Assembly: GCA_963833125.1 (NCBI GenBank)
Contig: CAWHWX010000018.1
Location: forward strand, 96,001-160,000
From: Candidatus Bathyarchaeota archaeon
GTDB lineage: Archaea > Thermoproteota > Bathyarchaeia > 40CM-2-53-6
Reading direction: 5' to 3'
Length of the DNA: 64,000 bases
Positions within the stretch are counted from its first letter, which is position 1. Every line of letters begins with the position of its first letter. Of the stretch, positions 1 to 64,000 are shown piece after piece. Made by a program: the position numbers and the translations under genes. The notes below the pieces were generated by a model. It had not been told where the DNA came from. It made no database searches and saw nothing but the letters and a program-made list of their open reading frames with translations.

Positions 1-285
1 GCGGTAAAACTGATTCGTGAGCATGGTAACATTGAGAACCTGAAGACGGCTGATCCCACGATCACAGTTCCTACCGATGCTGCCAGTATCAGGCGGATCT
101 TCCTCGACCCGCCGGTAACCACCAGCTATACACTCAAATGGTCCCCGCTCGACGAACAGAAAGTCGTCGACTTCCTGTGCAAAGAGCGTGACTTTTCCGA
201 AGACCGTGTGCGCAAGGCAGTATCAAAGATGATCGTATCCCAAGCTTCTTCCTCTAAGAAGAGTACACTCGAATCCTACTTCTGA
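1..285 (+). CDS. fen: Flap endonuclease-1, C-terminal part (5'-truncated by window edge)
   Basis: Manual translation of frame 1: AVKLIREHGNIENL...IRRIFLDPPVT...FLCKERDFSEDRVRKA...KKSTLESYF*, ending in a PIP-box typical of archaeal FEN1. Confidence 0.9.
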   Translation, partial: AVKLIREHGNIENLKTADPTITVPTDAASIRRIFLDPPVTTSYTLKWSPLDEQKVVDFLCKERDFSEDRVRKAVSKMIVSQASSSKKSTLESYF

Positions 286-354
286 CAGGTCCAAACGGTC
301 TTCGTTAGGGAGTTGATGATGCAGTTGCCAAGTCAGGGCTTTCAAATTGCATCA

Positions 355-1068
355 CTATTGCCATCCGCGTTTTCCTCTCATAGGCACAAAAGCCACACCT
401 CCAAGATTCTCACGCCTCAAGCCGCCATCAGGCTTTTTTCTCACTCGGAAGAGTTCTTGATAGAATTGGGCTCCGCCGACCGGTATGATCAAGGTCCCAG
501 CTGGGTTGAGTTGACCAGTTAGTTCGACTGGGATTTCCGGAGCAGAACTTGTAACGATGATCAAATCGAATTTTCCATTTTCATTGAGGCCCTCGGACGC
601 ATCCGCGGCAACGAAGGTAACCCTTTCAGAGTATCCTAATCGTTCTACATTCATTCTTCCAAACTCAGCTAACTGCTCTATGATCTCAGCCGACCATACG
701 TGTCCCCAAGCCTTCTTTGGTTGCTCAAGGGGGGCGACAACTTCAGCATATACGCAGCTCATATAGCCGCAACCTCCTCCAACTTCGAGCACTCGCTGGC
801 CGAGTTTCATCTCTCCATACTCGCAGAAAAGAGCCGTCATGTGAAGCGCGCTTGTAGTCTGTCCATAGCCAATCGATATTGGTGAGTCAATGTACGCGTA
901 TGACCTGGCTTCCTGCGGTAGGAACTCTTCGCGAGGAACTTTCTCCATCGCTCGAATTATGTTTCGATCCTTGAGCAGTCCCTCATTCTTGAGCTCTGCG
1001 ACCGCTTGCCTCCTCAACTCTGCGAAGCCCTTCAATTTCCCCTGAACCATAGGCCGAAGATGGGCCAA
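355..1068 (-). CDS. pcm: Protein-L-isoaspartate O-methyltransferase
   Basis: VPREEFLP..AYIDSPISIGYGQT, VLEVGGGCGY SAM motif, QL..GTLIIPVG, VAFVPM. Confidence 0.92.
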   Translation of the reverse strand: MAHLRPMVQGKLKGFAELRRQAVAELKNEGLLKDRNIIRAMEKVPREEFLPQEARSYAYIDSPISIGYGQTTSALHMTALFCEYGEMKLGQRVLEVGGGCGYMSCVYAEVVAPLEQPKKAWGHVWSAEIIEQLAEFGRMNVERLGYSERVTFVAADASEGLNENGKFDLIIVTSSAPEIPVELTGQLNPAGTLIIPVGGAQFYQELFRVRKKPDGGLRRENLGGVAFVPMRGKRGWQ

Positions 1069-1115
1069 TAAACGTTCAAAAGCCTATTTCCAACCAAGGA
1101 AGTCGATCATCAGGG

Positions 1116-1541
1116 TTGCAATTCGTCGAAGATCTATTCGCCCAAGGTCACGCCAACGTACTAGGAACGCATAGAATGACCTTTGAGATAACACGAGAGC
1201 CTGAGTTATCGAGACGCGGGGACTGTGTTATCGCTGTTAACGCGACAAAGGGGCCACGAGAAATGTCGCCTCAATTCAAGAAAGCCTGCACGCGAGAAGG
1301 GTGTAGAATAGTCGTAGAACTGGAGGTTGAAGGCTTATTTGACGTTATTCGAGGCGAAGGGTGTCCGGAGCTTAGCTTTACTCACCCAACCGAAATGGTT
1401 GGGAGGAAGTCCTCGTACACATCGGATAGAACAATAATGGTGAGAGCCGACAAAGCTGCATGTGACCTCGATAGGCGACTGATAAAGGCTTTGAAATCTC
1501 CCGAGACTAGGCTAATCGTCCACATTATCGCTGAGGTCTAG
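1116..1541 (+). CDS. DUF371 family protein
   Basis: GHANVLGTHRMTFEIT, RGDCVIAV, VGRKSSYTSDRT, ADKAACDLDR match the archaeal DUF371 pattern. Confidence 0.85.
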   Translation: MQFVEDLFAQGHANVLGTHRMTFEITREPELSRRGDCVIAVNATKGPREMSPQFKKACTREGCRIVVELEVEGLFDVIRGEGCPELSFTHPTEMVGRKSSYTSDRTIMVRADKAACDLDRRLIKALKSPETRLIVHIIAEV

Positions 1542-1543
1542 CT

Positions 1544-2632
1544 TCAAACAACGGCGGCGTCTATGGCCACCTGGACTCTACCTGGAGCAATCTCCCGGAT
1601 CTGCTCATGAAAATTAAAGGACTTCACTTCTCTCTTCTCAGCCGCGACCGAAGATCGGAATGACTTTGTGATCGAGTCAACGCTCGTATCTCTCTGCGCA
1701 AACTGATAGAAATGTATCAGTCCCCTTCCTTCTTCAAGATTCGAAGGGCTGCATCGATGTAATTCCGTGCTTCGGACGGCAGATTCATGATGACCCTGTC
1801 AGCGATCCCATGCACCTTAGCTTCTGAAAAGTACCTTACGTCTCCCAGCAACGGTGTTACGCGGTCAGCTACGCCATTGGCGAAAACATTCTCTTGGAGA
1901 TATGCGATCGCTGAAGGATTAATGTCAATAGAGTGCACTCTCGAAGAATGCTGGCGTTTGGCGATTAGAACTGAGTAGGGGCCAACCCCCGCGAACATAT
2001 CGACAACAACTTCATTCTCCTTAACCTGTTCCGCTACCCGAAGTCTTTCGTGAGAAAGTCTCGGGTTGAAATACACAGCAGACACGTCGAGATGGTAACT
2101 GCAAGAGAACTCACGGTGAACCGTTTCCATACCACCGGACCCAGCCAAAACCTGCAGATTCCGTGTTCGAAACTTTCCTGTGACATCCCCAAGTTTTTTG
2201 ACGACTAACCGAACGTTGGGATTGAGTTGGAGTATGCCCATACCAATTTCTGTCGCAAATGGTTCTAGCTCAGGGCGGAGATCGATGACTGCTATGTCAC
2301 CGATAACGTCGAAAGCGCGGGAGTATGGAAACAAACTGACTGGGAACTTGGCCAGCTACTGCCTCTTCTAGGTTCTTGGGACGGGAGGTTTTGGGTTCAA
2401 AGGGAACTTGCTGAATCTGAAAGGGGCCTAGCTCTCTCCTCAAAATGTCCTCTTGTTGGTCTGATGGACTGCGAATTAGCGGAATCATAATCATTCCCTG
2501 ATTTTTTCCAAGTTCATACCCATCTACCCCAAGTCCCATGTTCCTCAAGACTCCTAATGCCTTCTGGGCCTTTTGCATGGGCAAAACGAGTCCAGGAAGT
2601 ACTTTCAGCTTGCATCCATCCTGGTGTGTCAC
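1544..2632 (-). CDS. trm5: tRNA (guanine37-N1)-methyltransferase Trm5 family; two frameshifts (~2335, ~1720)
   Basis: FDVIGDIAVI, VYFNPRLSHERLR, VDMFAGVGPY, DRVIMNLP; C-terminus ...QVAIDAAVV* continues in another frame. Confidence 0.85.
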
Positions 2633-2707
2633 TCGCCCTCGAATACCTGAAACAATCCTAAATACCCAAATGATGCTTTAATCAAAAGTCCGGTTGGGAT
2701 TTTAGGT

Positions 2708-3049
2708 TTGGTGCAATGGAAGCGAAGGGAAGAAGTGGTTGGCAAAGAAGTAATTGACGCTGATGCCAAGAAATTGGGCGTGACCAAGGACCTAGCTTGG
2801 TCCGACGACGGAAGAATGGCGTTGGTAATAGAATTTGGTGATGAAGACGAATTTTTCTTGTCATTCAATGAAATCGAAAGGATTGGCGATGTCGTCTTTG
2901 TGAAAGCCAAGTCTGCGTTGACCGCTGCCCCCTCAATAACCTGCCCAGTATGCAAACACAAGAATCTCTTGGAGGCAAAGTTTTGCGCGAAATGTGGTCG
3001 GACGTTGGAAGTGAAGGAAAAGAAGCGCTCGCAAGGTCAAATGCCTTAG
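2708..3049 (+). CDS. PRC-barrel domain protein with C-terminal zinc ribbon
   Basis: VVGKEVIDADAKKLGVTKDL...IERIGDVVFV (PRC barrel), then CPVCKHKN..AKFCAKCG. Confidence 0.8.
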   Translation: MVQWKRREEVVGKEVIDADAKKLGVTKDLAWSDDGRMALVIEFGDEDEFFLSFNEIERIGDVVFVKAKSALTAAPSITCPVCKHKNLLEAKFCAKCGRTLEVKEKKRSQGQMP

Positions 3050-3203
3050 ATTCTAGCAATTTGCGTGGATGGAAGTGGAGATGGGGCTTGTAATCGTTTG
3101 TGTCAGGATAGTATGCTTCAAGCTCGCTAGCTGACATGGTTTGCTGTATAATTAGCTAAAACCGCTTTTATTCCGACCGTATGATGCCCTGCGAGTGCAG
3201 TAG

Positions 3204-6076
3204 ATGTCGTTATCGATGTCAAGGATTTCTAGGAGGACCCTCGGTCTAGTCGCCTTAATCACAGGTTTGATCATACTCTCAACCATCGCTTCTATGTTTC
3301 TAACTCCTGCTGCAGCTGCAGTTGCACCTGCATCACCATCCAACATCCACACCGAAGCGGTGACTTCGATTAAGAAATTCGCTCTCAGTGAATGGACTGT
3401 TCCAACCTCAGCCTCTCAACCCTATGGTATAGGAGTGGACACAAATGGGCGAGTATGGTTTACGGAGAATGCGACTAACAAGCTTGCTAGATTTGACCCC
3501 ACAGACAACAACTTCACTGAATGGAACATTACGACGCCAAACAGTCAACCGCACAATGTATTCGTGAAATTGGTTAAGCTTACGAATACCTCAGTAACTC
3601 AAATATTCTTCACCGAATTTGGCGCGAACAAGATTGCCCGATTTGATTCCTCCACAAACAACCTTACGGAATGGACCCTTCCCGTTGGAAGCAATCCTGC
3701 GGGGATTTACGTGGACAACAACAACGACATCTGGTTCGCAGAGTCCGGTCGAGATATCATCGCACGCCTGACCCCAAGCACGAGTCATCTCACGGAGTGG
3801 GCACTTCCGGGCGCCACCTCAACACCTGGGACTCCGTTATTGAAGCCCTGGGGTATCTACGTTCAAGTTGTCACTACACCGTCCTATAGCAACCGATTCG
3901 TCTGGTTTACGGAGACCCTTGGAAACCAGATAGGACGGATAGAGGTCACAAGCAATCGACTGACTACCTGGGCTCTAACTGGTCTGGGGCATCAACCCAC
4001 GGATCTCGCTATAGCAGTATATCAAACTCTACCGGTTGCGATATTCACCGACGCTAACAACTTTATCTCTGTTCTTGGGAACGATACTGGCGGCGGCTCG
4101 GAGTATTATGAGACCGCCGGGGGACTGCCTTCGCTGAATGCAGGCCCGATGGGGGTCGCGTATGATTCTCCGCGGAACGCTGCTTGGTTTGCTGAGAACA
4201 ATGTTGGAAATATTGCCAACCTCAACGTGAGTATAGCCAGCATATTTGCTGGGCAGCTCTTCACCCCAACTTATTGTACCATCGCACCGCAAGCAGGGTC
4301 CCCAAGCTGCACTGCTCCCTCAGCAATGGCGTCGAGCAATGTTACTCAGTCCATGAATAGGCTGGTCGGGGTGTCGAAAATCCAAAGCCCCGCTACAACA
4401 ACCGTCGGCATTCATCAGGGGCCTATCGACGGAGTCACGGAATACAGCCTCCCTACCAACACTTCAAGGCCGGCCTATGTCGCTATAGATACGCAAGGTA
4501 ATGTTTGGTTTACCGAGAACAACGCTACGGCTAACAGAATAGGCCGTTTTGGTGTTCCATACGTCTTTCAACTAGCAGCAACTCCAAGCCTGCAGACCAT
4601 AAACCCCGGAAATTCAACTACCTTCGCTTTGAACGTCAGTCTCTCAAGTGGTTTGCGCAACCTCTTCAACTCAGCCTCCTTAACACACCTACAGGCGTAA
4701 CAGCCGTTTTCACTCCGCAGTCGCAAAACCCGCCATTTACTTCAACACTCACATTCACTACGACAAATTCAACTCCTACTGGGACCTTTCCGATGACCGT
4801 TGGGGCAAGCAGTGGAGGTCAGGTTCAAACTGCACTAATCACGCTCAGGATTCAAGCAGTTGTGCCGCCGCCCCCGCCGTCTTTCGACTATAGTGTCGGT
4901 GTTACGGGACCGACAACCGCGACTGTGACTCAGGGCGGTTCAGCCTCATTTGGACTAGCAATAACTCTCCTGAGTGGCAATCCTCAGGCCGTGAATCTCA
5001 CTGCTTCGGGATTTCCGTCCGGTGTTAGTTACTCCTTCACCAACCCCGGAGGACAGCCATCCTTCACCTCAACGATCAACGTGTTTACAACTGTGAATAC
5101 TCCCGGAGGAACTTACCCGATCACCATCACTGGAAAGACGAGCGCCGGTCTAACACACACCGCAACTCCGGGGCCGGTGTTAACGATAATCGAACTTCCA
5201 CGTGACTTCAACATCACCGCGCCCGTTACTCAGCTTGTTCTCGTTCAGAGTTCGAGAACCTCAACGACGATAACCCTCCAATCAATTGGTTACTTCAACG
5301 GCAACGTCACTTTGAGCGGTACATTCTCACCATCCTCTGGGCTCCAGGTGACCTTCACACCAACCGCCATTCCCCTACAACCAAATGGTGGTATTGCGCA
5401 GGACTCGATGGTAATAACCGCGCCCAAGAATACGGTGGGGACTTACCAGCTTACCGTAACAGGAGCAAGCACTACTCCATCGCGTACTCATCAACTGGTG
5501 ATAAGCGTCCAGGTCTCCCCATGCCTCATCGCAACGGCAACTTACGGATCAGAACTTGCACCACAGGTACAATTCCTTAGAGACTTCCGCGACCAACAAA
5601 TCATGAACACCTTCGCAGGATCAACCTTCATGGCAGCTTTCAACACATGGTACTATTCCTTCAGCCCCACCATAGCCAAGTATGAATCTACAAGCCCCAG
5701 CTCAAGAGCGGTTGCCAAAGCGGTACTCTATCCGTTGATTGGAATACTGCAAATCTCATCATCCACCTTCAGACTATTCGGCTTCGCACCGGAATTCGCG
5801 GCGTTGGTCAGTGGTTTGTTGGCAGGTTCCTTAATCGGCCTCGCGTACTTCGCATTCCCAGCTTTCTGTACACTTTGGCTACTGAAGCGAAGACTTAGCA
5901 CAGAAGCGAAGGGCAGAGTTATCAAAGTAATGATCCTAGGGTTTGTCACACTGCTGTTCACTTTCGTGATTTCCGAAGCCTTTGCGTTGCCTGTGTCGAT
6001 GATGATTTCCAGCGCGGGTCTCGTGCTTGCGGCCCTACTGGCAGGGAGTCTCTTCTCCCTGCTCTCGCTGCTATAG
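3204..6076 (+). CDS. Large cell-surface protein: Vgb-like beta-propeller, Ig-like repeats, CFI-box-CTERM domain and TM helices; frameshift ~4660 joins ORFs 3204-4700 and 4793-6076
   Basis: Signal peptide; repeated P-x-GI-x-VD-xx-G-x-VWFTE motifs; GTYPITITG Ig-like motifs; CLIATATYGSELAPQVQFLRDFRD...FNTWYYSFSP. Confidence 0.8.
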
Positions 6077-6095
6077 AATACATTAAACAAAGAGC

Positions 6096-7353
6096 CTAAG
6101 CGTTCACACCAGTCATGTGCAGCGACTTTCTTGCCTCTTGAAGCACACGAACTGAAACTTCGCGTACCGGAAGAGAGAGTGTTCGGGCGATCGAATCCAA
6201 ATCCTCGAACTCAGGTTTCATTCCAAGAACCTCTCCCGATTTGTCCCTCGCGATCTTTATTCTCACATTAAACATCTTATCGGCCAACCGTACTTGGATG
6301 GTTACTATTTCCCTCTCACGAATGAATCGATTCCATTGCTGATGCCTGACGCCAAGCGTGCCTGTTTCCGTCATGATAATCTCGGTGATTTTCTTCAAAT
6401 CGTTCGGGCTACAGAGCGCGTGTAATACGTAGCCTGGGCGGTTTTTCTTGAATTGAGCCGAAGTGACCCATGCATCTTTTGCTCCGGATTCGAGAATGCG
6501 TTGCAACGTACTGCCAACTATTTCTCCGGACACATCATCCAGATTGGTCTCGAGTACTTCAACTTGGTCGGATTCAAGGCTCTGTTCTTCGCTTTGGCCA
6601 ATGACAACCGCGGAGCATGTTTGGGGAGGACGCTAATTCTTTCTGTCCTGCACCATACCCTACTCGTTCAGGAATCATTGAAGGAGATCGTTCAAGGAAA
6701 CTGTCTGTCAGGTTGGCGAGCATGGAAATGCCGGTTGGAGTGGTCAATTCCTCATTCGCCGGGCCGCCCACTATCGGGACGTGATACCTACGTACAACTT
6801 CGAGTACCGCTGGTGCTGGGACTGACACTGTCCCGTGTGAGAAAGTGACCGAACCGCCGCCGACGGCAACAGGGGACGAGTAAATCTTTCCTTCGAAAAC
6901 ATTCAACGAATCACATGCGGTCGCCGTGCCGAATATGTCAGCGAGTGTATCAGCCGAGCCTGCTTCGTGTAGATGTACCTTCGAGATCTCGTCACCGTGA
7001 AGTTTGCTCTCAACCTCGGTCAGGGTTCTAATGGAATTCTTTGCGAATGATATCGCGTTTTTGCTGAGTTTCGAAGAATTCGCGATTGCGTCAGTTGCGC
7101 GGACAAGTTCCTGTGCCATGGTTTCGTCAGGTTGCTCAGCAATCGTTAATTCCGCACGGCACGCTCGGAAACCGTGTTTCTTCACTTCCTTCGCGTCAAG
7201 TTTGATTGATTTGCACCGCGGGAAATATCTCGGTATCAGATCCAGCGTCCGCTGAATCGATTCGAGTTTTGCGCCGGCATCGATCAGAGCGCCCAGCAAC
7301 ATATCGCCTGATATGCCCGCTGTCTGCGCGTCGATGAACGCGATTGTTGTCAA
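6096..7353 (-). CDS. larC: Nickel-pincer cofactor nickel insertase LarC; frameshift ~6610
   Basis: AGISGDMLLGALID, HLHEAGSADTLADI, HGTVSVPAPAV, ELTTPTG, GYGAG; C-part KKNRPG, ETGTLGVR, KPEFED. Confidence 0.9.
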
Positions 7354-7439
7354 GGTTACGGTTGTCCAATCAACAGGTTTGATGTGTTCAGGTTTTTCGT
7401 AAATGAGTTGTCTGATCGGTTGATTCGTGCTTTCGATAG

Positions 7440-7823
7440 CTAGGCGCGGTGAGCAATGACGTCAATCTCGATGAGCATGTTTGGAAGGGGCAAATTAGCT
7501 TGTACTGTTGTTCTGCTGGGCGGGTTTTGCTCGAAAAATGATTTGTAAACTTCATTCATGTTCTTGAAATCGCTCATATCCTTCAGAAAGATTGATGCTT
7601 TTACTACATCGACCATTGATAGGCCTGAGGCTTCCAGTATGTTCCGCACATTTGTAAGTGTCTGTTTCGTTTGAGTTTCGATGTCCGACCCGACTATTTT
7701 TCCAGATCCTGGATCGATTGCACCCTGTCCAGATACGAAAAGGAAGCCATCGACCATGGTTGCCTGAGAGTATGGGCCAATGGGTTGAGGGGCCTTTTGT
7801 GTTCTGATGATTTGTTTGTCCAT
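7440..7823 (-). CDS. ridA: RidA/YjgF family imine deaminase
   Basis: APQPIGPYSQA, FVSGQ, MNEVYKSFF..PPSRTTV, IEIDVIA. Confidence 0.92.
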   Translation of the reverse strand: MDKQIIRTQKAPQPIGPYSQATMVDGFLFVSGQGAIDPGSGKIVGSDIETQTKQTLTNVRNILEASGLSMVDVVKASIFLKDMSDFKNMNEVYKSFFEQNPPSRTTVQANLPLPNMLIEIDVIAHRA

Positions 7824-7846
7824 TGTATGTTCACACGATGAATTGT

Positions 7847-8125
7847 TTAGCTTGCAGATTTTAGATTAAACGGCCTGCCGTCTTCAAGCGTTTTCTGGGG
7901 AATTTGGCTTTTCCATTTTTGCAGGAACGGTACATCTTCATTCTGCTCTCTCAGCTCGTCCGGTAGCATGTGTGGTATTTCATCAATGATTGGGTACCAG
8001 CGGTTGCATTTGGGACAGGTGATCATTCCAGCGTTGACTTCTTCCTTTTCTTCGAATACAAGCAATTCGAGAGGATAGAACTTGTCAATCGGGCAGGCCA
8101 GTATGTCCATTAACTTCCGCTTCAA
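7847..8125 (-). CDS. Trm112-like methyltransferase activator
   Basis: LMDILACPIDK...CPKCNRWYPIIDEIPHMLP. Confidence 0.88.
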   Translation of the reverse strand: MKRKLMDILACPIDKFYPLELLVFEEKEEVNAGMITCPKCNRWYPIIDEIPHMLPDELREQNEDVPFLQKWKSQIPQKTLEDGRPFNLKSAS

Positions 8126-8192
8126 TACTCAACCAACCAGGCAGTTAGAGTCAACTATCCACTGAAATATACCACTTTCTAGGTCGAAAGGG

Positions 8193-8561
8193 ATGCAACC
8201 CTTGGCTACATCAGATTCCATGCAAGAATTCAGGGCTAGAGTAGTGCATTTAATCGTCGATGGTAGTCCGGAGCGTGCGTTGCGGTTACTCGCCAAATAT
8301 TATGAAGTAAGCGAGCCTACTCTTCGTGTGGGGACCGTTAAGCGCCATCGCAAGGTTTTGGCTTGCTACGTTGAGAAGGAACGTAGAATTTACTTGTCAA
8401 ACAGTAGTTTCGTGACGAACCCGTTTGTTATCTTGCATGAATTCTACCATCACCTGAGAGCCTCGAACCAGGGAAGGAGCAGGCAGGTTGAGAAGCGAGC
8501 CGATTTATTCGCTTGGAGCTTCATCCGGGATTTTAGAGCCGATGGCAGCAATTTTACGTGA
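8193..8561 (+). CDS. Small zincin-like (HExxH) protein
   Basis: VILHEFYHH followed by E..AD.FA. Confidence 0.6.
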   Translation: MQPLATSDSMQEFRARVVHLIVDGSPERALRLLAKYYEVSEPTLRVGTVKRHRKVLACYVEKERRIYLSNSSFVTNPFVILHEFYHHLRASNQGRSRQVEKRADLFAWSFIRDFRADGSNFT

Positions 8562-9522
8562 CGGAAGATATAGGCATTGGTATCGTTTGTCCGGATGATC
8601 CGGCTTTCAGAACAACCTCGCATATCTCCACCGCCCTCAGGCCGTCTTCCCCGTTAACCATGAATGGTTTGTTGTTGAGGATAGAGTCAGCGAAATGTGC
8701 AAGTTCTATTCGTAAGGGCTCTTGTTTCTCCAGGTTTGGTTTAATTGATCTCTCGGCATCTTCAATAGAGATTTCTTGCGATAGATAATCGAGCTGAACT
8801 GTGGCATCACTTCCCGTAACGATCAGTGTTCTAGTCTTTCTTGGGGTTAACCAGTTTGCATCGATGAAAGCTGTCCCGCCGTTTTTGAATTCGAGCATAA
8901 TTTCGGCGTAATCTTCTTTGGTGTGACGCACGCTGCCCGTTTTGGCGTGGACAGATCTAGCTTCGTCTCCAAATATGTAGCGTGCCAAGTCGATGTCATG
9001 AATGGCGGTGTCCCGAACGACGCCAACATCTCCGATTCTTTCAGGCCACCTACCAACGCGTCTTGCGTGAAAGAGGGTTACGGTTCCTAGTTTGTGTTCG
9101 TCGAGGAGTGATTTTAGGTAGACGACGGGCGGATTGAATCGCTCAATGTGACCCGGCATCAATCTGAGGCCACTTTGAGAAGCCAGTGTAATTAGCTCGC
9201 GAGCTTCAGATACCGTATTTGTCATTGGTTTTTCAACCATAGTGTGTTTCCCTGCGAGCAGCGCCTGGGTAGCGATTTTCTTATGGGTTATTGTGGGTGT
9301 GCAGATAGTTACGGCGTCAATATCGGTGCGCGAGAGCGTCTCATCGAGATTCGTAGAGTAGGGTACATGAAATTCGGAGGCGACTGCTTGTGCTCTCCGC
9401 TCATCGACATCGCAGATGCACATGAGCTGTGTCTGGTCGAGTTGGGATAGCACCCGAGCCTGATTCTTTCCCCAAAAACCGGTACCAATTACTGCGCTAC
9501 GGAGTTTCTTCACCGCGTCCAT
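8554..9522 (-). CDS. Gfo/Idh/MocA oxidoreductase (probable UDP-sugar 3-dehydrogenase)
   Basis: VIGTGFWG, VEKPM, GHIERFNP, D.AIHDID; adjacent to nucleotide-sugar dehydrogenase. Confidence 0.85.
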   Translation of the reverse strand: MDAVKKLRSAVIGTGFWGKNQARVLSQLDQTQLMCICDVDERRAQAVASEFHVPYSTNLDETLSRTDIDAVTICTPTITHKKIATQALLAGKHTMVEKPMTNTVSEARELITLASQSGLRLMPGHIERFNPPVVYLKSLLDEHKLGTVTLFHARRVGRWPERIGDVGVVRDTAIHDIDLARYIFGDEARSVHAKTGSVRHTKEDYAEIMLEFKNGGTAFIDANWLTPRKTRTLIVTGSDATVQLDYLSQEISIEDAERSIKPNLEKQEPLRIELAHFADSILNNKPFMVNGEDGLRAVEICEVVLKAGSSGQTIPMPISSVT

Positions 9523-10907
9523 AGCCCCCTGCCAACCCCCCGGTACACTAGTCCACTTTTCTCCACGCTAGCCGGGTCAAGAAGTCCGGTGCAGTCTACA
9601 ATCAGTCCTTTCTTAGACATGTGTGCTGCAAGTTCAATAGTATCCATTTTCTTGAATTCGTCATGCGCCACGGTAACGATTACGCAGTCTGCCTTCTCAA
9701 CCGCCTTCCGCAGAGTCGGCTCAGAGGTTAAGCCGTAAGAATCCATCTCTGTCGCGGTAAATAGGGGGTCGTATGCAACTACTCGCGCTCCGCGTTTCTT
9801 CAATGTAGCAATCAGGTCAAGCGAAGGGGAGAAGCGGGTCTCTTTCACGTTCGGGCGATAGCTGATTCCCAGAACGACAACTTTGGCTCGTTTGAGTGAT
9901 CGCCCGCAGACACGTATCCCATCTGAAGCTAACTTGACAACGTGTCGAGGCATCAGATCGTTGATCTTTCGCCCATCGAGAACGAGTCTAAGTTTCGCAT
10001 CGAGTGTGTAAGTTTCACTGTGCAGCAGGTAAGGGTAGACAGGTAAACAATGGCCGCCAACGCCTACTCCAGTGGAGTGAAGGTGGGAGTATGGTTGACT
10101 GTTGGCTGCTCTCATTGTCTCCGGGTAGTCTACGCCTACTTCTTCGCAGAGCAATGCAAACTCGTTGGCGAGTGCAATATTCACGTCTCGGTATATGGTT
10201 TCGAAGAGCTTCGATAGTTCAGCCGTCCTAAAGTCCCGGACACGCAAGAGTTCCCCTTTCACGATGACGGAAATGGCTGCGCATCCAGCCTCGAGGCTTC
10301 TCTTATCCACCGCCCCTACGATTTTGCTGTAGGCTTGCATATCCTGAAGTGCTCTACCGCCCATTGCCCTAATCGGACTGTAAACCAGTCCGAACCCTTG
10401 CCCTGCGGTAAGGCCTGAATATTTTTCGAGCGTTCCCTTCACGACACGTTCGGTGACCCCAGGCCCACAAGTACTTTGGAAAATGACTAAGCTACCGTTC
10501 TTCAAACCTTTGCCAATACTTACGCATGCATCTTCAACGGCAGAATAGTCTGCCCTCTTCTGCCGATCAATCATGGTCGGGACTACGATGAAGATTATGT
10601 CGGAATTAGCAGCTGCCTCCTCGGTATTTGTGGTGGCCGAGAACTTGTTGGACCTGATTGCTTTCTTCAGCATAGCAGGGAGGCCTGGTTCATCGATCGG
10701 GGGATCACCCTTAGTGATCCTTTCAACAACCTTCGGATTCATGTCAGCCGCAATAACCCGTGCTCCAGCATCAGCATAGAGGCATGCGGTAGGTAAGCCC
10801 ATCCAACCCAAGCCTACCACCCCGATTGTGAGGTCGCCATCACGGATTCTGACTGCTATCTCGCCGGGTTCCAGTGAGAGTGGTCCTTGCGGATTTGTTG
10901 AGGACAT
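9510..10907 (-). CDS. Nucleotide-sugar 6-dehydrogenase (UDP-GlcNAc/ManNAc dehydrogenase family)
   Basis: VVGLGWMGLP, KLFETIYRDVNIALANE, GVGGHCLP, LGISYRPNVKETRFSP; start set at MSSTNPQ. Confidence 0.88.
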   Translation of the reverse strand: MSSTNPQGPLSLEPGEIAVRIRDGDLTIGVVGLGWMGLPTACLYADAGARVIAADMNPKVVERITKGDPPIDEPGLPAMLKKAIRSNKFSATTNTEEAAANSDIIFIVVPTMIDRQKRADYSAVEDACVSIGKGLKNGSLVIFQSTCGPGVTERVVKGTLEKYSGLTAGQGFGLVYSPIRAMGGRALQDMQAYSKIVGAVDKRSLEAGCAAISVIVKGELLRVRDFRTAELSKLFETIYRDVNIALANEFALLCEEVGVDYPETMRAANSQPYSHLHSTGVGVGGHCLPVYPYLLHSETYTLDAKLRLVLDGRKINDLMPRHVVKLASDGIRVCGRSLKRAKVVVLGISYRPNVKETRFSPSLDLIATLKKRGARVVAYDPLFTATEMDSYGLTSEPTLRKAVEKADCVIVTVAHDEFKKMDTIELAAHMSKKGLIVDCTGLLDPASVEKSGLVYRGVGRGLWTR

Positions 10908-10951
10908 CGAAATATCTTGGGTACGACGTCGAGAGAAATATTTAACTGTTT

Positions 10952-10970
10952 TTAACTCTACAAGAGTTAA
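10952..10970. promoter_or_regulatory. Perfect 8-bp inverted repeat TTAACTCT-ACA-AGAGTTAA in a divergent promoter; candidate TrmB-type operator
   Basis: Read directly; sits 1 nt before the TrmB start codon, in the 64-bp gap between divergent genes. Confidence 0.55.
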
Positions 10971-10971
10971 C

Positions 10972-11793
10972 ATGTCATCAACTCGACTTATGGAGTACCT
11001 CCGGCAAGTAGGACTCACCACCTATGAATCGGAGGCATACATCGCCTTGCTCTCTAAGAGAGTGTTGACCGCGGAAGAGATCTCAAGAAGCACTTCAGTT
11101 CCAATAACGCGGGTGTACGGGACTCTCGAACAGTTAATGCAGAAAGGTTTCGCGAAAATTGTACAAGGCAGGCCGAAAAGATATCATGCCGTCTCACCCG
11201 AACAGGCAAAACGTGAATACGTAACTCACTTACGGCACAACTTCGAAGTGGAACTTGTTGCGATTGACGAAACGCTCAGGCATTTGCAAAGACAGGTGGA
11301 ACCAATCTATGTAGAAAGCCACCTCCAAGTGAAAGCAGAGGAGTTACTCGAACCTCTGGCTGACCTGCGGAGTATGGAAAATAGGACGAACAATTACCTT
11401 GAAAAAGCGGCTGACGAGGTGTTGATTTCTACGGCGTTGTTCTCATGGCTGCCGAAAATCAAGGTTCAACTGCGACGCGCTGTGAAAAGAGGTGTCAAGG
11501 TCAAGGTCCTGATGCAGTTTGAAGATAGCCAAGTGAAGAAGCAATTGGATGAGTTATCCGGGATCGGGATCCAATTTAGAGATTCCCCTGACCCCTGGCA
11601 TCCGGTCAGGGGAACATTGATCGATAACAGAGATCTCGTATTCCTGATATGGGCAGCCGAGGAGGTGGAACGTCACTGGAACCCTATCGTTTACACCCCC
11701 AACCATACGAAAAACCCTGGATTAATTCGGATCTTTCGTGAATCTTTCCTCCTAAGATGGGCTAATTCGGCCAAGGGATCACGGCGAGGTTGA
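10972..11793 (+). CDS. TrmB family transcriptional regulator
   Basis: GLTTYESEAYIALL...VPITRVYGTLEQL..KGF HTH; C-terminal PLD-like effector domain. Confidence 0.88.
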   Translation: MSSTRLMEYLRQVGLTTYESEAYIALLSKRVLTAEEISRSTSVPITRVYGTLEQLMQKGFAKIVQGRPKRYHAVSPEQAKREYVTHLRHNFEVELVAIDETLRHLQRQVEPIYVESHLQVKAEELLEPLADLRSMENRTNNYLEKAADEVLISTALFSWLPKIKVQLRRAVKRGVKVKVLMQFEDSQVKKQLDELSGIGIQFRDSPDPWHPVRGTLIDNRDLVFLIWAAEEVERHWNPIVYTPNHTKNPGLIRIFRESFLLRWANSAKGSRRG

Positions 11794-11800
11794 ACGTCAA

Positions 11801-12868
11801 ATGAAGGTCTGGCTCGATATTCTCACACCAAAACAAGCAAATTTCATGGGCGAGCTTCAAAACAGGCTTGAGGCCAAAGGTTTCAAGACATTCTCGACGA
11901 CCCGTGAGTATCGTGAGGTCACCGAACTCCTCCAGCTTCGGGGTTTGAAGGCAATCCCAGTTGGACGTCATGGTGGAGAAAAGCTGGAGGACAAACTCGT
12001 AGAGAGTTCGAACCGAGTATCCGCACTCGCTAAGATCTTAGAGGGTCAGAGTGTCGACGTGGCGATTTCATTCTCATCTCCCGAAGCAGCGCGAGTTGCC
12101 TTCGGACTAGGAATTCCGCATTATTGTATCAGCGACTCCCCACATGCAGACGCAGTCAGCCGTCTTACGATCCCGCTAACTGAAAAGTTGTTCACCCCAT
12201 GGATCATCCCTCTTCGTGCCTGGACGAGGTATGGAATCAACCCTAGAGACGTGGTGCGATATCGAGCCCTGGACCCCGCCGTGTGGGTGTCCAAATACAA
12301 GAGCAACATGAAAGCCTTAGATTTACTGAAGCTCGATTTTTCGAAGCCGATCATCGTCATTAGGACTCCTGAGGAATATGCTTCGTATCTTTCAGATCGA
12401 CATTCAGGTATAGCGGGCAAGGTTGCCGAGACGGTTGCGAAGATAATCGACGTGAGCGGTGACAGCTCCCAGATCGTGGTCCTTCCTCGATATGATGTTC
12501 AGGGAGAACGGTTCACGAAGAAATTTGGGAACCGATTGATTGTTCCGGAACATGTTATCGACGCAGTCTCTCTTCTATGTGTCTCCTCAGTCTTTCTGGG
12601 TGGAGGAGGAACGATGACCGCCGAAGCAGCATTGCTTGGTGTCCCAGTGATCTCATATTATCCTGGAGACGCCACGTTTGTCGAGAGGTTCTTGATTAAC
12701 CATGGATTGGTTGAGAGAATTCTTGACCCAGGACGCATTGCTCAGCGCACGAGTGCGATCTGCAAGAGCGTGGATTTCCGTGAATTCTATCAGAGAAAAT
12801 CAGCGAAGCTGCTTCGAAGTATGGAAGATCCCTTGCAGATAATTATTCAAAAGATCTTCAAGCATTAA
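11801..12868 (+). CDS. DUF354 family protein (GT-B fold)
   Basis: MKVWLDILTPKQ, SPEAARVAFGLGIP, GGGTMTAEAALLGVP. Confidence 0.85.
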   Translation: MKVWLDILTPKQANFMGELQNRLEAKGFKTFSTTREYREVTELLQLRGLKAIPVGRHGGEKLEDKLVESSNRVSALAKILEGQSVDVAISFSSPEAARVAFGLGIPHYCISDSPHADAVSRLTIPLTEKLFTPWIIPLRAWTRYGINPRDVVRYRALDPAVWVSKYKSNMKALDLLKLDFSKPIIVIRTPEEYASYLSDRHSGIAGKVAETVAKIIDVSGDSSQIVVLPRYDVQGERFTKKFGNRLIVPEHVIDAVSLLCVSSVFLGGGGTMTAEAALLGVPVISYYPGDATFVERFLINHGLVERILDPGRIAQRTSAICKSVDFREFYQRKSAKLLRSMEDPLQIIIQKIFKH

Positions 12869-13109
12869 CCCGTTTTCGCGAGAGCGTTCTAGTGAGATAG
12901 GAATCAGTCACCTTCTTCCATCCCAGTAACCAGATGAGAACGAGGCCACCCGATGCCACAACTCTAGCCGTTTGTGTAGCTACGCTCTCTGCCAAGGTGG
13001 CTGTTCCAAAGTTGATCGCAAATGCTCCCTTCGAAATGACGTATGTGCTCCCCAATAGGAAGAGCCAGACGAAGATCTCTATTGCTGCTAAAGGAAGGAG
13101 TCGTTTCAT
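12858..13109 (-). CDS. Small membrane protein, unknown function
   Basis: Two hydrophobic helices; start overlaps stop of upstream gene. Confidence 0.6.
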   Translation of the reverse strand: MKRLLPLAAIEIFVWLFLLGSTYVISKGAFAINFGTATLAESVATQTARVVASGGLVLIWLLGWKKVTDSYLTRTLSRKRVNA

Positions 13110-14111
13110 TTGACGGCCACCGTTATCCAGTAGGTCACCACTGCGAGCACAGATGAGATCGCAGTTAGAATCATCATGGATCGCACAATTTGCTTTTCGC
13201 CTAGCGGTCCAGCGGCTAGGATTAGGCGTGTGAGAGTGACTGGTGCGCCTTTCTCGTTGCTTGCCTGCAATAATCCATTATCCAAGAGTCTTGTGGGTCT
13301 TTGAAGAATCTCTCGCCTTTCACGTAAACCGCGAACAGAAGCGAGCCCATAGAAGGAGTTCATGATGTGAGGGATTAAGGCTATCAGAATTACTGCTTCC
13401 AATCTTCCGATAATTGCCAAAGCTCCCGAGTGCTGCCCCAACGGATAGGCTTCCTGTGTCCCCGCTGAACACACGGGAAGGAAATCTGTTGAAGTAGTAG
13501 AAAGCAAGCATGGCCGCGAATAGGATGGCCGCGAGAGATCCGGCTTGCACATTTCCTGAGAAGAAAAGAATACCTGCAGCTGTTGCTGAGATTATGGCGA
13601 CTGTACCTGGCATCGCGCCATTCATCACATCCATCATGTTGATCGAATTGGAAGTGACAGCGATGGCGATTGGTATGAGAAGCGGGTATACGATGGTGAG
13701 CCTGACCATTCCAACGAGAGGTATCTCAGGAAAAGGAAAGTACGCTCCAAGGGCGAGAATCGGTATGCTGGCTAGGGCCGTAAGTACCGGTTTGGATCTC
13801 GCTCCTAGTGGGTGTAGATCGTCAATAACCCCAATTGCTCCTGCTACCAGCACTGTTCCAATGAACGCGGTCATGGTTCGAACTCCTGTAGGAAATGCGA
13901 GAATACAGGCGAATACGCCCACGACTAATCCGATTATTATTGCGAGGCCGCACATTTCGGGTACTTCATTCTTCTTCAGCTTGTGAACATCCTGACCCGT
14001 AATTCCGCGTGCTTTCATGGCTTTGGCTACGATCGGCGTTACAGCGAACGTAACGATGAAGGTTACAATGGATACGACACCGATGGTCGCGGCCTGCAGA
14101 ATGTCAAGCAT
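13106..14111 (-). CDS. MraY/AglH-like UDP-GlcNAc:dolichol-phosphate GlcNAc-1-phosphotransferase; frameshift ~13425
   Basis: GQDVHK..VPEMCG, GVIDD, SNSINMMDVMNG, VFSGDTGSL; C-part in ORF 13106-13552. Confidence 0.85.
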
Positions 14112-15483
14112 GTTGTCTGCAGCTCTTGATTATGCCTGAAACCTTGCTTTTGTAATCATTTACGATTCGAAGAGCTTGGCCTTTCGTTGGTGCTTCGGCT
14201 AATATTCTAAAGATTGGCTCGGTTCCGCTGGGTCGAATTAGTATCCAAGATCGGGGCGGTATCCAAACTTTGATTCCATCAATGTCCAACACTTTGTTTT
14301 TACGAGGAAGGTTGCGGATTGCTTCTGTGACCTCTTCCTTTATTGCATTAGGACATGGGATTTTGTCTTTAACGATGTATGACTTTGGGAGCTTGGAAAT
14401 CAATTTTGATAGCGGTTTCCTAGCCTCAGCCAGTATTCTATAGATCCAGGCTGTAGTTATTCCACCATCGCGTGCTGCGACATGTGGAGAATAGAAGATG
14501 CCACCGTTGTCTTCTCCTCCGAGCTTGGAGTTGATTTTCAGCATTAAGTTTGAAACATACACGCTCCCAACAGGGGTATAGACGACCTCTCCGCCATGTT
14601 TCTCGGCTATTTCTTCAATGATCTGAGAGGAGCTTATCGGGGTGACAATTTTTTGGCCGGGGTAATTTTGCAGGAAATCCTCTACTATCAATGCAAAAGT
14701 ATGGTCACCCCAACATACCGATCCATGTTCATCAAGAAACACAGCCCTATCTCCATCTCCGTCGTGTGCCACACCAAAATCCGCGTGGAGGCTCGGAACG
14801 ATTCGTGATGTTTCGCGGAGGTGTTCGGGGGTCGGTTCGGGTAATCTGCCGGGGAATGTTCCGTCGATCGTGCCGTTGACAATGGAAACTTGGCCTCCTA
14901 GTGCTTCGATAATTGTTGGCGTCGAGAGGACGCTCACAGCGTTTGCCGTGTCAACGACTACCTTCAAGCTTGCCTGTCTCGGCACTGCACCGACATGTTC
15001 AACGATCGATTTTACATAGCTTGTGAATTTCTCAGAGACAGGGAGAGGCGGTTTGATCCGGTTCCAAGCTGCCAAATTCAGTTTTGAATCGAAATAGATC
15101 TGCTCAATCTTCAATTCCTCTTCGTGTGGAAGTTCCACTCCGTGATTTCCCATGACCTTCATGCCATTGTATTCCGGTGGGTTATGGCTGGCGGTAACCA
15201 TGATGCCCCCTTTCAGACCCCAATCTTTCGTCAAGAACTGCAAGGCGGGCGTAGTTATCATGCCTAGGTTCCAAACTTGGCATCCCACGCTCGCTAATCC
15301 AGAACAGACAATTTCTAGGAACATGGGGCTTGAAACGCGGCCGTCACATCCCACCGTCAAATCGGCGCCTTGGAAGTAGGTTCCCGTGGACTGGGATAAT
15401 TTCAGGACAAGTTCGCTGGTCATCTCCTTATTGACAATGCCCCGGACGCCATTTGTCCCGAAGAGTTTCCTTCCCTCTGACAC
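14104..15483 (-). CDS. Phosphohexomutase (phosphoglucosamine mutase/PMM-PGM family)
   Basis: LFGTNGVRG, TASHNPPEYNG, HDGDGDR, IRPSGTEP. Confidence 0.92.
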   Translation of the reverse strand: MSEGRKLFGTNGVRGIVNKEMTSELVLKLSQSTGTYFQGADLTVGCDGRVSSPMFLEIVCSGLASVGCQVWNLGMITTPALQFLTKDWGLKGGIMVTASHNPPEYNGMKVMGNHGVELPHEEELKIEQIYFDSKLNLAAWNRIKPPLPVSEKFTSYVKSIVEHVGAVPRQASLKVVVDTANAVSVLSTPTIIEALGGQVSIVNGTIDGTFPGRLPEPTPEHLRETSRIVPSLHADFGVAHDGDGDRAVFLDEHGSVCWGDHTFALIVEDFLQNYPGQKIVTPISSSQIIEEIAEKHGGEVVYTPVGSVYVSNLMLKINSKLGGEDNGGIFYSPHVAARDGGITTAWIYRILAEARKPLSKLISKLPKSYIVKDKIPCPNAIKEEVTEAIRNLPRKNKVLDIDGIKVWIPPRSWILIRPSGTEPIFRILAEAPTKGQALRIVNDYKSKVSGIIKSCRQHA

Positions 15484-15489
15484 TCTGGA

Positions 15490-16582
15490 TCACATCACAT
15501 GGGCCGATGCTCTGACGTTAGAGTCAATCTCCTTGTAAGGATGAATTATGGCTCCAGGCCCAATTTTCACGCCGTCCCCAATCTTTACGCTGGGCGAAAT
15601 GACGCATCCCGACCCAATCCTAGCTCGTTTCCCCACGTTAACGTCGTTTGCTAAGATTGCTCCCGACACTACCGAGCGTTCCCCGATGGTGACTCTGTCA
15701 AATAGTATTGATTCCGAGACTCTTGCACCTTTTTCGATCGAACCGTTGTTTCCGAGCAAGACTTTCGGCCCGACCGAAGCCTCGCTACTCACTCTGGAGT
15801 TTTCTCCGATGAAGACTGATTTTCGAATCATGTCGTCATTTGGTCAAGTTTCTCCTGTCTTCTACGAAACCGTGTGGTGACTCGACCAGCATTGCAAAGT
15901 TGGCCCTTCGGAAATCGACGAGGTTGCCTATGTCAAACCAGTGACCCGAAAATGTGAATCCGCCGAGCCTTCCATTCTTGGCAAGTGGCGGGAATATATC
16001 CCTCTCGAGCGAAACCCGCTGATTGGGAGGTATCATTTGCAACACGTCTGGTTCGATAAGGTAGATTCCGGCATTAACGAGGCGGCTGGGTGCCTCTCTT
16101 TGCTTTGGTTTCTCAACGAATTTGCGGATTCGGTTTTCTGAGTCCAATTGGACGACGCCGAATCTGCTCGGGTTTTTCACTTCGTAGAGCGCATCTGTGA
16201 TGAGCGCTTTTGTCTCTTTATGCTGTTTCAACATCTCTCGGAGATTGATCTGGGCGATTACATCGCCGTTCATCGCGATGAATGTTTCATCGATTCTTGC
16301 GTTAGTCGAGGCGAGCTTCATCGGTCCCGCGGTACCAAGAGGTTCGGTCTCAAGAGAATACTTGATGCTCATTCCTTTGTATTCCGACCCAACCTGGCGC
16401 CGTAGGGTCTCCGCCAAATAATTCACACAAAGTATCACTTCTTCTGTTCCAACGCTTCTTAGAAGATCCAAACTCCAGTAGATCATCGGCTTGCCACAAA
16501 TAGGAAAGAGCAGTTTAGGTAAGGCGTAACTAATCGGTCGGAGCCGTGTTGCGAATCCCCCAGCAAGCACTATTCCCTTCAA
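15490..16582 (-). CDS. NDP-sugar pyrophosphorylase (mannose-1-phosphate guanylyltransferase-like) with hexapeptide C-terminus; frameshifted ~15850
   Basis: LAGGFATRLRP..PK, PLGTAG, NGD, FVEKP, WFDIG; left-handed beta-helix repeats in ORF 15490-15831. Confidence 0.88.
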
Positions 16583-16655
16583 ATCAGCCCACGACCAGTT
16601 ATCTTTCGGACAAACGTACATTTCTCCCTATTTGTACTTCGAGGAGCGCTCACAA

Positions 16656-17113
16656 ATGAAGGGAACTTACACCATAGTTGTACGGTGCAAAGACACAGGG
16701 TACGCAACGTTCGGTAAGTTGGGAAGGGCCAGATTGAGAAAGGGCCGTTATCTCTATACGGGTTCGGCATTGGGGCGCGGCGCTGTTTCGTTAGAGGGAA
16801 GGCTTGAAAGACACATGAGTCGCCAAAAGCGGCTGAGGTGGCATGTCGATTATCTCACCTCGCGCCCTGGTTGCAACGTCACGGGTGCTGTTTATGTAGG
16901 TGTGATGGCCGTTTGGAGTGTAAGGTCAACAGTTCAATTTCAAAGGAATTGGGTGTTTCGCCGGTCTTATTGAAAATTGGAGCGAGTGATTGTAAATGTG
17001 ACGGGCATCTGCTTGGGCCGGTGCGTCGTTTGAATGAACACTACTTGATGAGGTTGTTGGAATCTGTCTACGGCGAGTTCGGCGTGCCGAGATCGTACGT
17101 CGTGAAAGTGTAA
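16656..17113 (+). CDS. DUF123/GIY-YIG (Uri superfamily) endonuclease; frameshift ~16900
   Basis: MKGTY, YLYTGSALG, RLERH, WHVDYL, then GASDCKCDGHL in the second frame. Confidence 0.85.
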
Positions 17114-17114
17114 T

Positions 17115-17930
17115 TCAGATTGATTGTGCTTCTTCCCATCTCTTTTGAAAGGCGTCTCGAAAGATTCTGATGAGTCCTTGGTTTTTCGTGTAGTTTGGAC
17201 GGAAGTAGATGGGGCGGGGGACGTCGCTCTTCTTGGTTGCCCAGACGACGAAAACGAGTTCTTGGTCGTCCACAAGTGTTCCCCTTACGGGGTACCATTC
17301 TTCGGCACAGTGACGTACTTGTATGCCGAGTCCTCGAAGTTCTTTCGCCCGTAGCTCCGTGGAAGAGTCTTTCACCATCATCAGAACTTTCATGTCGACC
17401 TGTCGGTCATGGGCTTGGAAGATAGATTCTCGGACTTTTTCGTACCAACCGAAGGTTTCAGCGAAAATGAACACCTCTCGAGTAGCATTACCTAAGATTT
17501 GTGCTGTCCGAAGTTCCATATCCGGTAAGTCTCGTAGAGGTTCGATGATCTCTTCGGGCCTTATTCCGAGCCTGTTTTCCCAGTAGGTGGGTTCTAGCAG
17601 TTTTTCAAGGTCGAGTGCAATTGATGTCTCTTGGGAAACCTGATCTTCTATAGCCTTCTTTCTTTGATCGAGTATCTTTCGAAGGACTAGCCTGGGCTGG
17701 ACGACTTCAACTCTATTACTAGAGATCTTGACGAGACCTTTGTCTGTGAGGGCCTTCAAGGCGTCTTCAGCAATGGGCGCAGGTATTCCGAACGCGGTCA
17801 CCACTTTCTCGACCATGTCACCGCCCGGTTGTGAGAGCAATTTCAGGTACATCTTGGATTCAGCAGCCGCTAAGCCCAATGACTCGAGAAGCTTCACTTC
17901 TTTGCCGTCGTCAGCCATGGCTCTCAACAC
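17115..17930 (-). CDS. TrmB family transcriptional regulator (paralog of 10972-11793)
   Basis: N-terminal wHTH; shares WYPVRGTLVD..LVF..WA and PNYTKNQGLIRIFR with the first TrmB. Confidence 0.8.
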   Translation of the reverse strand: MLRAMADDGKEVKLLESLGLAAAESKMYLKLLSQPGGDMVEKVVTAFGIPAPIAEDALKALTDKGLVKISSNRVEVVQPRLVLRKILDQRKKAIEDQVSQETSIALDLEKLLEPTYWENRLGIRPEEIIEPLRDLPDMELRTAQILGNATREVFIFAETFGWYEKVRESIFQAHDRQVDMKVLMMVKDSSTELRAKELRGLGIQVRHCAEEWYPVRGTLVDDQELVFVVWATKKSDVPRPIYFRPNYTKNQGLIRIFRDAFQKRWEEAQSI

Positions 17931-18028
17931 TCAAAGAATACTCGAAAGGAATCGGTTGCTGTTTCATTCGTCAGGGCTTATACCCTTTTAGGATCTAAAT
18001 TCAACGCCGCTTCCTCAGGATATGCGGT

Positions 18029-18793
18029 TCAGTTCTCTGTCCATTTCGCTTTGAATAGCGCAAGGGAGAGGAAGATGATTGTGAATACTGGTAGTGCGAG
18101 CCAACTCAGGAGCACCTGTGAAGAGGTTGATGGTAGACCTACCGCGTTTTCTATTAGGACAGAGGTATGTGTGGTTGGAACGAGTTCAGCGAGCCATCTA
18201 AGCCGGTCCGGGATTATTTGGAGGGGATAGAAGACGGGTGGTAGGACTGAGAGTATGATTGAAATGAAGGCAACTGTAAGAAATGCGGTACGAGTGTTAA
18301 GGACGTAGGTTGAGAGGAAGAAACCGATAGCACTCGTCGTTATCCATGTAAGAAATACCACCGCAAGTATCTCGAGGATCATGACTGATGAGATTGCACC
18401 CGTAAACAAAGGGATAATTGCTAACAGAATGACGAGCGCGGGTGCTGCGAAAGCGAGTTCTGACATCGCGACCGAGAACATGTATGTGAGAGAAGAGACG
18501 GGGGATGCTACCACCATTGATTGGAATTTGTGCTCAATTCTATAATTCGTTAAGTCTGCGCCCAGAAAGAGACCCTGCTGCGAGACCGTCATGGTTATGG
18601 CCCCAGCAATTCCGTAAAGCAACGTCGCACCATGCCCGGTTACGAAAAGTATGAAGAGTATTGTGAATGGCGTTGAGAACACGAAGGGAAGCAGTGTTGG
18701 GATCCTTACCATGGGAAGTATGCCCAGGTAGTAACTTAGCGCGCCTATAGTTCGGAGTTCTTTCGTTATCTTTTGTGATATTGTTTCATTCAT
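18029..18793 (-). CDS. ABC-2 type transporter permease
   Basis: Six TM helices, PVFYPL..IP..LRWLA..VPTTH. Confidence 0.85.
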   Translation of the reverse strand: MNETISQKITKELRTIGALSYYLGILPMVRIPTLLPFVFSTPFTILFILFVTGHGATLLYGIAGAITMTVSQQGLFLGADLTNYRIEHKFQSMVVASPVSSLTYMFSVAMSELAFAAPALVILLAIIPLFTGAISSVMILEILAVVFLTWITTSAIGFFLSTYVLNTRTAFLTVAFISIILSVLPPVFYPLQIIPDRLRWLAELVPTTHTSVLIENAVGLPSTSSQVLLSWLALPVFTIIFLSLALFKAKWTEN

Positions 18794-19755
18794 CTCTCGT
18801 ATGCTCCTCTCGTGTGGGCTTGCTCTTGGTTCTCTTGTTCTTCGTCGATGCCTGAGCCTACGATTTCTACGAAAACGTCATCTAATGTAACGGGTGCGAT
18901 TGAAATTGTGGCTTTTCGCTTCAGCGCTTCCCTGCTTACATCTTCAGCCATCTTCTCGTCAACGAAAAGTCTGGAGAGGTTGCCGACTTTGATTGTCTTT
19001 CCATAAGACTTCAACTCATCATCCGTGAAACCAGCTGCTACATCGACCCGGATCCTCGAAATGAGATGCTTTGCGCACACGTCGGTTGGGGTGCCTTGTG
19101 CGAGAACATGGCCGTGATCTATTATTGCCAACTCGTCCGACAGCGCTTCGGCCTCATCCATATAATGCGTCGACAGGACTATCGTCTTTCCTTCATCGCG
19201 TTTTAGTCGAATCAACTCGTTCCACACCCGCCTTCTGCCAACTGGATCAAGGCCTATTGTGGGTTCGTCCAAGAACATCAGGTCGACGTCGCAGGCGATT
19301 GTCATGGCAATCAGTATCCTTTGCCTTAACCCGCCCGACAGCTCTTCCGAATGTACTTTCTCGAACTCAGAAAGCTCTACAGTTTCAAGCACTCGTTTCG
19401 CCTTCACAGAAGCCTCTCCGAGACTTTCGCCACGCATCATTAGCGCGAGTAAAACATGGTCGTAAGCGTTCAATGTCCAGAGAGGCTTAGCCTCCTGCGG
19501 AGTGATAGCTATCCTTCGACGTATTTCCTTCGCATTTTTCGTTACGTCAAGTCCAAAAACGGTAACAGATCCAGAGGTAGGTAGGAGCTGGGTAGTGGCG
19601 ATTCTCAGGAATGTAGTTTTTCCAGCTCCATTTCTTCCGAGGAGCGTGAATATCTTGCCCTCATCTATCGCGAGGTTCAAGTTGTCGAGAGCCGGGTCCT
19701 TCTTCTTTCTGTAGTACTTCACCAGGTTGCTGGCTTCAATCACGTGAGAGCACAT
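18790..19755 (-). CDS. ABC transporter ATP-binding protein (DrrA-like)
   Basis: GRNGAGKTT, LSGGLRQR, FLDEPTIGLD, STHYMDEAE. Confidence 0.93.
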   Translation of the reverse strand: MCSHVIEASNLVKYYRKKKDPALDNLNLAIDEGKIFTLLGRNGAGKTTFLRIATTQLLPTSGSVTVFGLDVTKNAKEIRRRIAITPQEAKPLWTLNAYDHVLLALMMRGESLGEASVKAKRVLETVELSEFEKVHSEELSGGLRQRILIAMTIACDVDLMFLDEPTIGLDPVGRRRVWNELIRLKRDEGKTIVLSTHYMDEAEALSDELAIIDHGHVLAQGTPTDVCAKHLISRIRVDVAAGFTDDELKSYGKTIKVGNLSRLFVDEKMAEDVSREALKRKATISIAPVTLDDVFVEIVGSGIDEEQENQEQAHTRGAYER

Positions 19756-19913
19756 GACGTTTCACCTCGACGAAGACTGAACTGACGTTCGTCTATTTTA
19801 GATAAGGATGGTGCGTTATCGGATCGAAAGAAGTTTACAAATCGGCCACGAATATCGAAGATCAATCAATTTTGAGTTCTATAGGAGCGTCCGCAGTGAG
19901 GTCAGGTCAGCGG

Positions 19914-20020
19914 TGGTGGACCGGGCGGGATTTGAACCCGCGACCTCCCGCATGCCAAGCGGACGATGTGATCGCATCGTTTTAGTCTACGATGCTCATA
20001 CCAGGCTGATCTACCGGCCC
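19914..20020 (-). tRNA. tRNA-Ala(GGC) with a 29-nt D-arm intron (~22/23; 19968-19996), CCA encoded
   Basis: Reverse complement GGGCCGG-TA-GATC...TCCGC-TT-GGC-AT-GCGGG...GCGGG-TTCAAAT-CCCGC-CCGGTCC-A-CCA; G3:U70 pair; intron hairpin GCATCGT/ACGATGC. Confidence 0.92.
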
Positions 20021-20230
20021 ACTATTCCGAGAGCTTTCAACGTGCGGCTAAAAACCTTCGTGCAAGTCCAAAACTGTAACGGCGAACGGGTGGATGGTCT
20101 TCAGTGTAGGCGAAACGCTTCTGTCGAAGAATTCATCTGTTGAAAGCCGCGAACGTCTGGTCGTGGCCTGTAAGAATATGGGCCACGCAACAAAGAGCTA
20201 TCTATCACCAGTATGAATCGTCCGAGGAAA

Positions 20231-21857
20231 ATGCAATTGATCAATCGCGCGACCCGAACAATACTGTTGGTCCTTCATTGTCCTCGCCATCCTGATGGTT
20301 GCGCTCAACGCTTTCGAATCAGCCCAGGCTCAGGCGGGCTTCGATTTCAGCGTGAGCTTAAATGGGTACTCGCTTGCGGTAGCCCCGAACCGTTCAGGGT
20401 ATGATCAAGTAACCGTTGCATTAGTTTCCGGTTCCCCTCAAACTGTGAACTTAACCTCACAGATTTCACCACAGGATGGAGAAGTGTCAGCGTATTTCGC
20501 TCAACCAGCGGGAAATCCATCATTCGTGACAACGCTCGTTGTCAACGCTCTGGCAGCCTCACCTGGCAAGATGTATACGATCTCCGTTACGGGCATGTCC
20601 CAAGGACTAACGCGGCAAGCACTTCCACTTGCGTTAACGATCAGCTGCCCTCAAGGGCCCTGCCCAAAATTGCACGTTGATTGGACGGACAAAACCTCTT
20701 ACTCACAAGGTGAATCGATCCAGTTCAGGGGATCAGGATTTTACCCAACCGATGTAGCAGCATCTTGCTTGACAACCGAGAACAATGGCACGGCCATATG
20801 CCAGAACCAGGCCTCCGCTGATGGTCAGGGGGATGTTTCAGGTTCGATGGTTGTAACCCCAAAAATACTGCTTGGCCCACAACAATTCTACCTGAAGGAT
20901 CTGACAAACGACCAACAATCCCCCAAGGTCCCGCTTACCATCCTCCAAGCGTCCCCTATCCTCACGACCGCCTATGTGGGACAAGGCTCCGTATCTCCAT
21001 CTTGCCCATCGGGCTGCGCACAACCTGTAGGGGAACTCGTGAACGTTACCGCTAGTCCGGCTGCAGGCTGGACATTCGCGGGCTGGAACATCACAGGGGC
21101 CACCTGCTTCGGCGGGCTTAGTTCAAACCCCTGCATGTTCACGATGCCAAATAACGGAGTGTCTGCCAACGCGAACTTCGTCCAATTTCAGACTCTCACA
21201 ACGACCTACATAGGACAGGGCGCAATCTCGCCCTCCTGCCCCTCAGGCTGCCAGGTGACCGTCGGGTCGACAGTATCAATCACGCCCACTCCATCTCCGG
21301 GGTGGATAGTCTCCGGTTACCACTTAACGAGCGGAGTCACCTGTGGCCCTCAGCCAGGATTTACTTGCGGCTTTATCATGCCCAACGTTCCGGTCAATTT
21401 TCAAGTGATATTCACAGAAACCACAGTAACCGCCAAAACAACCCTGACCGTCACTTCCTCGGTCACAACGCCTGTGACAAGTACGTCCGTGTTCGGAAGC
21501 ACATCCTCATCAACGATTACGATAATCACGGAATCGACGACCCAACTAAGCGGCACCCAGACAACAACCACACTATACTCGACTGGCAGCACAATAAACA
21601 CGCAAACACAATACTACGCGATAACTCAACTCTCGACGTTCACATCAACTACTACTTCGACTAGCTTGAACGTGCCCGATCCCCTAGTTGAACTCGCACT
21701 CGCAGCCATTATCCTCGTCTCATCGGCAGTTATCGGGGTTAGTCTAATCAAACAATTCCCAAGGCGGGGCATAATTTCATGCTCTAACTGCGGCTTCAAG
21801 AACTCCCATCCCGGAAAATATTGCTTGGGCTGCGGTGAACCCTTGAAGAGGACTTGA
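20231..21857 (+). CDS. Cell-surface protein: Ig-like and InlB-B-like repeats, Thr-rich stalk, TM helix, C-terminal zinc ribbon; frameshift in the signal peptide (~20275)
   Basis: Two GQGxxSPSCPSGC...PxxGW repeats; Thr/Ser-rich linker; TM helix; CSNCGFKN..GKYCLGCG. Confidence 0.75.
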
Positions 21858-21862
21858 CCGAA

Positions 21863-22403
21863 ATGGCTCGCCTCCCCTCAGCTCGCGTGAAGATCTCGAT
21901 TACTCATCATATTGGTCTGCTTTCTTGGCTTCTATTCATCACTGAGCATCTCAACAGCTCAGTCAACCTACACTTCAAACCTGACGCAACTCACAACGAC
22001 CTTCTCTACCACCACGAGTTTGACAACGATAACTAGTCCAACAATATTCTACACGACTACGACAGAGACTTTGAACTCAACCGTTCAGGGGACCCAAACC
22101 CTCGCCCAAACTTCAGTGATAATGGTTACGTCGAACTATACCATTATTCTTGGCGGTACGCTAACGCAAACCATCACGTCAATAGTCACCCAGGTTTCAA
22201 CTCAGACAACCCCACTGCTCGGAAACATTTGGGGCGAATCCTTAGCTATTATTCTACTTCTGAGCGCGATTGCAAGCTTTATTGTCCCTAGAGTTCGCTC
22301 CGTCCGTCCAAGAGGAACAATTTGTAGCGAATGCGGTTATCGAAACCCGCCCTTCGCCAAGTCCTTCTGCGTCAAGTGCGGTCATTCTTTGGAGCCAACG
22401 TAG
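21863..22403 (+). CDS. Thr-rich membrane-anchored protein with C-terminal zinc ribbon; probable N-terminal frameshift
   Basis: Thr-rich body, TM helix, CSECGYRNPPFAKSFCVKCG. Confidence 0.7.
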
Positions 22404-22444
22404 CCTTACTGTGTGAGGCTACTATTCCGGTTACTGCGGTTAAG

Positions 22445-22744
22445 CTACGACGCCACTCCAATTCTTCTCTTCGGTGAATGTTTCACGGAATAGTAGGGTG
22501 GTAACGCCTTAACTTCAAAGGTTCGATGGTTCTGCGTGGGGGCCTGACTAGTGTAGATATTTTGTTGGAACTGGGGGGATGGGAGTGGTTTGGTTTGGAA
22601 TTGTGTGTTGTTTCGTGTTGCAGCTGGATGCAAGAATGGCTGGCCGAAGGAATTGGTTTGTGTGAGCCAGAAGATAATTGGCAAAACTACGGTCACCGCT
22701 ACGAAGCCTGTGGCCATAACGAAGACTATAATGACTGCGTCCAT
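22445..22744 (-). CDS. Hypothetical single-TM protein
   Basis: Hydrophobic N-terminus, Q/P-rich tail, TATA-like element upstream. Confidence 0.5.
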   Translation of the reverse strand: MDAVIIVFVMATGFVAVTVVLPIIFWLTQTNSFGQPFLHPAATRNNTQFQTKPLPSPQFQQNIYTSQAPTQNHRTFEVKALPPYYSVKHSPKRRIGVAS

Positions 22745-22860
22745 TATTGACTCGCCTGTCGATACATGTATCTACGTTAATATACACATGAGTTTATATG
22801 ACTTTCGACAGTGACGATACATTTTTAAACACGCCTAGACACCACATTGCCCGACGATAA

Positions 22861-22971
22861 ATGAACAAGGACCTATCGAACTGGCTTAGAAAAAGGATGA
22901 CGCAAATAGATGAACGGGTTACAGAGCTCAAAGTGCGCATCCTAGATGGAGATGAGGTCAATGGCTGCTGA
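22861..22971 (+). CDS. 36-aa peptide resembling the N-terminal coiled coil of the downstream HTH protein (below ORF-track cutoff)
   Basis: Manual translation MNKDLSNWLRKRMTQIDERVTELKVRILDGDEVNGC*; aligns without gaps to DELKKWLESRFSKIDQRIGKLEQTI. Confidence 0.6.
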   Translation: MNKDLSNWLRKRMTQIDERVTELKVRILDGDEVNGC

Positions 22972-23317
22972 CGATGAGCTGAAGAAATGGCTTGAATCAA
23001 GATTCTCAAAGATAGATCAACGCATCGGCAAACTGGAACAGACAATCGCCGAAAGCAAGCAACCTAGAATCCGCATAGCTTGGTACAGAACCCTGCTAGG
23101 CATGACTGAATTAGGCGGGAAAGCCGGAACCGAGAAACTCGCAGATCACTTAGGCATAAGCAGGAGCGTAATCAGCGAATACCTAAACCGAATGGAAGAG
23201 GAAGGCATCGTAAAACGCGATTTCAACGAGGACACAAAGGAAACCTCGCGCTACATCTGGCAAATCGATTGGGAAACATTGCCACCAGAAATCGCATCCC
23301 GACTCAGAAAAAAATGA
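22961..23317 (+). CDS. Winged-helix transcriptional regulator with N-terminal coiled coil
   Basis: GTEKLADHLGISRSVISEYLNRMEEEGIVKR; SD-like GAGGT before the ATG. Confidence 0.82.
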   Translation: MAADDELKKWLESRFSKIDQRIGKLEQTIAESKQPRIRIAWYRTLLGMTELGGKAGTEKLADHLGISRSVISEYLNRMEEEGIVKRDFNEDTKETSRYIWQIDWETLPPEIASRLRKK

Positions 23318-23390
23318 GTACGGCTAGAGGCAAATTACACTAAGAACGAGTGAAAACTAAGTACCCTCGCTAAGAGGGCGCTGTTTCTCT

Positions 23391-24527
23391 TCAGGGGATT
23401 ATTGGGATGCGGTAGAAGCTGGAGAGAAATGGCCTCATTGATCTTGAAATGTCGTCCACGTCGCAATCCACACAAGACGGATCCAAGCGCAAAGGTATTC
23501 TCTTACTCCCATCTGCCAGCTCAACCTCGAGCAAAGCGTGACCCGGAAGTTTCCGTTTCTCACGTGTAGTTGCATCAGCGTATGTTCCTGGGGGGAGGAT
23601 GAGGAAGTGCATTCGTCTGAACGCGAGGCTGGCCAGCATGGAAGCCAATAGAACGACCTTACAGTCGCAGTCGCCTCCCGTTTTCATGGTTTCCCAAGGC
23701 CATCTAACGTATTCACCGAATGACTCGCCTTTGTAGATCACTTTGTCGCGGGAATATTCGAAGACGAGCGTAAGAAGCCTAAGCTGATCCTGGAACGATA
23801 GTTCTTGCGCATCTTGCGGCTTTTCTCCTCCAAGTGCAACCGCACCTATGGTCGTGGTCAGCTCGTCTACGACCGAATATTCGGGGTGATCCTTCGCTTC
23901 GACTACTCTGTTTAGCATCGTCAAGGCCACTTTCATTGTGCGCGGATCAAGAATTTGCTGGGGTTCAAGTTCTTCGACCAACACCTGTTTGGCACCGCAG
24001 TAGCGGCAGTAGGGTTCGTCGGCCCCTATTGTCTTGTTACAGGTGTGGCAATTACGCATCCGTTCCACGAAGGCCGTTTCTTCTTTCTTAATGAGTCCTC
24101 TCTGCTGTAGTCGGGTGAGAGAGTCGATGAGTTGTTCCGTGGTTACGTTCAGATCAGTGGAAGTCCTTCGTATCGATATTCCACCATGATGATCCTCCAA
24201 ATACTTGAGCACGTGGCCGTCCATGTCGGATGATTCCGTTGTATCGAGCATGCGTACGTTTATTGTAGGGCCAGGTTTGCCGGCTTGAGTAACCTGTCTG
24301 CTTTCCACTCCGACATAGGGCAGGGAGGCCTTAGACGTAGTTTCGATGGACGGTTCCGGTGGTATGAGTGACTTGCCACAGTTGTGGCAGAACTCTGATG
24401 ATGCTAGATTAATGGCCTTACAGGTCGAACATGTAGTGAGCCGCTGGCCGCATACGCCGCAATATGCTTGCCTTTGCCGGGCTGCGGTGCCACATTGCGG
24501 GCATTTCTGTGTGTTCTGTTGGGCCAT
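23391..24527 (-). CDS. Double zinc ribbon / winged helix / zinc ribbon / transglutaminase-like protein
   Basis: Six CxxC pairs; VLKYLEDHHGGISIRRTSTDLNVT wH; GDCDCK..LLASML, GHA, LDP catalytic triad. Confidence 0.75.
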   Translation of the reverse strand: MAQQNTQKCPQCGTAARQRQAYCGVCGQRLTTCSTCKAINLASSEFCHNCGKSLIPPEPSIETTSKASLPYVGVESRQVTQAGKPGPTINVRMLDTTESSDMDGHVLKYLEDHHGGISIRRTSTDLNVTTEQLIDSLTRLQQRGLIKKEETAFVERMRNCHTCNKTIGADEPYCRYCGAKQVLVEELEPQQILDPRTMKVALTMLNRVVEAKDHPEYSVVDELTTTIGAVALGGEKPQDAQELSFQDQLRLLTLVFEYSRDKVIYKGESFGEYVRWPWETMKTGGDCDCKVVLLASMLASLAFRRMHFLILPPGTYADATTREKRKLPGHALLEVELADGSKRIPLRLDPSCVDCDVDDISRSMRPFLSSFYRIPIIP

Positions 24528-24632
24528 GCTGTAACGCCAGTGTATTCCAGAGTTGCATACAGCCGCCCCCACGGAAATGTAATGCTTTCGGGTTCACCGA
24601 ATTAATCCACTGCGCTGGATGGAGCGTCCTGA

Positions 24633-24950
24633 TTACAGATGAAGGAGCATGGCGGCGGTAGCGATTGCGGTAAGGATGCTGAGGTATATGGCTCCGCGAA
24701 CCTTCTCCTCCTTGATTGAGTTCAGGAAGCAGACGCGTTGTGATTTCACTATTGTCTTGGTGAGATGTGTGGCTATGAAGCCAACTCCGCCGCCTATGAC
24801 GAAAACGATTGTTGTGTAAACGGTCGGGGAGAGTTCTCTGATGAAGACTGGCATGGCTCCGTATGTGAGCGCCATTTCTACTCCCATCGCTACGGCTGTG
24901 AATACTTGTTGTCTGGCGGTTGCCAGAAGGGATGAGGTTATTCGTTCCAT
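24633..24950 (-). CDS. Small three-TM membrane protein
   Basis: Three hydrophobic segments; SD-like GGAG and TATA-like element upstream. Confidence 0.55.
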   Translation of the reverse strand: MERITSSLLATARQQVFTAVAMGVEMALTYGAMPVFIRELSPTVYTTIVFVIGGGVGFIATHLTKTIVKSQRVCFLNSIKEEKVRGAIYLSILTAIATAAMLLHL

Positions 24951-25285
24951 TATATGTGTCTCCTATGTCGATATACGTCTAGACACATTAGACACACGCC
25001 TTTATAACAATGTCGCTCGAATTACGATATATTCAGAGTTCGAAGTCTTGGACTTCAGATAGGAAGCTGCCGACTCAAGGAATGAGTCAGCTCTTATCCC
25101 GGTGAGACTTGATTCAATATTGGAATACATTTCGCAATTATCGCAGGCAGCTGATTCATGTTCCTAGGGTATTGACGACGCCCGTCTCTTGCTATTCATT
25201 GACGTGGGTGCGACGAAAGTCAGAGCTTCTCACAGGAAAAAGGCTTAATTCAACGCGGGCAGCACAACGGATTTTGCCCAGGAAC

Positions 25286-25436
25286 GCCGAGGTAGCTCAG
25301 CCTGGGAGAGCACCCGACTTAACCAATAAGGGTGAAGCTGAAGACCGGGTTGACCACTCCAACCGATGGATGGGCCCAGTCGACAGATTCAAACGGAACG
25401 CGAAAAACGTTCCTGAAATTCCCGCCCTCGGCACCA
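25286..25436 (+). tRNA. tRNA-Phe(GAA) with three introns: 30/31 (25317-25336), 46/47 (25353-25379), 59/60 (25394-25419); T-stem 5' strand anomalous
   Basis: GCCGAGG/CCTCGGC acceptor stem; CCCG|G-CT-GAA-GA-CCGGG; BHB central helices CACC/GGTG, GGGT/GCCC, TTCA/TGAA. Confidence 0.88.
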
Positions 25437-25592
25437 AGAACCTCAGGCTCGTTGTAAAGGTAATTGCGATTATCGAAAATCGTGATTGCGTTCTGATTGG
25501 CTGCTTGATTCCAAAAGGCCTTCCATGCCCTATTGACAATACCACAAGAATGCTTTAATTGGATTCAGCCAGTTAACGGTAGGGGCACTAAG

Positions 25593-26072
25593 TTGACATC
25601 CGAAATCACAGTACGCCAACTGATGCGAACGATCATTTCGATAGATTCTAAAGCCAAGGCGCGAGAAGCCGCAAGATTAATGGTGGAAAAACGGATCGGT
25701 TCCTTGATAGCCAATAGAGACGGCTTGCCCTTTGGAATAGTCACCGAAAGGGACTTGGTGGACAAGATAGTGGCCGGAGCCGCTGATCCATCGAAAGTTA
25801 CCGTTGCAGAGATGATGACTGCGCCCTTGGTCACGATTGATGCTGCGGCTCCGCTAATTGACGCGGCTCGCAGGATGGTGGAAAAGCAGGTGAAAAGGCT
25901 GGTCGTTACCGAACACGATAAGATAATTGGAATAGTGAGTCAAACAGATCTTGTTCAGAGTATGACTGATTTCCAGAAATTAGCCAAGATGGGTATGGCT
26001 TCAGGATCCGCTAAGCAACCAGCCGCACGGATTTTCCGGACCTTCTCATCGGTTATCAGCTTCTTTACGTGA
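25593..26072 (+). CDS. CBS domain pair protein
   Basis: AARLMVEKRIGSL, GIVTERDL, MTAPLVTI, GIVSQTDL. Confidence 0.9.
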   Translation: MTSEITVRQLMRTIISIDSKAKAREAARLMVEKRIGSLIANRDGLPFGIVTERDLVDKIVAGAADPSKVTVAEMMTAPLVTIDAAAPLIDAARRMVEKQVKRLVVTEHDKIIGIVSQTDLVQSMTDFQKLAKMGMASGSAKQPAARIFRTFSSVISFFT

Positions 26073-26790
26073 TACCTGCAAGATGCAAAAGGCCGGGCAG
26101 CAGTGTTCCCAGAAGGTATCCTGCTGTTCCAGAGAATGCCCCAATGATCATCACCTCTATCCCACCTTTCAGCATGTTTCCACTCGCAACCTTCGATTTG
26201 TACACTCCAAGCCCGAACAGGGCGGCGACGGTCAATCCAATTGAAACGAAAAGTGCGTTGTGTAAGGAGAGTATCGTATAGGGTACGATGGGAAACAGAG
26301 AACCAAAGAGGTAGGAGATGCCCATGACAAGCGCATCCTTCCTCTCGTTGTGAACCCGCTCGAGCGAGACACCTAACTCTTTCTCAACCATGGTTCTGAT
26401 CCAAGATTTCTTGGATGTGGTTATGAGTTGGGCCACCTTTTTGGCATTGGTCGAAGAGAGTCCTTCACTGTGAAAGAATACTTCAATCTCCTTTTTCTCA
26501 TGGGCCGGCACTCTTTCAATTTCCTTAGTCTCCTTATCAATTGCAGCCTGCTGAACTTCTCGTTCTGCTTTCGAGGAAAGATATGCACCTACTCCCATTG
26601 CGATTGAACCTGCAAATGCTTCTGCGAGACCCGCTATCAAGACGTAGAAATTGCTGGTTGTGGCCCCAGCCACTCCCGATACCACACCCAGCGGTACCAG
26701 AAGCCCGTCCTCAGCACCAAAAACAACTTCTCTTATTTGCGATGATCTGGCAACTTTCTTCTTCTCATCGAAGAGTTTCTTCTTGTTCAA
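26065..26790 (-). CDS. VIT1/CCC1 family iron/manganese exporter
   Basis: VFGAEDGL, AGSIAMGVGAYLS, MVEKELG, SYLFGSLFPIVPY. Confidence 0.9.
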   Translation of the reverse strand: MNKKKLFDEKKKVARSSQIREVVFGAEDGLLVPLGVVSGVAGATTSNFYVLIAGLAEAFAGSIAMGVGAYLSSKAEREVQQAAIDKETKEIERVPAHEKKEIEVFFHSEGLSSTNAKKVAQLITTSKKSWIRTMVEKELGVSLERVHNERKDALVMGISYLFGSLFPIVPYTILSLHNALFVSIGLTVAALFGLGVYKSKVASGNMLKGGIEVMIIGAFSGTAGYLLGTLLPGLLHLAGIT

Positions 26791-27010
26791 GATTAAGATG
26801 TCACCAAATCATAGTTAGCTCTGGGGATGCAAGTCGATTATGCTCTGGTATAAGTCGCCCTTGTGGTTGTCATCCTCGAATACTGACTAAGAGTCTGGTG
26901 GAATACCGGATTGAGAATGCAGAATTTTGACCGGTAGTAAGTCACGCGTACGGTTACGTGAGTTGTCTCTGTTCATCACTCAGTCGGACGCACGGTTTTG
27001 ACAATTGTGA

Positions 27011-27403
27011 CTAGTGCTTCAACAGTTCCAAAACTTTCTTTTCGATCTCCGATGAGATCCTTCTGACCTGGTCGATTCCTTTTCCTTTAGGATCTTCGAT
27101 CTGCCAATCTACAAGCTTCTTCTGCATTTCCCGAACTAATGGTGAGGGGCAGACCTCCTGAACAGAGCACCCCATCGTAATAACTAGGTCAGACTCGGAG
27201 ATCATTTGTTGCGTCAGAACTTTCGGCCTTCCAGGAACAGATATGCCCCTCTCCGTCATCACTTGAGCCACAACTGGGTTTACCTTCTCCGCAGGTACGG
27301 TACCTGCGCTTGAGGCGTCCAAGCCGTATGCTCTTGCGAAGCCTTCAGCCATTTTGCTTCTACCCGCATTCTCGATGCAGACGAAGAGGACGCGTTTCGT
27401 CAA
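27011..27403 (-). CDS. arsC: Arsenate reductase, LMW-PTP family
   Basis: VLFVCIENAGRSKMAEG, ITMGC...VCP, DWQIEDPKG. Confidence 0.88.
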   Translation of the reverse strand: MTKRVLFVCIENAGRSKMAEGFARAYGLDASSAGTVPAEKVNPVVAQVMTERGISVPGRPKVLTQQMISESDLVITMGCSVQEVCPSPLVREMQKKLVDWQIEDPKGKGIDQVRRISSEIEKKVLELLKH

Positions 27404-27798
27404 ACTAGATCCTCCATCAACTCGAAACTCTTGGTGAGCCACGCCTTGATCTTTGGATTGGATATTCGGTAGAATACCCATTTTCCGTTGCGCCTGGAAC
27501 TCAGAACACCTACTCTCTCTAGTATTCCGAGATGGTGCGAGGTAGTTGGTTGTGTTAAGTCCAGCGCAGCCATAACTTCACATGAACATAATTCCTCGTC
27601 GCCTATGATTTTCAGAATCTTCAATCTTGTTACGTCACCTAATGATGAGAAGCATGTTTCATATTCTCGGAATTTGCGATCATCAAAGTCAAGTTTGGCT
27701 TTCAGTTCGTTAATGCGTTCGGTTGGTGTGCAGGTAGTATCCACTAAGCCTAATGTTACTAGGCGTTTGACTCGAGCTTGGGCGATGACGGAACTCAA
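27400..27798 (-). CDS. arsR: ArsR/SmtB family repressor
   Basis: LGDVTRLKIL, ELCSCE, TQPTTSHHLGILERVG, RRNGKWVFY. Confidence 0.9.
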   Translation of the reverse strand: MSSVIAQARVKRLVTLGLVDTTCTPTERINELKAKLDFDDRKFREYETCFSSLGDVTRLKILKIIGDEELCSCEVMAALDLTQPTTSHHLGILERVGVLSSRRNGKWVFYRISNPKIKAWLTKSFELMEDLV

Positions 27799-27818
27799 GT
27801 TGATCAGGAGTAAAGATT

Positions 27819-27838
27819 ATATTAACATTCTTAAATAT
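27819..27838. promoter_or_regulatory. Imperfect AT-rich palindrome ATATTAACATTCTTAAATAT between divergent arsR and arsM; candidate ArsR operator
   Basis: Read directly; position and symmetry fit ArsR-type operators. Confidence 0.5.
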
Positions 27839-27868
27839 GTTACTTCGTATTCTAAGAGCTGAAGAAGC

Positions 27869-28603
27869 ATGGCGCTGAACGAGGAACAAATCAAGAATGC
27901 CGTTAGGGAAAGATACAGCAAACTAGCGGTACTGAATGAATCCTGCTGCGCAGACGAGAGTGCAACCTGTTGCAGTACATCGGCAACTGAAACTGATCTC
28001 CCCGAAGAGGCGGCTCAAGTTGTCGCCAGCTGTGGAAGCCCTCTAACCCACGTACAAGTCCGCGAAGGCGAAACCGTGCTAGACTTGGGCAGCGGCGGGG
28101 GTGTCGACGTGTTTCGTGCTTCGAAACTTGTCGGGGCGAAGGGGAGAGTTATTGGTCTTGATGCAACGCCCGAGATGATTTTCAGAGCCCGTGAAACCGC
28201 CAAGAAGTATGATTACCAGAACGTTGAGTTTCGATTAGGTGAGATCGAGCACATGCCCATTGAAGGCAATTCGGTGGATCTAGTCATAAGCAACTGCGTC
28301 CTGAACTTGGTCCCGGACAAGCAGTCAGCATTCCGTGAGATTTACCGTGTTCTCAAATCCGGTGGCAGAATCTCTGTGTCGGACATGGTGGCGACGAAGG
28401 AAAGTCGAAAGGAGGTTAACCCGGAAGAGTGGGCGGGATGCATCGCGGGCGCGGTCACCTTCAACGAGTATAGAGGTCTACTGGAAGCGTCAGGATTCAT
28501 AGGCATCGAAGGATCGGATGAGCCACACCCCATAAACGACGAAATGACCTCGAAAGGGCTCCAAGTGAAAAGCGTGGCATGGAAGGCTACGAAGCCTACC
28601 TAA
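27869..28603 (+). CDS. arsM: Arsenite S-adenosylmethionine methyltransferase
   Basis: N-terminal CC pairs, SCGSP, LDLGSGGGVD, ISNCVLNL, WAGCIAGA. Confidence 0.92.
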   Translation: MALNEEQIKNAVRERYSKLAVLNESCCADESATCCSTSATETDLPEEAAQVVASCGSPLTHVQVREGETVLDLGSGGGVDVFRASKLVGAKGRVIGLDATPEMIFRARETAKKYDYQNVEFRLGEIEHMPIEGNSVDLVISNCVLNLVPDKQSAFREIYRVLKSGGRISVSDMVATKESRKEVNPEEWAGCIAGAVTFNEYRGLLEASGFIGIEGSDEPHPINDEMTSKGLQVKSVAWKATKPT

Positions 28604-28654
28604 CCAACTCCACTCGAATACTAACGCACGAATCGGTGATCCGAGGCGGCACTG

Positions 28655-29740
28655 ATGACGCAGCGGCTTTCGGTTTTAGATAGATTCCTTACCTTGTGGA
28701 TTTTTCTAGCGATGGCTATCGGCGTGGGCGCAGGTATCGTTTTTCCACAGCTCCCGAAGCTTCTCGAGACGTTGAGTGTAGGCACAATTTCGCTGCCAAT
28801 AGCAGTCGGCCTGCTCTGGATGATGTACCCGCCTTTAGCTCGTGTGAAGTACGATGAGCTCTCGAAGGTGAGAAAGGCATGGAAGATGTTCGGGGTCTCC
28901 CTGTTCCAGAATTGGTTGGTTGGCCCTTTCTTGATGTTCGGTCTGGCATGGCTGTTCCTACCAGACATGCCGGAATACCGGATTGGAATAATCATCGTAG
29001 GGTTGGCCAGGTGTATCGCCATGGTCCTAGTATGGAATATGCTCGCAGAAGGCGACAACGAGCACGCCGCCGTTCTAGTCGCCCTAAACTCCATCTTCCA
29101 GGTCGCACTTTATTCCGTTTACGCGTGGTTCTTCATCACACTCCTATCCTCATGGGTAGCGCATGGCTCCGGGGTAACCGTGGTCATTTCCGTTTGGGAC
29201 ATTGCCCGAACGGTCTTCATCTATCTCGGCATACCATTCATTGCGGGAATTGTGACTAGATTTGTGCTTGTGCGGAAGAAGGGAAAGGATTGGTACGATG
29301 GAACATTCGTTGAAAAGTTGAGCCCAACAGCATTGATCGGGTTGCTATTCACAATCGTGGTAATGTTCTCTCTAAAAGGAGGTTACATCCTCGCTTTACC
29401 ATGGGATGTGGTGAGAATCGCAATACCTCTCGTAAGCTATTTCCTCATTATGTTCACACTATCCTTCATCATTTCTAAGGCCTGGAAATTCAATTACCCA
29501 GAAACAGCCACCCTCTCCTTCACCGCGGCCAGCAACAACTTTGAACTCGCCATAGCAGTTGCAGTCGGTGTTTTCGGGATTAATTCTGGGGAAGCATTCG
29601 CCGCAGTGATTGGGCCACTCTTCGAAGTCCCCGTACTCATAGGCTTAGTCAACGTGGCACTTTGGGCAAGGAAGCGCTTCTTCATCGAAGAACAGACCGC
29701 AACAGCCACAACACAAGTAACGAGTCTAAAACACCGATAA
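28655..29740 (+). CDS. acr3: ACR3 family arsenite efflux permease
   Basis: [52 protein letters not shown]. Confidence 0.95.
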
Positions 29741-29836
29741 CAACATACGACAAGTTCACAGAATATTCGAGCCTCGAGATGCAGGATATCCAGAAAGCAC
29801 TTTATGTAGTTCCTATAGCCTACGATTGCTTCGGTT

Positions 29837-29996
29837 GCGGCCGTAGTCTAGAAGGCCAACAGTAAAGGCCTGGATACCCTGGTCTAGGACGGGAACAGCA
29901 GAGAACATCTGCTGGCGCAAGCCTGCCACGCTTCTGATCGCCCGCACAGAAAACGGGCGAGAAGACGCCCGGGTTCAAATCCCGGCGGCCGCACCA
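29837..29996 (+). tRNA. tRNA-Gly(GCC) with three introns: 15/16 (29852-29877), 29/30 (29895-29920), 45/46 (29937-29966)
   Basis: GCGGCCG/CGGCCGC acceptor stem; GGA|GC-CT-GCC-AC-GCTTC; intron hairpins AGGCC/GGCCT, CAGCAGA/TCTGCTG, TCGCCCG/CGGGCGA. Confidence 0.92.
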
Positions 29997-30041
29997 CCAG
30001 ACCCACACACACTTTCAGGACGAACGACGACGTACGACGAT

Positions 30042-30082
30042 GGTTCAAATTTGGTTGCTCGCACGATTAGACGCACACACAC
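30042..30082 (+). repeat. Degenerate copy 1 of the tRNA-Gly 3' end and trailer (GGTTCAAAT-N9-CGCAC..AGAC.CACACACAC)
   Basis: Aligns without gaps to 29972-30012 at a 70-bp offset. Confidence 0.75.
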
Positions 30083-30125
30083 ATTAAAACCAAAAACTAG
30101 AACTTCTGGTCTCCTAGCATGACCT

Positions 30126-30837
30126 ATGACTCGTTTGCCGCGCATTTCAATAATCGAGGGTCTACTCAACGGACCAGTACCTCCTGGGTCAAATTTCTTG
30201 GGTAAAATTTGACCCCTTTTTCACAATGGTACAATGCTGCTTTAACAATCGCCGCGGGATGGCTCAATACCCACGGAAAAGTCACCTATCTTCTATCCTC
30301 AAGGGCCCCCGATGACATACGCGCGCAACTCACAAGACTCGGCATCGACGTGCCACAGTCCGAGACAAATGAAACGCTTCGAATATGGGACGTGATACTT
30401 ACAATGCTTGGTATCAAGTCCCGCGAAAAATACAAACTTGAATCGATGAACGTTGCGGACTTACGGATATGGGCTGCAAAGGAGTTTATGCATCAACCCC
30501 CGTCTCCCGACCTCATGTACGTCACGGAAAAGTCATCAGTCCTGGCGAGATACAACGATGAGAAAAGTTGGGTCGACTACACACTGACCAAAATACTTCC
30601 CGCCGTCTCAATGACAAAAGCCATGAACATTCGAGGTATCACGGTCGGCGTTCATAGCGATTCAGCCTACAAGCAACTCGAAGCTGCCTTCGATGGAATA
30701 ATCGACGTTAAGGTCGAGAAATGGCAGGTGAACTTCACAACATCATAAGAGTTAGGAAAATGTTGAACGTAAAGTTCGACTCCCGATGGCACAAACTCAG
30801 AGTGAACGATAACTTCGAGGTAACACTCGGAGAATAG
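30126..30837 (+). CDS. KaiC/RAD55-like RecA-fold protein with degenerate Walker A; two frameshifts (~30200, ~30720)
   Basis: LLNGPVPPGSNFLV-FDPFSQWY, GVHSDSAYKQLEAAFDGIIDVK, IRVRKMLNVKFDSRWH. Confidence 0.72.
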
Positions 30838-30848
30838 TTAGTTCTTGG

Positions 30849-30906
30849 GCGCACACACACAGACCAGAACGACGGTTCAATTTGCGATGCGCGCACCGTC
30901 AGAACC
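30849..30906 (+). repeat. Degenerate tRNA-end-like repeat copy 2
   Basis: GCGCACACACAC...GAACGAC-GGTTCAATT-TGCGATGCG-CGCAC-CGTCAGAACC; core 30874-30896. Confidence 0.7.
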
Positions 30907-30924
30907 AATATTAGAGTTTGCGAA

Positions 30925-32480
30925 TCAGGTGAGCTTCTTTATTCTCCGTTTCTTCTTGCGGGCGAAGTAAATCGCTGGGGCTACTTCGTCAGCAAATTCC
31001 TGTAACATCGATTGATCTTCGTTAGAATAGCCCATGCCTGATTCTCTGGGATCAAGCGCTAAGAGGCGAACCAACCGAGAACTCTTCGATTCCCCACTGA
31101 CTGACGAAGGCAAAGTCAATGGTAGAATCAGAGGAAGAACTTTATCGTCTGACCTGAAGATTGGGGTTCCATCCATCAGACGGCCTAAGCTGGTTTTGTC
31201 CTTTGGAAGATGGGTTGGTTTCGATGGTAGGTTCATCATCTTGGCCAGTTTTAGTTGTCCCCTCGAGTCACCAAGATATACTGCGCCACATCGGATCTTC
31301 AGGAGTTCACAGGTTCTTTCAACTACTTCATTTAATATTTGAGGGAGGTTCTTCAGGTTGCGAATTCGTGAGCGAATTCCGAAAGTTGGCGGCGAAGATG
31401 TACTTGTCTTTGTAGAACATTCGGTTTATGAATTCCTCGCTTCGTTTGTGTATCGGAGAAACAGACTTGCCGACGATCAACGTGGAGCCAACGCCTGAAA
31501 ACTGTGAAGCGTAACGTGAGAGGCTCGAGAACGAGTAAGCGGCGAATAGAACGGATCCGACGAGTCCCTCAAGCACCTTGTCGCTGACCCAAAATAGCAG
31601 AAACAAGCAACCGCTTAACAGTGTGTAAATCAGCGTGCGGTTGATAACCACATAATGTCCCACAAACGACGTCGAAGAATTGAGAGACCTATGCATATTG
31701 GGACTATTGATTGGGAGACTAGGAACGCTGCGAGAAAATTTCGGTAAACGAATAGGTAATCAGAGACGGAAAGAAAGATACTATCGAGATAACTAAGGCA
31801 ACGAGTAGACTGAACAAGATACCTGCTGCCCGCGAATCCGAATGCTACCCATTTAGTCTGTTGCCGCTGTTCCTGCGTCGAACGGCACGGTACCGTACGA
31901 CCTGGGCGTAGATCCCGGGAGAAAGCCCGAAGACATAGAGCAACGCCAGGTATTGGAACGGCCAATTGTAAGGGTTGAAGATGCGGAAAAATAATGATAG
32001 AAACCCCCATGTGACCCAAAGCCCAGCAACCCAGCGTGTCCAATGGGAATGAAATGTCCGTCCGGGAATAGGTAAGCGAGAATTGGGACAGAAACGGTAC
32101 TTGCGGAGAGTAGAAAGTTGATAGCCAAGTTCAGTAGTCTAGTGGCCGATACAGAGAAACCCCGGGCCTGAGCATGCCGTTGGGAGTGCGTAGGAGAGAA
32201 CCTGCACCCTGTGGTAGCGGTTGTCCCATACAAAACCAGAGCTGCAGACACCGCAAGAACCATGTAATTGTCAGACTTACGCGGTGATGATGATCAAGGC
32301 TACCGTTGAAAACACGATAAAATAGATCAGATCGATGGCGACGTAGAAAATTTGCCCGAATTCCATTATGACGCCATCCGCGAAGACAACGGTCGATAAA
32401 AGTATTAGAACTGCAGCTGCAATTCTAGCAGCAATGAGCTGCAGGTATGGCGTTCGAAGTCCGTGTTTTAAGGCAGGCAT
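30925..32480 (-). pseudogene. Multi-TM sensor-like protein with GAF-like tail, split by four or more frameshifts (decay or assembly error)
   Basis: Fragments YLFPDGHF, QRQQTKWVAFG, IGLSILRRRLWDI, VVINRTLIYTLLS, GYSNEDQSMLQEFA resemble membrane domains of bacterial sensor kinases. Confidence 0.6.
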
Positions 32481-32635
32481 GGGAGCGTAATATAAAACCC
32501 GAGAAGAAAAGCTCTTGCAACGTAACTTTTGCCTACCCCCCTCGGATTCGCTGAGCTTACAAGAATGAGGCGAGAGCGAAAGACTGAATCCTTTGTCTAC
32601 GTAGACAATTGACGGTGTTTCCCAAGCGGAATAGC

Positions 32636-32688
32636 GGTGGAATTTGAAAGTTCACTTTAGTCGTCAGAAGTGTGGGTGTGCGCACCAC
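32636..32688 (-). repeat. More degenerate repeat copy (TGGTGCGCACACCCACACTTCTGACGA...TTCAAATTC)
   Basis: Reverse complement resembles the minus-strand copy at 33210-33278. Confidence 0.5.
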
Positions 32689-32766
32689 ATTTTAAGTACA
32701 GATCTCACTATCTGTTCTTAAAATCTTCTAACATTTGCTGGATAAGAGTAGGAATGGAAGCTAGTT

Positions 32767-33186
32767 TTGCCGAATAAAATAATGATTGTTGACGATAAAA
32801 GGGACATGGCTGAGGCAGCTAGGATGGTTCTGGATATGGAGGGATACGAGGTCCTTGTCGCCTACGACGGAGAAGAAACCATCCGGAGGGCAGAGGCAGA
32901 GCTACCTGACCTGATATTCTTAGATATGCACATGCCGGGCAAGAGCGGGGTGGAGGTCTGCAGGATTCTGAAAAGCAACACGAAGACAGGGCTTATTCCT
33001 GTACTCCTCTTCACCGCTTCAGGTGTAAACATTGATGATCTTGTAGTTCAGGCTGGAGCTGACGGATTCTTCCGCAAACCGTTTGCTCCTGAAGACTTAG
33101 TAGCAGAAGTCAAGAAACGTCTTGAACAGTCAAGAGCGAAGAAGCCTCTAATCAGTAAGGGGGCCACGCATAACAACCTATCATAA
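32767..33186 (+). CDS. Stand-alone response regulator receiver (CheY-like)
   Basis: IMIVDD, DLIFLDMHMPGKSG, FTA, KPF. Confidence 0.93.
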   Translation: MPNKIMIVDDKRDMAEAARMVLDMEGYEVLVAYDGEETIRRAEAELPDLIFLDMHMPGKSGVEVCRILKSNTKTGLIPVLLFTASGVNIDDLVVQAGADGFFRKPFAPEDLVAEVKKRLEQSRAKKPLISKGATHNNLS

Positions 33187-33209
33187 GATTCTGGGTGACG
33201 CTCTCGGCT

Positions 33210-33292
33210 GTGTGTTATCACCGGTGCGATCGGTCGAATTTGAACCGTGGCCGTTCGTAAAAGTGTGTCTGCGCACCATCAGACCCATACAC
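33210..33292. repeat. Back-to-back repeat pair: minus-strand full core (33224-33246) and plus-strand half-site CGCACCATCAGACCCATACAC (33272-33292)
   Basis: Minus strand GGTTCAAAT-TCGACCGAT-CGCACC; plus half-site matches 29990-30010 at 19 of 21 nt. Confidence 0.75.
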
Positions 33293-33344
33293 GAGAGAGA
33301 CGATCGGCCACGAAACCCACAACTACGGGTTTCTGGGATGATAA

Positions 33345-34060
33345 TTGAGTGTGCGATCCATGCCACGGATTTCATTGATCGAGGATTTAGCTGCTCAACC
33401 GATACCCGCAGGTACAGTGCTACTAGTGGTCTTTGATCCATCTTCGCAATGGTATAACGCGATCATCACGATTACTGCGGGCTGGCTGAAACAGGGAGGA
33501 AAAGTTGACTATAGCGCCTACACCGAGCCGCCCGAAGCTGTCCGCCTCAAACTAAGTCGACTGGGAGTTAACGCTAGGCAGCTAGAGATGGAGGAGAGAC
33601 TCCAGATCAACGACTGGTACACCGCAACACTCGGGGAGAAATCCAAAGAGAAGCACTCCTTCCCATCACTCAAAGTCTCCGAGCTAAGCTCATTCTTCTC
33701 CAAACTAGAAATACCAGCCAGCCCGAACCGGGGTGGCTGAACATCTCGGATAACACTTCCACCGTGGCGAAATTCAACGATGAAAAGAGTTGGGTAGAAT
33801 ATGTGCTAATGTGGCCTCTTCGAATGGGCCGCATTCGTGGACACACTATGGTTCGTGGTCTAATGGACGGCGTTCACAGCGATTGGGCGTACAAGCAACT
33901 GGAGTCTGCTCATGACGGCATCATTGACTTCAAGTTCGACAAAACAAGCGACCCGCCTAGAAATCAAATGAGAATAAGAACGATGCGAAACGTTCCATTT
34001 GATGGAAACTGGCATCAACTCAAGACCAGCGAAAACTTCGAAGTCAAGTTAGAAACGTAG
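33345..34060 (+). CDS. Second KaiC/RAD55-like protein with degenerate Walker A; frameshift ~33735
   Basis: PIPAGTVLLVVFDPSSQWYNA, FNDEKSWVEY, GVHSDWAYKQLESAHDGIIDFK; paralog of 30126-30837. Confidence 0.75.
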
Positions 34061-34590
34061 CTACCCACTGGCCTTGTCGGGTGTGTGAGTCTGGGCCTCG
34101 TACCATTTCTCGTCTGCCAGAACGACGGAGGTCTCGACTTGGCGTTCCGGGTATAGACCAGTATTCTCTCAATAGGCGGTCTTTCGTTTCTTTGTTGACC
34201 TGTCGAAAGCCACGTTTTTCGTAGAATCGAATCGCCCATACAGCGTCTGCCCACGTGCCGACCAGAGAGAGGACGGGCAGTAGTTTGGGAGTGGAGGTGT
34301 GATAGTAATTTTCCACCTATGCCTTGGTTACGGTTCGTTGTGCGAACGTATGCGTGTCTGATCAGACTGACGTCCTTCACATCCTGAATACCCATAACGC
34401 CGATCAACTGGTCGTCTTCCTCGTATCCCCAGAAGACGACACCCTCTTTCATCTCCAGAGACAGCTCCTCTTTGGACATGTAGGGCTCCTTCCAACGATC
34501 AACGGGTATGACGCCCTCGTACGCTCGCGCCGCATCGTTGATGATTACAAAGATTTCGTCAAAATCGCTATCGATACATCTGCGAATCAT
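34057..34590 (-). CDS. GNAT acetyltransferase; frameshifts ~34275 and ~34150
   Basis: IINDAARAYEGVIP.DRWKEPYM, LIRHAYV..RNQGIGG, VGTWADAVWAIRFYEKRGF. Confidence 0.85.
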
Positions 34591-34792
34591 GGATCCTGCT
34601 CCTCGATTGTGTACTTGCTGGATTTAGTAACAACGCCCTCAGCCGCCGTATCAGGAATCATAGAAAGCAAGTACGTGTTTTTCGTTTAAGCATTCACCTC
34701 GCCGCTTCAAGTCACAGCGGTGACTCAAGCGCGGGGCTTGAAGGAAGAGATATTGCTTTTTAGTTTGCTTACCATAAGATTTCTGAAGGCTT

Positions 34793-35881
34793 ATGGCGAA
34801 TACGATCGCGCAAAACATTGTTCATCAGTCGCTACGGATTAAAGAGAATGATGTTGTTCTCGTAACGGCGGCCAAACACATGTTAGGTTTGGCTGATGAG
34901 ATCGTCATGGAGTGTCGCAAAGCTGGGGCTGAAACTACGACGGTATACTGGAGTGAACCCGTTTGGTACTGGTCCCTCCAAGAGCTTCCTCTGGATTGGT
35001 TGCGCGGTGCCTCGAAAATCGATTTGACGCTTCTTGACGTGATAACAGCCACTATTGGCATTGGAGGAGTAGCGGATCCACGACCAATGGGAAAGGTTTC
35101 CTCGGAAAGATGGGAAGCCAACAGTGAGGGTGCTGATCACTGGTATCGAAAGTATGTCGACCGAAAGGTTAGGGGAGTCAATCTCGACCTAACTACTGTG
35201 ACTCCCCAACGGGCGCGAGCCTACGGCTTCCCATTCGCAGGATGGAAGAAAGCAACAGAAGCAGCCCTAAGAGCAGACTATTCGAAAATCGCTTCCACAG
35301 GAAAGCAAGCCCGCGAGCTCCTGGATAATTCCACTTCCGACGTAAGGATCACTGCAAAGAACGGCACGGATCTCACTTTTCGCTTGGCTGGGCGAAAGCC
35401 TTGGGTCGACGACGGCATACTTGACGAAGCAGATCTATCGGCAGGAACTTTCGAAACGAACCTGCCCGCCGGCTACATTGCTATAGCTCCAGACGAGAAC
35501 AGCGCCAACGGCAAAGTAACATTCGATCTCCCAATTCCGCAAAGAGGAAAACTAATCCAAGGCCTCTCATGGTCCTTCGAGAACGGCCAAGTCACCAAAT
35601 TCACTGCAACCAAGAATGGCGATATGACGATCCCCATCTGGGAAAAGGCAACCGGAGACAAGAGTCGATTTGGATGGTTTGCAATAGGCTTCAACGACGC
35701 CGCGAAAACCGGTTTCCTCAACAACACCATCCCACGCGGTGCGGTGACTCTCGGAATAGGAGAAAACAAGTTGATCGGAGGCCAAAACCAAAGCACCTTC
35801 GCTTTCCAAGCCGCACTAAAGAAATCAACGGTCGTCATAGGTGGACAAACGATAGTGGCTGATGGAAAGCTCAGTCTGTAA
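34793..35881 (+). CDS. M29-family (AmpS-like) aminopeptidase-like protein
   Basis: ITAKNGTDLTF, NLPAG, SANGKVTFD, FENGQV, FAIGFN, LGIGEN; several metal ligands look substituted. Confidence 0.78.
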   Translation: MANTIAQNIVHQSLRIKENDVVLVTAAKHMLGLADEIVMECRKAGAETTTVYWSEPVWYWSLQELPLDWLRGASKIDLTLLDVITATIGIGGVADPRPMGKVSSERWEANSEGADHWYRKYVDRKVRGVNLDLTTVTPQRARAYGFPFAGWKKATEAALRADYSKIASTGKQARELLDNSTSDVRITAKNGTDLTFRLAGRKPWVDDGILDEADLSAGTFETNLPAGYIAIAPDENSANGKVTFDLPIPQRGKLIQGLSWSFENGQVTKFTATKNGDMTIPIWEKATGDKSRFGWFAIGFNDAAKTGFLNNTIPRGAVTLGIGENKLIGGQNQSTFAFQAALKKSTVVIGGQTIVADGKLSL

Positions 35882-35999
35882 CCTAGCTACCCCGAAGCCT
35901 GTCTCGCTAAAATCGAGTGCGGGTTCTCTGCAGCCGGAAGCCTCATCCCGCGTCTTAAAGATGTGCCCTTGCCTGTGAGTCCGCTCGGATTCTGATGCT

Positions 36000-36186
36000 T
36001 CATACCGTTGGGAGGTATTGTCGGATTAGCAGGCCGCATCTCTGACATCGGACGAGTCGAAGTAACATCCCATCCTTGTCAAAGTCCTGCCCAATCTCAT
36101 GTATCATACTATGTTGGCAGACCTCAGGCGGTTCGAGTTCAGCAGCGCTGGCTGACGCTTCCTCGTCGAACTACTAGCCTACTCAT
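36000..36186 (-). CDS. Small putative zinc-binding protein missed by the ORF track (one indel near the start)
   Basis: Manual translation MSRLV/FDEEASASAAELEPPEVCQHSMIHEIGQDFDKDGMLLRLVRCQRCGLLIRQYLPTV*. Confidence 0.5.
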
Positions 36187-36547
36187 CACAACCACACCTG
36201 CTAGCCTAATGTGGTCGCTAATTTTCAGCTCTTGTGGCGCTTTCTACTTTCTCGACATGTGCTATTAAGCCAAGAACAGGCTGCGCGGTCGTGGCTTCTA
36301 AATCGAGGGTGTGTTAAACAGGTAACGTCAACTTGTTGGTTGCTGCTGCAAACCGCTTCGTTTGGGGGGATCGGGGCGTAAAATGGGGCGAGGGGTATCT
36401 TCGTTTGGCACCGTTTGGCTCCACCCCTCGAGGGGTGGATCCACCCCACTTAATTCCGCACAGAAAACAGGAGGAATCTCTTAACAACCGTTAACTTGAC
36501 GTTACCGTTAAACAGGTGTTTAGCACCCTGCGCCGTCTGTGGTTGTT

Positions 36548-36913
36548 CTACTTCAATCCCCAGGCCGCCCATGCCGCTGCGAGTGAGAAGATTGTCACGT
36601 TGATCGCGGCTCCAACAAATCCTAGGCCGAAGATGATCACGCTGGGAACCGCGAATGCCAAGCCTACAACTATGCCTGCAAGGATTGCTTCTTGCACAGA
36701 CCCCTTGGCCATTTTTACTCCGAAACCTGCCCAAACAGCGAGCAGTAAGCCAAGAGTAGTAGCGATCGAGTAGATGTTAGCTGAAAGCTCGAGACCTGCA
36801 GCTGGGTCCACGAGCGCGGCCACGCGGAATAGCACGATTGTTATTATCCAGACAACAGCTGGCCAAGTAACCGCCGCCCTAATTTTCTCGGAATTAGATG
36901 ATGATGACGCCAA
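36548..36913 (-). CDS. Small four-TM membrane protein
   Basis: Four hydrophobic helices; TATA-like element ~40 nt upstream. Confidence 0.6.
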   Translation of the reverse strand: MASSSSNSEKIRAAVTWPAVVWIITIVLFRVAALVDPAAGLELSANIYSIATTLGLLLAVWAGFGVKMAKGSVQEAILAGIVVGLAFAVPSVIIFGLGFVGAAINVTIFSLAAAWAAWGLK

Positions 36914-37027
36914 CAGTCAACTCCCGAATTCCTTCGAGGCTTCATGCTCATATTATATATGCAGTTCCGTCCCATGGAAAATGTTTCCATACATCTACCC
37001 CTCCAACCATAGGAATCTGAAGAGATT

Positions 37028-37225
37028 ATGAAATGTCCATACTGCGGTCTGCCAATGGATTTTGTCGCAAGATACCTTATGGATGTACGGTTAGAGAGCG
37101 CTGCTCCGGGACACGTGAAGGATTTTGAGGCTTGGCGCTGCGAGAAATGCGCTAAACTCTTCGTTGACCCTGGGGACGGAAAACCTCACGAAACCGAGAG
37201 ATTGCCCAAAGATACTCTGCCCTAA
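37028..37225 (+). CDS. Small zinc-ribbon protein
   Basis: MKCPYCG...WRCEKCAKLF. Confidence 0.65.
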   Translation: MKCPYCGLPMDFVARYLMDVRLESAAPGHVKDFEAWRCEKCAKLFVDPGDGKPHETERLPKDTLP

Positions 37226-37605
37226 CCGCCTTTGAATTTGTCGGCAATCGATTTCAATTCGCCATGTTCGAGAACCTGAATCTTAGTGTCTAACCGAACA
37301 TCAAGGCCAATTTGGCGAAGCAACCCAAACAACTGTTCTCCAGTTATCTGTCCTCTAACCTGACCATATTGAACGAGTCCAGCGAGTTCTAGGAAAACCT
37401 GATCGGCAATTACCGGATACTGAGCCCTCGCCGCGTTGTAAACCTCCCAGGCGCGTCCGACGAAGACTTTTTCAAAGACCTTGCTCGGCTCGATCCTTCC
37501 AGTTGGGGCGGCGCTACTCTGCTGCTTCGCTGTCACCCGTTTCTGCATTTCTGCTAGCCGTTGCCGCTTCAGCCGTTCGAGTTCCGAGTCGTCGGTCATA
37601 ATCAA
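37222..37605 (-). CDS. PDCD5-like DNA-binding protein, divergent paralog
   Basis: DDSELERLKRQRLAEMQ, ITGEQLFGLLRQIG. Confidence 0.72.
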   Translation of the reverse strand: MIMTDDSELERLKRQRLAEMQKRVTAKQQSSAAPTGRIEPSKVFEKVFVGRAWEVYNAARAQYPVIADQVFLELAGLVQYGQVRGQITGEQLFGLLRQIGLDVRLDTKIQVLEHGELKSIADKFKGG

Positions 37606-38327
37606 TCATTTCTGTTTTTGATTCGGTTCTGGGCGACGCCTATGGACCATTCGAAGTCATAAACAAAACGGCCCGCGACAACCCATGCGTCTAGAGACTC
37701 ACGATCAACCGAGCACATCTCGTTTAGCAGGCTTTGCGTCTCCCTCCCGAAGTGTCCTCGGGGAAAGCCACCGACGAACACTAATGGGTTCTCAAGTTTG
37801 CGCATTCGTTCTGCGACACTACGCATCAGGACCGGGTTCCCAAGGATGCTGAAGCCAAGCACGTTGTTCGCATGGGTAGTTCGCACAAGCTCCTGCAAGC
37901 CGCCTTTTTCGAGTTGCATCAACGGCTCTCCCTCCTCGGGAACTCGTTTCTGAGCGAACAGCTGCTCGATAAGTCCTACAAACCGTACGTAGTTCTTTGG
38001 CAAGCGTATTTTTGGATTTATTGAAATCACATAATCGTCCTGTGTGTGAACGAAAACGCGTAGGCCTCCTTCCCAGTTGAGGGGGGTCTCAATGATCTGA
38101 AGCAGAACGTTGTGAACTATGTCCGGTCTCCCCATCTTCTCCACTGGTACACGATGATCTTTCCGCGCAAGCTGCTGCATTGCCGCATGGTGGAATGCTC
38201 TGTCAAGCAGAACCTCCTCTGGTTTCTTCTCCCGCCGCTCTGCATACCTCTTGATTTGCACATGGGACCGAATCTCCGGTGGGACAATCTGAAGAGCCGA
38301 TTCGACTAGGACCAAGGTCAAGGCCAA
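37602..38327 (-). CDS. nep1: Nep1/Emg1 16S rRNA pseudouridine N1-methyltransferase
   Basis: LLDRAFHHAAM, GRPDIVH, RLPKNYVRFVGLIEQL, VGGFPRGHF. Confidence 0.92.
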   Translation of the reverse strand: MALTLVLVESALQIVPPEIRSHVQIKRYAERREKKPEEVLLDRAFHHAAMQQLARKDHRVPVEKMGRPDIVHNVLLQIIETPLNWEGGLRVFVHTQDDYVISINPKIRLPKNYVRFVGLIEQLFAQKRVPEEGEPLMQLEKGGLQELVRTTHANNVLGFSILGNPVLMRSVAERMRKLENPLVFVGGFPRGHFGRETQSLLNEMCSVDRESLDAWVVAGRFVYDFEWSIGVAQNRIKNRND

Positions 38328-38409
38328 TGATGCATCGAACTAACTCTCTCCATCCAGCCCACAAAAAGGTTACAAGACCATTTCGAGAGAGTGGAATCTG
38401 GTCGGTTCT

Positions 38410-38748
38410 TTGGCTTGGAGAAAGGGTGGAAATACTAGGGAAATCGCTCGAGAGAGGATAGAGATCCTCTTCACTCACGCCCAAAGAATTTTCCCCAAGA
38501 ATCGAACCCTAGCCAATCGTTACATTGAGCTTGCACGAAGAATTGGAATGAAGGCAGGCGTCCGATTAACGAGAGAACAAAAACTCAGGATCTGCAAAGG
38601 GTGCGGGGGTTTTCTGGTTCCGGGTGTAAATTGTAGGGTCAGGACGAGGTCCGAATTTGGGACAACGGTCTTAATTACGTGCCTCGATTGCGGAACAAAG
38701 AAGAGATACCCAACAGTGAGGGAACGACTTTCGAAAAAGACCGGTTGA
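38410..38748 (+). CDS. rnp4: RNase P protein component 4 (Rpp21)
   Basis: IARERIEILF..A, RYIELARRI, CKGC..FLVPG, CLDCG..KRYP. Confidence 0.92.
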   Translation: MAWRKGGNTREIARERIEILFTHAQRIFPKNRTLANRYIELARRIGMKAGVRLTREQKLRICKGCGGFLVPGVNCRVRTRSEFGTTVLITCLDCGTKKRYPTVRERLSKKTG

Positions 38749-39053
38749 GAAGGCTTCAGTCTAGATCGAGAAAAATGGACCCGACGATCTGGATAGGAAA
38801 GGAGGGTGCATCAGAGGCCTTGATGAAGCAAGTACAGAACCAGCTGAAGTCCCGCGAACTAGTCAAATTGAAGATCCAGAAGTCGGCGCTTTCGGAAACC
38901 GGGACGGTTGATATTGCCGAGAAAGTTGTTGCGACCACTGGTTCGACCCTGGTTGAGGTGATGGGACACACCTTTACGGTTTACAAACGAAAGGAAGTTC
39001 AGAAAGTTGTAAAGAGCGATGCGGTTCCGTTCAGAAAGCGGTTCAAGTGGTAA
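38745..39053 (+). CDS. YhbY/CRM domain RNA-binding protein
   Basis: PTIWIGKEG, QLKSRELVKLK, VEVMGHTFTVYK. Confidence 0.9.
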   Translation: MRRLQSRSRKMDPTIWIGKEGASEALMKQVQNQLKSRELVKLKIQKSALSETGTVDIAEKVVATTGSTLVEVMGHTFTVYKRKEVQKVVKSDAVPFRKRFKW

Positions 39054-39112
39054 ACTAGAGTTATATATTGCTCTCCGAATCTAGCCTCTTCGCTATCAGC
39101 CGGAAAAATTCC

Positions 39113-39556
39113 ATGCCAACACCACTAGATGTCCCTTCAGACGCCCTAATCGACCGGCTGTCGAAATTCCTGAAGGAGAATGTAGGTGAAGTTGCCCCGC
39201 CAGTTTGGGCAGCAAACGCGAAGACGGGATCTCACCGGGAACGTCCACCGTCGAGTCCAGATTGGTGGTATACCCGTTGCGCCTCACTCCTACGAAAGTT
39301 ATACATTCACGGCCCGGTCGGAATAGCTCGTTTACGGGTCGAGTATGGGGGACGCCTTCGCCATGGGACTCATATCGAACATTCCCGCGTCGCAGGTGGT
39401 TCCGCCATCCGAGAACCACTACAACAACTCCAGAAAGCTGGTTTCATATCTATAGAGGCGAAGCAGGGCAGAAAGCTGACCGCTGAAGGTATTAGTCTTC
39501 TCAACCGAATGGCCGCCGACATTCTCAAGGGTGCCAGGAAGACGGAAGGCCAGTAA
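39113..39556 (+). CDS. rps19e: 30S ribosomal protein S19e
   Basis: KTGSHRERPP..PDWWYTRCASLLRKLY, LQQLQKAG. Confidence 0.95.
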   Translation: MPTPLDVPSDALIDRLSKFLKENVGEVAPPVWAANAKTGSHRERPPSSPDWWYTRCASLLRKLYIHGPVGIARLRVEYGGRLRHGTHIEHSRVAGGSAIREPLQQLQKAGFISIEAKQGRKLTAEGISLLNRMAADILKGARKTEGQ

Positions 39557-39906
39557 TGATGAGCAATGAGGACGACTACTCCGACGAAGAACTCACAGAA
39601 ATAAGGCGAAGGAGATACTCGGATCTACAGCGTGCTGCAGTAGATGAGCAAAGGCAGTCAGAATCTCGAAGACAATTTGAAGCCCAAAAGCAAGCCGCCC
39701 TGAAACAAATCATGACCCCCGAGGCAAGACAAAGGTTGACAAACATTCGAATGGTAAAACCCGAATTCGCGGAACAGATAGAAATGCAACTCATACAACT
39801 CGCCCAAGCAGGAAGGATCAAGGTTCCGATTTCAGACGATCAACTTAAGGAAGCATTAGTGCGATTGCAGTCATCGCGAAAGGAAATTAAGATTAGGAGA
39901 GCTTAG
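39556..39906 (+). CDS. PDCD5 family DNA-binding protein
   Basis: MTPEARQRLTNIRMVKPEFAEQIE.QLIQLAQ.G; canonical position after rps19e. Confidence 0.92.
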   Translation: MMSNEDDYSDEELTEIRRRRYSDLQRAAVDEQRQSESRRQFEAQKQAALKQIMTPEARQRLTNIRMVKPEFAEQIEMQLIQLAQAGRIKVPISDDQLKEALVRLQSSRKEIKIRRA

Positions 39907-39909
39907 GTT

Positions 39910-40065
39910 ACGGCGAGAAACAAACCAACCGCGAGAAAACGGCGACTCGCCGCAGCCCTCAAGACTCGTAAACCCGTTCCAACCTGGGTCATGGCGAAAA
40001 CTGACGGTCACACCAGAACACATCCAAAGAAAAGACATTGGCGCCGAACGAAACTGAAAGCTTAG
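39910..40065 (+). CDS. rpl39e: 50S ribosomal protein L39e (first codon reads ACG)
   Basis: Manual translation (M)[50 protein letters not shown]. Confidence 0.93.
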
Positions 40066-40078
40066 GAGAAAAAACTGA

Positions 40079-40527
40079 ATGAGCGAGACAGAGTCCAAAG
40101 AAGAGAACGCCGTCGAGGCTGAGGAAGAGGAAATCGAAGAAGCACCGACCGAGGAAGTCTCAACAGAGGAAACGGCCTCTCCCGAAGAGGAAGAAGCATC
40201 GCCTGCAGAAACGGTTCCCGCTGCAGCTGAGGCCGAACCCACCCCCGAGGAGGGTGAAGAAGAAATTGAGGTCGTAGAGGAGAAGATCTACACAATCCCT
40301 CTACGCCACGTCCATGTCGTGACGCCGCGCGGAAAACGCGCCCCCGATCAGTGAGGGATGTGAGAGATTACGTCGCACGACATATGAAGTCGGATGAGGT
40401 TGTAATCAGCAACGAAATTAATTCAGAGCTGTGGGCGCGAGGCATCAACAAACCCCCGAGGAAGATCACGGTTCGCGCCGTCAAAGACAAGGAAGGCAAA
40501 GTCATAGTTTACCCGTCGAAAACCTAA
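40079..40527 (+). CDS. rpl31e: 50S ribosomal protein L31e with acidic N-terminal extension; frameshift ~40350
   Basis: EEKIYTIPLR..PRGKRAP, then YVARHMK..ISNEINSELWARGINKPPRKITVR. Confidence 0.92.
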
Positions 40528-40565
40528 GCCGCCGACTCGCTGGCTCGTGCGTTGGTAAGCTCGGA

Positions 40566-41225
40566 ATGTCCATAATTCTCGCGGATGTATTCGGTAGCCC
40601 GAACATCGGCGTCTACTGCTTCGCAAACGAAAACATTGCCATTGTTCCTCCAGGATTAACAAAGCGTAAGATCGGCCAGTTCGCTGAAACGCTAGACGTT
40701 GAAGTCTGCAGTACAACCATAGCCAGCTCCACTCTCGTGGGAGCAATGGTGACGGGGAACTCCAACGCCATCTTGGTTCCGCACACCATATCCGATTATG
40801 AGTTGAAAAGAATAGAAGAGTTCGCGAAAGTTGTAATAGTAGATTCTAGATGGACTGCTCTAGGTAACGTCATCCTAACCAACGATAACGGCGCCGTCGT
40901 TCATCCAGAAGCCTCATCATACGTCTTGAGGGCTGTGAACGACGAGTTGAAAGTGAAGTCGGTTTCTGGCATGTTAGGAACGTTGCCATTCGTAGGCGCC
41001 CTCGGGGTCGCCACAAACAAAGGAGCAATGCTGAGCCCGAACACAACGCAGGAAGAACTCGACGTAGTCAAATCCGTTCTGCATGTTGAAACAGACCTGA
41101 GTTCAACGAATGGCGGCGTGCCCTTCGTCAAGTCAGGAATCCTCGCCAACTCAAAAGGTGCTGTCGTGGGCCCGTTGACGTGCGGTGCGGAACTGATGCA
41201 AATCAGTCGAACACTGGGACTCTAA
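40566..41225 (+). CDS. eif6: Translation initiation factor 6
   Basis: FGSPNIGVY, GNSNAILVP, ALGNVILTNDNGA, NGGVPFVKSGILANSKGAVVG. Confidence 0.95.
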   Translation: MSIILADVFGSPNIGVYCFANENIAIVPPGLTKRKIGQFAETLDVEVCSTTIASSTLVGAMVTGNSNAILVPHTISDYELKRIEEFAKVVIVDSRWTALGNVILTNDNGAVVHPEASSYVLRAVNDELKVKSVSGMLGTLPFVGALGVATNKGAMLSPNTTQEELDVVKSVLHVETDLSSTNGGVPFVKSGILANSKGAVVGPLTCGAELMQISRTLGL

Positions 41226-41235
41226 AGCCAACGTC

Positions 41236-41728
41236 CTAGCTAGCTTTCTGGAATAACTGGTCCCATTTACCTTGGTCCAGTTCTTTCTGGACCTCGCGCG
41301 GGTCCTTGCCTTCGATCGTTATTCCTAAGCTGACACATGTTCCCATGACTTCCTTCGCAGCAGCCTTGGTTGATTTCGCGTAACTACTCGGCATTTTCAT
41401 TCCGCCTATCTTGGCAACCTGTTCCATCGTGAGGTTTCCAACCTTTTCCGCCTTCGGGTTACCAGATCCTTTCGAGATTCCAAGCTCCTTTACGACCAGA
41501 GCTGAGGTAGTAGGGGTTCCTATTTCAACCTCGAATTCCTTTGTGTCGACATCAACCACAACGCGGACGGGGACTTTCATGCCCGCGGTAGGCTTTGGTT
41601 AGTTCGTTTATCCGGTTGACGATTTGGAGCACATTCACTCCTAAGGGACCTAACGCAGGTCCTAGGGGTGGGCCGGCATTAGCCTCCCCTCCGTTTAACA
41701 GCGCTTCAACTTGCTTCTTCTCGCCCAA
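41236..41728 (-). CDS. rpl11: 50S ribosomal protein L11; frameshift ~41590
   Basis: GGEANAGPPLGPALGPLGVN; MKVPV...PTTSAL; KEVMGTCVSLG. Confidence 0.95.
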
Positions 41729-42200
41729 CTGCAGGTGCACTTCCTCTAGCGGTCAACTTCACATAGTCAGCATGCACAGTAATTGGAAGGGTAGCGAATC
41801 CTTCTTCCAAGAGTTCAATCGTCACTTCTTCCTTCAGCTTGTCAACGTTTGTGATTCGCGCCTTCAGTCCCCTGAACGGACCACTTATGACCTCCACGGA
41901 GTCTCCGCTCTTCAGGTCTTCGATTACAGGTTTTGTAACAATGAACCGGTCCAATGCTTCAGCCGAAATCACACCTTTCGTTCGCGCCCTAGCATGGCGT
42001 ACGCCCGCGATAAGATCGTCAACGTAGTGTGGCCCAGCCGCTTCCACGAATATGTACCCCTTAACAACGTCAGGTGCTAAGATGCTAACGATCGGGAGTT
42101 TCTTCAAACCTATCCTAGATGCAATAAGATCCACAACCGTTCTTTCTTGGCCGCTGGTAGTTCTCACGGCGTAGATGAGCATTTTACGCTCGGTGCTCAT
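41706..42200 (-). CDS. spt5: Transcription elongation factor Spt5 (NusG)
   Basis: YAVRTTSGQE, KGYIFVEA, GDSVEVISGPFRG KOW motif. Confidence 0.95.
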   Translation of the reverse strand: MSTERKMLIYAVRTTSGQERTVVDLIASRIGLKKLPIVSILAPDVVKGYIFVEAAGPHYVDDLIAGVRHARARTKGVISAEALDRFIVTKPVIEDLKSGDSVEVISGPFRGLKARITNVDKLKEEVTIELLEEGFATLPITVHADYVKLTARGSAPAVGREEAS

Positions 42201-42412
42201 CAAGGCGCGGCTCCGGGATTGGCGGCTCCGGTTGACGTTTGCGGGAGCAGGTTGAAGAAGAGAAAGAGAACCCGAATGATGAATCCAAGCGAACCGACTA
42301 TCGCCACTCCTAGAAAGCTGATCTTGACCATCAATGATACCTCGTCCCGTGAAGGCTTCGTTGTGACATGGAGTAGACGTTTGGTTGAATCCCAGAATTC
42401 GCGTGTGTTCAA
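42200..42412 (-). CDS. secE: Protein translocase subunit SecE/Sec61-gamma
   Basis: RLLHVTTKPSRDE..KISFLG..IVGSLGFII; directly upstream of spt5. Confidence 0.9.
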   Translation of the reverse strand: MNTREFWDSTKRLLHVTTKPSRDEVSLMVKISFLGVAIVGSLGFIIRVLFLFFNLLPQTSTGAANPGAAP

Positions 42413-42495
42413 GCATTGTCCCTCTGGATTCTAGTCATTTGCGCTTGGAATGATTTGATGTTGAAAATGAAAGCCCTCTATTTTAACCTTTGAAA

Positions 42496-43296
42496 TTACA
42501 CGCGAACAATTTCGACATTCATTTGCTTCAGATCCCCAAGAAGTACCGATCTTTCGGAGCCGCGAATGCCTTTCCAGTCGATGATCGCAGTTCTGCAACC
42601 ACCTAAGGTTCGCTCGAAAGCCATACGCACCACCGCTTGATCGTAGTCTTCAAAAAAATATTTTGAGAAAATGTGGCTGAAAGCATACCCATCCTTTCTA
42701 AGAGCGTCGCAGTGCTTGTTGCAGTAATGGCCTCCACCAAAGCCAACCACGACTTTCGCTTTGGCAGGACCTGTAGCCGCTTTCCAAATTGCCTCGCTCG
42801 CCGCTGCTCCCGCTCCCATATCGTTCCACTCCTTCTCTGTGCTCCCGATCTCTACGAAAAGTGTAGGAATCCCAAGCTCTGTCGGGCCATGGTGAGTGGC
42901 TTCTAGGGTAACCGCGTAATTCAGTTTCATTGCATCTCGGGCAGTATCCAGAGTCAACAATGCGGTACGCAGACGTCTGGGGTCTGTGTGTGACAGGCTC
43001 TTGGGCTTGCCGCCGAAATCAGACCGGCCGGTTGTATTACCGGTCCAATGAGCCGTCATGGCGGGTTCGTTACTCTCGCTACGATGTCTCGAGGCAAAGA
43101 TCACGGCCTCAGGAACGAAATCTACGTCTAGCTTGTCGGTGTAAATGCCCTCCGTCTCGACGTGTTTGAGGAATACGCCCTCGGCCCGAAACAGATCCTT
43201 GGTCTGAGTCTCTTGAAAGGACTTCAAGCGAGTTAGTTGTCGTGCGATGTTTTGCGCTGCCGGGTCAAGCTTAGAGGCGATAATGAGCACCGTCAC
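42496..43296 (-). CDS. dtdA: D-aminoacyl-tRNA deacylase (archaeal DTD2)
   Basis: FASRHRS, TAHWTGN, EATHHGPT, FVEIGS, GFGGGHY. Confidence 0.92.
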   Translation of the reverse strand: MTVLIIASKLDPAAQNIARQLTRLKSFQETQTKDLFRAEGVFLKHVETEGIYTDKLDVDFVPEAVIFASRHRSESNEPAMTAHWTGNTTGRSDFGGKPKSLSHTDPRRLRTALLTLDTARDAMKLNYAVTLEATHHGPTELGIPTLFVEIGSTEKEWNDMGAGAAASEAIWKAATGPAKAKVVVGFGGGHYCNKHCDALRKDGYAFSHIFSKYFFEDYDQAVVRMAFERTLGGCRTAIIDWKGIRGSERSVLLGDLKQMNVEIVRV

Positions 43297-43307
43297 TTGG
43301 TGTTCGC

Positions 43308-44213
43308 CTAGCCAACAATTTTTTCGACCATTTGCCCCGGCTCAAAGGAAATGATGTCTTCGTAATCTTGTCCCACTGTTGCGAAAAGAATCGGTTTACC
43401 AATAATTGCTGCTATCGATATTGCGCTGCCCCCCTTGACGTCTGCGTCAAGCTTGGTGAGTATAACTCCGTCTATGGGTACGGCCTCTGAGAAGCTGCGG
43501 CCCTGTTCGACTGCGTCATTTCCTGTCAAAGCGTCTACGACTAATATTGTGAGGCTGGGTTTGGCTACTCGAGCTATTTTTTTCATTTCCTCGAGGAGGT
43601 TCTTGTTGGTCTGCATTCTTCCTGCTGTATCAATTAGGACGGCGTTCGTGCCGTGGGCGTTAGCGTAGTTTGATGCGTCGAACGCAACTGCAGCTGAGTC
43701 TCCGCCGTAGTCATGTTTGATGGTTTTGATTCCGATTCTTCGTGCATGTTCTTCGATTTGCTCTATCGACCCCGTTCGGTAGGTGTCGGCTGCGGCTATC
43801 AGGACCGAGTATCCCTTGTGTTGAAGTAGGTACCCTATCTTGGCAACGGTGCTCGTCTTCCCAGTTCCGTTGACTCCAACGAAGAGTATGATGACTGGTT
43901 TGTGCTGAGCCTTCCCCTCATCTAGCACCTTGAAGAATGTCTCTCCTCCACTCCCTTTCAAGAGATCTAGAAGGACTTCGCTCAGTACGGTTTTCGCTGG
44001 TAGGGTTGCGTCTGAGAATCGCCGAATCTGAGTGGTCTCAAGTTTCTGTCGCAAGCCATCACAAATCTTCTGTGCAACCTCATACGCGACGTCGTTCTGA
44101 ACTAGAACGAGGAGGAACTCATCGAGTACTTGTCCGATATCTTTGTCTGATAATTCTCGCTGTGATATCTTTTGAACTAGGCTGCTAACGCCTGATCTCA
44201 ACTTCTCGAACAA
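43308..44213 (-). CDS. ftsY: SRP receptor FtsY
   Basis: GVNGTGKT, ADTYR, DTAGR, TKLDAD.KGG, GQDYED. Confidence 0.95.
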   Translation of the reverse strand: MFEKLRSGVSSLVQKISQRELSDKDIGQVLDEFLLVLVQNDVAYEVAQKICDGLRQKLETTQIRRFSDATLPAKTVLSEVLLDLLKGSGGETFFKVLDEGKAQHKPVIILFVGVNGTGKTSTVAKIGYLLQHKGYSVLIAAADTYRTGSIEQIEEHARRIGIKTIKHDYGGDSAAVAFDASNYANAHGTNAVLIDTAGRMQTNKNLLEEMKKIARVAKPSLTILVVDALTGNDAVEQGRSFSEAVPIDGVILTKLDADVKGGSAISIAAIIGKPILFATVGQDYEDIISFEPGQMVEKIVG

Positions 44214-44270
44214 GTCTCATCGCACACCGCACAAGTCCGAATTAAGTTAAGATTTGAATTGATGTCGACT

Positions 44271-44742
44271 TCAGCTAGCGCGACGTGATGGCTGGGATGG
44301 CTTGGATGGCTGGGATTGTCGCTGTAGCAGGTCTTCGAGGGCTTCGCGATCCTGCTGATACCGAGTTGCGGTCTGGTCGAGTTGTTGTTGAATGGATGTC
44401 CTAGCCTTATCCAAGTCTTGCAGTCTGCCTTTCAATTCTTCCACGGAGCTCGCAACATCCTTCTCGACCGCAACACCGGCTCCGATGCCCATAACAAGCT
44501 TCTTCGAGTCTGCCACTTGCATTCTAATGTACGAGCCCGCACCCACCGGAACGAGCGTAGACTCTCCATCCTGAAGATTCTTCATTCCTTCAAGAGTATT
44601 ATACGCTAAGGTTACTTCGTTGATCGCGGGTGCGAACGATATCGAGCCTAGATTGGAGGACGCCTATGGATCCTTCAAGGATGCGTATCTCTGAAGCGAG
44701 CTGTCGGACAATGTCCTCTTCCTTCACTTGTGACGATGCCAT
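44271..44742 (-). CDS. pfdA: Prefoldin alpha subunit; frameshift ~44630
   Basis: LVPVGAGSYI, VMGIGAGVAVEK, coiled-coil arms; position between rpl18a and ftsY. Confidence 0.9.
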
Positions 44743-44746
44743 TTCT

Positions 44747-44956
44747 CTAGGCCTTGGCTTCGGAAGTTTCTTTCGATTCCTGAACGTCTTTTATCTTAAT
44801 CTCGAACTGGCGTGCTCTATGCTTACTCCCCATCTCCGCGTAGAGCCGCTGAAGGGCATGTTCCTTCTTCAGAGCTCTGAATTCCACTGAGAAAGGAACC
44901 TTCGTAAGGCCTTTTTTTATCTCACCCGTTATCCTGAACTTTTTCACTTCTGACAA
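44747..44956 (-). CDS. rpl18a: 50S ribosomal protein L18Ae/LX
   Basis: FRITG, FRALKKEHALQRLYAEMGSKHR. Confidence 0.92.
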   Translation of the reverse strand: MSEVKKFRITGEIKKGLTKVPFSVEFRALKKEHALQRLYAEMGSKHRARQFEIKIKDVQESKETSEAKA

Positions 44957-45018
44957 AGGCTAGTTACCTCGCCCTATGGCTGCGGCGCCCGCTATTAATC
45001 TGAAGGTTTCCGCAACAG

Positions 45019-46640
45019 TCAAAGTAGTCCAATCGCGAGCCCGTCTCTTCTTGGGTCTGCCGCGCCGTACAGGTTATCGTCTTCCGAGAGTTGTCCCGCG
45101 TGCACACCGCCGAAGTACAACCCAGGATCACTCCTTCCCAATAGTTTTCTAACTTCAACCGAGTGACCCATCTTACGGAGTTCAGTCGCGGTTCGGCTGG
45201 TTAGCGTCTTTTCCAGTTGTAGACGATCCCCGTGGACATGGATCCTTGACGCCGCCACAGCATCTTTCAGTCCCATATCGAACTCTATCACATTCAATAG
45301 CACTTGTAGAGTCGACGAGACGATTCGAGGACCTCCAGCTGATCCAACCGTCATGATAGGCCTGCCGTTCTTCAGGATGATAGTGGGGTTCATGCTGCTC
45401 ATAGGTATCTTCCAAGGTGACACTGAATTGGCCATACCGGGCCTAGGGTCAAAATCATGCATCGTATCATTCAAGATCATGCCAGTACCGGGAACCGTGA
45501 TTCCCGAACCGAAATAACATTCCAAGCTCTCAGTCATCGATACAACATTATGCTCAGAATCAATCGCCAAGAAGTGCGAGGTATTCGACGCAGGCATCAA
45601 AGGGTAGCTAGTGGGCTCAGTTGGAATGGAGACTTTGTTCGGATTAATTGTTGACCCGAGTTCTTTCGCGAAATCCTTCGAAACCAACGTACCTGTTGAG
45701 ACATCGGTGAAATCCGGGTCAGAAATCCTTGACCTGCAGTTCATATTGGCCCTGGCTAAGGCCTCGGCCAGTATGTGCAATGCTTGAGGGGAGTTCTGCC
45801 CGAAACTCTTCAGTGCACGGTTCTCAAGCATATTGAGCGATTGCAGAATTATTGCTCCACCTGTGCTTGGAGGCGGAGCCGTGATAATTTCATAGTCCTT
45901 GTATGATCCACGAAGTGGTTCCCTCATTGTGGGTTTGTATCGTTCTAGGTCGGTGGAGGTGATGAGGCCGTTGTTTGAAGTCATGTCGTCACAGATTTTC
46001 GTCGCGATGGTTCCATTGTAGAATTCTCCAGCTCCATCAAGTGCTATTTTCGCTAAGTCTTTCGAGGCAGAATAAAGCGAAATCTTCTCGCCTTGGCGGT
46101 AGGGCCGACCTTTGTTGAGGTAGGTTTTCTTTGACTCCTTGAACCGCTTGAGCTTGTTTACGCTTAGCTTCCACGTGAAGGCGAGTACTCTCCCCACGCG
46201 AAAACCCCTTCTGGCACATCTAATCGCTGGTTCAAGTGTGTCTTCCAACTTTGCCGTCCCGTATTTCTCTAGCATCAAAGCATGGCCTGCGATTGCTCCA
46301 GGAACTGCAACGGACTTGTATCCAACCGCATTCTCCTCGCGGACAACTCTTCCCGAACTCGTTAGCTTGAACATGCCTTCAGTCGCATTCAACGGAGCTC
46401 TTTCCGGAAATCGACGAAGAGAGCTTTCTCCTCACGAGCGAGCCAAATTAGCGCAAATCCGCCCCCACCGATTCCAGAGAAAGCGGGTGCGGCTACGCCT
46501 AGAGTGTGCGCAATAGTAACGGCTGCGTCTACGGCATTACCCCCGTGCTTCAGAATACTCAAACCGGACTTTGACGCAATAGGATTCGCAGAGACGACTA
46601 ACCCAGACGTAAACTTACGCAACTCTACCCTTTCGGCCAC
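45019..46640 (-). CDS. ggt: Gamma-glutamyltransferase; frameshift ~46395
   Basis: GGNAVDAAV, SGIGGGGF, DFR, AVPG, TSHF, FGSG, SSMNPT, GSAGGPRI, ADPRRDG. Confidence 0.92.
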
Positions 46641-46696
46641 TCTCCGTCGGTGTTATTAGAAGTTGATGCACTCTGAATTCCGATGTGTTTCGGGTT

Positions 46697-47893
46697 TTGC
46701 TCGATTTCTGTAAGCTACCGGTTGTGGATGCGCATTGTCATTCGTACCTAAGCTCACCGAAGGTTATGAATGGAACTGATTTTGCGCGCTACTCGAACAT
46801 TCTTGCGGCACCTCCGACTTTTCTAGATGGGAAATTCAAAGCACGCGCGTCGACCAACTCCAAAGGTCTAGAAGAAGACTTTCAGCTATGGATAGGGAGC
46901 AGCCTTATTCCAATCTGATGCTTCGCTGGCTTTCTGATTTCTTCCATTGCAAGGCCGACTGGGAGGCGGTCGCTAGTGCTCGAAGTGCGAGAGCCCAAGA
47001 CTTCGATGTTTACGTGCGGGAATTATTTCAGAACGTTGGGCTTGAGGGCCTCGTTATGGACGGTGCTTATCCTCCCCTGTCCGCGGAGGACATGGGGCAT
47101 TTTCCGGCCAACGTAGTGAAGATATTTCGGCTCGAGCCTTTGATCAACGACTTATTGGCAAAACATGATTCATTTGAGGAGTTTTGCTCGGGATACGATT
47201 CGGGAATCCGTAAGGCGGTCCAGAACGAGGGGTTTGTTGGGCTGAAGACCATAATCGCATACAGGACTGGGCTCAAGATTAGGAGAGTTGAGGCGAGAGA
47301 CGCTAAGAGTGATTTTCAGGCCTGCGCGGAAAGGTAGCGCGGAACAGGCGTGGTTTGGTCCCAACGTGAAGATGCTTCGCGACTTTCTAATCGTTCGAGC
47401 GTTAGAGCTCTCAATCGACTTGGATGTCCCTACACAGATCCACACCGGCGTAGGGGACTACGAGATCTTACTAGACCAATGTGATCCAGGACTTTTGTTC
47501 GGTCTGCTAACAGAGGATAAGATCAGACACGCCACAGTTGTACTGGTCCATTCCGGTTTCCCAAACAACCAGAATGCCGCCTACATGGCCTCAGTCCTTC
47601 CAAACGTCTTTCTCGACTTCTCTCTCACGATTCCATTCTTGAACCCCATCAGCCATCAGCGGCTGATGGAAATCTTGGAGATTGCTCCGAGTTCGAAGGT
47701 TATGTATGGTTCAGATGGTTTCGGCGTGCCAGAAATTTTCTGGTTCAGCGCCAAGCTTGGGAAACGCGTTCTCGAGAAATGTTTCACCCAATTCCGTGAG
47801 GAGAACGTTTTCGACGAGAATGAGATCAACGAGAAAGCGAAGAGGATTCTCTCAGAAAATGCACGGGAACTCTACCAAGTAGGCAACCGTTGA
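46697..47893 (+). CDS. Amidohydrolase_2 family protein; frameshifts ~46850 and ~47320
   Basis: VDAHCH, LKTIIAYRTGL, QIHTGVGD, VLVHSG, MYGSDG. Confidence 0.85.
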
Positions 47894-48029
47894 CATGAAT
47901 GGACGATTGAAGCTGAGTAAGTAAGTTACCATGATTTTCTATTTAGCATCTGTGCGCTCAATACTCCTTCAGCTCTTATAATTCTCCAACAAGCCAGCTG
48001 AGATTTGATTCTGAGGGGTAGGATGGACT

Positions 48030-48524
48030 TTGGGAGACGATGTCACACTGAGGAATGTCGAAGAAAATGATCTGCCTATCTTTTTCGAGTATGAGTCTGA
48101 TCCGGCGGCGGTCTACATGGCCGCTTTCACTGCCAAGAATCCAGCGGACAGGGAGGCCTTCGACGCACACTGGAAAAGGATTCTGGGTGACGAGACTATA
48201 GTTAAGAGAACCATACTTTTCGATGGGTATGTGGTCGGTTCAGTCGCGAGTTTCATCGACCGAGAGTTTGGTAAACGAGAGGTGACCTATTTGATTGGGA
48301 GAGAATATTGGGGAAAAGGCTTTGCCACTAAAGCGCTTTCAAAGTTCTTGAGCGAGGAGAAGGGTCGCCCAATTTATGCTCGTGCTTCAAAAGATAATGT
48401 TGCCTCCATCCGTGTCTTGGAAAAATGTGGGTTCAAAATTATCGGTCATGGAAAGGGTTTTGCAAATGCACGGGGTAAAGAGATCGAAGAAGTCGTCCTT
48501 GAACTAACAGCCAACATGAAATAG
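48030..48524 (+). CDS. GNAT (RimJ/RimL-like) acetyltransferase
   Basis: IGREYWGKGFAT, DNVASIRVLEKCGF. Confidence 0.9.
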   Translation: MGDDVTLRNVEENDLPIFFEYESDPAAVYMAAFTAKNPADREAFDAHWKRILGDETIVKRTILFDGYVVGSVASFIDREFGKREVTYLIGREYWGKGFATKALSKFLSEEKGRPIYARASKDNVASIRVLEKCGFKIIGHGKGFANARGKEIEEVVLELTANMK

Positions 48525-48660
48525 CTTCAACTCGTGGCAGCCTGACCGCAAACGAAGAATGCAGATTTGAGCTAGGCATTGTGCATGGGGACCCTAGGTG
48601 AAGCGGGGAAAAGCTGGTTAATGTTATATACACAGCCCATGCCGTACGTATTGAACGGGT

Positions 48661-50268
48661 TTGGCATCATCCAAAGTGTTCGTTAGGAACGCAACTGGTT
48701 TAGTCAGAGAATTCGGCGCACTAGATGCTTTGCTGTTTTCTAGCGCAATGGTGTTCGCACTAATCTTCACAACCGTCCAATTTGCTTGGTTCTACGGAAA
48801 TACCGGAGGCGCGAACCTTCCCCTCTCTCTGGTAGTTGCAGCTGTTCCATTCATCTTCCTAATGGTTGCGTATTGGGTTATGGCGGTGGTGATGCCGAGG
48901 ACAGGAAACGATTACGTGTGGGTTGGCAGAATCTTCCACCCTGCAATTGGTTTTGCATGGGGTTTGGTGTACATGTTCATCGTCCTTTTCGTCGCCTTTG
49001 TGGGAGCTGGAGTCGCGCCCTTTTCCTATGCATTTTCAATTTCCTTGACCTCGCTTGGATTGATCGAGAACTCACCCTCATTGACCAATTTCGGTAGCTT
49101 CCTTGGCGGCTCGACTGGGACCATTGAGCTTTCGATTCTCCTTACGCTTCTGTTTGCCGCGTTCTCCATCTTCGGATCCAGATTCATCAAAGCCCTCATG
49201 TACGGTTCCTGGATAGCCGCCGTAGTCGGAATACTGCTAATGTGGTACATCCTCGCAACCATGAATCCCCAAACGTTCGCCTCCAACTGGAACGCCCTCT
49301 TAGTCCCTAGTTTCGGAAACAACGCCACCTACCAAGCCGTCCAATCTTCAGGGCAGTCGGCAGGCTTCACGCTTTCTCCGCCAGGCTTCTCCTCCATTGC
49401 CGTGGCGCTTCCGCTCGCATCGCTGTTTCTCTTAGGAGGAAATTACACAAACGCTTTCGTAGGAGAAATCAAGAACGTCAAGAAATCAATTCCGATCGCC
49501 CTATTCCTGTCCCTACTCTTCGGCATCATATACTGGAGCATAACGGCAACCCTTACCCTAAACGCAGTCGGCGCGAACTGGATGTACGCAGTCGGCTACG
49601 CGTTCGACAACGGCAAGTTTGCTCTTCCCTTTCCACCGTCGCAGCCGTTGATGCTAGCCGTAGCTGCTTATCCGAACAGCGCGCTCATCTATCTCATGTT
49701 CATCACATATCTACTTGGGTCCTTGGCTCCGATCTTCGCTTACTTCTGGATAGCCAGCAAGTACATGTTCGCATGGGCATTTGACAGAGTAATTCCGTCT
49801 AGGTTCGCGGACATAAGTGAGCGTTTCCGTACGCCGCACCTATCGATCATAGCCGTCGTCGTGCTTGGCATATTGTCCGAAGTGGTCTACTTCTTGTTAG
49901 GCTGGTCTGGCTCATTCACAATGGGAACCGTGATCTGGGACGTTAGCTACGTCGTCCCGGGGCTTGCACTAGCGATCTTCCCATTTGTCAAGAAGGATCT
50001 TTTCAGCCAGTCTCCCGGCTTCGTGAGATGGAAAATTGGAGGGCTGCCGGTCGTGTCCATTGTAGGAATCATAACTGCAATCGCGTTTGCTTGGGAAGGA
50101 TACCTTGGATTCATAACGCCCGCGGCAGCAGTACCGACCCAATTCGGATACTACCTAACAGCCAGCGTTATCATCCTAGCATTCGTCATTTACTTCGCCT
50201 CGTGGGCCTACCACAAACGTGAGGGCCTCGACCTCTCACTTGCGCTGAAAACGATACCACCCGAATAG
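48661..50268 (+). CDS. APC family amino acid/amine permease
   Basis: FVRNATGLVRE, MPRTGNDYVW, GEIK, FAWAFDRVIP; about 12 TM helices. Confidence 0.9.
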   Translation: MASSKVFVRNATGLVREFGALDALLFSSAMVFALIFTTVQFAWFYGNTGGANLPLSLVVAAVPFIFLMVAYWVMAVVMPRTGNDYVWVGRIFHPAIGFAWGLVYMFIVLFVAFVGAGVAPFSYAFSISLTSLGLIENSPSLTNFGSFLGGSTGTIELSILLTLLFAAFSIFGSRFIKALMYGSWIAAVVGILLMWYILATMNPQTFASNWNALLVPSFGNNATYQAVQSSGQSAGFTLSPPGFSSIAVALPLASLFLLGGNYTNAFVGEIKNVKKSIPIALFLSLLFGIIYWSITATLTLNAVGANWMYAVGYAFDNGKFALPFPPSQPLMLAVAAYPNSALIYLMFITYLLGSLAPIFAYFWIASKYMFAWAFDRVIPSRFADISERFRTPHLSIIAVVVLGILSEVVYFLLGWSGSFTMGTVIWDVSYVVPGLALAIFPFVKKDLFSQSPGFVRWKIGGLPVVSIVGIITAIAFAWEGYLGFITPAAAVPTQFGYYLTASVIILAFVIYFASWAYHKREGLDLSLALKTIPPE

Positions 50269-50496
50269 GGCCTCTAACGCTCACCGAAGTCGTCAACAAC
50301 AACTGGGACTGTACGCTCAAATTCCGAATCCGCAGAACGGATACAGATTCCGACAATTGGTAGCGTCGAGCCTGAGGACCCAACCCGACAAACAATAAGC
50401 ACCCCTTTGCGATCACGGCAGGTAGCGCTTTAGGTAGCGGCAAAGTTCACCTAGAGCGACCGTGTGAATCATACTACAGAATGAGGCCATAGTGAT

Positions 50497-51391
50497 ATGT
50501 CGCCCTTAAGCCGAGATTTCATCGGTTATGGACGAGATGTTCCAAAAGTGCGTTGGCCCAAAGGTGCTAGGTTGGCGCTGACGGTTGCGGTAAACTATGA
50601 GGCTGGTGGCGAACGGGCTGTTGGGTTCGGGGACGAGGGGCCTGAGACGTTCGGTGAATTTCCTTCCTATGGGACACCGCCAAAACGTGACTTGGCGATC
50701 GAATCGATTTTTGAATACGAAACCCGCAGTTGCGATCTGGCGAATGCTAGACCTCTTCCAGAAGCATAAGGTAAAGACGACATTTTTCGCGACCGCAAAG
50801 ACATTGGAGACGAATCCGGAAGCCGCGAAGGAAATCGTTCGAAGAGGGCATGAGGTTTGCAGCCATGGTTATCGTTGGGTCGAACACTTCACGTTGACGA
50901 AGGAAGAGGAGCGAGAGGAAATTCGCAAGGCAATCAATGTTATTCAATCAATTACAGGCGATCGGCCGGTTGGATGGTACTGCCGGGAACCCAGCGAGAA
51001 TACAATCGAACTCCTTGCCGAGGAGGGGGGCTTTCTCTACGGCTCAGATGTCTACAACGATGATCTGCCGTATTATGTGAAGGCTGGGGGCAAGAGTTTC
51101 CTGCTCATCCCATACACACCAGACGCAAACGACTTTCACTACTTCTCGAACAGGTTTAGCAACTCCGAGGATTTCTACACATACCTCAAGGATTCATTCG
51201 ACGTTATGTACGAAGAAGGCCGGAAAAACCCCAAATTGATGAATGTCGGTCTTCATGTTAGAATATCCGGTAGGCCAGGGAGAACTGCAGCGGTCGACAG
51301 GTTTTTCAGATATGTCAAGGCGAAGCCAAAGGTCTGGGTCGCTCGACGGAGTGACGTCGCGAAATGGTGGCTTGACAGCTACAAGCCTTGA
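50497..51391 (+). CDS. PuuE-like polysaccharide deacetylase (allantoinase-type); frameshift ~50724
   Basis: RDFIGYG..WPKGARLA..VNYE, ESIFEY, HEVCSHGYRW, MNVGLHVRISGRPGR. Confidence 0.85.
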
Positions 51392-51515
51392 GATCTCAAA
51401 GAATCGCTCAGACGGTCAGAGTATCAAGAACCTCCCTAGGCACCTTCTCAATCTGAAACGTTTTTATGGGTCAGCGGAAATCGTGCCTTAGAAAATTGAC
51501 TAGATGGTCTAATCG

Positions 51516-52172
51516 TTGCCACTTGCTAAGGACGAAATATCTAGGGCACTCGGTGAGTTACGTAAGGTTATAACCAAAAAGAAATTCACGCAATCCATCG
51601 ATCTAGTCGTACGACTCCGCGAAGTTGACCTGAAGAAACCGGAGAACCGTATCAACGAAGCCATCGCGCTGCCCAATCCTCCTGAGAAAGGTCTGAAGGT
51701 TTGTGTAATTGCCTCAGGGGACTTGGCCACACGTGCGAAAGCGGCTGGAGCAGATATGCTCGTCGGCAGGCAAGAGATTGAAAACTTAGCTAAGGACAAG
51801 AAAGGAGCCCGAAAGTTGGCGCAGGAATACGACTTCTTCATCGCCGAGGCGCCTCTCATGCCACTCGTCGGAAGAGCTCTAGGCTCATTCCTCGGCCCTC
51901 GAGGCAAGATGCCCACACCCATCCCACCGAATGCGCCAATCGACCAAGTAATCGTTAACCACCGCAAAATGGTCCGCGTACGAATGCGAGAGCAACCAGT
52001 CCTACAGTGTCGGGTGGGAACGGAGACCATGCCTGACGAGAAACTAGTCGAGAACATTCAGACAGTTGTCTCAAGAATCGAGCAGAAACTTGAGAGAGGC
52101 TTCAAAAACATCGGCGAAATCCTAGTCAAGGGAACGATGAGCAAACCAGTAAAAATCAACCTCTCAAAGTGA
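51516..52172 (+). CDS. rpl1: 50S ribosomal protein L1
   Basis: KFTQSIDL, YDFFIAEAPLMP, LGPRGKMP, TMSKP. Confidence 0.95.
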   Translation: MPLAKDEISRALGELRKVITKKKFTQSIDLVVRLREVDLKKPENRINEAIALPNPPEKGLKVCVIASGDLATRAKAAGADMLVGRQEIENLAKDKKGARKLAQEYDFFIAEAPLMPLVGRALGSFLGPRGKMPTPIPPNAPIDQVIVNHRKMVRVRMREQPVLQCRVGTETMPDEKLVENIQTVVSRIEQKLERGFKNIGEILVKGTMSKPVKINLSK

Positions 52173-52178
52173 TTAAGA

Positions 52179-53111
52179 ATGCTCACTCAACAGGTCGCCG
52201 TTTGGAAGAAAGAAATCTTCGACGACCTGATTGAACTACTCAACAAATACTCAGTCATCGCCGTAGCCGACTTACAGAAAGTACGTTCATCTCAGATTCA
52301 GGAAATCAGAAAGAAGCTACGTGGCAAAGCCGAACTCGTGGTAGCTAAGAATACGATTCTGCGGAAGGCTGCCGAGAAAGCAGCGGGCCAGAAAGAGAAG
52401 GTGAATCAGTTCGCAGATTCCCTGACGGGATCGAAAGTTCTGATCTTTACCCAAATGAACCCATTCGAACTAATCATCTTCCTCAACAAGAACAAAGTTA
52501 GAGTACCTGCCAAAGGGGGAGACATCGCTACAAGCGACATAATGATCCCCGGCGGAAACACCGGTATACAACCTGGGCCGGTCATAAGCGAATTCAACGA
52601 AGCGAAGGTGCAAACGCGAATTGAAGGCGGTAGCATCTTCGTCGTCAAGGATACCGTAGTTGTAAGGAAGGGGGACGTAATCCCGGTCAAAACAGCGTCA
52701 CTGCTTTCGAAACTTGGAATGAAACCGATGGAAGCTGGGCTCTCCCTCTCATACGCTTACGATAACGGCTCACTCCTCGGCCCGAACGATCTCGCCTTCG
52801 ACCTCGACAAAATGAAAGCCGACATATCCTCAGCTGCACGACTGGCTTTCGGGGTCGCGGTTGAAGCGAATATCATGTTGCCCGAGACGGCACCCATGAT
52901 AATCTCCAAAGCGTATCGGCAAGCGGTCGAAGTTAGCGTTGAGGCAGGATTCTTCACCAAACAAACCACCGACCTCATTATCCGAAGGGCATATGCTAGC
53001 GCTAGTGCACTTTCGTCGGCAATTTCAGCAGTAAAGCCTGAAGCACTCACGCCACAACAAACCGCCGAAGCTCCGCCAGCAGAAACTCCGCCAGCAGAAG
53101 GAAAAGGTTGA
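52179..53111 (+). CDS. rpl10: 50S ribosomal protein L10 (P0)
   Basis: IRKKLRG, KNT, TGIQPGP, LLSKLGMKP. Confidence 0.95.
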   Translation: MLTQQVAVWKKEIFDDLIELLNKYSVIAVADLQKVRSSQIQEIRKKLRGKAELVVAKNTILRKAAEKAAGQKEKVNQFADSLTGSKVLIFTQMNPFELIIFLNKNKVRVPAKGGDIATSDIMIPGGNTGIQPGPVISEFNEAKVQTRIEGGSIFVVKDTVVVRKGDVIPVKTASLLSKLGMKPMEAGLSLSYAYDNGSLLGPNDLAFDLDKMKADISSAARLAFGVAVEANIMLPETAPMIISKAYRQAVEVSVEAGFFTKQTTDLIIRRAYASASALSSAISAVKPEALTPQQTAEAPPAETPPAEGKG

Positions 53112-53163
53112 AAAGAGGGGCTTCGGGTAACCACAGGAATCCCGTTAAAATTCGGTGTAAAAA

Positions 53164-53460
53164 ATGGAATACGTCTACGCAGCACTCCTGCTACATTCAG
53201 CAGGCGGCAAAGTAACAGAAGATGGAGTTAAGAAAGTCCTAACCGCAGCAGGAGTCAAAGTCGAAGAACCTAGAGTCAAAGCCTTGGTCGCCGCACTTTC
53301 AGAAATCAAAATAGACGATGCGCTGAAGGCGGCACAAACAATGCAAGTCGCAGCTGCAGCACCAGCAGCCGCAGCACCCGCTGAAGGTAAGAAAGAAGAC
53401 AAGAAGGAAGAAAAGAAATCAGAAGAAGCACTCGCAGGTTTGGGAGCGTTGTTCGGGTAG
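53164..53460 (+). CDS. rpl12: 50S ribosomal stalk protein P1 (L12)
   Basis: [11 protein letters not shown], Ala-rich hinge, GLGALFG. Confidence 0.96.
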
Positions 53461-53599
53461 GCTCCCTTTCGCCTATTTTTTGTTTGATCGCAGCCGCCTG
53501 AGGTTCAGTTTCCGTCTTTCATTTCTCTCTTCCAATGACACGTTTTGTCCTTTCACGTTGTTGTCGCGCAGCAACATTGGGACGAGAGCTGAGTAATGT

Positions 53600-53737
53600 T
53601 TGTCCGAGGAATATACCGTCTGCAGGTGCGGTGCCAAATTTACAAATGATGATGAAGGCAGACGACTGTACGACCTCCATCAACCTTGGTGCGGAAAGCA
53701 AGGAAGCTCAGCAAGGGAATCAGAGGCTCGACGGTAA
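53600..53737 (+). CDS. 45-aa putative C2HC zinc-finger micro-protein (below ORF-track cutoff)
   Basis: Manual translation from TTG: MSEEYTVCRCGAKFTNDDEGRRLYDLHQPWCGKQGSSARESEARR*. Confidence 0.5.
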   Translation: MSEEYTVCRCGAKFTNDDEGRRLYDLHQPWCGKQGSSARESEARR

Positions 53738-53880
53738 TCGCGCTGTACGATCATTCTGAGGACAAATTCGTCATATGTCTGTCGACGTCTTCTGACACAA
53801 TAAACCCTCATACCTCTCGCGAACGCTATCGATTCTTATGCTTCTTTGACGTAGGTCGTTGATAGCCGACACTGGATTGG

Positions 53881-54382
53881 ATGGGAGAGAGGGCTACGGC
53901 AGAAGGACCGGTTTGGGATAGAGAGAAAGGGGAGCTACGTATCCTAGGCCGCCGGCAGACCGCTTTCGATGCTCAAGCACTATGTGAATACCTTGACTCG
54001 CTGGTAGGAGTTCAAGTCGGGGAGGTCATCATGAGCAACCTTGAATCTAGATCTGGAAAACAAGACGGGAGCTTTGCTTCGAAAGGAGAAACCTGAACTA
54101 ACCGTTGATGAACTGATCAGACTCGTCGAAGAATGGGATCGGATGGCCGGAATAGGGGTCACGAAGGTTACAATCCCACAAAAAGACGTCGGTCCAATAT
54201 TAGTGGAGGTTTCGAATCCCTCTGTGAAAGGTACGCAAGGTGCTGCCAAGGCGTTTCTATTCTCTTGGTGGGCCGGCATACTAACCTCGCTTCTAGGCAA
54301 GAATTTCGAATGCAAGAACGTCGTTTACGATCAAGGGAACAACATCATGAAGTGTGAGATAGTGCAGAGAGAGACCGCATGA
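53881..54382 (+). CDS. V4R-like small-ligand-binding protein; frameshift ~54070
   Basis: WDREKGELRILGRR, AGIGVT, WWAGILTSLLG, CEIV pattern. Confidence 0.6.
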
Positions 54383-54455
54383 GCGACACCACGAGGCAAA
54401 TAGCTTACTAACCTAGTTCGTCTCGTTCTGTTCTGTCGGCTGGAGGTAGTAGCCA

Positions 54456-57222
54456 TTGGAGATTAGTGAGAAGGAATTTGCGGTGCCGTTCTTCAAAGAG
54501 AACGGATTCTTACGTAGGCAGTGTGAATGCTGCAAAGGCTACTTCTGGACACAGAAAAGTAATGAACGGTTTTGCGGAGACAGCCCATGCGTACAATACT
54601 CATTCATCGGTAATCCTCCAGCAAAGAAGCGCTACTCCATTCATGAGATGCGGGAACTATTTCTATCATTCTTTGAGAAAAACGGCCACACTAGAATCAA
54701 GCCTTACCCAGTCGTCGCCCGCTGGAGGGACGACGTCTTCTTAGTGGGTGCCTCGATCTACGATTTCCAGCCATACGTCACCGAGGGAATGATTCCGCCA
54801 CCCGCGAATCCGTTAGTTGTCAGCCAACCCTCCATTCGTTTTACAGACATTGACAATGTCGGCCCGACCTTAGGGCGGCATGAACTAATCTTTGAGATGG
54901 GCGGGGCTCATGCATTCAATTATCCAGAGAAGGAAATTTACTGGATGGACCAGACCATCCGATATCACCATCAACTGGCGACCGAAGGGTTTGGTCTGAA
55001 CTCCGATTCAATATCATACAAGGAGCACTTTTGGTCCGGCGGCGGAAATGCTGGGCCCGATTTGGAATGTCTGGCCTCCGGCCTGGAAATTTCAACCTTA
55101 GTCTTCATGCAGTACAGGGTCCAGGGTGATCAATTACAGAAGCTGCCCATACGAACCGTGGATACGGGTTATGGTATCGAACGATGGGCGTGGCTGAGCC
55201 AAGGAACTGCGAGCGCGTTTGAAGTTCTCTATGGGCCGGTGTTAGACAAGATCTTCACCTTAGCCGGCGTCAAGTATGATCAGGCGTTAGTTGCGAAGGT
55301 TGTTCCATACTCAAGTTACATGAATATTGAACGTGGCGACAGCAGAATTGATGCCCGCAAGAAAGAGGCTGAAAGTGTCGGCATGGATTGGCGCGACCTC
55401 GAAAAGGGGCTTAGTCCCAATCGAATCTGCTATGGCTGTGGCTGACCACACGAAAGCAATCGCGTTCCTATTGTCCGAAGGTGTCGTACCGTCGAACGTC
55501 GAAGAGGGTTATTTGACCAGGTTGCTGATTCGGCGGACATACCGAATGCTTCGGCAGCTTGGAATCGAAGATAGAATGCCTGAGATATTGGATGCGCAGG
55601 TCGACTACTGGGGCGACGACTTCCAGCAACTGAAAGGCATGAGGCGTGAGATAGCGGAAGCAATCAAGTCGGAGGAATCAAAGTACAGGAGAACTTTGGA
55701 GCGCGGCGCTGAATTAGTAAGGAAAATCGCCATCGACCTGAAAGCGAAGGGGCAGAAAGAGATCCCCTCTAGCTCGTTGGTTGAGCTGTATGATTCCCAG
55801 GGTATGGTTCCTGATATCGTTAGAGAAGTCGCTGAACCATTGGGGGTTGCAGTCAATCCGCCTGGAAACTTCTACGCCATGGTACTGCAAAAGCATCTCT
55901 CAGGAAAGCGAGCTTCCGAGGACGTTGAGGAATCAGAGTTCGGGGCATCATTGAAGGATAAGGTAAGCCAGCTTCCAGAAACAGTTCGACTATACTACAA
56001 GGATGCCTTTCAGCGAGAGTTTCAAGGCAAAGTAATCGCCGTGCTAGTCAACAAGTTCATCGTCTTGGACCAAACCTGCTTCTACCCAGAGGGAGGAGGT
56101 CAACCGGGGGACATAGGGGTAATCCAGACCGCAGGTGGTCCTCTGAAGGTGGTTGGGACGCAGAAGGTTGGACTTGTCGTTGTTCACCAAGTAGACGGTA
56201 CTCCTCCTAAAGTGGGCGAAAGCGTTCGAGGCACGATTGAGTGGGAGAGGCGTATCAGCCTCATGCGCCACCACACCGGCACCCACTTGATCCTAGGAGC
56301 CGCGAGGAGAGTTCTGGGACAGCATGTATGGCAGGCTGGGGCGCAGAAAGGAGTTGAGTCGAGCCGCGTCGATATCTCGCACTATGAGAAAATCACTGGT
56401 GATCAGGCGAGAGAAATAGAACGGCAAGCGACGGAAGTCGCTCTGCAGGACATTCCGGTTGAATCAGAGTGGATGCCTAGAGAAAAGGCCGAGCAACAGT
56501 ACGGGTTCCGGCTTTACCAGGGCGGCGTCGTTCCTGGCCGTGAATTACGCGTGATCAAGATCGATGACTGGGACGTGGAAGCATGTGGCGGAACCCACTG
56601 CACAAGAACGGGACAGATCGGAACTATCAAGATTCTTCGCACAGAGCGCATACAGGATGGAGTGGAGCGCATAATTTTCGCTGCAGGAACTCAAGCTCTA
56701 CGCGCAGTTGAAGAACAAGAAAGAAAACTAAACGAAATATCAACAATGGTCGAGGCACCAATAGAAAAACTAGACCAGTACGTGCAGGCGCTAGTCGACG
56801 AAAAATTACGGCTAACCAAAAGATTGGAAGTACTTGCAGAAGCGTGGGCCAAGCAAGAGGCCCAACGCCTCGCCATGTCAGCTAGAACAGTGGGAGCAGT
56901 CAAGCTGACTGTGGCGAAATACGAGATGGGCGAAGAAAACGACCTAATAATGCTGAACAACGAAATCATTCAGAAGGACGAGAATGCTGTCGTTATCTTG
57001 GTCATGGCAAAAGATTCAGTAAGAGTTTTGGTTGGTGCAGGAAAGAGCGCCATAGCACATGGCGTTCATGCGGGAAAGTTAGCTGCGAAACTAGCGACTC
57101 TTGTAGGTGGAGGTGGCGGCGGAAAAGACAGCTTCGGCCAGGGCGGGGGCACTAAAGTGAGCGCAGTTGACTTACTGGTCACAGAATCAGAGCAGGCCGT
57201 CAAACAAATGCTGACCAAGTGA
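54456..57222 (+). CDS. alaS: Alanine--tRNA ligase; frameshift ~55410
   Basis: YPVVARWRDD, QPSIR, VDTGYGIER, ADH, HHTGTH, EACGGTH, GGGGG. Confidence 0.96.
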
Positions 57223-57227
57223 TGATC

Positions 57228-60113
57228 ATGGCCGTAGATTGGGCGGAGATAGATAGAAAATGGCAAGAGGAGTGGGAGAGTGCTAGGATCTTCGAAGCCG
57301 ATCCAGACCCGAAACGCAAGAAATGCTTCGTTACCTATCCGTTCCCATACATGAGCGGACCTTTGCACGTCGGAAATGGTTTTACCGCCGCCAGAATCGA
57401 TGTTTACGCAAGATACATGCGGATGCGTGGGTTCAACGTCCTCTTCCCGTGGGCCTGGCATTGGACTGGCAAAACCGTTGCCGGCGCGGCTGAACGCATC
57501 AAAAACGGCGACGAGGCATTCATACGTCCCATTAGAGAGGTTGACGAGGTTCCTGAGGCAGAGATCAGAAAATTCGTCGACCCCGCCTATATGGCAGAGT
57601 ACTACACTGCCGTGAACCGTGACGCCATAAAACGATTCGGAACTTCTGTAGATTGGCGGCGTGAGTTTCACACGAGCTCTCTGAACGAAGAGTTCAGCAA
57701 GTTCGTCACATGGCAATATTTGCGCTTGCATGAGAAAGGCTATGTTACGAAAGGTACGCATCCCGTAGTCTGGTGTCCCAAAGATCAAAGCCCAACCGGC
57801 GACGCCGATCGACTGGAAGGGGAGGGTGTACGGCCTGAGGAGTTCACTCTAGTAAAATTCAAGATGGGAAACCTATTCCTACCTTGCGCCACTTTCAGGC
57901 CTGAGACGATCTACGGCGTCACGAACCTGTGGGTGAACCCCGATGGGGAGTACGTGGAAGCTGACGTTAACGGAGAGAAATGGATCGTAAGTAAGGCGGC
58001 CGCCCCTAAGTTAGAGAATCAGCTCAAGCAAGTGAACGTCCTCAGGGGTCTGAAAGGTGCTGAGCTGATCGGGAAAACTTGTACGGATCCAATCCAAAAC
58101 AGGCCCTTACTGATCTTACCGGGGGTATTTGTCAAAACCAATCATGCTACGGGGTTAGTTTACAGCGTTCCCGCACATGCCCCCTTCGACCTTCTAGCGC
58201 TGAGAGATGTTCAGAAGAATCCGGCAACTGTGGTAGGGTATTCCATCGATCCAACCCAGTTGCAGCACATCAAACCAATTTCGGTAATCTCGGTTGAGGG
58301 ATACGGGGAATTCCCGGCGGTGGAGATCGTAGATCGAATGGGGATTCGTAACCAGACGGATCCTCGGGCGGAAGAAGCCACGAAGGAAATTTACAAAGCG
58401 GAATTTCATAGTGGTATATTGAGGGAAAATTGCGGCGAATATTCGAAGCAACGAGTTTCAGATGTTAAGGACGCCTTAGTTGCAGATTTCAGAAGCAAGC
58501 GAATCGCTGATGTGATGTATGAACTACCACAACGCGTAGTATGCCGATGTACGACAGAATGTGTCGCTAAAATAATACAGGATCAATGGTTTCTCAAGTA
58601 TTCAGACCCCGATTGGAAAAAGCTCACGCATCAAGCCACAGCTGAAATGTCCTTCTACCCTGAGGAAGCCAGAGCCTGGTTCAATGGTATCATTGACTGG
58701 TTGCAAGATTGGCCCTGCGCCCGCAGAACCGGCCTAGGCACACCACTCCCCTGGAGCCCCGACTGGATCGTTGAAACACTCAGCGATTCAACCATTTACA
58801 TGGCATACTACATGGTAAGCAAATTCGTCAACGCGGGAAAAGTCAAAGCTTCTCAATTGTCACCCGAGGTCTTTGATTTCATATTCTATGGCAGCGGTAA
58901 CCCGGACGAAGTCGCCAAGGGAGCCGGCATAGAACGGAAGCTCATGGAGGAGGTTCGTAATGAATTTCTCTATTGGTATCCGGTAGACATGCGCAACTCA
59001 GGAAAAGATCTGGTAGGCAATCATCTCAGTTTCTTCATTTTCCATCACGTGGCGCTCTTCGAGCCACGGTATTGGCCGAAGGCTATTGGGGTCAACGGAT
59101 TCATGCTGTTGGAAGGGGGGACCATTCACAAATCCAAGGGCAACTTTGTACCTCTGTGGAAAGCTTGCGATCAATTTGGAGCAGATGCAGTCCGATGCTC
59201 TGTTTTGCTCGGCGCAGAGGGGATGGACGACCCTGACTGGCGTGCTGAGAACGTTCGTGATGTGAAGGGCAGGCTTGAAGGTTTCCTGCGTTTAGTTGAG
59301 GATTTTGTTCAAAGGCCGAAGGAAGCTGCTTCCAACGGGCACTTGGAAAATTGGCTAATGAGCAGGATGTGCACGAAGGCACTGGTGATCGCCGAGGGCA
59401 TCGGGAAACTGAAGACGCGCACCGCCATGTCCTTGACGCTCTACGATTTATGGAATGACTTGAGATGGTATGAGCGCCGAGTCGTGAAACCAAACTCAAA
59501 CGCGGTTGGCAGCTTCATTTCCAACTGGATCCGATTGCTCGCACCTTCGCGCCACACATGAGCGAAGAAACCTGGCGGAAGATAGGCGAAACGGGGTTTG
59601 CGGCTGCAGCAGATTGGCCAGACCTGCAACCTTCGAAAACGGATACGGTGTCTGATGAACTAGAACTCTTGATCAAGCAGACCCTGGAGGATACCCAGGA
59701 AATCATTGCGACTACGAAACTGAGTCCGAAGAAGGTACATTACTACACAGCGGCGAAATGGAAATGGCGGGTTTACATTGACGCCCTAACGAGGGCTAGC
59801 ACGAATCCTGAAACTCTCGACGGGCTCATCCGGGACATGCTATCAGCGAAAGTTGCCACTGCAAAAGACTTGCCTAAGTTTGCCGCGAAGATCGTGCAGC
59901 AGTCGAAGAAGATGCCAGCCGAGTTAAGGTCGCGCAAGCTAGATGTTGGTGAGATAGATGAGCGAGGAGTCTTCGACGGAAGCACAGACTTTCTTCAGCA
60001 AAGAATTGAGGACTGAGGTTGAGGTTCACGGTGAAGAAGACGCTTCGCTGTACGATCCGAAGGGGAGAGCGAAGATTGCTGAACCCTACAGGCCCGCAAT
60101 CTTCATCGAATAA
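57228..60113 (+). CDS. leuS: Leucine--tRNA ligase; frameshifts ~59550 and ~60000
   Basis: FPYMSGPLHVGN, ATFRPET, VPAHAPFD, ETLSDSTIY, IHKSKGN, C-terminal AEPYRPAIFIE. Confidence 0.93.
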
Positions 60114-60131
60114 TAAGTTGTGGTTCGTCGT

Positions 60132-60729
60132 CTAGGGGTGCCAGACTTTCTCGTTCATGATCATATAGATCCCGGTTACGACCGCGAGTATCAGTCCAAC
60201 TAGGAAGCCGCCTCCTATGAAGAGGCTAACTATTGCGGTGGGGAAGACCATGAATGCTGAGAGGACCTTGAAGCCGAGCATGTAAAGGATCACTGCTCCG
60301 ACGAGCACTATACCTAGGACTACTCCGAGGATGAAGCTGAAATTCCCAAGGAAGACTACCCATGGGAACAAGCCTACCCAGAAAGCGAAGAAAGCTGGCC
60401 AAAGCAACGCTCCCGCATTAGCGAAGATAAGCGATGCCGAAGTCAACAGTAACAGAACTACTCCCCACGAGTACCGACGGAACATGCCAGGGAAAGGACC
60501 GTAAACTACTCCGCCTGGCGGTAATCCTCCCTGCGCATAGAGAGTGGGCGCCATCGGAGGTGCCACTCGGCGGTTGGGCGGGTTGATTGATCATTGTTGA
60601 GTGGTAGCAGCCCGGGCATAGAGCTAGTTCGACGTAGGGTTTGGTGCAAGAGACGCAAATTCTTCGTCCGCAGCGACTACATACCTGGTTCGCTGGTAGG
60701 TTCGGGTGATAGTAGCACATGTAAGCCAA
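60132..60729 (-). CDS. B-box-like zinc finger fused to a multi-TM membrane domain; frameshift ~60565
   Basis: CYYHP..CSRCGRRICVSC..LCPGC, Pro-rich linker, TM helices with GGGFLVG. Confidence 0.7.
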
Positions 60730-61118
60730 TTCTTCAAACATCCTCGTTGACAGGTTGGTAAGGTAAACTGTGGGATGCGGCTAGTTTGACTTGATAGTTA
60801 GTTACAAGATAGTGTCAAACCTCAACGGATTTTGTATCCCATACTTCGATGCTCAAGGTTGAATAACGAAAAGGGGCTGAAAATGGGCACTTTACCGGTT
60901 CTTGCCCCATTTTGCACGTTAAGCCGCCACTTGTCGCCCTAACACAATACTTCGATCAGCCAGTCTCAAACCAGAGAATCTTTCGGGCTGTTCTTCAGAC
61001 TGAACCAACGAATTGGAAAGAGCGTGTCTAACAGTGTTATACACAGAGGTTCTAGGGTTTAACTTGCGAATCTCTTGGGCCTCAACGCTTTTAGTTTGGC
61101 AAGTCTGGTTTCGGGTTT

Positions 61119-61241
61119 GGGCCCGTAGCTCAGTCTGGATAGTGCTTCTAGTTTGAGCGTCTAACAGCACAGGCCCTCTAAACGCTTTCAGCAAGCGGGA
61201 GACGCCTGGGGTCCGGGGTCCGAATCCCCGCGGGCCCGCCA
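61119..61241 (+). tRNA. tRNA-Arg(TCT) with two introns: D-arm (~61143-61165) and 38/39 (61182-61203)
   Basis: GGGCCCG/CGGGCCC acceptor stem; CAGGC-CC-TCT-AA|GCCTG; BHB helix CTCT/GGAG with CGCTT/AAGCG; CCA encoded. Confidence 0.88.
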
Positions 61242-61362
61242 CGATTCCGTAAATTTGACTGCTTAATTCAAGGAAGTCAGGCCTAGAACTTCTAACATTC
61301 CAATAGGGCGTGCCCCCGCTAGTTGAGCGGTCTTGGGACCGTGGACGCTAAGCTGGATAGTT

Positions 61363-61859
61363 TCAGGGGGGCATTTGCATGATCGTTGAGAGGAGCAGGA
61401 TCAGAAGCATTAATGTCAGGTTCGCACCGGAAACGAGCCTGCTCTTTTTTCGTAACGCCTTGAGTTCGTCCAATTTCGACTCTTTGGCTAGTCTGATGAT
61501 TTTCTTTCCGAAGTATAGGTTATTGACACAGATGAGTAGCAGCAGAAGTGAAACGAGAATTGCTTTCGTCAGTAGGAGCGTGCCGGGGTATTCGAAGAGG
61601 GCATTTGCGGATGGTAGGTACCATGTTGCATTGTACAACCCCGTGAGCACTAAAACAACTATGAGGGGGTTAGTCAGATTACCGAAGGCTCTGGCGATCT
61701 TCCCAACGATTCGCAGCCCTCTCCGATTCGTCCGTAGTGATGAGACGTGAAGCGGGCACGATGATCAACCACATGAAGAACGAACCTCCCACGAAAAGAA
61801 CCGCAGCTGAACAAATGAACCCAAAGAACTACGATATTCAACAATTGCGCTGCAGACAA
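61363..61859 (-). CDS. CopD-like four-TM membrane protein; two frameshifts
   Basis: LWVHL..A..FVGGSFF, LVLTGLYN, YPGTLLLTK. Confidence 0.65.
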
Positions 61860-61872
61860 CTTTCCACCTAAT

Positions 61873-62445
61873 CTAATTCAACTGGTTGTGTCTGAAACAG
61901 GTGATAGTGTGATCGTTGACCATTCCAACGGCTTGCATGAACACGTAACAGATTGTTGAGCCGGTGAACTTGAATCCTCGCCGTTGCATATCGGAGCTCA
62001 TGGTGTCAGACGCCCTACTCTTCGCAGGGATAGCTGACAACGATCTAAACCGATGTTCAATCGGGTTGCCGCCAACGAACCTCCAAGCGTAATTGTCGAA
62101 GGTTCCAAATTCTTTCTGTACGACCAGAAATTCCCGGGCGTTTGTTATTGTGGCAGTGATTTTGAGGCGATTACGGATAATCCCTGGATTCGTTAGCAGG
62201 TGCTTGACACTAGAACTCGAATATTTAGCAACTTTTCTCGGATCGAATCCGTCGAAGGCTAACCGGAATGCGTCTCGTTTCCTAAGTATAGTGAGCCAGC
62301 TCAATCCTGCTTGTGCACCTTCAAGTATGAGAAACTCGAACAATTTGCGGTCGTCATGTACAGGGACACTCCACTCCTTGTCATGATATTCTTCAAGCAG
62401 AGGATCGTTCCTCGCCCAACCGCATCTTTTCGTAACGTTCCTCAT
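61873..62445 (-). CDS. tag: DNA-3-methyladenine glycosylase I
   Basis: RCGWA, YHDKEW, LEGAQAGLSW, IIRNRLKI, MQAVGMVNDH..CF. Confidence 0.95.
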   Translation of the reverse strand: MRNVTKRCGWARNDPLLEEYHDKEWSVPVHDDRKLFEFLILEGAQAGLSWLTILRKRDAFRLAFDGFDPRKVAKYSSSSVKHLLTNPGIIRNRLKITATITNAREFLVVQKEFGTFDNYAWRFVGGNPIEHRFRSLSAIPAKSRASDTMSSDMQRRGFKFTGSTICYVFMQAVGMVNDHTITCFRHNQLN

Positions 62446-62547
62446 TTTGATCCCCTTTAAGCTGGTCGCTACCTAGCGAAATTAGATCAGCAACGCAAAG
62501 ATCGCCGCAAACTTTTAGCTAATCCGGTAGCAAATGCAAACCGGGCG

Positions 62548-62765
62548 ATGGACATCGACTCCGAAAGAAAACGAACTTCTCCATGGAATGGTCAACTGTT
62601 ACGACACTTGCCACGCTAACTTTGAAGAAACCGTTGGCATGGTTAGTTCCGCTCGCGGACTGACGTCTGAGGAGGTTAAAGATACTCTAGAGCATCTGAA
62701 GAATGAGGGCAGCAAGGAATTCCAAGCGTTGAGGTCGACGTCTACCCGCCGACTTTCCGCTCTGA
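62548..62765 (+). CDS. Small hypothetical protein, probably frameshifted at both ends
   Basis: Core LLHGMVNCYDTCHANFEETVGMVSSARGLT; ends ...LPADFPL* in another frame. Confidence 0.5.
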
Positions 62766-62795
62766 CATGGTCTAATTGTTGGAAAATAGATCCCC

Positions 62796-63695
62796 TTGAC
62801 AAAATGTGCCGTATGCGGAGTTTCCTTCGACCGGGGAGATTATGACACACTCGCTCGCCATTTCTGTGAACAGGCGGGCGAGAGTGATCCAGGGCACGTA
62901 ATGTGGCTGAACAGGAATATTACTAAGAAGAAATGCGACCCGCAAACCCTCTCCAGAGAGCTGACACGATTCTTTGACTTCGGCCGCCAAGGGCTGAAGG
63001 TTTGGATGAAGAAGCGATTCGTTGAACGATTTTACGGTGGGAAACCGCATCCTTTCGTCCTAGCCCTACAGCACCCGTCCAAACCGACTTTGCTGGGTTA
63101 CGTTGTGGAGCATCAGCATTTCCTGAGACAATGGACCCGCAGCTGCGCGTACATCGTGGCAAAGACCGACAAGGTAGACGTCACCCTATACGAACTTGAT
63201 AATATCAATACAGAGTTCGGAGGGTTCGGCCCAGGGCGTCCGTCACACTACGAATTACTCTTACGTATGGGCGAAAGCCTCGATTTGCCGAGAGAACAGA
63301 TACTCCAAACCCTTCCTCTACCCGACACGGCATGGGCCATTAAATCTTGGAACGAAATTGCTGAGACATGCCATTGGCTGGAAACCATGGCCGCGATGCA
63401 TCCCCTGGAACTCATAGCGAACCGTAACCTCAGACAAGACGGCACGACAGTAAGTTACTTTGATCCATCAATACTGAACGGAGATGAGATTACTGAGGCA
63501 ACCAAGAACTTCCTCAGGGAAGGGTACGAGGCCGATGTGGATCACTCCGAGGAGGCAATGGATTTGATCGACAAATACTCGCCCGAGCTTGGAATTGCTG
63601 ATGATGTTCAAGCAACGTTCATGAAATCGATACATGCCTTCGACAGATACCTGATGGCACGACTGGAAAGGGGTAAACAGTTTGAAAGTTCCTGA
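62796..63695 (+). CDS. C2H2-like zinc finger fused to a heme-oxygenase-like (TenA/PqqC/CADD) diiron domain
   Basis: CAVC..LARH..H; DNINTE..SHYELL, AMHPLE, EADVDH ligand pattern. Confidence 0.75.
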   Translation: MTKCAVCGVSFDRGDYDTLARHFCEQAGESDPGHVMWLNRNITKKKCDPQTLSRELTRFFDFGRQGLKVWMKKRFVERFYGGKPHPFVLALQHPSKPTLLGYVVEHQHFLRQWTRSCAYIVAKTDKVDVTLYELDNINTEFGGFGPGRPSHYELLLRMGESLDLPREQILQTLPLPDTAWAIKSWNEIAETCHWLETMAAMHPLELIANRNLRQDGTTVSYFDPSILNGDEITEATKNFLREGYEADVDHSEEAMDLIDKYSPELGIADDVQATFMKSIHAFDRYLMARLERGKQFESS

Positions 63696-63966
63696 AGGCT
63701 GCGCCATCTGCCAATCCACCTGGGGCGACTACTGGGCCGAGGTGGAAGGGCAGAGAATGTTCTTCTGCTGTGAACTATGTGAAGTTGAATTTCGGAATAT
63801 GATCGGGCAAATCAAACATAGAACAGGGTGGAAGCAAATCGATGAGGTTCAGATAACGGGAGATCCTAGGGGCAGAGAGTGCACAGCTTTACTCAAGACT
63901 AATGCGTATCATTTCTTTATTCGATTTAACTCCCAGGGCGGCATCGAAACATTTCAGGAAAAGTGA
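63682..63966 (+). CDS. TA0938-like (TRASH/YHS-type Cys-rich) protein
   Basis: GCAICQSTWGDYW..VEGQRMFFCCELC; overlaps the upstream gene. Confidence 0.7.
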   Translation: MKVPEGCAICQSTWGDYWAEVEGQRMFFCCELCEVEFRNMIGQIKHRTGWKQIDEVQITGDPRGRECTALLKTNAYHFFIRFNSQGGIETFQEK

Positions 63967-64000
63967 ACGAGCCGCAGAGTAAGTATAGATTACCAGCTAA

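Follow-up and report, generated by a model that had tools for sequence, protein, structure and literature searches.

What is a 36-residue open reading frame doing directly in front of, and partly inside, the gene of a DNA-binding regulator in an archaeal genome? The question arises at one locus of the window, by which we mean the whole stretch of 64,000 nucleotides that was analyzed. The host is an uncultured peat/soil Bathyarchaeia lineage, so tests are confined to in vitro systems or a heterologous host. The initial annotation had described a small ORF that overlaps the start of a helix-turn-helix (HTH) regulator by 11 nt, aligns without gaps to the regulator N-terminus and has no HTH of its own, and it proposed a dominant-negative or hetero-oligomer partner. 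Here we compare the two genes with each other and across homologous loci. Judged from its sequence, the small ORF is a true protein-coding gene under selection, and it very probably encodes a functional protein paralogous to helix α1 of the regulator. The features of the locus are collected in Table 1.

Table 1. Features of the regulator locus and its surroundings, numbered from the first nucleotide of the window.
Feature	Coordinates	Strand	Basis or remark
99-aa small membrane-type protein gene, divergent, possible target	22445..22744	-	Minus-strand ORF conserved
Perfect palindrome GATACATGTATC in the gap separating the divergent genes, which a dimeric regulator may use as operator	22761..22772	.	
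CGATAC half-site immediately next to the TATA-like box, possibly half of an operator or a BRE	22815..22820	+	
TATA-like box TTTTTAAA	22822..22829	+	Pattern A[TC]TTTTAAAC
Small-protein gene, 36 aa, one helix	22861..22971	+	ATG to TGA; MNKDLSNWLRKRMTQIDERVTELKVRILDGDEVNGC
Purine-rich Shine-Dalgarno-like GGAGATGAGG for the regulator	22948..22957	+	Lies within the coding sequence for the variable C-terminal tail of the peptide
Winged-helix transcriptional regulator, 118 aa	22961..23317	+	Pfam, AF2, Foldseek
Regulator helix α1, residues 2–31, the segment copied by the peptide	22964..23053	+	AF2 (H2–31), hhalign
Winged helix-turn-helix core, residues 39–102	23075..23266	+	AF2 secondary structure, Pfam
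393-aa multi-zinc-ribbon protein, conserved neighbor of the regulator	23391..24572	-	Pfam DZR, Zn_Ribbon_1

The downstream gene encodes a winged helix-turn-helix (wHTH) protein. Pfam matches within residues 59–85 exceed the cut-offs for HTH_24 (28.9 bits, cut-off 21.9) and HTH_5 (28.1 bits, cut-off 22), and since MarR (22.5 bits, cut-off 24.6) and MarR_2 (24.6 bits, cut-off 27) fall below theirs, the regulator is classed as a generic wHTH rather than a certified MarR. The AF2 model (pLDDT 89.5) exhibits an H-E-H-H-E-E topology composed of H39–50, E54–56, H57–64, H68–80, E84–88 and E98–102. Foldseek places the model among the MarR/ArsR-like wHTH folds YgaV, ZitR, MarR, MexR and AbfR2 (E 2e-4 to 2e-3), and a sequence search of solved structures returned weak wHTH matches, of which HosA was the best (E 0.0017). 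MarR/ArsR-type wHTH proteins dimerize through their terminal helices. Helix α1 carries a heptad pattern of hydrophobic a/d positions, and with the nearest folds being MarR/ArsR-like, we infer that it may form the dimer interface of the regulator.

The 11-nt overlap (22961–22971) proved correct with the regulator start set at the ATG at 22961 by alignment of orthologues; the ATGs at 22946 and 22952 lack conservation among them. The absence of an HTH also holds, the AF2 model of the peptide consisting of one helix only (residues 3–34, pLDDT 87.5). The gap-free alignment to the regulator is equally sound. BLASTP aligns peptide residues 4–32 with residues 6–34 of the 118-aa regulator (residues 11–39 of the 123-aa frame) at 9/29 identical and 18/29 positive positions (E 2e-5 for this single comparison), and the DNA of the peptide and of the regulator start aligns in the same register. 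The gap-free score of 55 compares with a mean of 22.3 (sd 3.8, maximum 45) for shuffled peptides, none of 5000 shuffles reaching 55. The pattern given by the initial annotation, L-x2-WL-x2-R-x3-ID-x-R-x3-L-x3-I, is stated correctly.

The relationship also appears at the family level. An hhalign comparison of the peptide family with the α1 family gives a probability of 96.7% (E 3.7e-10) over 28 gap-free columns. In searches of its own genome, the peptide alone matched the regulator weakly (E 0.14), while the family profile found α1 of the neighboring regulator at E 5e-5, with the next matches at 0.43 and 0.65; α1 of the neighboring gene is thus the sole other significant match of the profile in that entire genome, where no paralogues of the regulator or of the peptide were found elsewhere. 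Per-position conservation in the peptide and in α1 is correlated (rho 0.60, p 0.001, 27 positions), the same positions being conserved in both, with W, L, R and R as the invariant ones. Among 46 aligned peptides W8, L9 and R12 never vary, and R19 is nearly invariant (at least 90%). The two helices have a heptad in common, in which the hydrophobic a/d positions of the peptide are L9, M13, I16, V20, L23 and I27. The e-position charges differ, with E12, D19 and E26 in the regulator and R/K10, D/E17 and K/E/S24 in the peptide.

Conservation was followed in 102 fetched loci from Bathyarchaeia genomes and peat/soil metagenomes, of which 19 duplicates and four with less than 130 nt upstream were dropped to leave 79 unique loci; L013–L015 (weak matches, 26–32% identity) and L121 (39%) were not treated as orthologous. 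The ORF, recognized by the motif and a start seven codons before the invariant Trp, is kept in 52 of the 79, although many loci are close relatives from a few peatland studies, so the counts overstate independence. The intact copies start with ATG (45), TTG (3) or GTG (2), and the other two start two codons further upstream. Loss, truncation or degradation is seen in 25 of the 79 and takes several forms: a premature stop at codon 14 (L081), a frameshift (L008), and deletions that leave 9–16 codons (L006, L051, L063). Two loci are variants only, L024 without the conserved start and L028 without N7-W8. A search of 401 Bathyarchaeia-class genomes located the regulator gene in 13 of 58 genomes of one family (f1) and in none of 342 others; from these 401 genomes no regulator loci of the P0063-like kind (58–61% identity) were recovered.

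Purifying selection on the peptide, a check that the initial annotation had suggested, is evident under a GY+F1X4 codon model on the topology of the regulator tree. For codons 2–24, ω is 0.174 and lnL is −1826.05, as against −1938.44 at ω = 1 (2ΔlnL 225). The intact set was picked by its motif, which biases ω downward, and two controls answer this in part: codons outside the selection motif give ω 0.201 (2ΔlnL 135), and a deep clade in which all 17 members keep the ORF gives ω 0.157 (2ΔlnL 80). Across tests ω ranges from 0.157 to 0.201, and ω = 1 is rejected with 2ΔlnL of 54–225. The three codon positions have entropies of 0.84, 0.67 and 1.33, the third being the most variable. The selection covers the N-terminal 24–27 residues, the part that mirrors a domain of the downstream protein, and is about 3-fold weaker than that on α1 (ω 0.05).

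The annotation of small proteins in archaea is very incomplete. The exact peptide sequence of the window has no match in a 15-billion-protein collection; in an exact look-up of five peptide versions there, four, including the window's own, were absent, and the L011-type peptide alone was present, as a 'hypothetical protein'. When the family profile was run against database representatives, about 22 of the 31 matches were proteins of 29–106 aa with the motif, and these independent gene calls count in favor of the peptide family as real genes.

The small gene is, as far as the DNA itself can tell, the first cistron of the unit as well as a paralogue of α1. The pattern located a TATA-like box in 38 of the 52 intact loci, where the box ends 28–32 nt (mode 29) upstream of the peptide start codon, and it would act as the promoter by analogy with what is generally known of archaeal promoters. 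An SD-like 4-mer within 16 nt upstream, counted with a generous motif set chosen by the analyst, precedes the regulator start in 77 of 79 loci and the peptide start in 10 of 52. With a TATA-like box some 30 nt upstream and no Shine-Dalgarno sequence, the peptide is probably a leaderless or near-leaderless first cistron. CGATAC lies at the same offset in 76 of the 79 unique loci; it is missing in L024 and L097, and its offset differs in L107. The pattern GA[TC]AC-N2-GT[AG]TC recurs at the matching position in many loci, and the exact palindrome pattern has six sites in the 3.07-Mb genome as against one for the reversed control. Both elements may serve as operator sites.

Contigs from three of four peat RNA-library runs bridge the two ORFs and show the junction without an indel, although the runs all come from one study with DNA carry-over possible, and such contigs are no proof of transcription, of its strand or of a 5' end. 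Three of the contigs begin at 22866 and none covers 22400–22865, starting points that cannot show RNA ends. A structured RNA, considered as a separate candidate, finds no support: the region 22300–23500 has no Rfam match (E ≤ 1), and the predicted fold of 22855–22990 (z −0.59) is no better than those of shuffled sequences.

To account for these observations, we propose that a partial tandem duplication of the regulator 5' end, comprising the start codon and helix α1, would have produced the small gene before the split of two genera in one Bathyarchaeia family. The regulator would be translated from its own SD-like motif inside the peptide tail codons, the peptide stop overlapping the regulator start. 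Helix α1 is proposed to be the element by which the wHTH protein dimerizes on the palindromic GATAC-N2-GTATC, and the peptide would pair with α1 of the regulator; a heteromer with a single DNA-reading head would bind the operator poorly, and the peptide would in this way titrate the regulator or adjust its activity, much as SinI does with its repressor (see below). We infer both binding and antagonism, and they differ in strength: we lean slightly towards the peptide acting by binding the regulator, while antagonism as its effect is put forward tentatively. The whole explanation, in which a duplicated α1 helix pairs with the regulator, lowers operator binding and acts as an accessory modulator, is likewise a tentative proposal. 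Complex predictions for regulator plus peptide reached 0.02 and 0.01, where the mark was 0.32; run without controls, they gave no answer and were counted neither way.

The accessory character of the peptide is suggested by the loci that have lost it. The regulator gives ω 0.027 in 20 loci without the peptide and 0.036 in 52 with it, and α1 gives 0.041 and 0.051, respectively; for the regulator overall, ω is 0.03–0.05. The regulator being equally constrained without the peptide, the peptide is dispensable, and with the ORF lost in about one third of lineages and the constraint on the regulator unchanged, it would modulate the regulator as an accessory rather than serve it as an obligate partner. 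The same comparison bears on the alternative that the peptide binds α1 as a positive or specificity-changing subunit instead of a dominant-negative one, where it might stabilize a helical bundle or alter oligomeric state or operator choice. The homology, heptad and selection evidence is the same for this subunit as for an antagonist, and one mRNA with a stop/start overlap is more what one would expect of a stoichiometric partner than of an antagonist that can be switched. Repeated loss of the peptide, with constraint on α1 and the rest of the regulator neither relaxed nor changed, speaks against an obligate subunit, and we regard a positive or specificity role as unlikely.

The arrangement of the two ORFs raises another possibility, that the small ORF acts in cis as a translated leader (uORF) that sets the regulator level by termination-reinitiation or by occluding the SD motif, with the peptide itself having little or no function in trans. 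Stop and start overlap by 1, 4, 7, 11, 14, 17 or 35 nt in 51 of the 52 intact loci, the exception being a 2-nt gap in L048, so that they overlap or abut in nearly all despite seven geometries. Loci in which the helix has been deleted often keep a short ORF that begins at the same place and stops within the start region of the regulator (L006 with 9 codons, L051 with 16, L063 with 10 and L007 with 15), and one lineage (P0007, P0010) has the upstream ATG joined in frame to the regulator. Short ORFs, however, arise easily by chance, an SD-like motif of its own precedes the regulator in all but two of the unique loci, and neither the RNA fold nor the Rfam search described above lends the region any structure. 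Although the small ORF ends on or right beside the start of the main one, as a coupled uORF does, the sequence does not vary freely as it would in one: an ω of 0.17 and α1-like conserved positions over codons 2–24 are unexpected for a sequence-independent leader. A purely cis role is accordingly judged distinctly improbable.

A functional peptide could also have a target other than the regulator, the likeness to α1 then being a legacy of origin only. Two neighbors are candidates. The 393-aa zinc-ribbon gene has a tblastn match (E ≤ 1e-5) in 74 of the 79 unique loci and in most of them immediately follows the regulator, a few matches being weak or distant (e.g. L023 and L107, upstream and at 28–31% identity). 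The small membrane-protein gene lies divergently upstream; its 99-aa ORF is open and conserved on the minus strand in about 25 loci, where the plus frame carries stops, and it is unrelated to the membrane protein of 105 aa that other clades have upstream. Against either target stand the retention in the peptide of the same positions as in α1, as expected with the same kind of partner, and the failure of the family profile to find any other similar helix in the genome. We give this reading little weight.

Hardly credible, and largely refuted, is the view of the small ORF as a non-functional duplication remnant, a chance ORF, an assembly-split gene or a product of programmed frameshifting: loss in about one third of lineages and a degraded clade (L008, L091) whose remnant lies in the regulator's frame with only a TGA between would fit it, but the rejection of ω = 1, the maintenance of alternative start codons at one position, a frame offset that varies between +1 and +2 among loci with no conserved slippery site seen, and the recurrence of the same split in independent assemblies and indel-free RNA-library contigs do not. 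The initial annotation had named fusion of the ORFs, or lack of conservation at homologous loci, as what would count against its idea, and neither was borne out; the ORF persists in 52 of the 79 unique loci, the two ORFs are separate in these 52 and their seven geometries, and none of 72 database homologues is a fused form, the two that are long enough both lacking the peptide motif.

The preferred reading, a helix paralogue that binds and tunes the regulator, carries a further constraint. A single transcription unit encodes both the peptide and its presumed target, and for that reason a simple on/off antagonist switch like SinI is not available. A bolder version, which we consider rather doubtful, is that the locus represents the first archaeal cis-encoded 'microProtein': a mimic of the dimerization helix, derived from the duplicated 5' end of the gene and translated leaderless from the front of the same mRNA, that would form one-headed heteromers and build a threshold or delay into an autoregulated repressor, as a module repeatedly tuned by shortening and deletion. 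What the locus offers in any case is a peptide family supported by selection, with an obvious testable target next door, and the shortened and deleted versions amount to a natural, ready-made mutational series. Were the peptide to bind α1, regulation by domain mimicry, a mechanism familiar from SinI/SinR of Bacillus and from the microProteins of plants and animals, would extend to archaea, and a simple evolutionary route to it would be seen in a partial tandem duplication that copies the 5' end of the gene itself.

Four kinds of known system can be compared with this pair. Leader peptides and coupled uORFs resemble the present ORF in lying upstream on the same RNA and ending inside the main start. 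Their function is usually independent of most of their sequence, or tied to residues near a stalling site. The present ORF differs in that its N-terminal 24–27 residues are the selected part and mirror a downstream domain. H-NST proteins are truncated H-NS paralogues that consist of the oligomerization part only and interfere with H-NS; they are encoded by unlinked, horizontally acquired genes. They have a different fold and act on a nucleoid protein, whereas the present peptide is encoded beside its cognate regulator.

Id and LITTLE ZIPPER, to which the initial annotation had likened the peptide, are examples of eukaryotic microproteins. Eukaryotic microProteins such as Id/HLH, LITTLE ZIPPER and miP1a/b have separate loci and separate regulation, in contrast to a peptide encoded next to its regulator. 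The likeness stands as far as size and sequence are concerned: the peptide is small and single-domain (36 aa, one modelled helix) and related, by hhalign, profile and shuffles, to one domain of a larger multi-domain protein, in agreement with the microProtein definitions of PMC4807768 and PMC7584889. The comparison overlooked, however, a closer prokaryotic precedent in SinI/SinR. That the initial annotation knew of no described archaeal case agrees with a keyword search of the open-access literature, which found none and which does not prove that the case is unpublished elsewhere.

According to PMC3163267, the anti-repressor SinI of Bacillus subtilis is a 57-aa protein encoded beside SinR, a small HTH repressor of 111 aa; it is homologous to the oligomerization region of SinR without a DNA-binding domain, and DNA binding is abolished in the SinI-SinR heterodimer. 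The present pair is like SinI/SinR in placing the small protein first, in the sizes of the two proteins and in the proposed logic. There is no sequence relationship, and the peptide does not belong to the SinI family: its Pfam scan (E ≤ 1) gave KIP1 alone (E 0.099), so the resemblance is functional and architectural only. The gene sinI has its own Spo0A-controlled promoter, sinR being constitutive (PMC3163267), whereas the present ORFs overlap and share a promoter region. SinI copies a C-terminal two-helix hook, whereas the present peptide copies one N-terminal helix. SinR is a bacterial protein with an XRE-type HTH, and the present regulator is an archaeal winged helix. With these differences noted, bacterial SinI/SinR appears to be the closest known analogue, and it is by analogy with it that the peptide would bind its regulator.

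The peptide encoded by the small ORF just before the regulator gene is a real, selected, single-helix protein, paralogous to the N-terminal helix (alpha-1) of the winged-helix regulator encoded right after it, and the two genes overlap. In an alignment of ten orthologues, conservation of the regulator begins at ATG 22961 with M-x-x-D-[DE]-x-L-K-K-W-L, and neither of the in-frame ATGs at 22946 and 22952 is conserved; the overlap with the peptide ORF is therefore 11 nt, in agreement with the initial annotation.

Coordinates of the peptide-regulator unit, its candidate control elements and its neighbours
Feature	Position	Strand	Description
Thr/Ser-rich protein genes (two)	20295-21857 and 21912-22403	+	upstream
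99-aa ORF	22445-22744	-	N-terminal hydrophobic (membrane-type) segment; divergent from the peptide-regulator unit
Perfect palindrome GATACATGTATC	22761-22772		between regulator unit and divergent gene; 17 nt from the divergent gene's start
CGATAC half-site	22815-22820		abuts the TATA-like box; same place in nearly all loci
TATA-like box	22822-22829
Peptide ORF	22861-22971	+	ATG to TGA, 36 aa
Regulator gene	22961 (ATG) to 23317	+	118 aa, in a frame other than the peptide's
Regulator alpha-1	residues 2-31		long N-terminal helix in the AlphaFold2 model, followed by a linker
Regulator winged helix-turn-helix	residues 39-102		AlphaFold2 model
Regulator C-terminal helix	residues 109-117		short; AlphaFold2 model
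393-aa protein gene	23391-24572	-	several zinc ribbons; Pfam DZR, Zn_Ribbon_1; weak TackOD1 and HTH_PafC

Residues 59-85 of the regulator match Pfam HTH_24 (28.9 bits, cut-off 21.9) and HTH_5 (28.1 bits, cut-off 22), and the Pfam MarR models score below their cut-offs. Foldseek searches with the AlphaFold2 model (pLDDT 89.5, 57-row alignment) retrieved MarR/ArsR-type and archaeal Lrs14-type winged-helix proteins at E-values of 2e-4 to 2e-3, and sequence comparison with solved structures gave weak matches only. The family is narrow, with 72 proteins among 5.8 billion, which where named are called 'winged helix-turn-helix transcriptional regulator [Candidatus Bathyarchaeia archaeon]'. A search of 401 genomes from the class recovered the gene solely in the window's own family, where 13 of 58 genomes have it, against 0 of 342 outside it. 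No regulator paralogue was found in the organism's own genome (3.07 Mb, 88% complete).

Conservation of the peptide was assessed in 102 homologous loci, comprising the window's own, nine same-genus orthologues, 12 genome-contig loci and the best 80 of 129 metagenome-contig loci. Removal of 19 loci that were identical to another over the regulator gene and the 130 nt ahead of it, and of four whose upstream sequence was shorter than 130 nt (L047 and L059 among them, both visibly carrying the peptide), left 79 unique loci. The initial annotation had staked its proposal on conservation of the ORF upstream of regulator homologues, and 52 of the 79 hold an ORF with the motif W-[LF]-x2-[RK]-[MLS]-x2-[IVM]-[DEN] whose start codon lies exactly seven codons ahead of the Trp. 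Of these, 45 begin with ATG, L022 and L023 with GTG and L066, L074 and L107 with TTG; the peptides of L083 and L084 begin two codons further upstream. All 46 aligned peptides share M1, W8, L9 and R12, and conservation reaches at least 90% at M13, I16, R19 and L23, while the C-terminal tail is variable and rich in G/E/D codons.

Selection was measured with the codon model GY+F1X4 (iqtree2) on peptide codons 2-24 of the 52 loci, using the regulator-tree topology, and gave a selection ratio (omega) of 0.174 (lnL -1826.05 vs -1938.44 at omega = 1, 2dlnL 225), with 0.051 for alpha-1 and 0.031 for the rest of the regulator. Choosing loci by the motif biases omega downward, so the model was also fitted to the 17 codons outside the motif (omega 0.201, 2dlnL 135 vs omega = 1), to a deep clade in which all 17 members keep the ORF (0.157, 2dlnL 80) and to the non-motif codons of that clade (0.165, 2dlnL 54). 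The purifying selection that the initial annotation had proposed to look for is thus present, at omega 0.157-0.201 in these fits. Because of these tests against 1 and the entropy at codon positions 1, 2 and 3 (0.84, 0.67 and 1.33), a non-coding or chance ORF is rejected. A structured RNA is likewise unsupported, with no Rfam match at the locus and a fold z-score of -0.59. Independent gene callers have occasionally called members of the family, the L011-type peptide falling in a cluster of 10 'hypothetical proteins'. A peptide profile searched against 1.84 billion representatives gave 31 matches at E <= 1e-3, of which about 22 share the motif and are 29-106 aa long, further divergent members included, and the remainder are long repetitive coiled-coil proteins.

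The gap-free resemblance to the regulator N-terminus noted initially was recovered by BLASTP, which aligns peptide residues 4-32 with regulator residues 6-34 (9/29 identical, 18/29 positive, E 2e-5 for the single pair); the DNA also aligns in register. The gap-free score is 55, and none of 5000 shuffled peptides reaches it (mean 22.3, sd 3.8, maximum 45). Profile-profile alignment of the two families is gap-free over 28 columns (probability 96.7%, E 3.7e-10), and in all six frames of the own genome the peptide profile has, apart from the peptide, a single significant match, the neighbouring regulator's alpha-1 (E 5e-5; next best 0.43 and 0.65). Per-position conservation is correlated between the two helices (Spearman 0.60, p 0.001, 27 positions), with W8/W10, L9/L11, R12/R14 and R19/R21 (peptide/alpha-1) invariant in both and the hydrophobic pairs M13/F15, I16/I18, V20/I22, L23/L25 and I27/I29 on one a/d heptad register. 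The peptide itself is modeled as a single helix over residues 3-34 (pLDDT 87.5). Most simply, the peptide arose by partial tandem duplication at the 5' end of the regulator gene, before the split of g1 and g14, the two genera of one Bathyarchaeia family that both carry the peptide.

Peptide and regulator are separate ORFs, against the initial caveat that an indel might fuse them. Among the 52 intact loci, the overlap between peptide stop and regulator start measures 1, 4, 7, 11, 14, 17 or 35 nt, or the two lie 2 nt apart; the relative frame is therefore not constant, and the loci share no single frameshift geometry. Only two of the 72 database homologues are of fusion length, P0058 (153 aa) and P0066 (155 aa), and both are upstream-extended gene calls that lack the peptide motif. 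Contigs from peat RNA libraries (four runs of one study; 22866-23021, 22901-23204, 22866-23002 and 22866-23034) bridge both ORFs, as does one contig from an L011-like relative, and no indel was seen at the junction; such contigs show presence in the libraries and carry no information on ends, strand or translation. A TATA-like element, A[TC]TTTTAAAC, was found by pattern in 38 of the 52 intact loci, a search that misses variant boxes such as GTTTTTAAAC in L010; in those 38, 28-32 nt (mode 29) separate its end from the peptide start codon. At archaeal promoter spacing this leaves the peptide a leader of only a few nucleotides. By a generous, author-chosen motif set, Shine-Dalgarno (SD)-like 4-mers precede the peptide start in only 10 of 52 loci and the regulator start in 77 of 79, there placed within the peptide tail codons. 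From this arrangement we infer a leaderless or near-leaderless first cistron, the peptide, and an SD-led, overlapping second cistron, the regulator.

The peptide motif is gone from 25 of the 79 unique loci. In-frame shortened peptides of 28-31 aa (L048, L055, L060, L067) were counted as intact. Deep deletions leave 16 codons in L051/L057/L065/L068, 10 in L063/L064 and nine in L006, and unrelated short ORFs in L050/L071 and L056; L081 has a premature stop at codon 14, L008 a frameshift and L009 decay by point mutation; and no trace is present in L007, L077, L078, L085 and L089. Differently structured deletions nest among intact relatives on the regulator tree (support there only 51-78; L054, L088, L090, L095 and L100 left out for a stop inside the codon range used), which implies several independent losses. 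The regulator is equally constrained without the peptide (omega 0.027, alpha-1 0.041; 20 loci) and with it (0.036 and 0.051; 52 loci), and the peptide is therefore accessory rather than an obligate partner.

Several loci depart from these patterns. L028 is a recognisable variant lacking N7-W8, and L024 one in which the conserved position has no start codon; the sister-genus genome G330 (L108 and L122; the same MAG as L022 and L024) holds two copies of the locus, the L022 peptide being intact with its GTG start. In database proteins P0007 and P0010, relatives of L050/L071, the peptide is deleted in one lineage and its upstream ATG is fused in frame to the regulator as a 6-11-residue N-terminal extension, which suggests that a promoter-proximal start codon is what this lineage retains. 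The metagenome contig L054, which has also lost the peptide, has an in-frame stop near regulator codon 86 (…EEEGIVK*DFNED…), possibly a pseudogene or a sequencing error.

The palindrome is kept at the matching position in many loci, both it and the half-site are conserved in position, and the exact pattern GATACNNGTATC occurs at 6 sites in the genome vs 1 for the reversed control. The two elements are candidate operators through which the regulator might control its own unit and the divergent gene, itself a candidate target. The divergent ORF stays open and is conserved across about 25 related loci, where the overlapping plus-strand frame has stops, and probably encodes a real small membrane protein; it is unrelated to the 105-aa membrane protein holding this position in other clades. 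The zinc-ribbon protein has a tblastn match in 74 of 79 unique loci, mostly immediately downstream of the regulator, convergent in most and co-directional in the L011/L012/L104/L106 clade, and may belong to the same module. Both Thr/Ser-rich proteins have a hydrophobic segment towards the C-terminus and, after it, a cytoplasmic zinc ribbon; InlB B-repeat-like domains (Flg_new_2, E 2e-11) are present in the larger one. The two genes are syntenic in nearer clades only.

In MarR/ArsR-like winged-helix proteins the dimer is made by terminal helices, and the perfect palindrome, conserved in position between the regulator unit and the divergent gene, suggests that the regulator is dimeric. A stand-alone alpha-1 copy that shares the a/d core could associate with the regulator's own alpha-1, and the resulting one-headed heteromer would bind the operator poorly. 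Of the microprotein antagonist first proposed, what stands is the selected helix gene, paralogous to alpha-1 and overlapping the regulator; antagonism itself would follow by analogy, and the peptide could equally be a positive subunit. A role in cis, by translational coupling, is also in play and is compatible with one in trans: the stop/start overlap with the regulator is conserved, and short remnant ORFs persist after deletion of the helix.

Keyword searches of open-access literature found no archaeal precedent for such a peptide. As outlined in PMC3163267, SinI (57 aa) is encoded beside SinR (111 aa) and shares its oligomerisation hook residues, and DNA binding is lost in the SinI-SinR heterodimer; the proposed one-headed heteromer would be the same mechanism. 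The analogy is weakened in that peptide and regulator come from one unit, which rules out a switch in which the peptide is induced on its own, and an antagonist peptide would behave more as a built-in buffer, threshold or delay. In this archaeal lineage the peptide belongs to a new family of small proteins, SinI-like or microProtein-like in kind, whose members mimic one domain of the cognate regulator.

Follow-up and report, generated by a model that had tools for sequence, protein, structure and literature searches.

Repeats resembling tRNA 3' ends point to gene-cassette exchange in a genus of soil Bathyarchaeia

The island downstream of tRNA-Gly(GCC)

The window, by which we mean the whole stretch of 64,000 nucleotides analysed here (on contig C18 of a Bathyarchaeia assembly), contains a tRNA-Gly(GCC) gene that is followed by an island of four genes, separated by short repeated sequences referred to as units in the following (Table 1). 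The transporter gene to the left of the tRNA forms a conserved flank, which is about 95% identical and collinear in the variant contigs C6 and C29. The tRNA gene itself was missed by ARAGORN and by Rfam with default filters; with laxer filters, RF00005 matches it with 34.4 bits (gathering score 29; window 29837-29993, L074 1500-1656), and ARAGORN identifies its one-intron orthologues as tRNA-Gly(gcc). To define the exons, the gene was compared with orthologues containing fewer introns, which gives the boundaries to within 1-2 nt: the introns lie at 29852-29877, at 29895-29920 and, with 29 nt, within 29935-29968, and the anticodon at 29925-29927. The stretch 29837-29996 is a genuine tRNA gene that scores above the threshold of the covariance model, and the first repeat copy is its 3' end, as a first-pass annotation of this DNA had supposed.

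Table 1. Features at the tRNA-Gly(GCC) locus, in window coordinates
Feature	Position	Strand	Evidence or remark
ACR3/SBF-family transporter gene, conserved left flank	28655..29740	+	Pfam PF01758, E 2e-55
tRNA-Gly(GCC), three introns, CCA encoded	29837..29996	+	Rfam RF00005 and orthologues
Unit 0, tRNA T-loop and acceptor 3' strand (CGCACCA ends 29996) with family tail	29972..30012	+	
Linker M (TTTC..ACGAACGACGAC..)	30013..30041	+	Usual spacer of tandem units
Unit 1, full unit	30042..30084	+	nhmmer E 9e-14
Cargo 1, KaiC-like pseudogene, three frames	30126..30828	+	tblastn with intact paralogue
Truncated core (GCGCACACACAC) and linker, directly before Unit 2	30850..30873	+	Sequence reading
Unit 2, head and centre without CCACACAC tail, putatively attR-like	30874..30899	+	
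Cargo 2, membrane sensor, five ORFs here	30925..32480	-	Weak C-terminal GAF match
Unit 3, degenerate composite (truncated core, linker, decayed head)	32636..32688	-	By eye
Cargo 3, response-regulator receiver gene	32767..33186	+	PF00072, E 3e-24
Unit 4, head and centre, decayed tail	33208..33246	-	nhmmer E 8e-13
Tail-only core after (GT)n-like run	33263..33292	+	GTGTGTC TG CGCACCA TCAGAC CCATACAC
Cargo 4, second KaiC-like pseudogene, two frames	33360..34054	+	tblastn; weak PF06745 match

The motif that had drawn attention to this locus, GGTTCAAWT-N9-CGCAC, occurs four times in the window against 0.03 expected, and none of 100 dinucleotide-preserving shuffles contained at least four copies. These copies lie where the first-pass annotation had placed them, at 29972, 30042 and 30874 on the plus strand and at 33246-33224 on the minus strand; the third reads GGTTCAATT, not GGTTCAAAT as given there. 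Two partial copies had also been reported. One of them, 33272-33292, indeed matches 29990-30010 at 19 of 21 positions; the other, Unit 3, is visible by eye but degenerate, and the nhmmer profile did not recover it at E<=0.01. All copies in the window are located between ORFs and, as had been described, they delimit single-gene units: a KaiC-like gene, a GAF-domain membrane sensor, a receiver (PF00072) and a second KaiC-like gene.

Judging from its letters, Unit 0 is a hybrid, attL-like site, in which the tRNA end is followed by an N6 of CCAGAC (29997-30002) and the tail CCACACACAC (30003-30012). Unit 1 comprises the head GGTTCAAATT, an N5 of TGGTT, the centre GCTCGCACGA, an N6 of TTAGAC and the tail GCACACACAC, while Unit 4 and the tail-only core next to it make up an inverted composite. 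The cargo genes are in poor condition. Cargo 1 is matched by its paralogue, which is intact and matches PF06745, in three pieces (30135-30200, 30209-30721 and 30718-30828), and Cargo 4 is matched in two (33360-33725 and 33719-34054). The sensor, whose GAF matches stay below the Pfam cut-off, is intact (520 aa) in C29, and the receiver gene has a paralogue of 85% identity at G000:C14:105525-106006. As frameshifts break three of the four cargo genes, namely both KaiC-like genes and the sensor, the island in the window is decaying.

A dispersed repeat family

The window copies belong to a family of repeats of about 45 nt with the consensus GGTTCAAATT-N5-GCYCGCACCA-N6-CCACACACAC. The head, GGTTCAAATT-N5-GCY, resembles the T-loop and acceptor 3' strand of a tRNA; it is followed by the invariant core CGCACCA, a variable 6-nt spacer and the tail. 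Apart from the tRNA genes themselves, however, these are not valid tRNA ends, as they carry a T where C61 is expected and lack the T-stem partner. In some copies, a (GT)n run or a genuine tRNA 3' end takes the place of the head as the left arm, and GC-rich left arms occur among the mosaic forms. The accessory motifs noted in the first-pass annotation, CAGACCCACACAC and ACGAACG, are genuine and form part of this consensus. Likewise, the centres of 9 nt differ between copies as had been stated, but they are not free, varying around the consensus xxGxT-GCY. The conservation profile does not bear out the proposed inverted arms GGTTC/GGTGC; conservation is strongest further to the right, in CGCACCA-N6-CCACACAC, and the two arms that enclose N6, GCYCGCACCA and CCACACACAC, do not form an inverted repeat.

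Instead of a local array derived from tRNA-Gly, as first assumed, we find a family that is dispersed throughout the genus. The genome carries some 40-54 copies (54 nhmmer matches at E<=0.01, 42 at E<1e-3), and 20 of 22 same-genus Bathyarchaeia genomes contain the family with up to 37 matches each, its three blocks being nearly invariant across 20 genomes. The reversed control pattern had no match in any of 41 genomes, and among the public loci with the motif, 68 of 71 stand under Bathyarchaeia or Bathyarchaeota names. After the orthologous tRNA, the family tail is present in G015, G004 and G011, degenerate in G014 and G013, and absent in G001, G006, G010, G002 and G008.

The variable blocks of head and tail are each linked internally (p<0.0005), but are not linked to each other (permutation p 0.03-0.76). 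Hybrid classes include four tRNA-type heads joined to a tail, units with a head only, and tail-only cores, about 20 of 39 of which have a (GT)n left arm in this genome by manual count. Tandem arrays of units without cargo also exist, with a period of about 70 nt, and Linker M is found repeatedly between such tandem units, both in this genome and in its relatives. In 15 of 118 units, an inverted core lies upstream, which yields an element of about 105 nt with inverted ends of 20-25 nt. Uninterrupted identity between copies extends over only about 10-25 nt, and a T-rich stretch often follows the tail. A motif scan further revealed a second family of tRNA-end-like modules at 12 places in the genome, not all of them convincing; among its listed copies, 8 of 29 directly adjoin units.

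The units are mostly intergenic: 37 of 54 matches lie between ORFs of at least 70 aa, while the same rough calls leave about 15% of the DNA as non-coding. Their orientation relative to neighbouring genes is unbiased (25/19/17/15 over the four configurations), and most of them are not adjacent to tRNA genes. Of about 19 KaiC-like paralogue loci, 9 have a unit at a distance of 40-150 nt from the gene. Units are also found beside core genes, for example that of ribosomal protein L10e, a locus that is a synteny break and carries units in this genome, but in none of four orthologous loci. No conservation of units at orthologous positions was found, and their absence from the orthologous L10e loci suggests that the copies are recent and able to move, and not retained at fixed positions. 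Single units gave no fold signal (mean z -0.32 against shuffles, 3% below -2, n=40), no covarying column pairs (the top mutual-information pairs are mostly adjacent columns) and no Rfam match, and the TATA form seen locally upstream of tRNA genes is absent at the head.

Module exchange at the repeats

The cargo downstream of tRNA-Gly had been predicted to vary, and it does so between co-assembled variants, with differences bounded by the repeats. C18 and C29 agree over the tRNA and the tail as far as 30012 and again from 30868 on, close to Unit 2; in between, C18 has 856 bp with a KaiC-like gene and C29 has 1414 bp with an inverted KaiC-like gene and a glyoxalase gene. The C29-type junction also occurs on a contig from an independent soil run, and C29 additionally contains an insertion of 1.7 kb that is bordered by a duplicated 22-bp stretch from the tRNA 5' end. 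Among the co-assembled variant contigs, 8 of 83 internal homology ends fall within 40 nt of a unit (mean 0.275 and maximum 2 in 200 trials of random breakpoint placement), and the other 75 lie away from units.

Exchange extends to other genomes. In the near-identical genomes G021 and G018, common flanks (98.2% and 93.8%) enclose inserts of 854 and 848 bp that are unrelated to each other; on the left the junction lies within a unit, and on the right some 20 nt from the 3' end of a tRNA. A 650-bp module that carries a 141-aa ORF occurs on both C14 and C16, where its copies are 96% identical and the flanks are unrelated; the G013 copy has 93% identity. Likewise, 13 of the 23 genus genomes each have one copy of a module of about 640 bp that contains an orphan 127-aa ORF, with unrelated flanks in most of them; this module is 83-98% identical to the G021 copy, while the core gene adjoining it there is 69-84% identical, and in 10 of the 10 other genomes that match both, the two lie on different contigs.

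In general, the modules are 0.6-1.5 kb long, mostly contain a single gene and cluster in variable islands, frequently located directly after tRNA genes. Their cargo includes small accessory enzymes (GNAT, glyoxalase and a weak Cass2 match). By eye, the junction can be placed, depending on the case, at the border of linker and head, at that of head and centre, in the N6 spacer or after the tail, and since it has no single fixed position, we count this against site-specific recombination. BLAST ends concentrate at the outer edges of the unit, which partly reflects conservation of the unit itself. Neither a circular form nor an excised cassette was seen.

Search for a recombinase

The window contains no match to the tyrosine recombinase family (PF00589), as the first-pass annotation had noted; the assembly has 12, on C16, C22, C28 and C12. 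When 310 flanking ORFs were clustered, no recombinase appeared among the recurrent neighbours of units. Y1 transposase (PF01797) and serine recombinase families have no match in the whole assembly and occur in one and two of the 23 genus genomes, respectively. Nor did a co-occurring tyrosine recombinase, which had been suggested as a search target, turn up: G018, a 98%-complete genome with 17 units, and G007, with 13 units, have no PF00589 match. This lack of a recombinase that travels with the units counts against the recombination reading. There is one classical arrangement, G011:C5, where a tRNA and an integrase gene (PF00589, E 2e-27) are accompanied by a second, decayed tRNA 3' end at a distance of about 4.2 kb; here, unit-delimited single genes follow the integrase-bearing element beside the tRNA. 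Furthermore, two records classed as proviruses hold the motif.

Interpretation

Modules and their bounding repeats occur in differing contexts, strains and species of this soil-archaeal group, and differences between close variants begin and end at the repeats. These repeats point to a gene-cassette exchange system. At the descriptive level, we are confident that the copies are junction repeats of exchanged modules. As for the mechanism, site-specific recombination appears the likeliest, although we would give it slightly less than an even chance; the same reserve, just short of even, applies to the statement as a whole once this mechanism is included. The anatomy of the unit, with conserved blocks around a variable 6-nt spacer, head and tail blocks that are not linked to each other and hybrid classes, fits a recombination site, and the integrase-bearing element of G011 and the two provirus records also speak for this reading. 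A recombinase provided in trans, whether by the host, a virus or a plasmid, would then insert, excise and swap the modules, acting on the core and exchanging strands in or beside the 6-nt spacer. Such a reaction could yield attL-like hybrids of tRNA end and tail (e.g. 29972-30012), attR-like sites with a head and no tail (e.g. 30874) and attP-like full units (e.g. 30042). Besides the shifting junction and the missing recombinase, several observations speak against this reading: the arms that are not inverted, the tandem arrays lacking cargo, the units beside core genes and the 75 homology ends away from units.

A serious alternative, which we judge possible but would not favour, is that the units are passive dispersed repeats of the REP/BIME or MITE type without a dedicated cassette function, spread by their own transposition or by gene conversion. 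Around 40 near-identical copies would provide homology for ectopic recombination, deletion and gene conversion, so that rearrangement borders and laterally acquired DNA would tend to coincide with them. This agrees with junctions that vary within and around the unit, with the occurrence of both orientations without bias toward either neighbouring gene, with cargo-less tandem arrays, mosaic forms and inverted upstream cores, with units beside core genes and with the missing recombinase. However, the identity shared between copies is short for homologous recombination, a REP-type hairpin is absent, RAYT-type Y1 genes were found in only one of 23 genomes, no target-site duplication is visible by eye at composite copies, and no autonomous partner sharing these ends was noticed. 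Moreover, passive repeats by themselves do not explain why the similarity of whole single-gene modules between species exceeds that of the adjoining core gene by 15-25 points, nor why the unit imitates tRNA 3' ends and is fused to real ones.

It is improbable that the units are integration scars, that is, decayed attL/attR sites of larger integrase-bearing viruses or plasmids that inserted successively into tRNA genes and eroded, leaving partial tRNA 3' ends between surviving genes. While tRNA 3' ends are the usual attB sites in archaea, and while the G011:C5 locus, the second tRNA-end-like family beside some units, the duplication-flanked insertion in C29 and the pseudogenes of the window would all suit such a history, scars should match their source tRNA and decay at random. 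The units instead share a non-tRNA consensus with nearly invariant blocks, lie mostly away from tRNA genes and delimit single genes that are highly similar between species, not eroded provirus remains. Finally, a cis-regulatory or RNA element kept by selection, such as a promoter, terminator, processing signal or small RNA, would suit the intergenic placement, the T-rich stretch and the distance to KaiC-like genes, but is very improbable given the unbiased orientation, the lack of covariation, fold signal and Rfam match, the orthologous positions without units and the head without the local TATA form.

Comparison with known systems

Classical attL/attR sites are identical copies of the 3' part of one tRNA and flank one large integrase-carrying element. 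A single element of this kind was rejected for the window, where at least four copies in both orientations share only GGTTCAAWT and CGCAC(CA) with the tRNA, differ in their 9-nt centres and are not accompanied by an integrase. In archaeal viruses, plasmids and islands, tyrosine integrases of the SSV and pTN3 types mediate integration into tRNA genes, a subject treated in PMC7253208 and PMC6563490. As in these systems, the site covers the T-loop and the 3' end of a tRNA gene, islands extend downstream of tRNAs and attL leaves the tRNA intact; one G011 locus is classical, with an integrase. By contrast, the units come in tens of copies with a non-tRNA consensus, delimit single genes and also lie far from tRNAs, with no integrase nearby.

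REP/BIME mosaics with RAYT transposases and MITEs are short intergenic repeats that act as rearrangement hot spots. The units resemble them in this respect as well as in their tens of copies, their two orientations and their mosaic and tandem arrangements; we know of no REPs that bound laterally exchanged single-gene modules. A REP/BIME system with RAYT was rejected, as there is no hairpin and PF01797, found in 1/23 genomes, is absent here. As to MITE features, inverted ends are present only in the composite form.

The dif/pdif modules on Acinetobacter plasmids, which are moved by Xer recombinases, are likewise one- or two-gene modules that are bounded by a short recombinase site, occur in many contexts and depend on a recombinase encoded elsewhere. 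Their sites have an 11-6-11 layout with inverted arms and alternate in orientation. An Xer/dif-type 28-bp site was rejected, given that the arms around N6 are not inverted and that G018 has units without PF00589. Tn916-type elements have coupling sequences, a variable stretch of 6 nt between conserved element ends that differs at every junction; the 6-nt stretch of the units is similar, as expected if strand exchange tolerates overlap heterology. Tn916 is a large element with its own integrase and excisionase, whereas no such genes accompany the modules described here.

The first-pass annotation had likened the locus to an integron or a shufflon, and it has the defining features of neither. 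A shufflon was rejected because the units separate unrelated genes, the variation consists of replacement and relocation and not of inversion, and there is no adjacent Rci-type recombinase. A close parallel is provided by integrons and CALINs (attC clusters without integrase), which are also reported in Archaea (Sci Adv 2022, PMC9668308). They too are arrays of mostly single-gene cassettes split by a repeated recombination site, with site copies that are more alike within a lineage, cassettes common to several genomes, many arrays without a neighbouring integrase and small accessory enzymes as cargo (PMC9668308). Single-ORF cassettes in different arrays are indeed found here, in the modules with the 127-aa and 141-aa ORFs. 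The units are nevertheless not an integron: no IntI or attI platform was found beside them, their cassettes lie in both orientations, unlike in most integron arrays, and they imitate and fuse to tRNA 3' ends. Furthermore, attC sites act as folded single strands with R''/R' core sites RYYYAAC / GTTRRRY; an attC-type folding palindrome was rejected, with fold z-scores close to those of shuffles, no covarying columns and a head, GTTCAAA, that breaks GTTRRRY at the fourth base. We regard it as rather unlikely, though worth stating, that the units belong to an archaeal cassette system that works like an integron, but is built differently, with a tRNA-3'-end-like site, docking at tRNAs and spread between species. 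Capture and exchange would then take place at a linear double-stranded site, CGCACCA-N6-CCACACACAC with alternative left arms, through a recombinase that is of none of the tested families or is supplied by a virus, and tRNA genes would be the primary docking sites. If this is true, cassettes are now spreading between species of a Bathyarchaeia genus.

The repeat and the tRNA-Gly gene

The pattern GGTTCAAWT-N9-CGCAC occurs four times in the window, as found by a pattern scan and by reading positions 29700-33500, against an expectation of 0.03 copies; none of 100 dinucleotide-preserving shuffles contained four. The repeat that the first-pass annotation had singled out is therefore a real feature. 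Its copy at 30874 reads GGTTCAATT. The first copy had been taken for a genuine tRNA-Gly 3' end, and the comparison with relatives confirms this: they carry the same gene with fewer introns at orthologous loci, two of these orthologues are called as tRNA-Gly(gcc) by ARAGORN, and the gene in the window scores 34.4 bits with the Rfam tRNA model under laxer filters. Neither ARAGORN nor Rfam with default filters calls a tRNA in the window. The gene has three introns in non-canonical places (D-loop, anticodon stem and variable region), of which the relatives have one, two or three, and it escapes standard tRNA finders. Between the copies lie the genes that had been named, but both KaiC-like genes and the sensor gene are frameshifted in the window; the sensor gene is intact on a variant contig.

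Table. Positions of the features discussed. Plain numbers refer to the window, G000 to its assembly (GCA_963833125.1) and G011 to a related genome; C-numbers are contigs and L-numbers extracted loci.
Feature	Position	Strand	Basis
tRNA-Gly(GCC) gene	29837-29996	+	orthologue comparison, Rfam, ARAGORN on orthologues
tRNA-Gly introns	29852-29877; 29895-29920; third, 29 nt, within 29935-29968		
tRNA-Gly anticodon GCC; CCA encoded	29925-29927		
Repeat copy	29972	+	pattern scan, reading
Repeat copy	30042	+	pattern scan, reading
Repeat copy	30874	+	pattern scan, reading
Repeat copy	33246	-	pattern scan, reading
~190-bp interspersed repeat	36320-36509		
tRNA-Ala(tgc)	G000:C16:463632-463744		ARAGORN
127-aa ORF	L018 902-1285; G000:C32:23423-23797		
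Insertion with NHL-repeat gene	L002 (G000:C29) about 4621-6330		
Six tyrosine-recombinase matches	G000:C16:1240-12959	all on one strand	
Second repeat family	G000:C9:3862; C11:4756; C14:44788; other places		
Second repeat family	L157 (G011:C5) 7877-7926; 12090-12141		

A genus-wide repeat family

In the whole assembly (3.07 Mb, 39 contigs, 88% complete, 7% contamination) the exact pattern matches 21 times, and two rounds of nhmmer give 54 hits at E<=0.01, 42 of them at E<1e-3, which are concentrated on contig C1 (96-120 kb and 320-350 kb), on C11, C14, C16 and C32, and at contig ends. A stack of 118 distinct copies from the assembly and public loci yields the consensus GGTTCAAATT-N5-GCYCGCACCA-N6-CCACACACAC. 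We refer to this repeat as the unit, to its tRNA-like left part as the head and to the block after N6 as the tail. Conservation reaches ~2 bits in three blocks and is low in N5 and N6, although N5 is not free and varies around xxGxT; the least variable part is CGCACCA-N6-CCACACAC. Tandem units are separated by a semi-conserved linker, TTTC..ACGACGAACGACGAC, with a period of ~70 nt. A loose classification of the sites in the assembly gives 14 units with head and tail, 39 tail-only cores and four tRNA-type heads with a tail, while a class of heads without tail (37 sites) mixes chance matches with clear cases such as that at 30874. By manual count from the listing, a (GT)n run takes the place of the head before about 20 of the 39 tail-only cores. 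The family tail follows tRNA-Gly in this assembly and in three relatives (G015, G004 and G011), is degenerate in two (G014 and G013) and is absent in five others. A tRNA-Ala(tgc) gene elsewhere in the assembly has a T-arm and acceptor 3' strand nearly those of tRNA-Gly and is followed by a tail-like ACTTAC-TCACACAC.

A 39-letter pattern, allowing up to two mismatches, is found in 20 of the 22 other genomes of the genus, with at most 37 matches per genome, and in 3 of 18 genomes outside it; the reversed pattern, used as a control, is found in none of the 41. Scanning one genome per species for exact matches returned 71 loci, 68 of which bear Bathyarchaeia or Bathyarchaeota names, the others being from one unnamed archaeon and two contigs binned as bacteria. 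The general nature of the feature had been read correctly, but the local integron- or shufflon-like array proposed downstream of tRNA-Gly gives way to a family spread through the genus. We found no description of it in literature searches made without the motif itself, and do not claim that it is unpublished. An unrelated observation is the ~190-bp interspersed repeat in the window, which looks MITE-like; its copies, about 30, are spread over at least 14 contigs and are 85-94% identical.

Most units are found outside genes: although crude ORF calls take up 85% of the DNA, 37 of the 54 are in the gaps between ORFs of at least 70 aa, and 12 of the 17 inside ORFs are in ORFs of at most 112 aa. 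They are not valid tRNA ends, since they have T at the expected C61 and no partner strand for the T-stem or the acceptor stem. A coding remnant of a split integrase was rejected as well, as the conserved blocks are 8-10 nt long and, judged by eye, show no three-base periodicity. Nor are units conserved in position: two lie 3' of the ribosomal protein L10e gene in the assembly, and none does so at the four orthologous loci examined. Synteny stops downstream of this gene, where the two units sit.

Modules bounded by units

The clearest case of a travelling module is a ~640-bp segment with an orphan 127-aa ORF, present as a single copy in 13 of 23 genomes of the genus. A CACACAC tail and linker mark its start, and a head and centre its end. 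Relative to its copy in genome G021 it is 83-98% identical at the nucleotide level, whereas the core gene adjoining it in G021 reaches only 69-84% in the same genomes. In all 10 other genomes that match both, including the three-contig assembly G016, module and core-gene orthologue lie on separate contigs. The flanks of the module are unrelated in most genomes; a common right flank is found in G019, G016 and on contig C39. The ORF product is 80-100% identical across 11 other genomes of the genus, has no significant Pfam, PHROG or PADLOC match, and leads in a protein atlas to unnamed clusters only, apart from a lead to EACC1 (0.89).

Another module is 650 bp long, carries a 141-aa membrane ORF and has a unit on each side; it is 96% identical between contigs C14 and C16, where its flanks are unrelated, and 93% identical in G013. 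Replacement at a single locus is seen between G021 and G018, whose flanks correspond (98.2% over 653 nt on the left, 93.8% over 1245 nt on the right) around inserts of 854 bp and 848 bp, respectively, between which no similarity was detectable. On the left the junction is within a unit, directly after GGTTCAAATT-GCGTT-GC, and on the right about 20 nt past a tRNA 3' end. A segment of G014 made up of KaiC-like genes with units between them is 6.9 kb long, against 1.8 kb in the close relative G013. A nitroreductase module next to a unit in G014 is uninformative: G004 and G011 have highly similar copies without any unit.

KaiC-like proteins without a Walker A motif are the commonest neighbours of units. 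Clustering of 310 flanking ORFs puts them in the largest group, with 12 members from 9 sources, and in the assembly a unit lies within 150 nt at 9 of about 19 KaiC-like paralogue loci. Other cargo comprises glycosyltransferases, a GNAT acetyltransferase, glyoxalase-like proteins, SnoaL- and TPR-KaiC fusions, a weak Cass2 match, secreted proteins and orphans; none of the eight cargo proteins tested matches a defence-system model.

Breakpoints between strain variants

Numerous small contigs in the assembly repeat parts of larger ones at 88-97% identity (C2/C3 match C16, for example, C21 matches C19, and C26/C38 match C12), and the bin accordingly holds DNA of two or three related strains. Between such variants, 8 of 83 internal homology ends lie within 40 nt of a unit, partly non-independent and amounting to about five events; random placement gave 0.275 on average and never more than 2 in 200 trials. 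The remaining 75 ends lie away from units.

Two variant contigs overlap the tRNA-Gly region. One, C6, is 96% identical to the window and collinear with it. C29 agrees with the window through the transporter gene and the tRNA with its tail, as far as 30012, and again from 30868 to 32572; the segment between is 856 bp long in the window and 1414 bp in C29, where it carries a KaiC-like gene in the opposite orientation and a glyoxalase-like gene. The right junction of C29 recurs on a contig from an independent soil run, one of the short pieces obtained from two soil DNA runs; a remaining joint and loose ends were left out, because any unit copy could be their source. An additional 1.7 kb is inserted in C29 and carries the gene of an NHL-repeat secreted protein; 22 bp of the tRNA-Gly 5' end are duplicated on either side of it, and the 5' side of the tRNA gene is thus an insertion site too.

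Recombinases and an integrase-bearing element

No recombinase accompanies the units, either in the window or as a recurrent neighbour among the flanking ORFs. Genome G018, of the same genus (98% complete, 5 contigs), has 17 units yet no PF00589 match, and hence not even a XerA-type recombinase was detected there. Three families examined as candidate mobilisers were rejected: a Y1 transposase is found in one and a serine recombinase in two of the 23 genomes of the genus, and tyrosine-recombinase counts do not follow unit counts across genomes. Six tyrosine-recombinase matches are clustered within 12 kb at the start of contig C16.

A second repeat family, GGGGATTCTGACCCC-AATTTACCGGTACATATAA, fuses a tRNA 3' end, inverted and decayed, with the inverted end of a ~4.2-kb integrase-bearing element that is intact in G011. 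The family, which includes the inverted ends of the G011 element, abuts units in several genomes and directly adjoins one in 8 of 29 listed copies. A reading of it as the C-terminus of a conserved protein was discarded, as the upstream frames are unconserved. Among viral contigs, the head pattern occurs at three loci in two provirus-classed records, in one of them between virion genes; neither record has a PF00589 match, and three loci in two records are too little support for an attP.

How the units may act

Several features were counted in favour of site-specific recombination. The unit is built like a recombination site, with conserved blocks flanking a 6-nt variable spacer; it imitates tRNA 3' ends and fuses to them; there are hybrid classes corresponding to attL, attR and attP; and in G011 single genes delimited by units follow an integrase-bearing element that lies beside a tRNA. 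Strand exchange would take place in the N6 spacer and tolerate heterology, in which case the spacer variation seen on both sides of the 127-aa-ORF module between contexts is expected. The variable blocks of head and tail are each internally linked (p<0.0005) and statistically unlinked to one another (p 0.03-0.76), which fits frequent exchange between them. Counted against it are the lack of a recombinase accompanying the units, the 98%-complete genome with 17 units but no PF00589 match, and the near absence of Y1 and serine recombinases from the genus. The apparent junction also lies at different places in different cases (linker|head, head|centre, within the spacer, after the tail), and the accumulation of BLAST ends at the unit's outer edges is in part an artefact, since the unit itself is conserved. 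Nor was a circular cassette form seen: the circular or tandem junction expected for the 127-aa-ORF module has no exact match in metagenome_contigs (a weak test with 32 letters). Weighing these points, we therefore consider it quite possible, and our tentative preference, that the units move modules via a trans-acting site-specific recombination system.

By the same weighing it is rather doubtful, though plausible, that the unit is a passive dispersed repeat guiding ectopic recombination. It is improbable that the units are scars of larger integrations. A regulatory or RNA role is very improbable, as the window has no Rfam family at gathering score, mutual information is highest mostly between neighbouring columns, with no head-tail link and no long-range covariation, single units fold like simple shuffles (mean z -0.32, n=40), and there is no orientation bias towards neighbouring genes that would suit a promoter or terminator (four classes of 25, 19, 17 and 15 in a count of 126 copies, with a further 17 inside crude ORFs and 33 at locus edges).

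Significance and comparison with known systems

Bathyarchaeia are abundant, uncultured archaea of soil and sediment, and to our knowledge their acquisition of genes is poorly understood. A short, recognizable repeat at the points where single genes enter and leave would give a direct handle on their accessory gene pool, allow recently transferred genes to be found in metagenomes, and supply a defined DNA substrate with which to look for the responsible recombinase. Even if passive, the repeats account for assembly breaks and variation at such places.

Compared with known systems, the units fall outside single provirus att pairs, REP/RAYT, Xer/dif sites and shufflons. In their working, they come closest to integrons/CALIN or dif modules, where short sites bound single-gene modules and the enzyme is encoded elsewhere. 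Unlike an integron, however, the system described here is without IntI or attI, folded attC and a GTTRRRY core site, while the archaeal integrons described so far have, according to one report, attC sites of the bacterial type (PMC9668308). There is a fair chance that the units constitute a new cassette system and, if the enzyme is new as well, this would be a second one, built independently, beside integrons.
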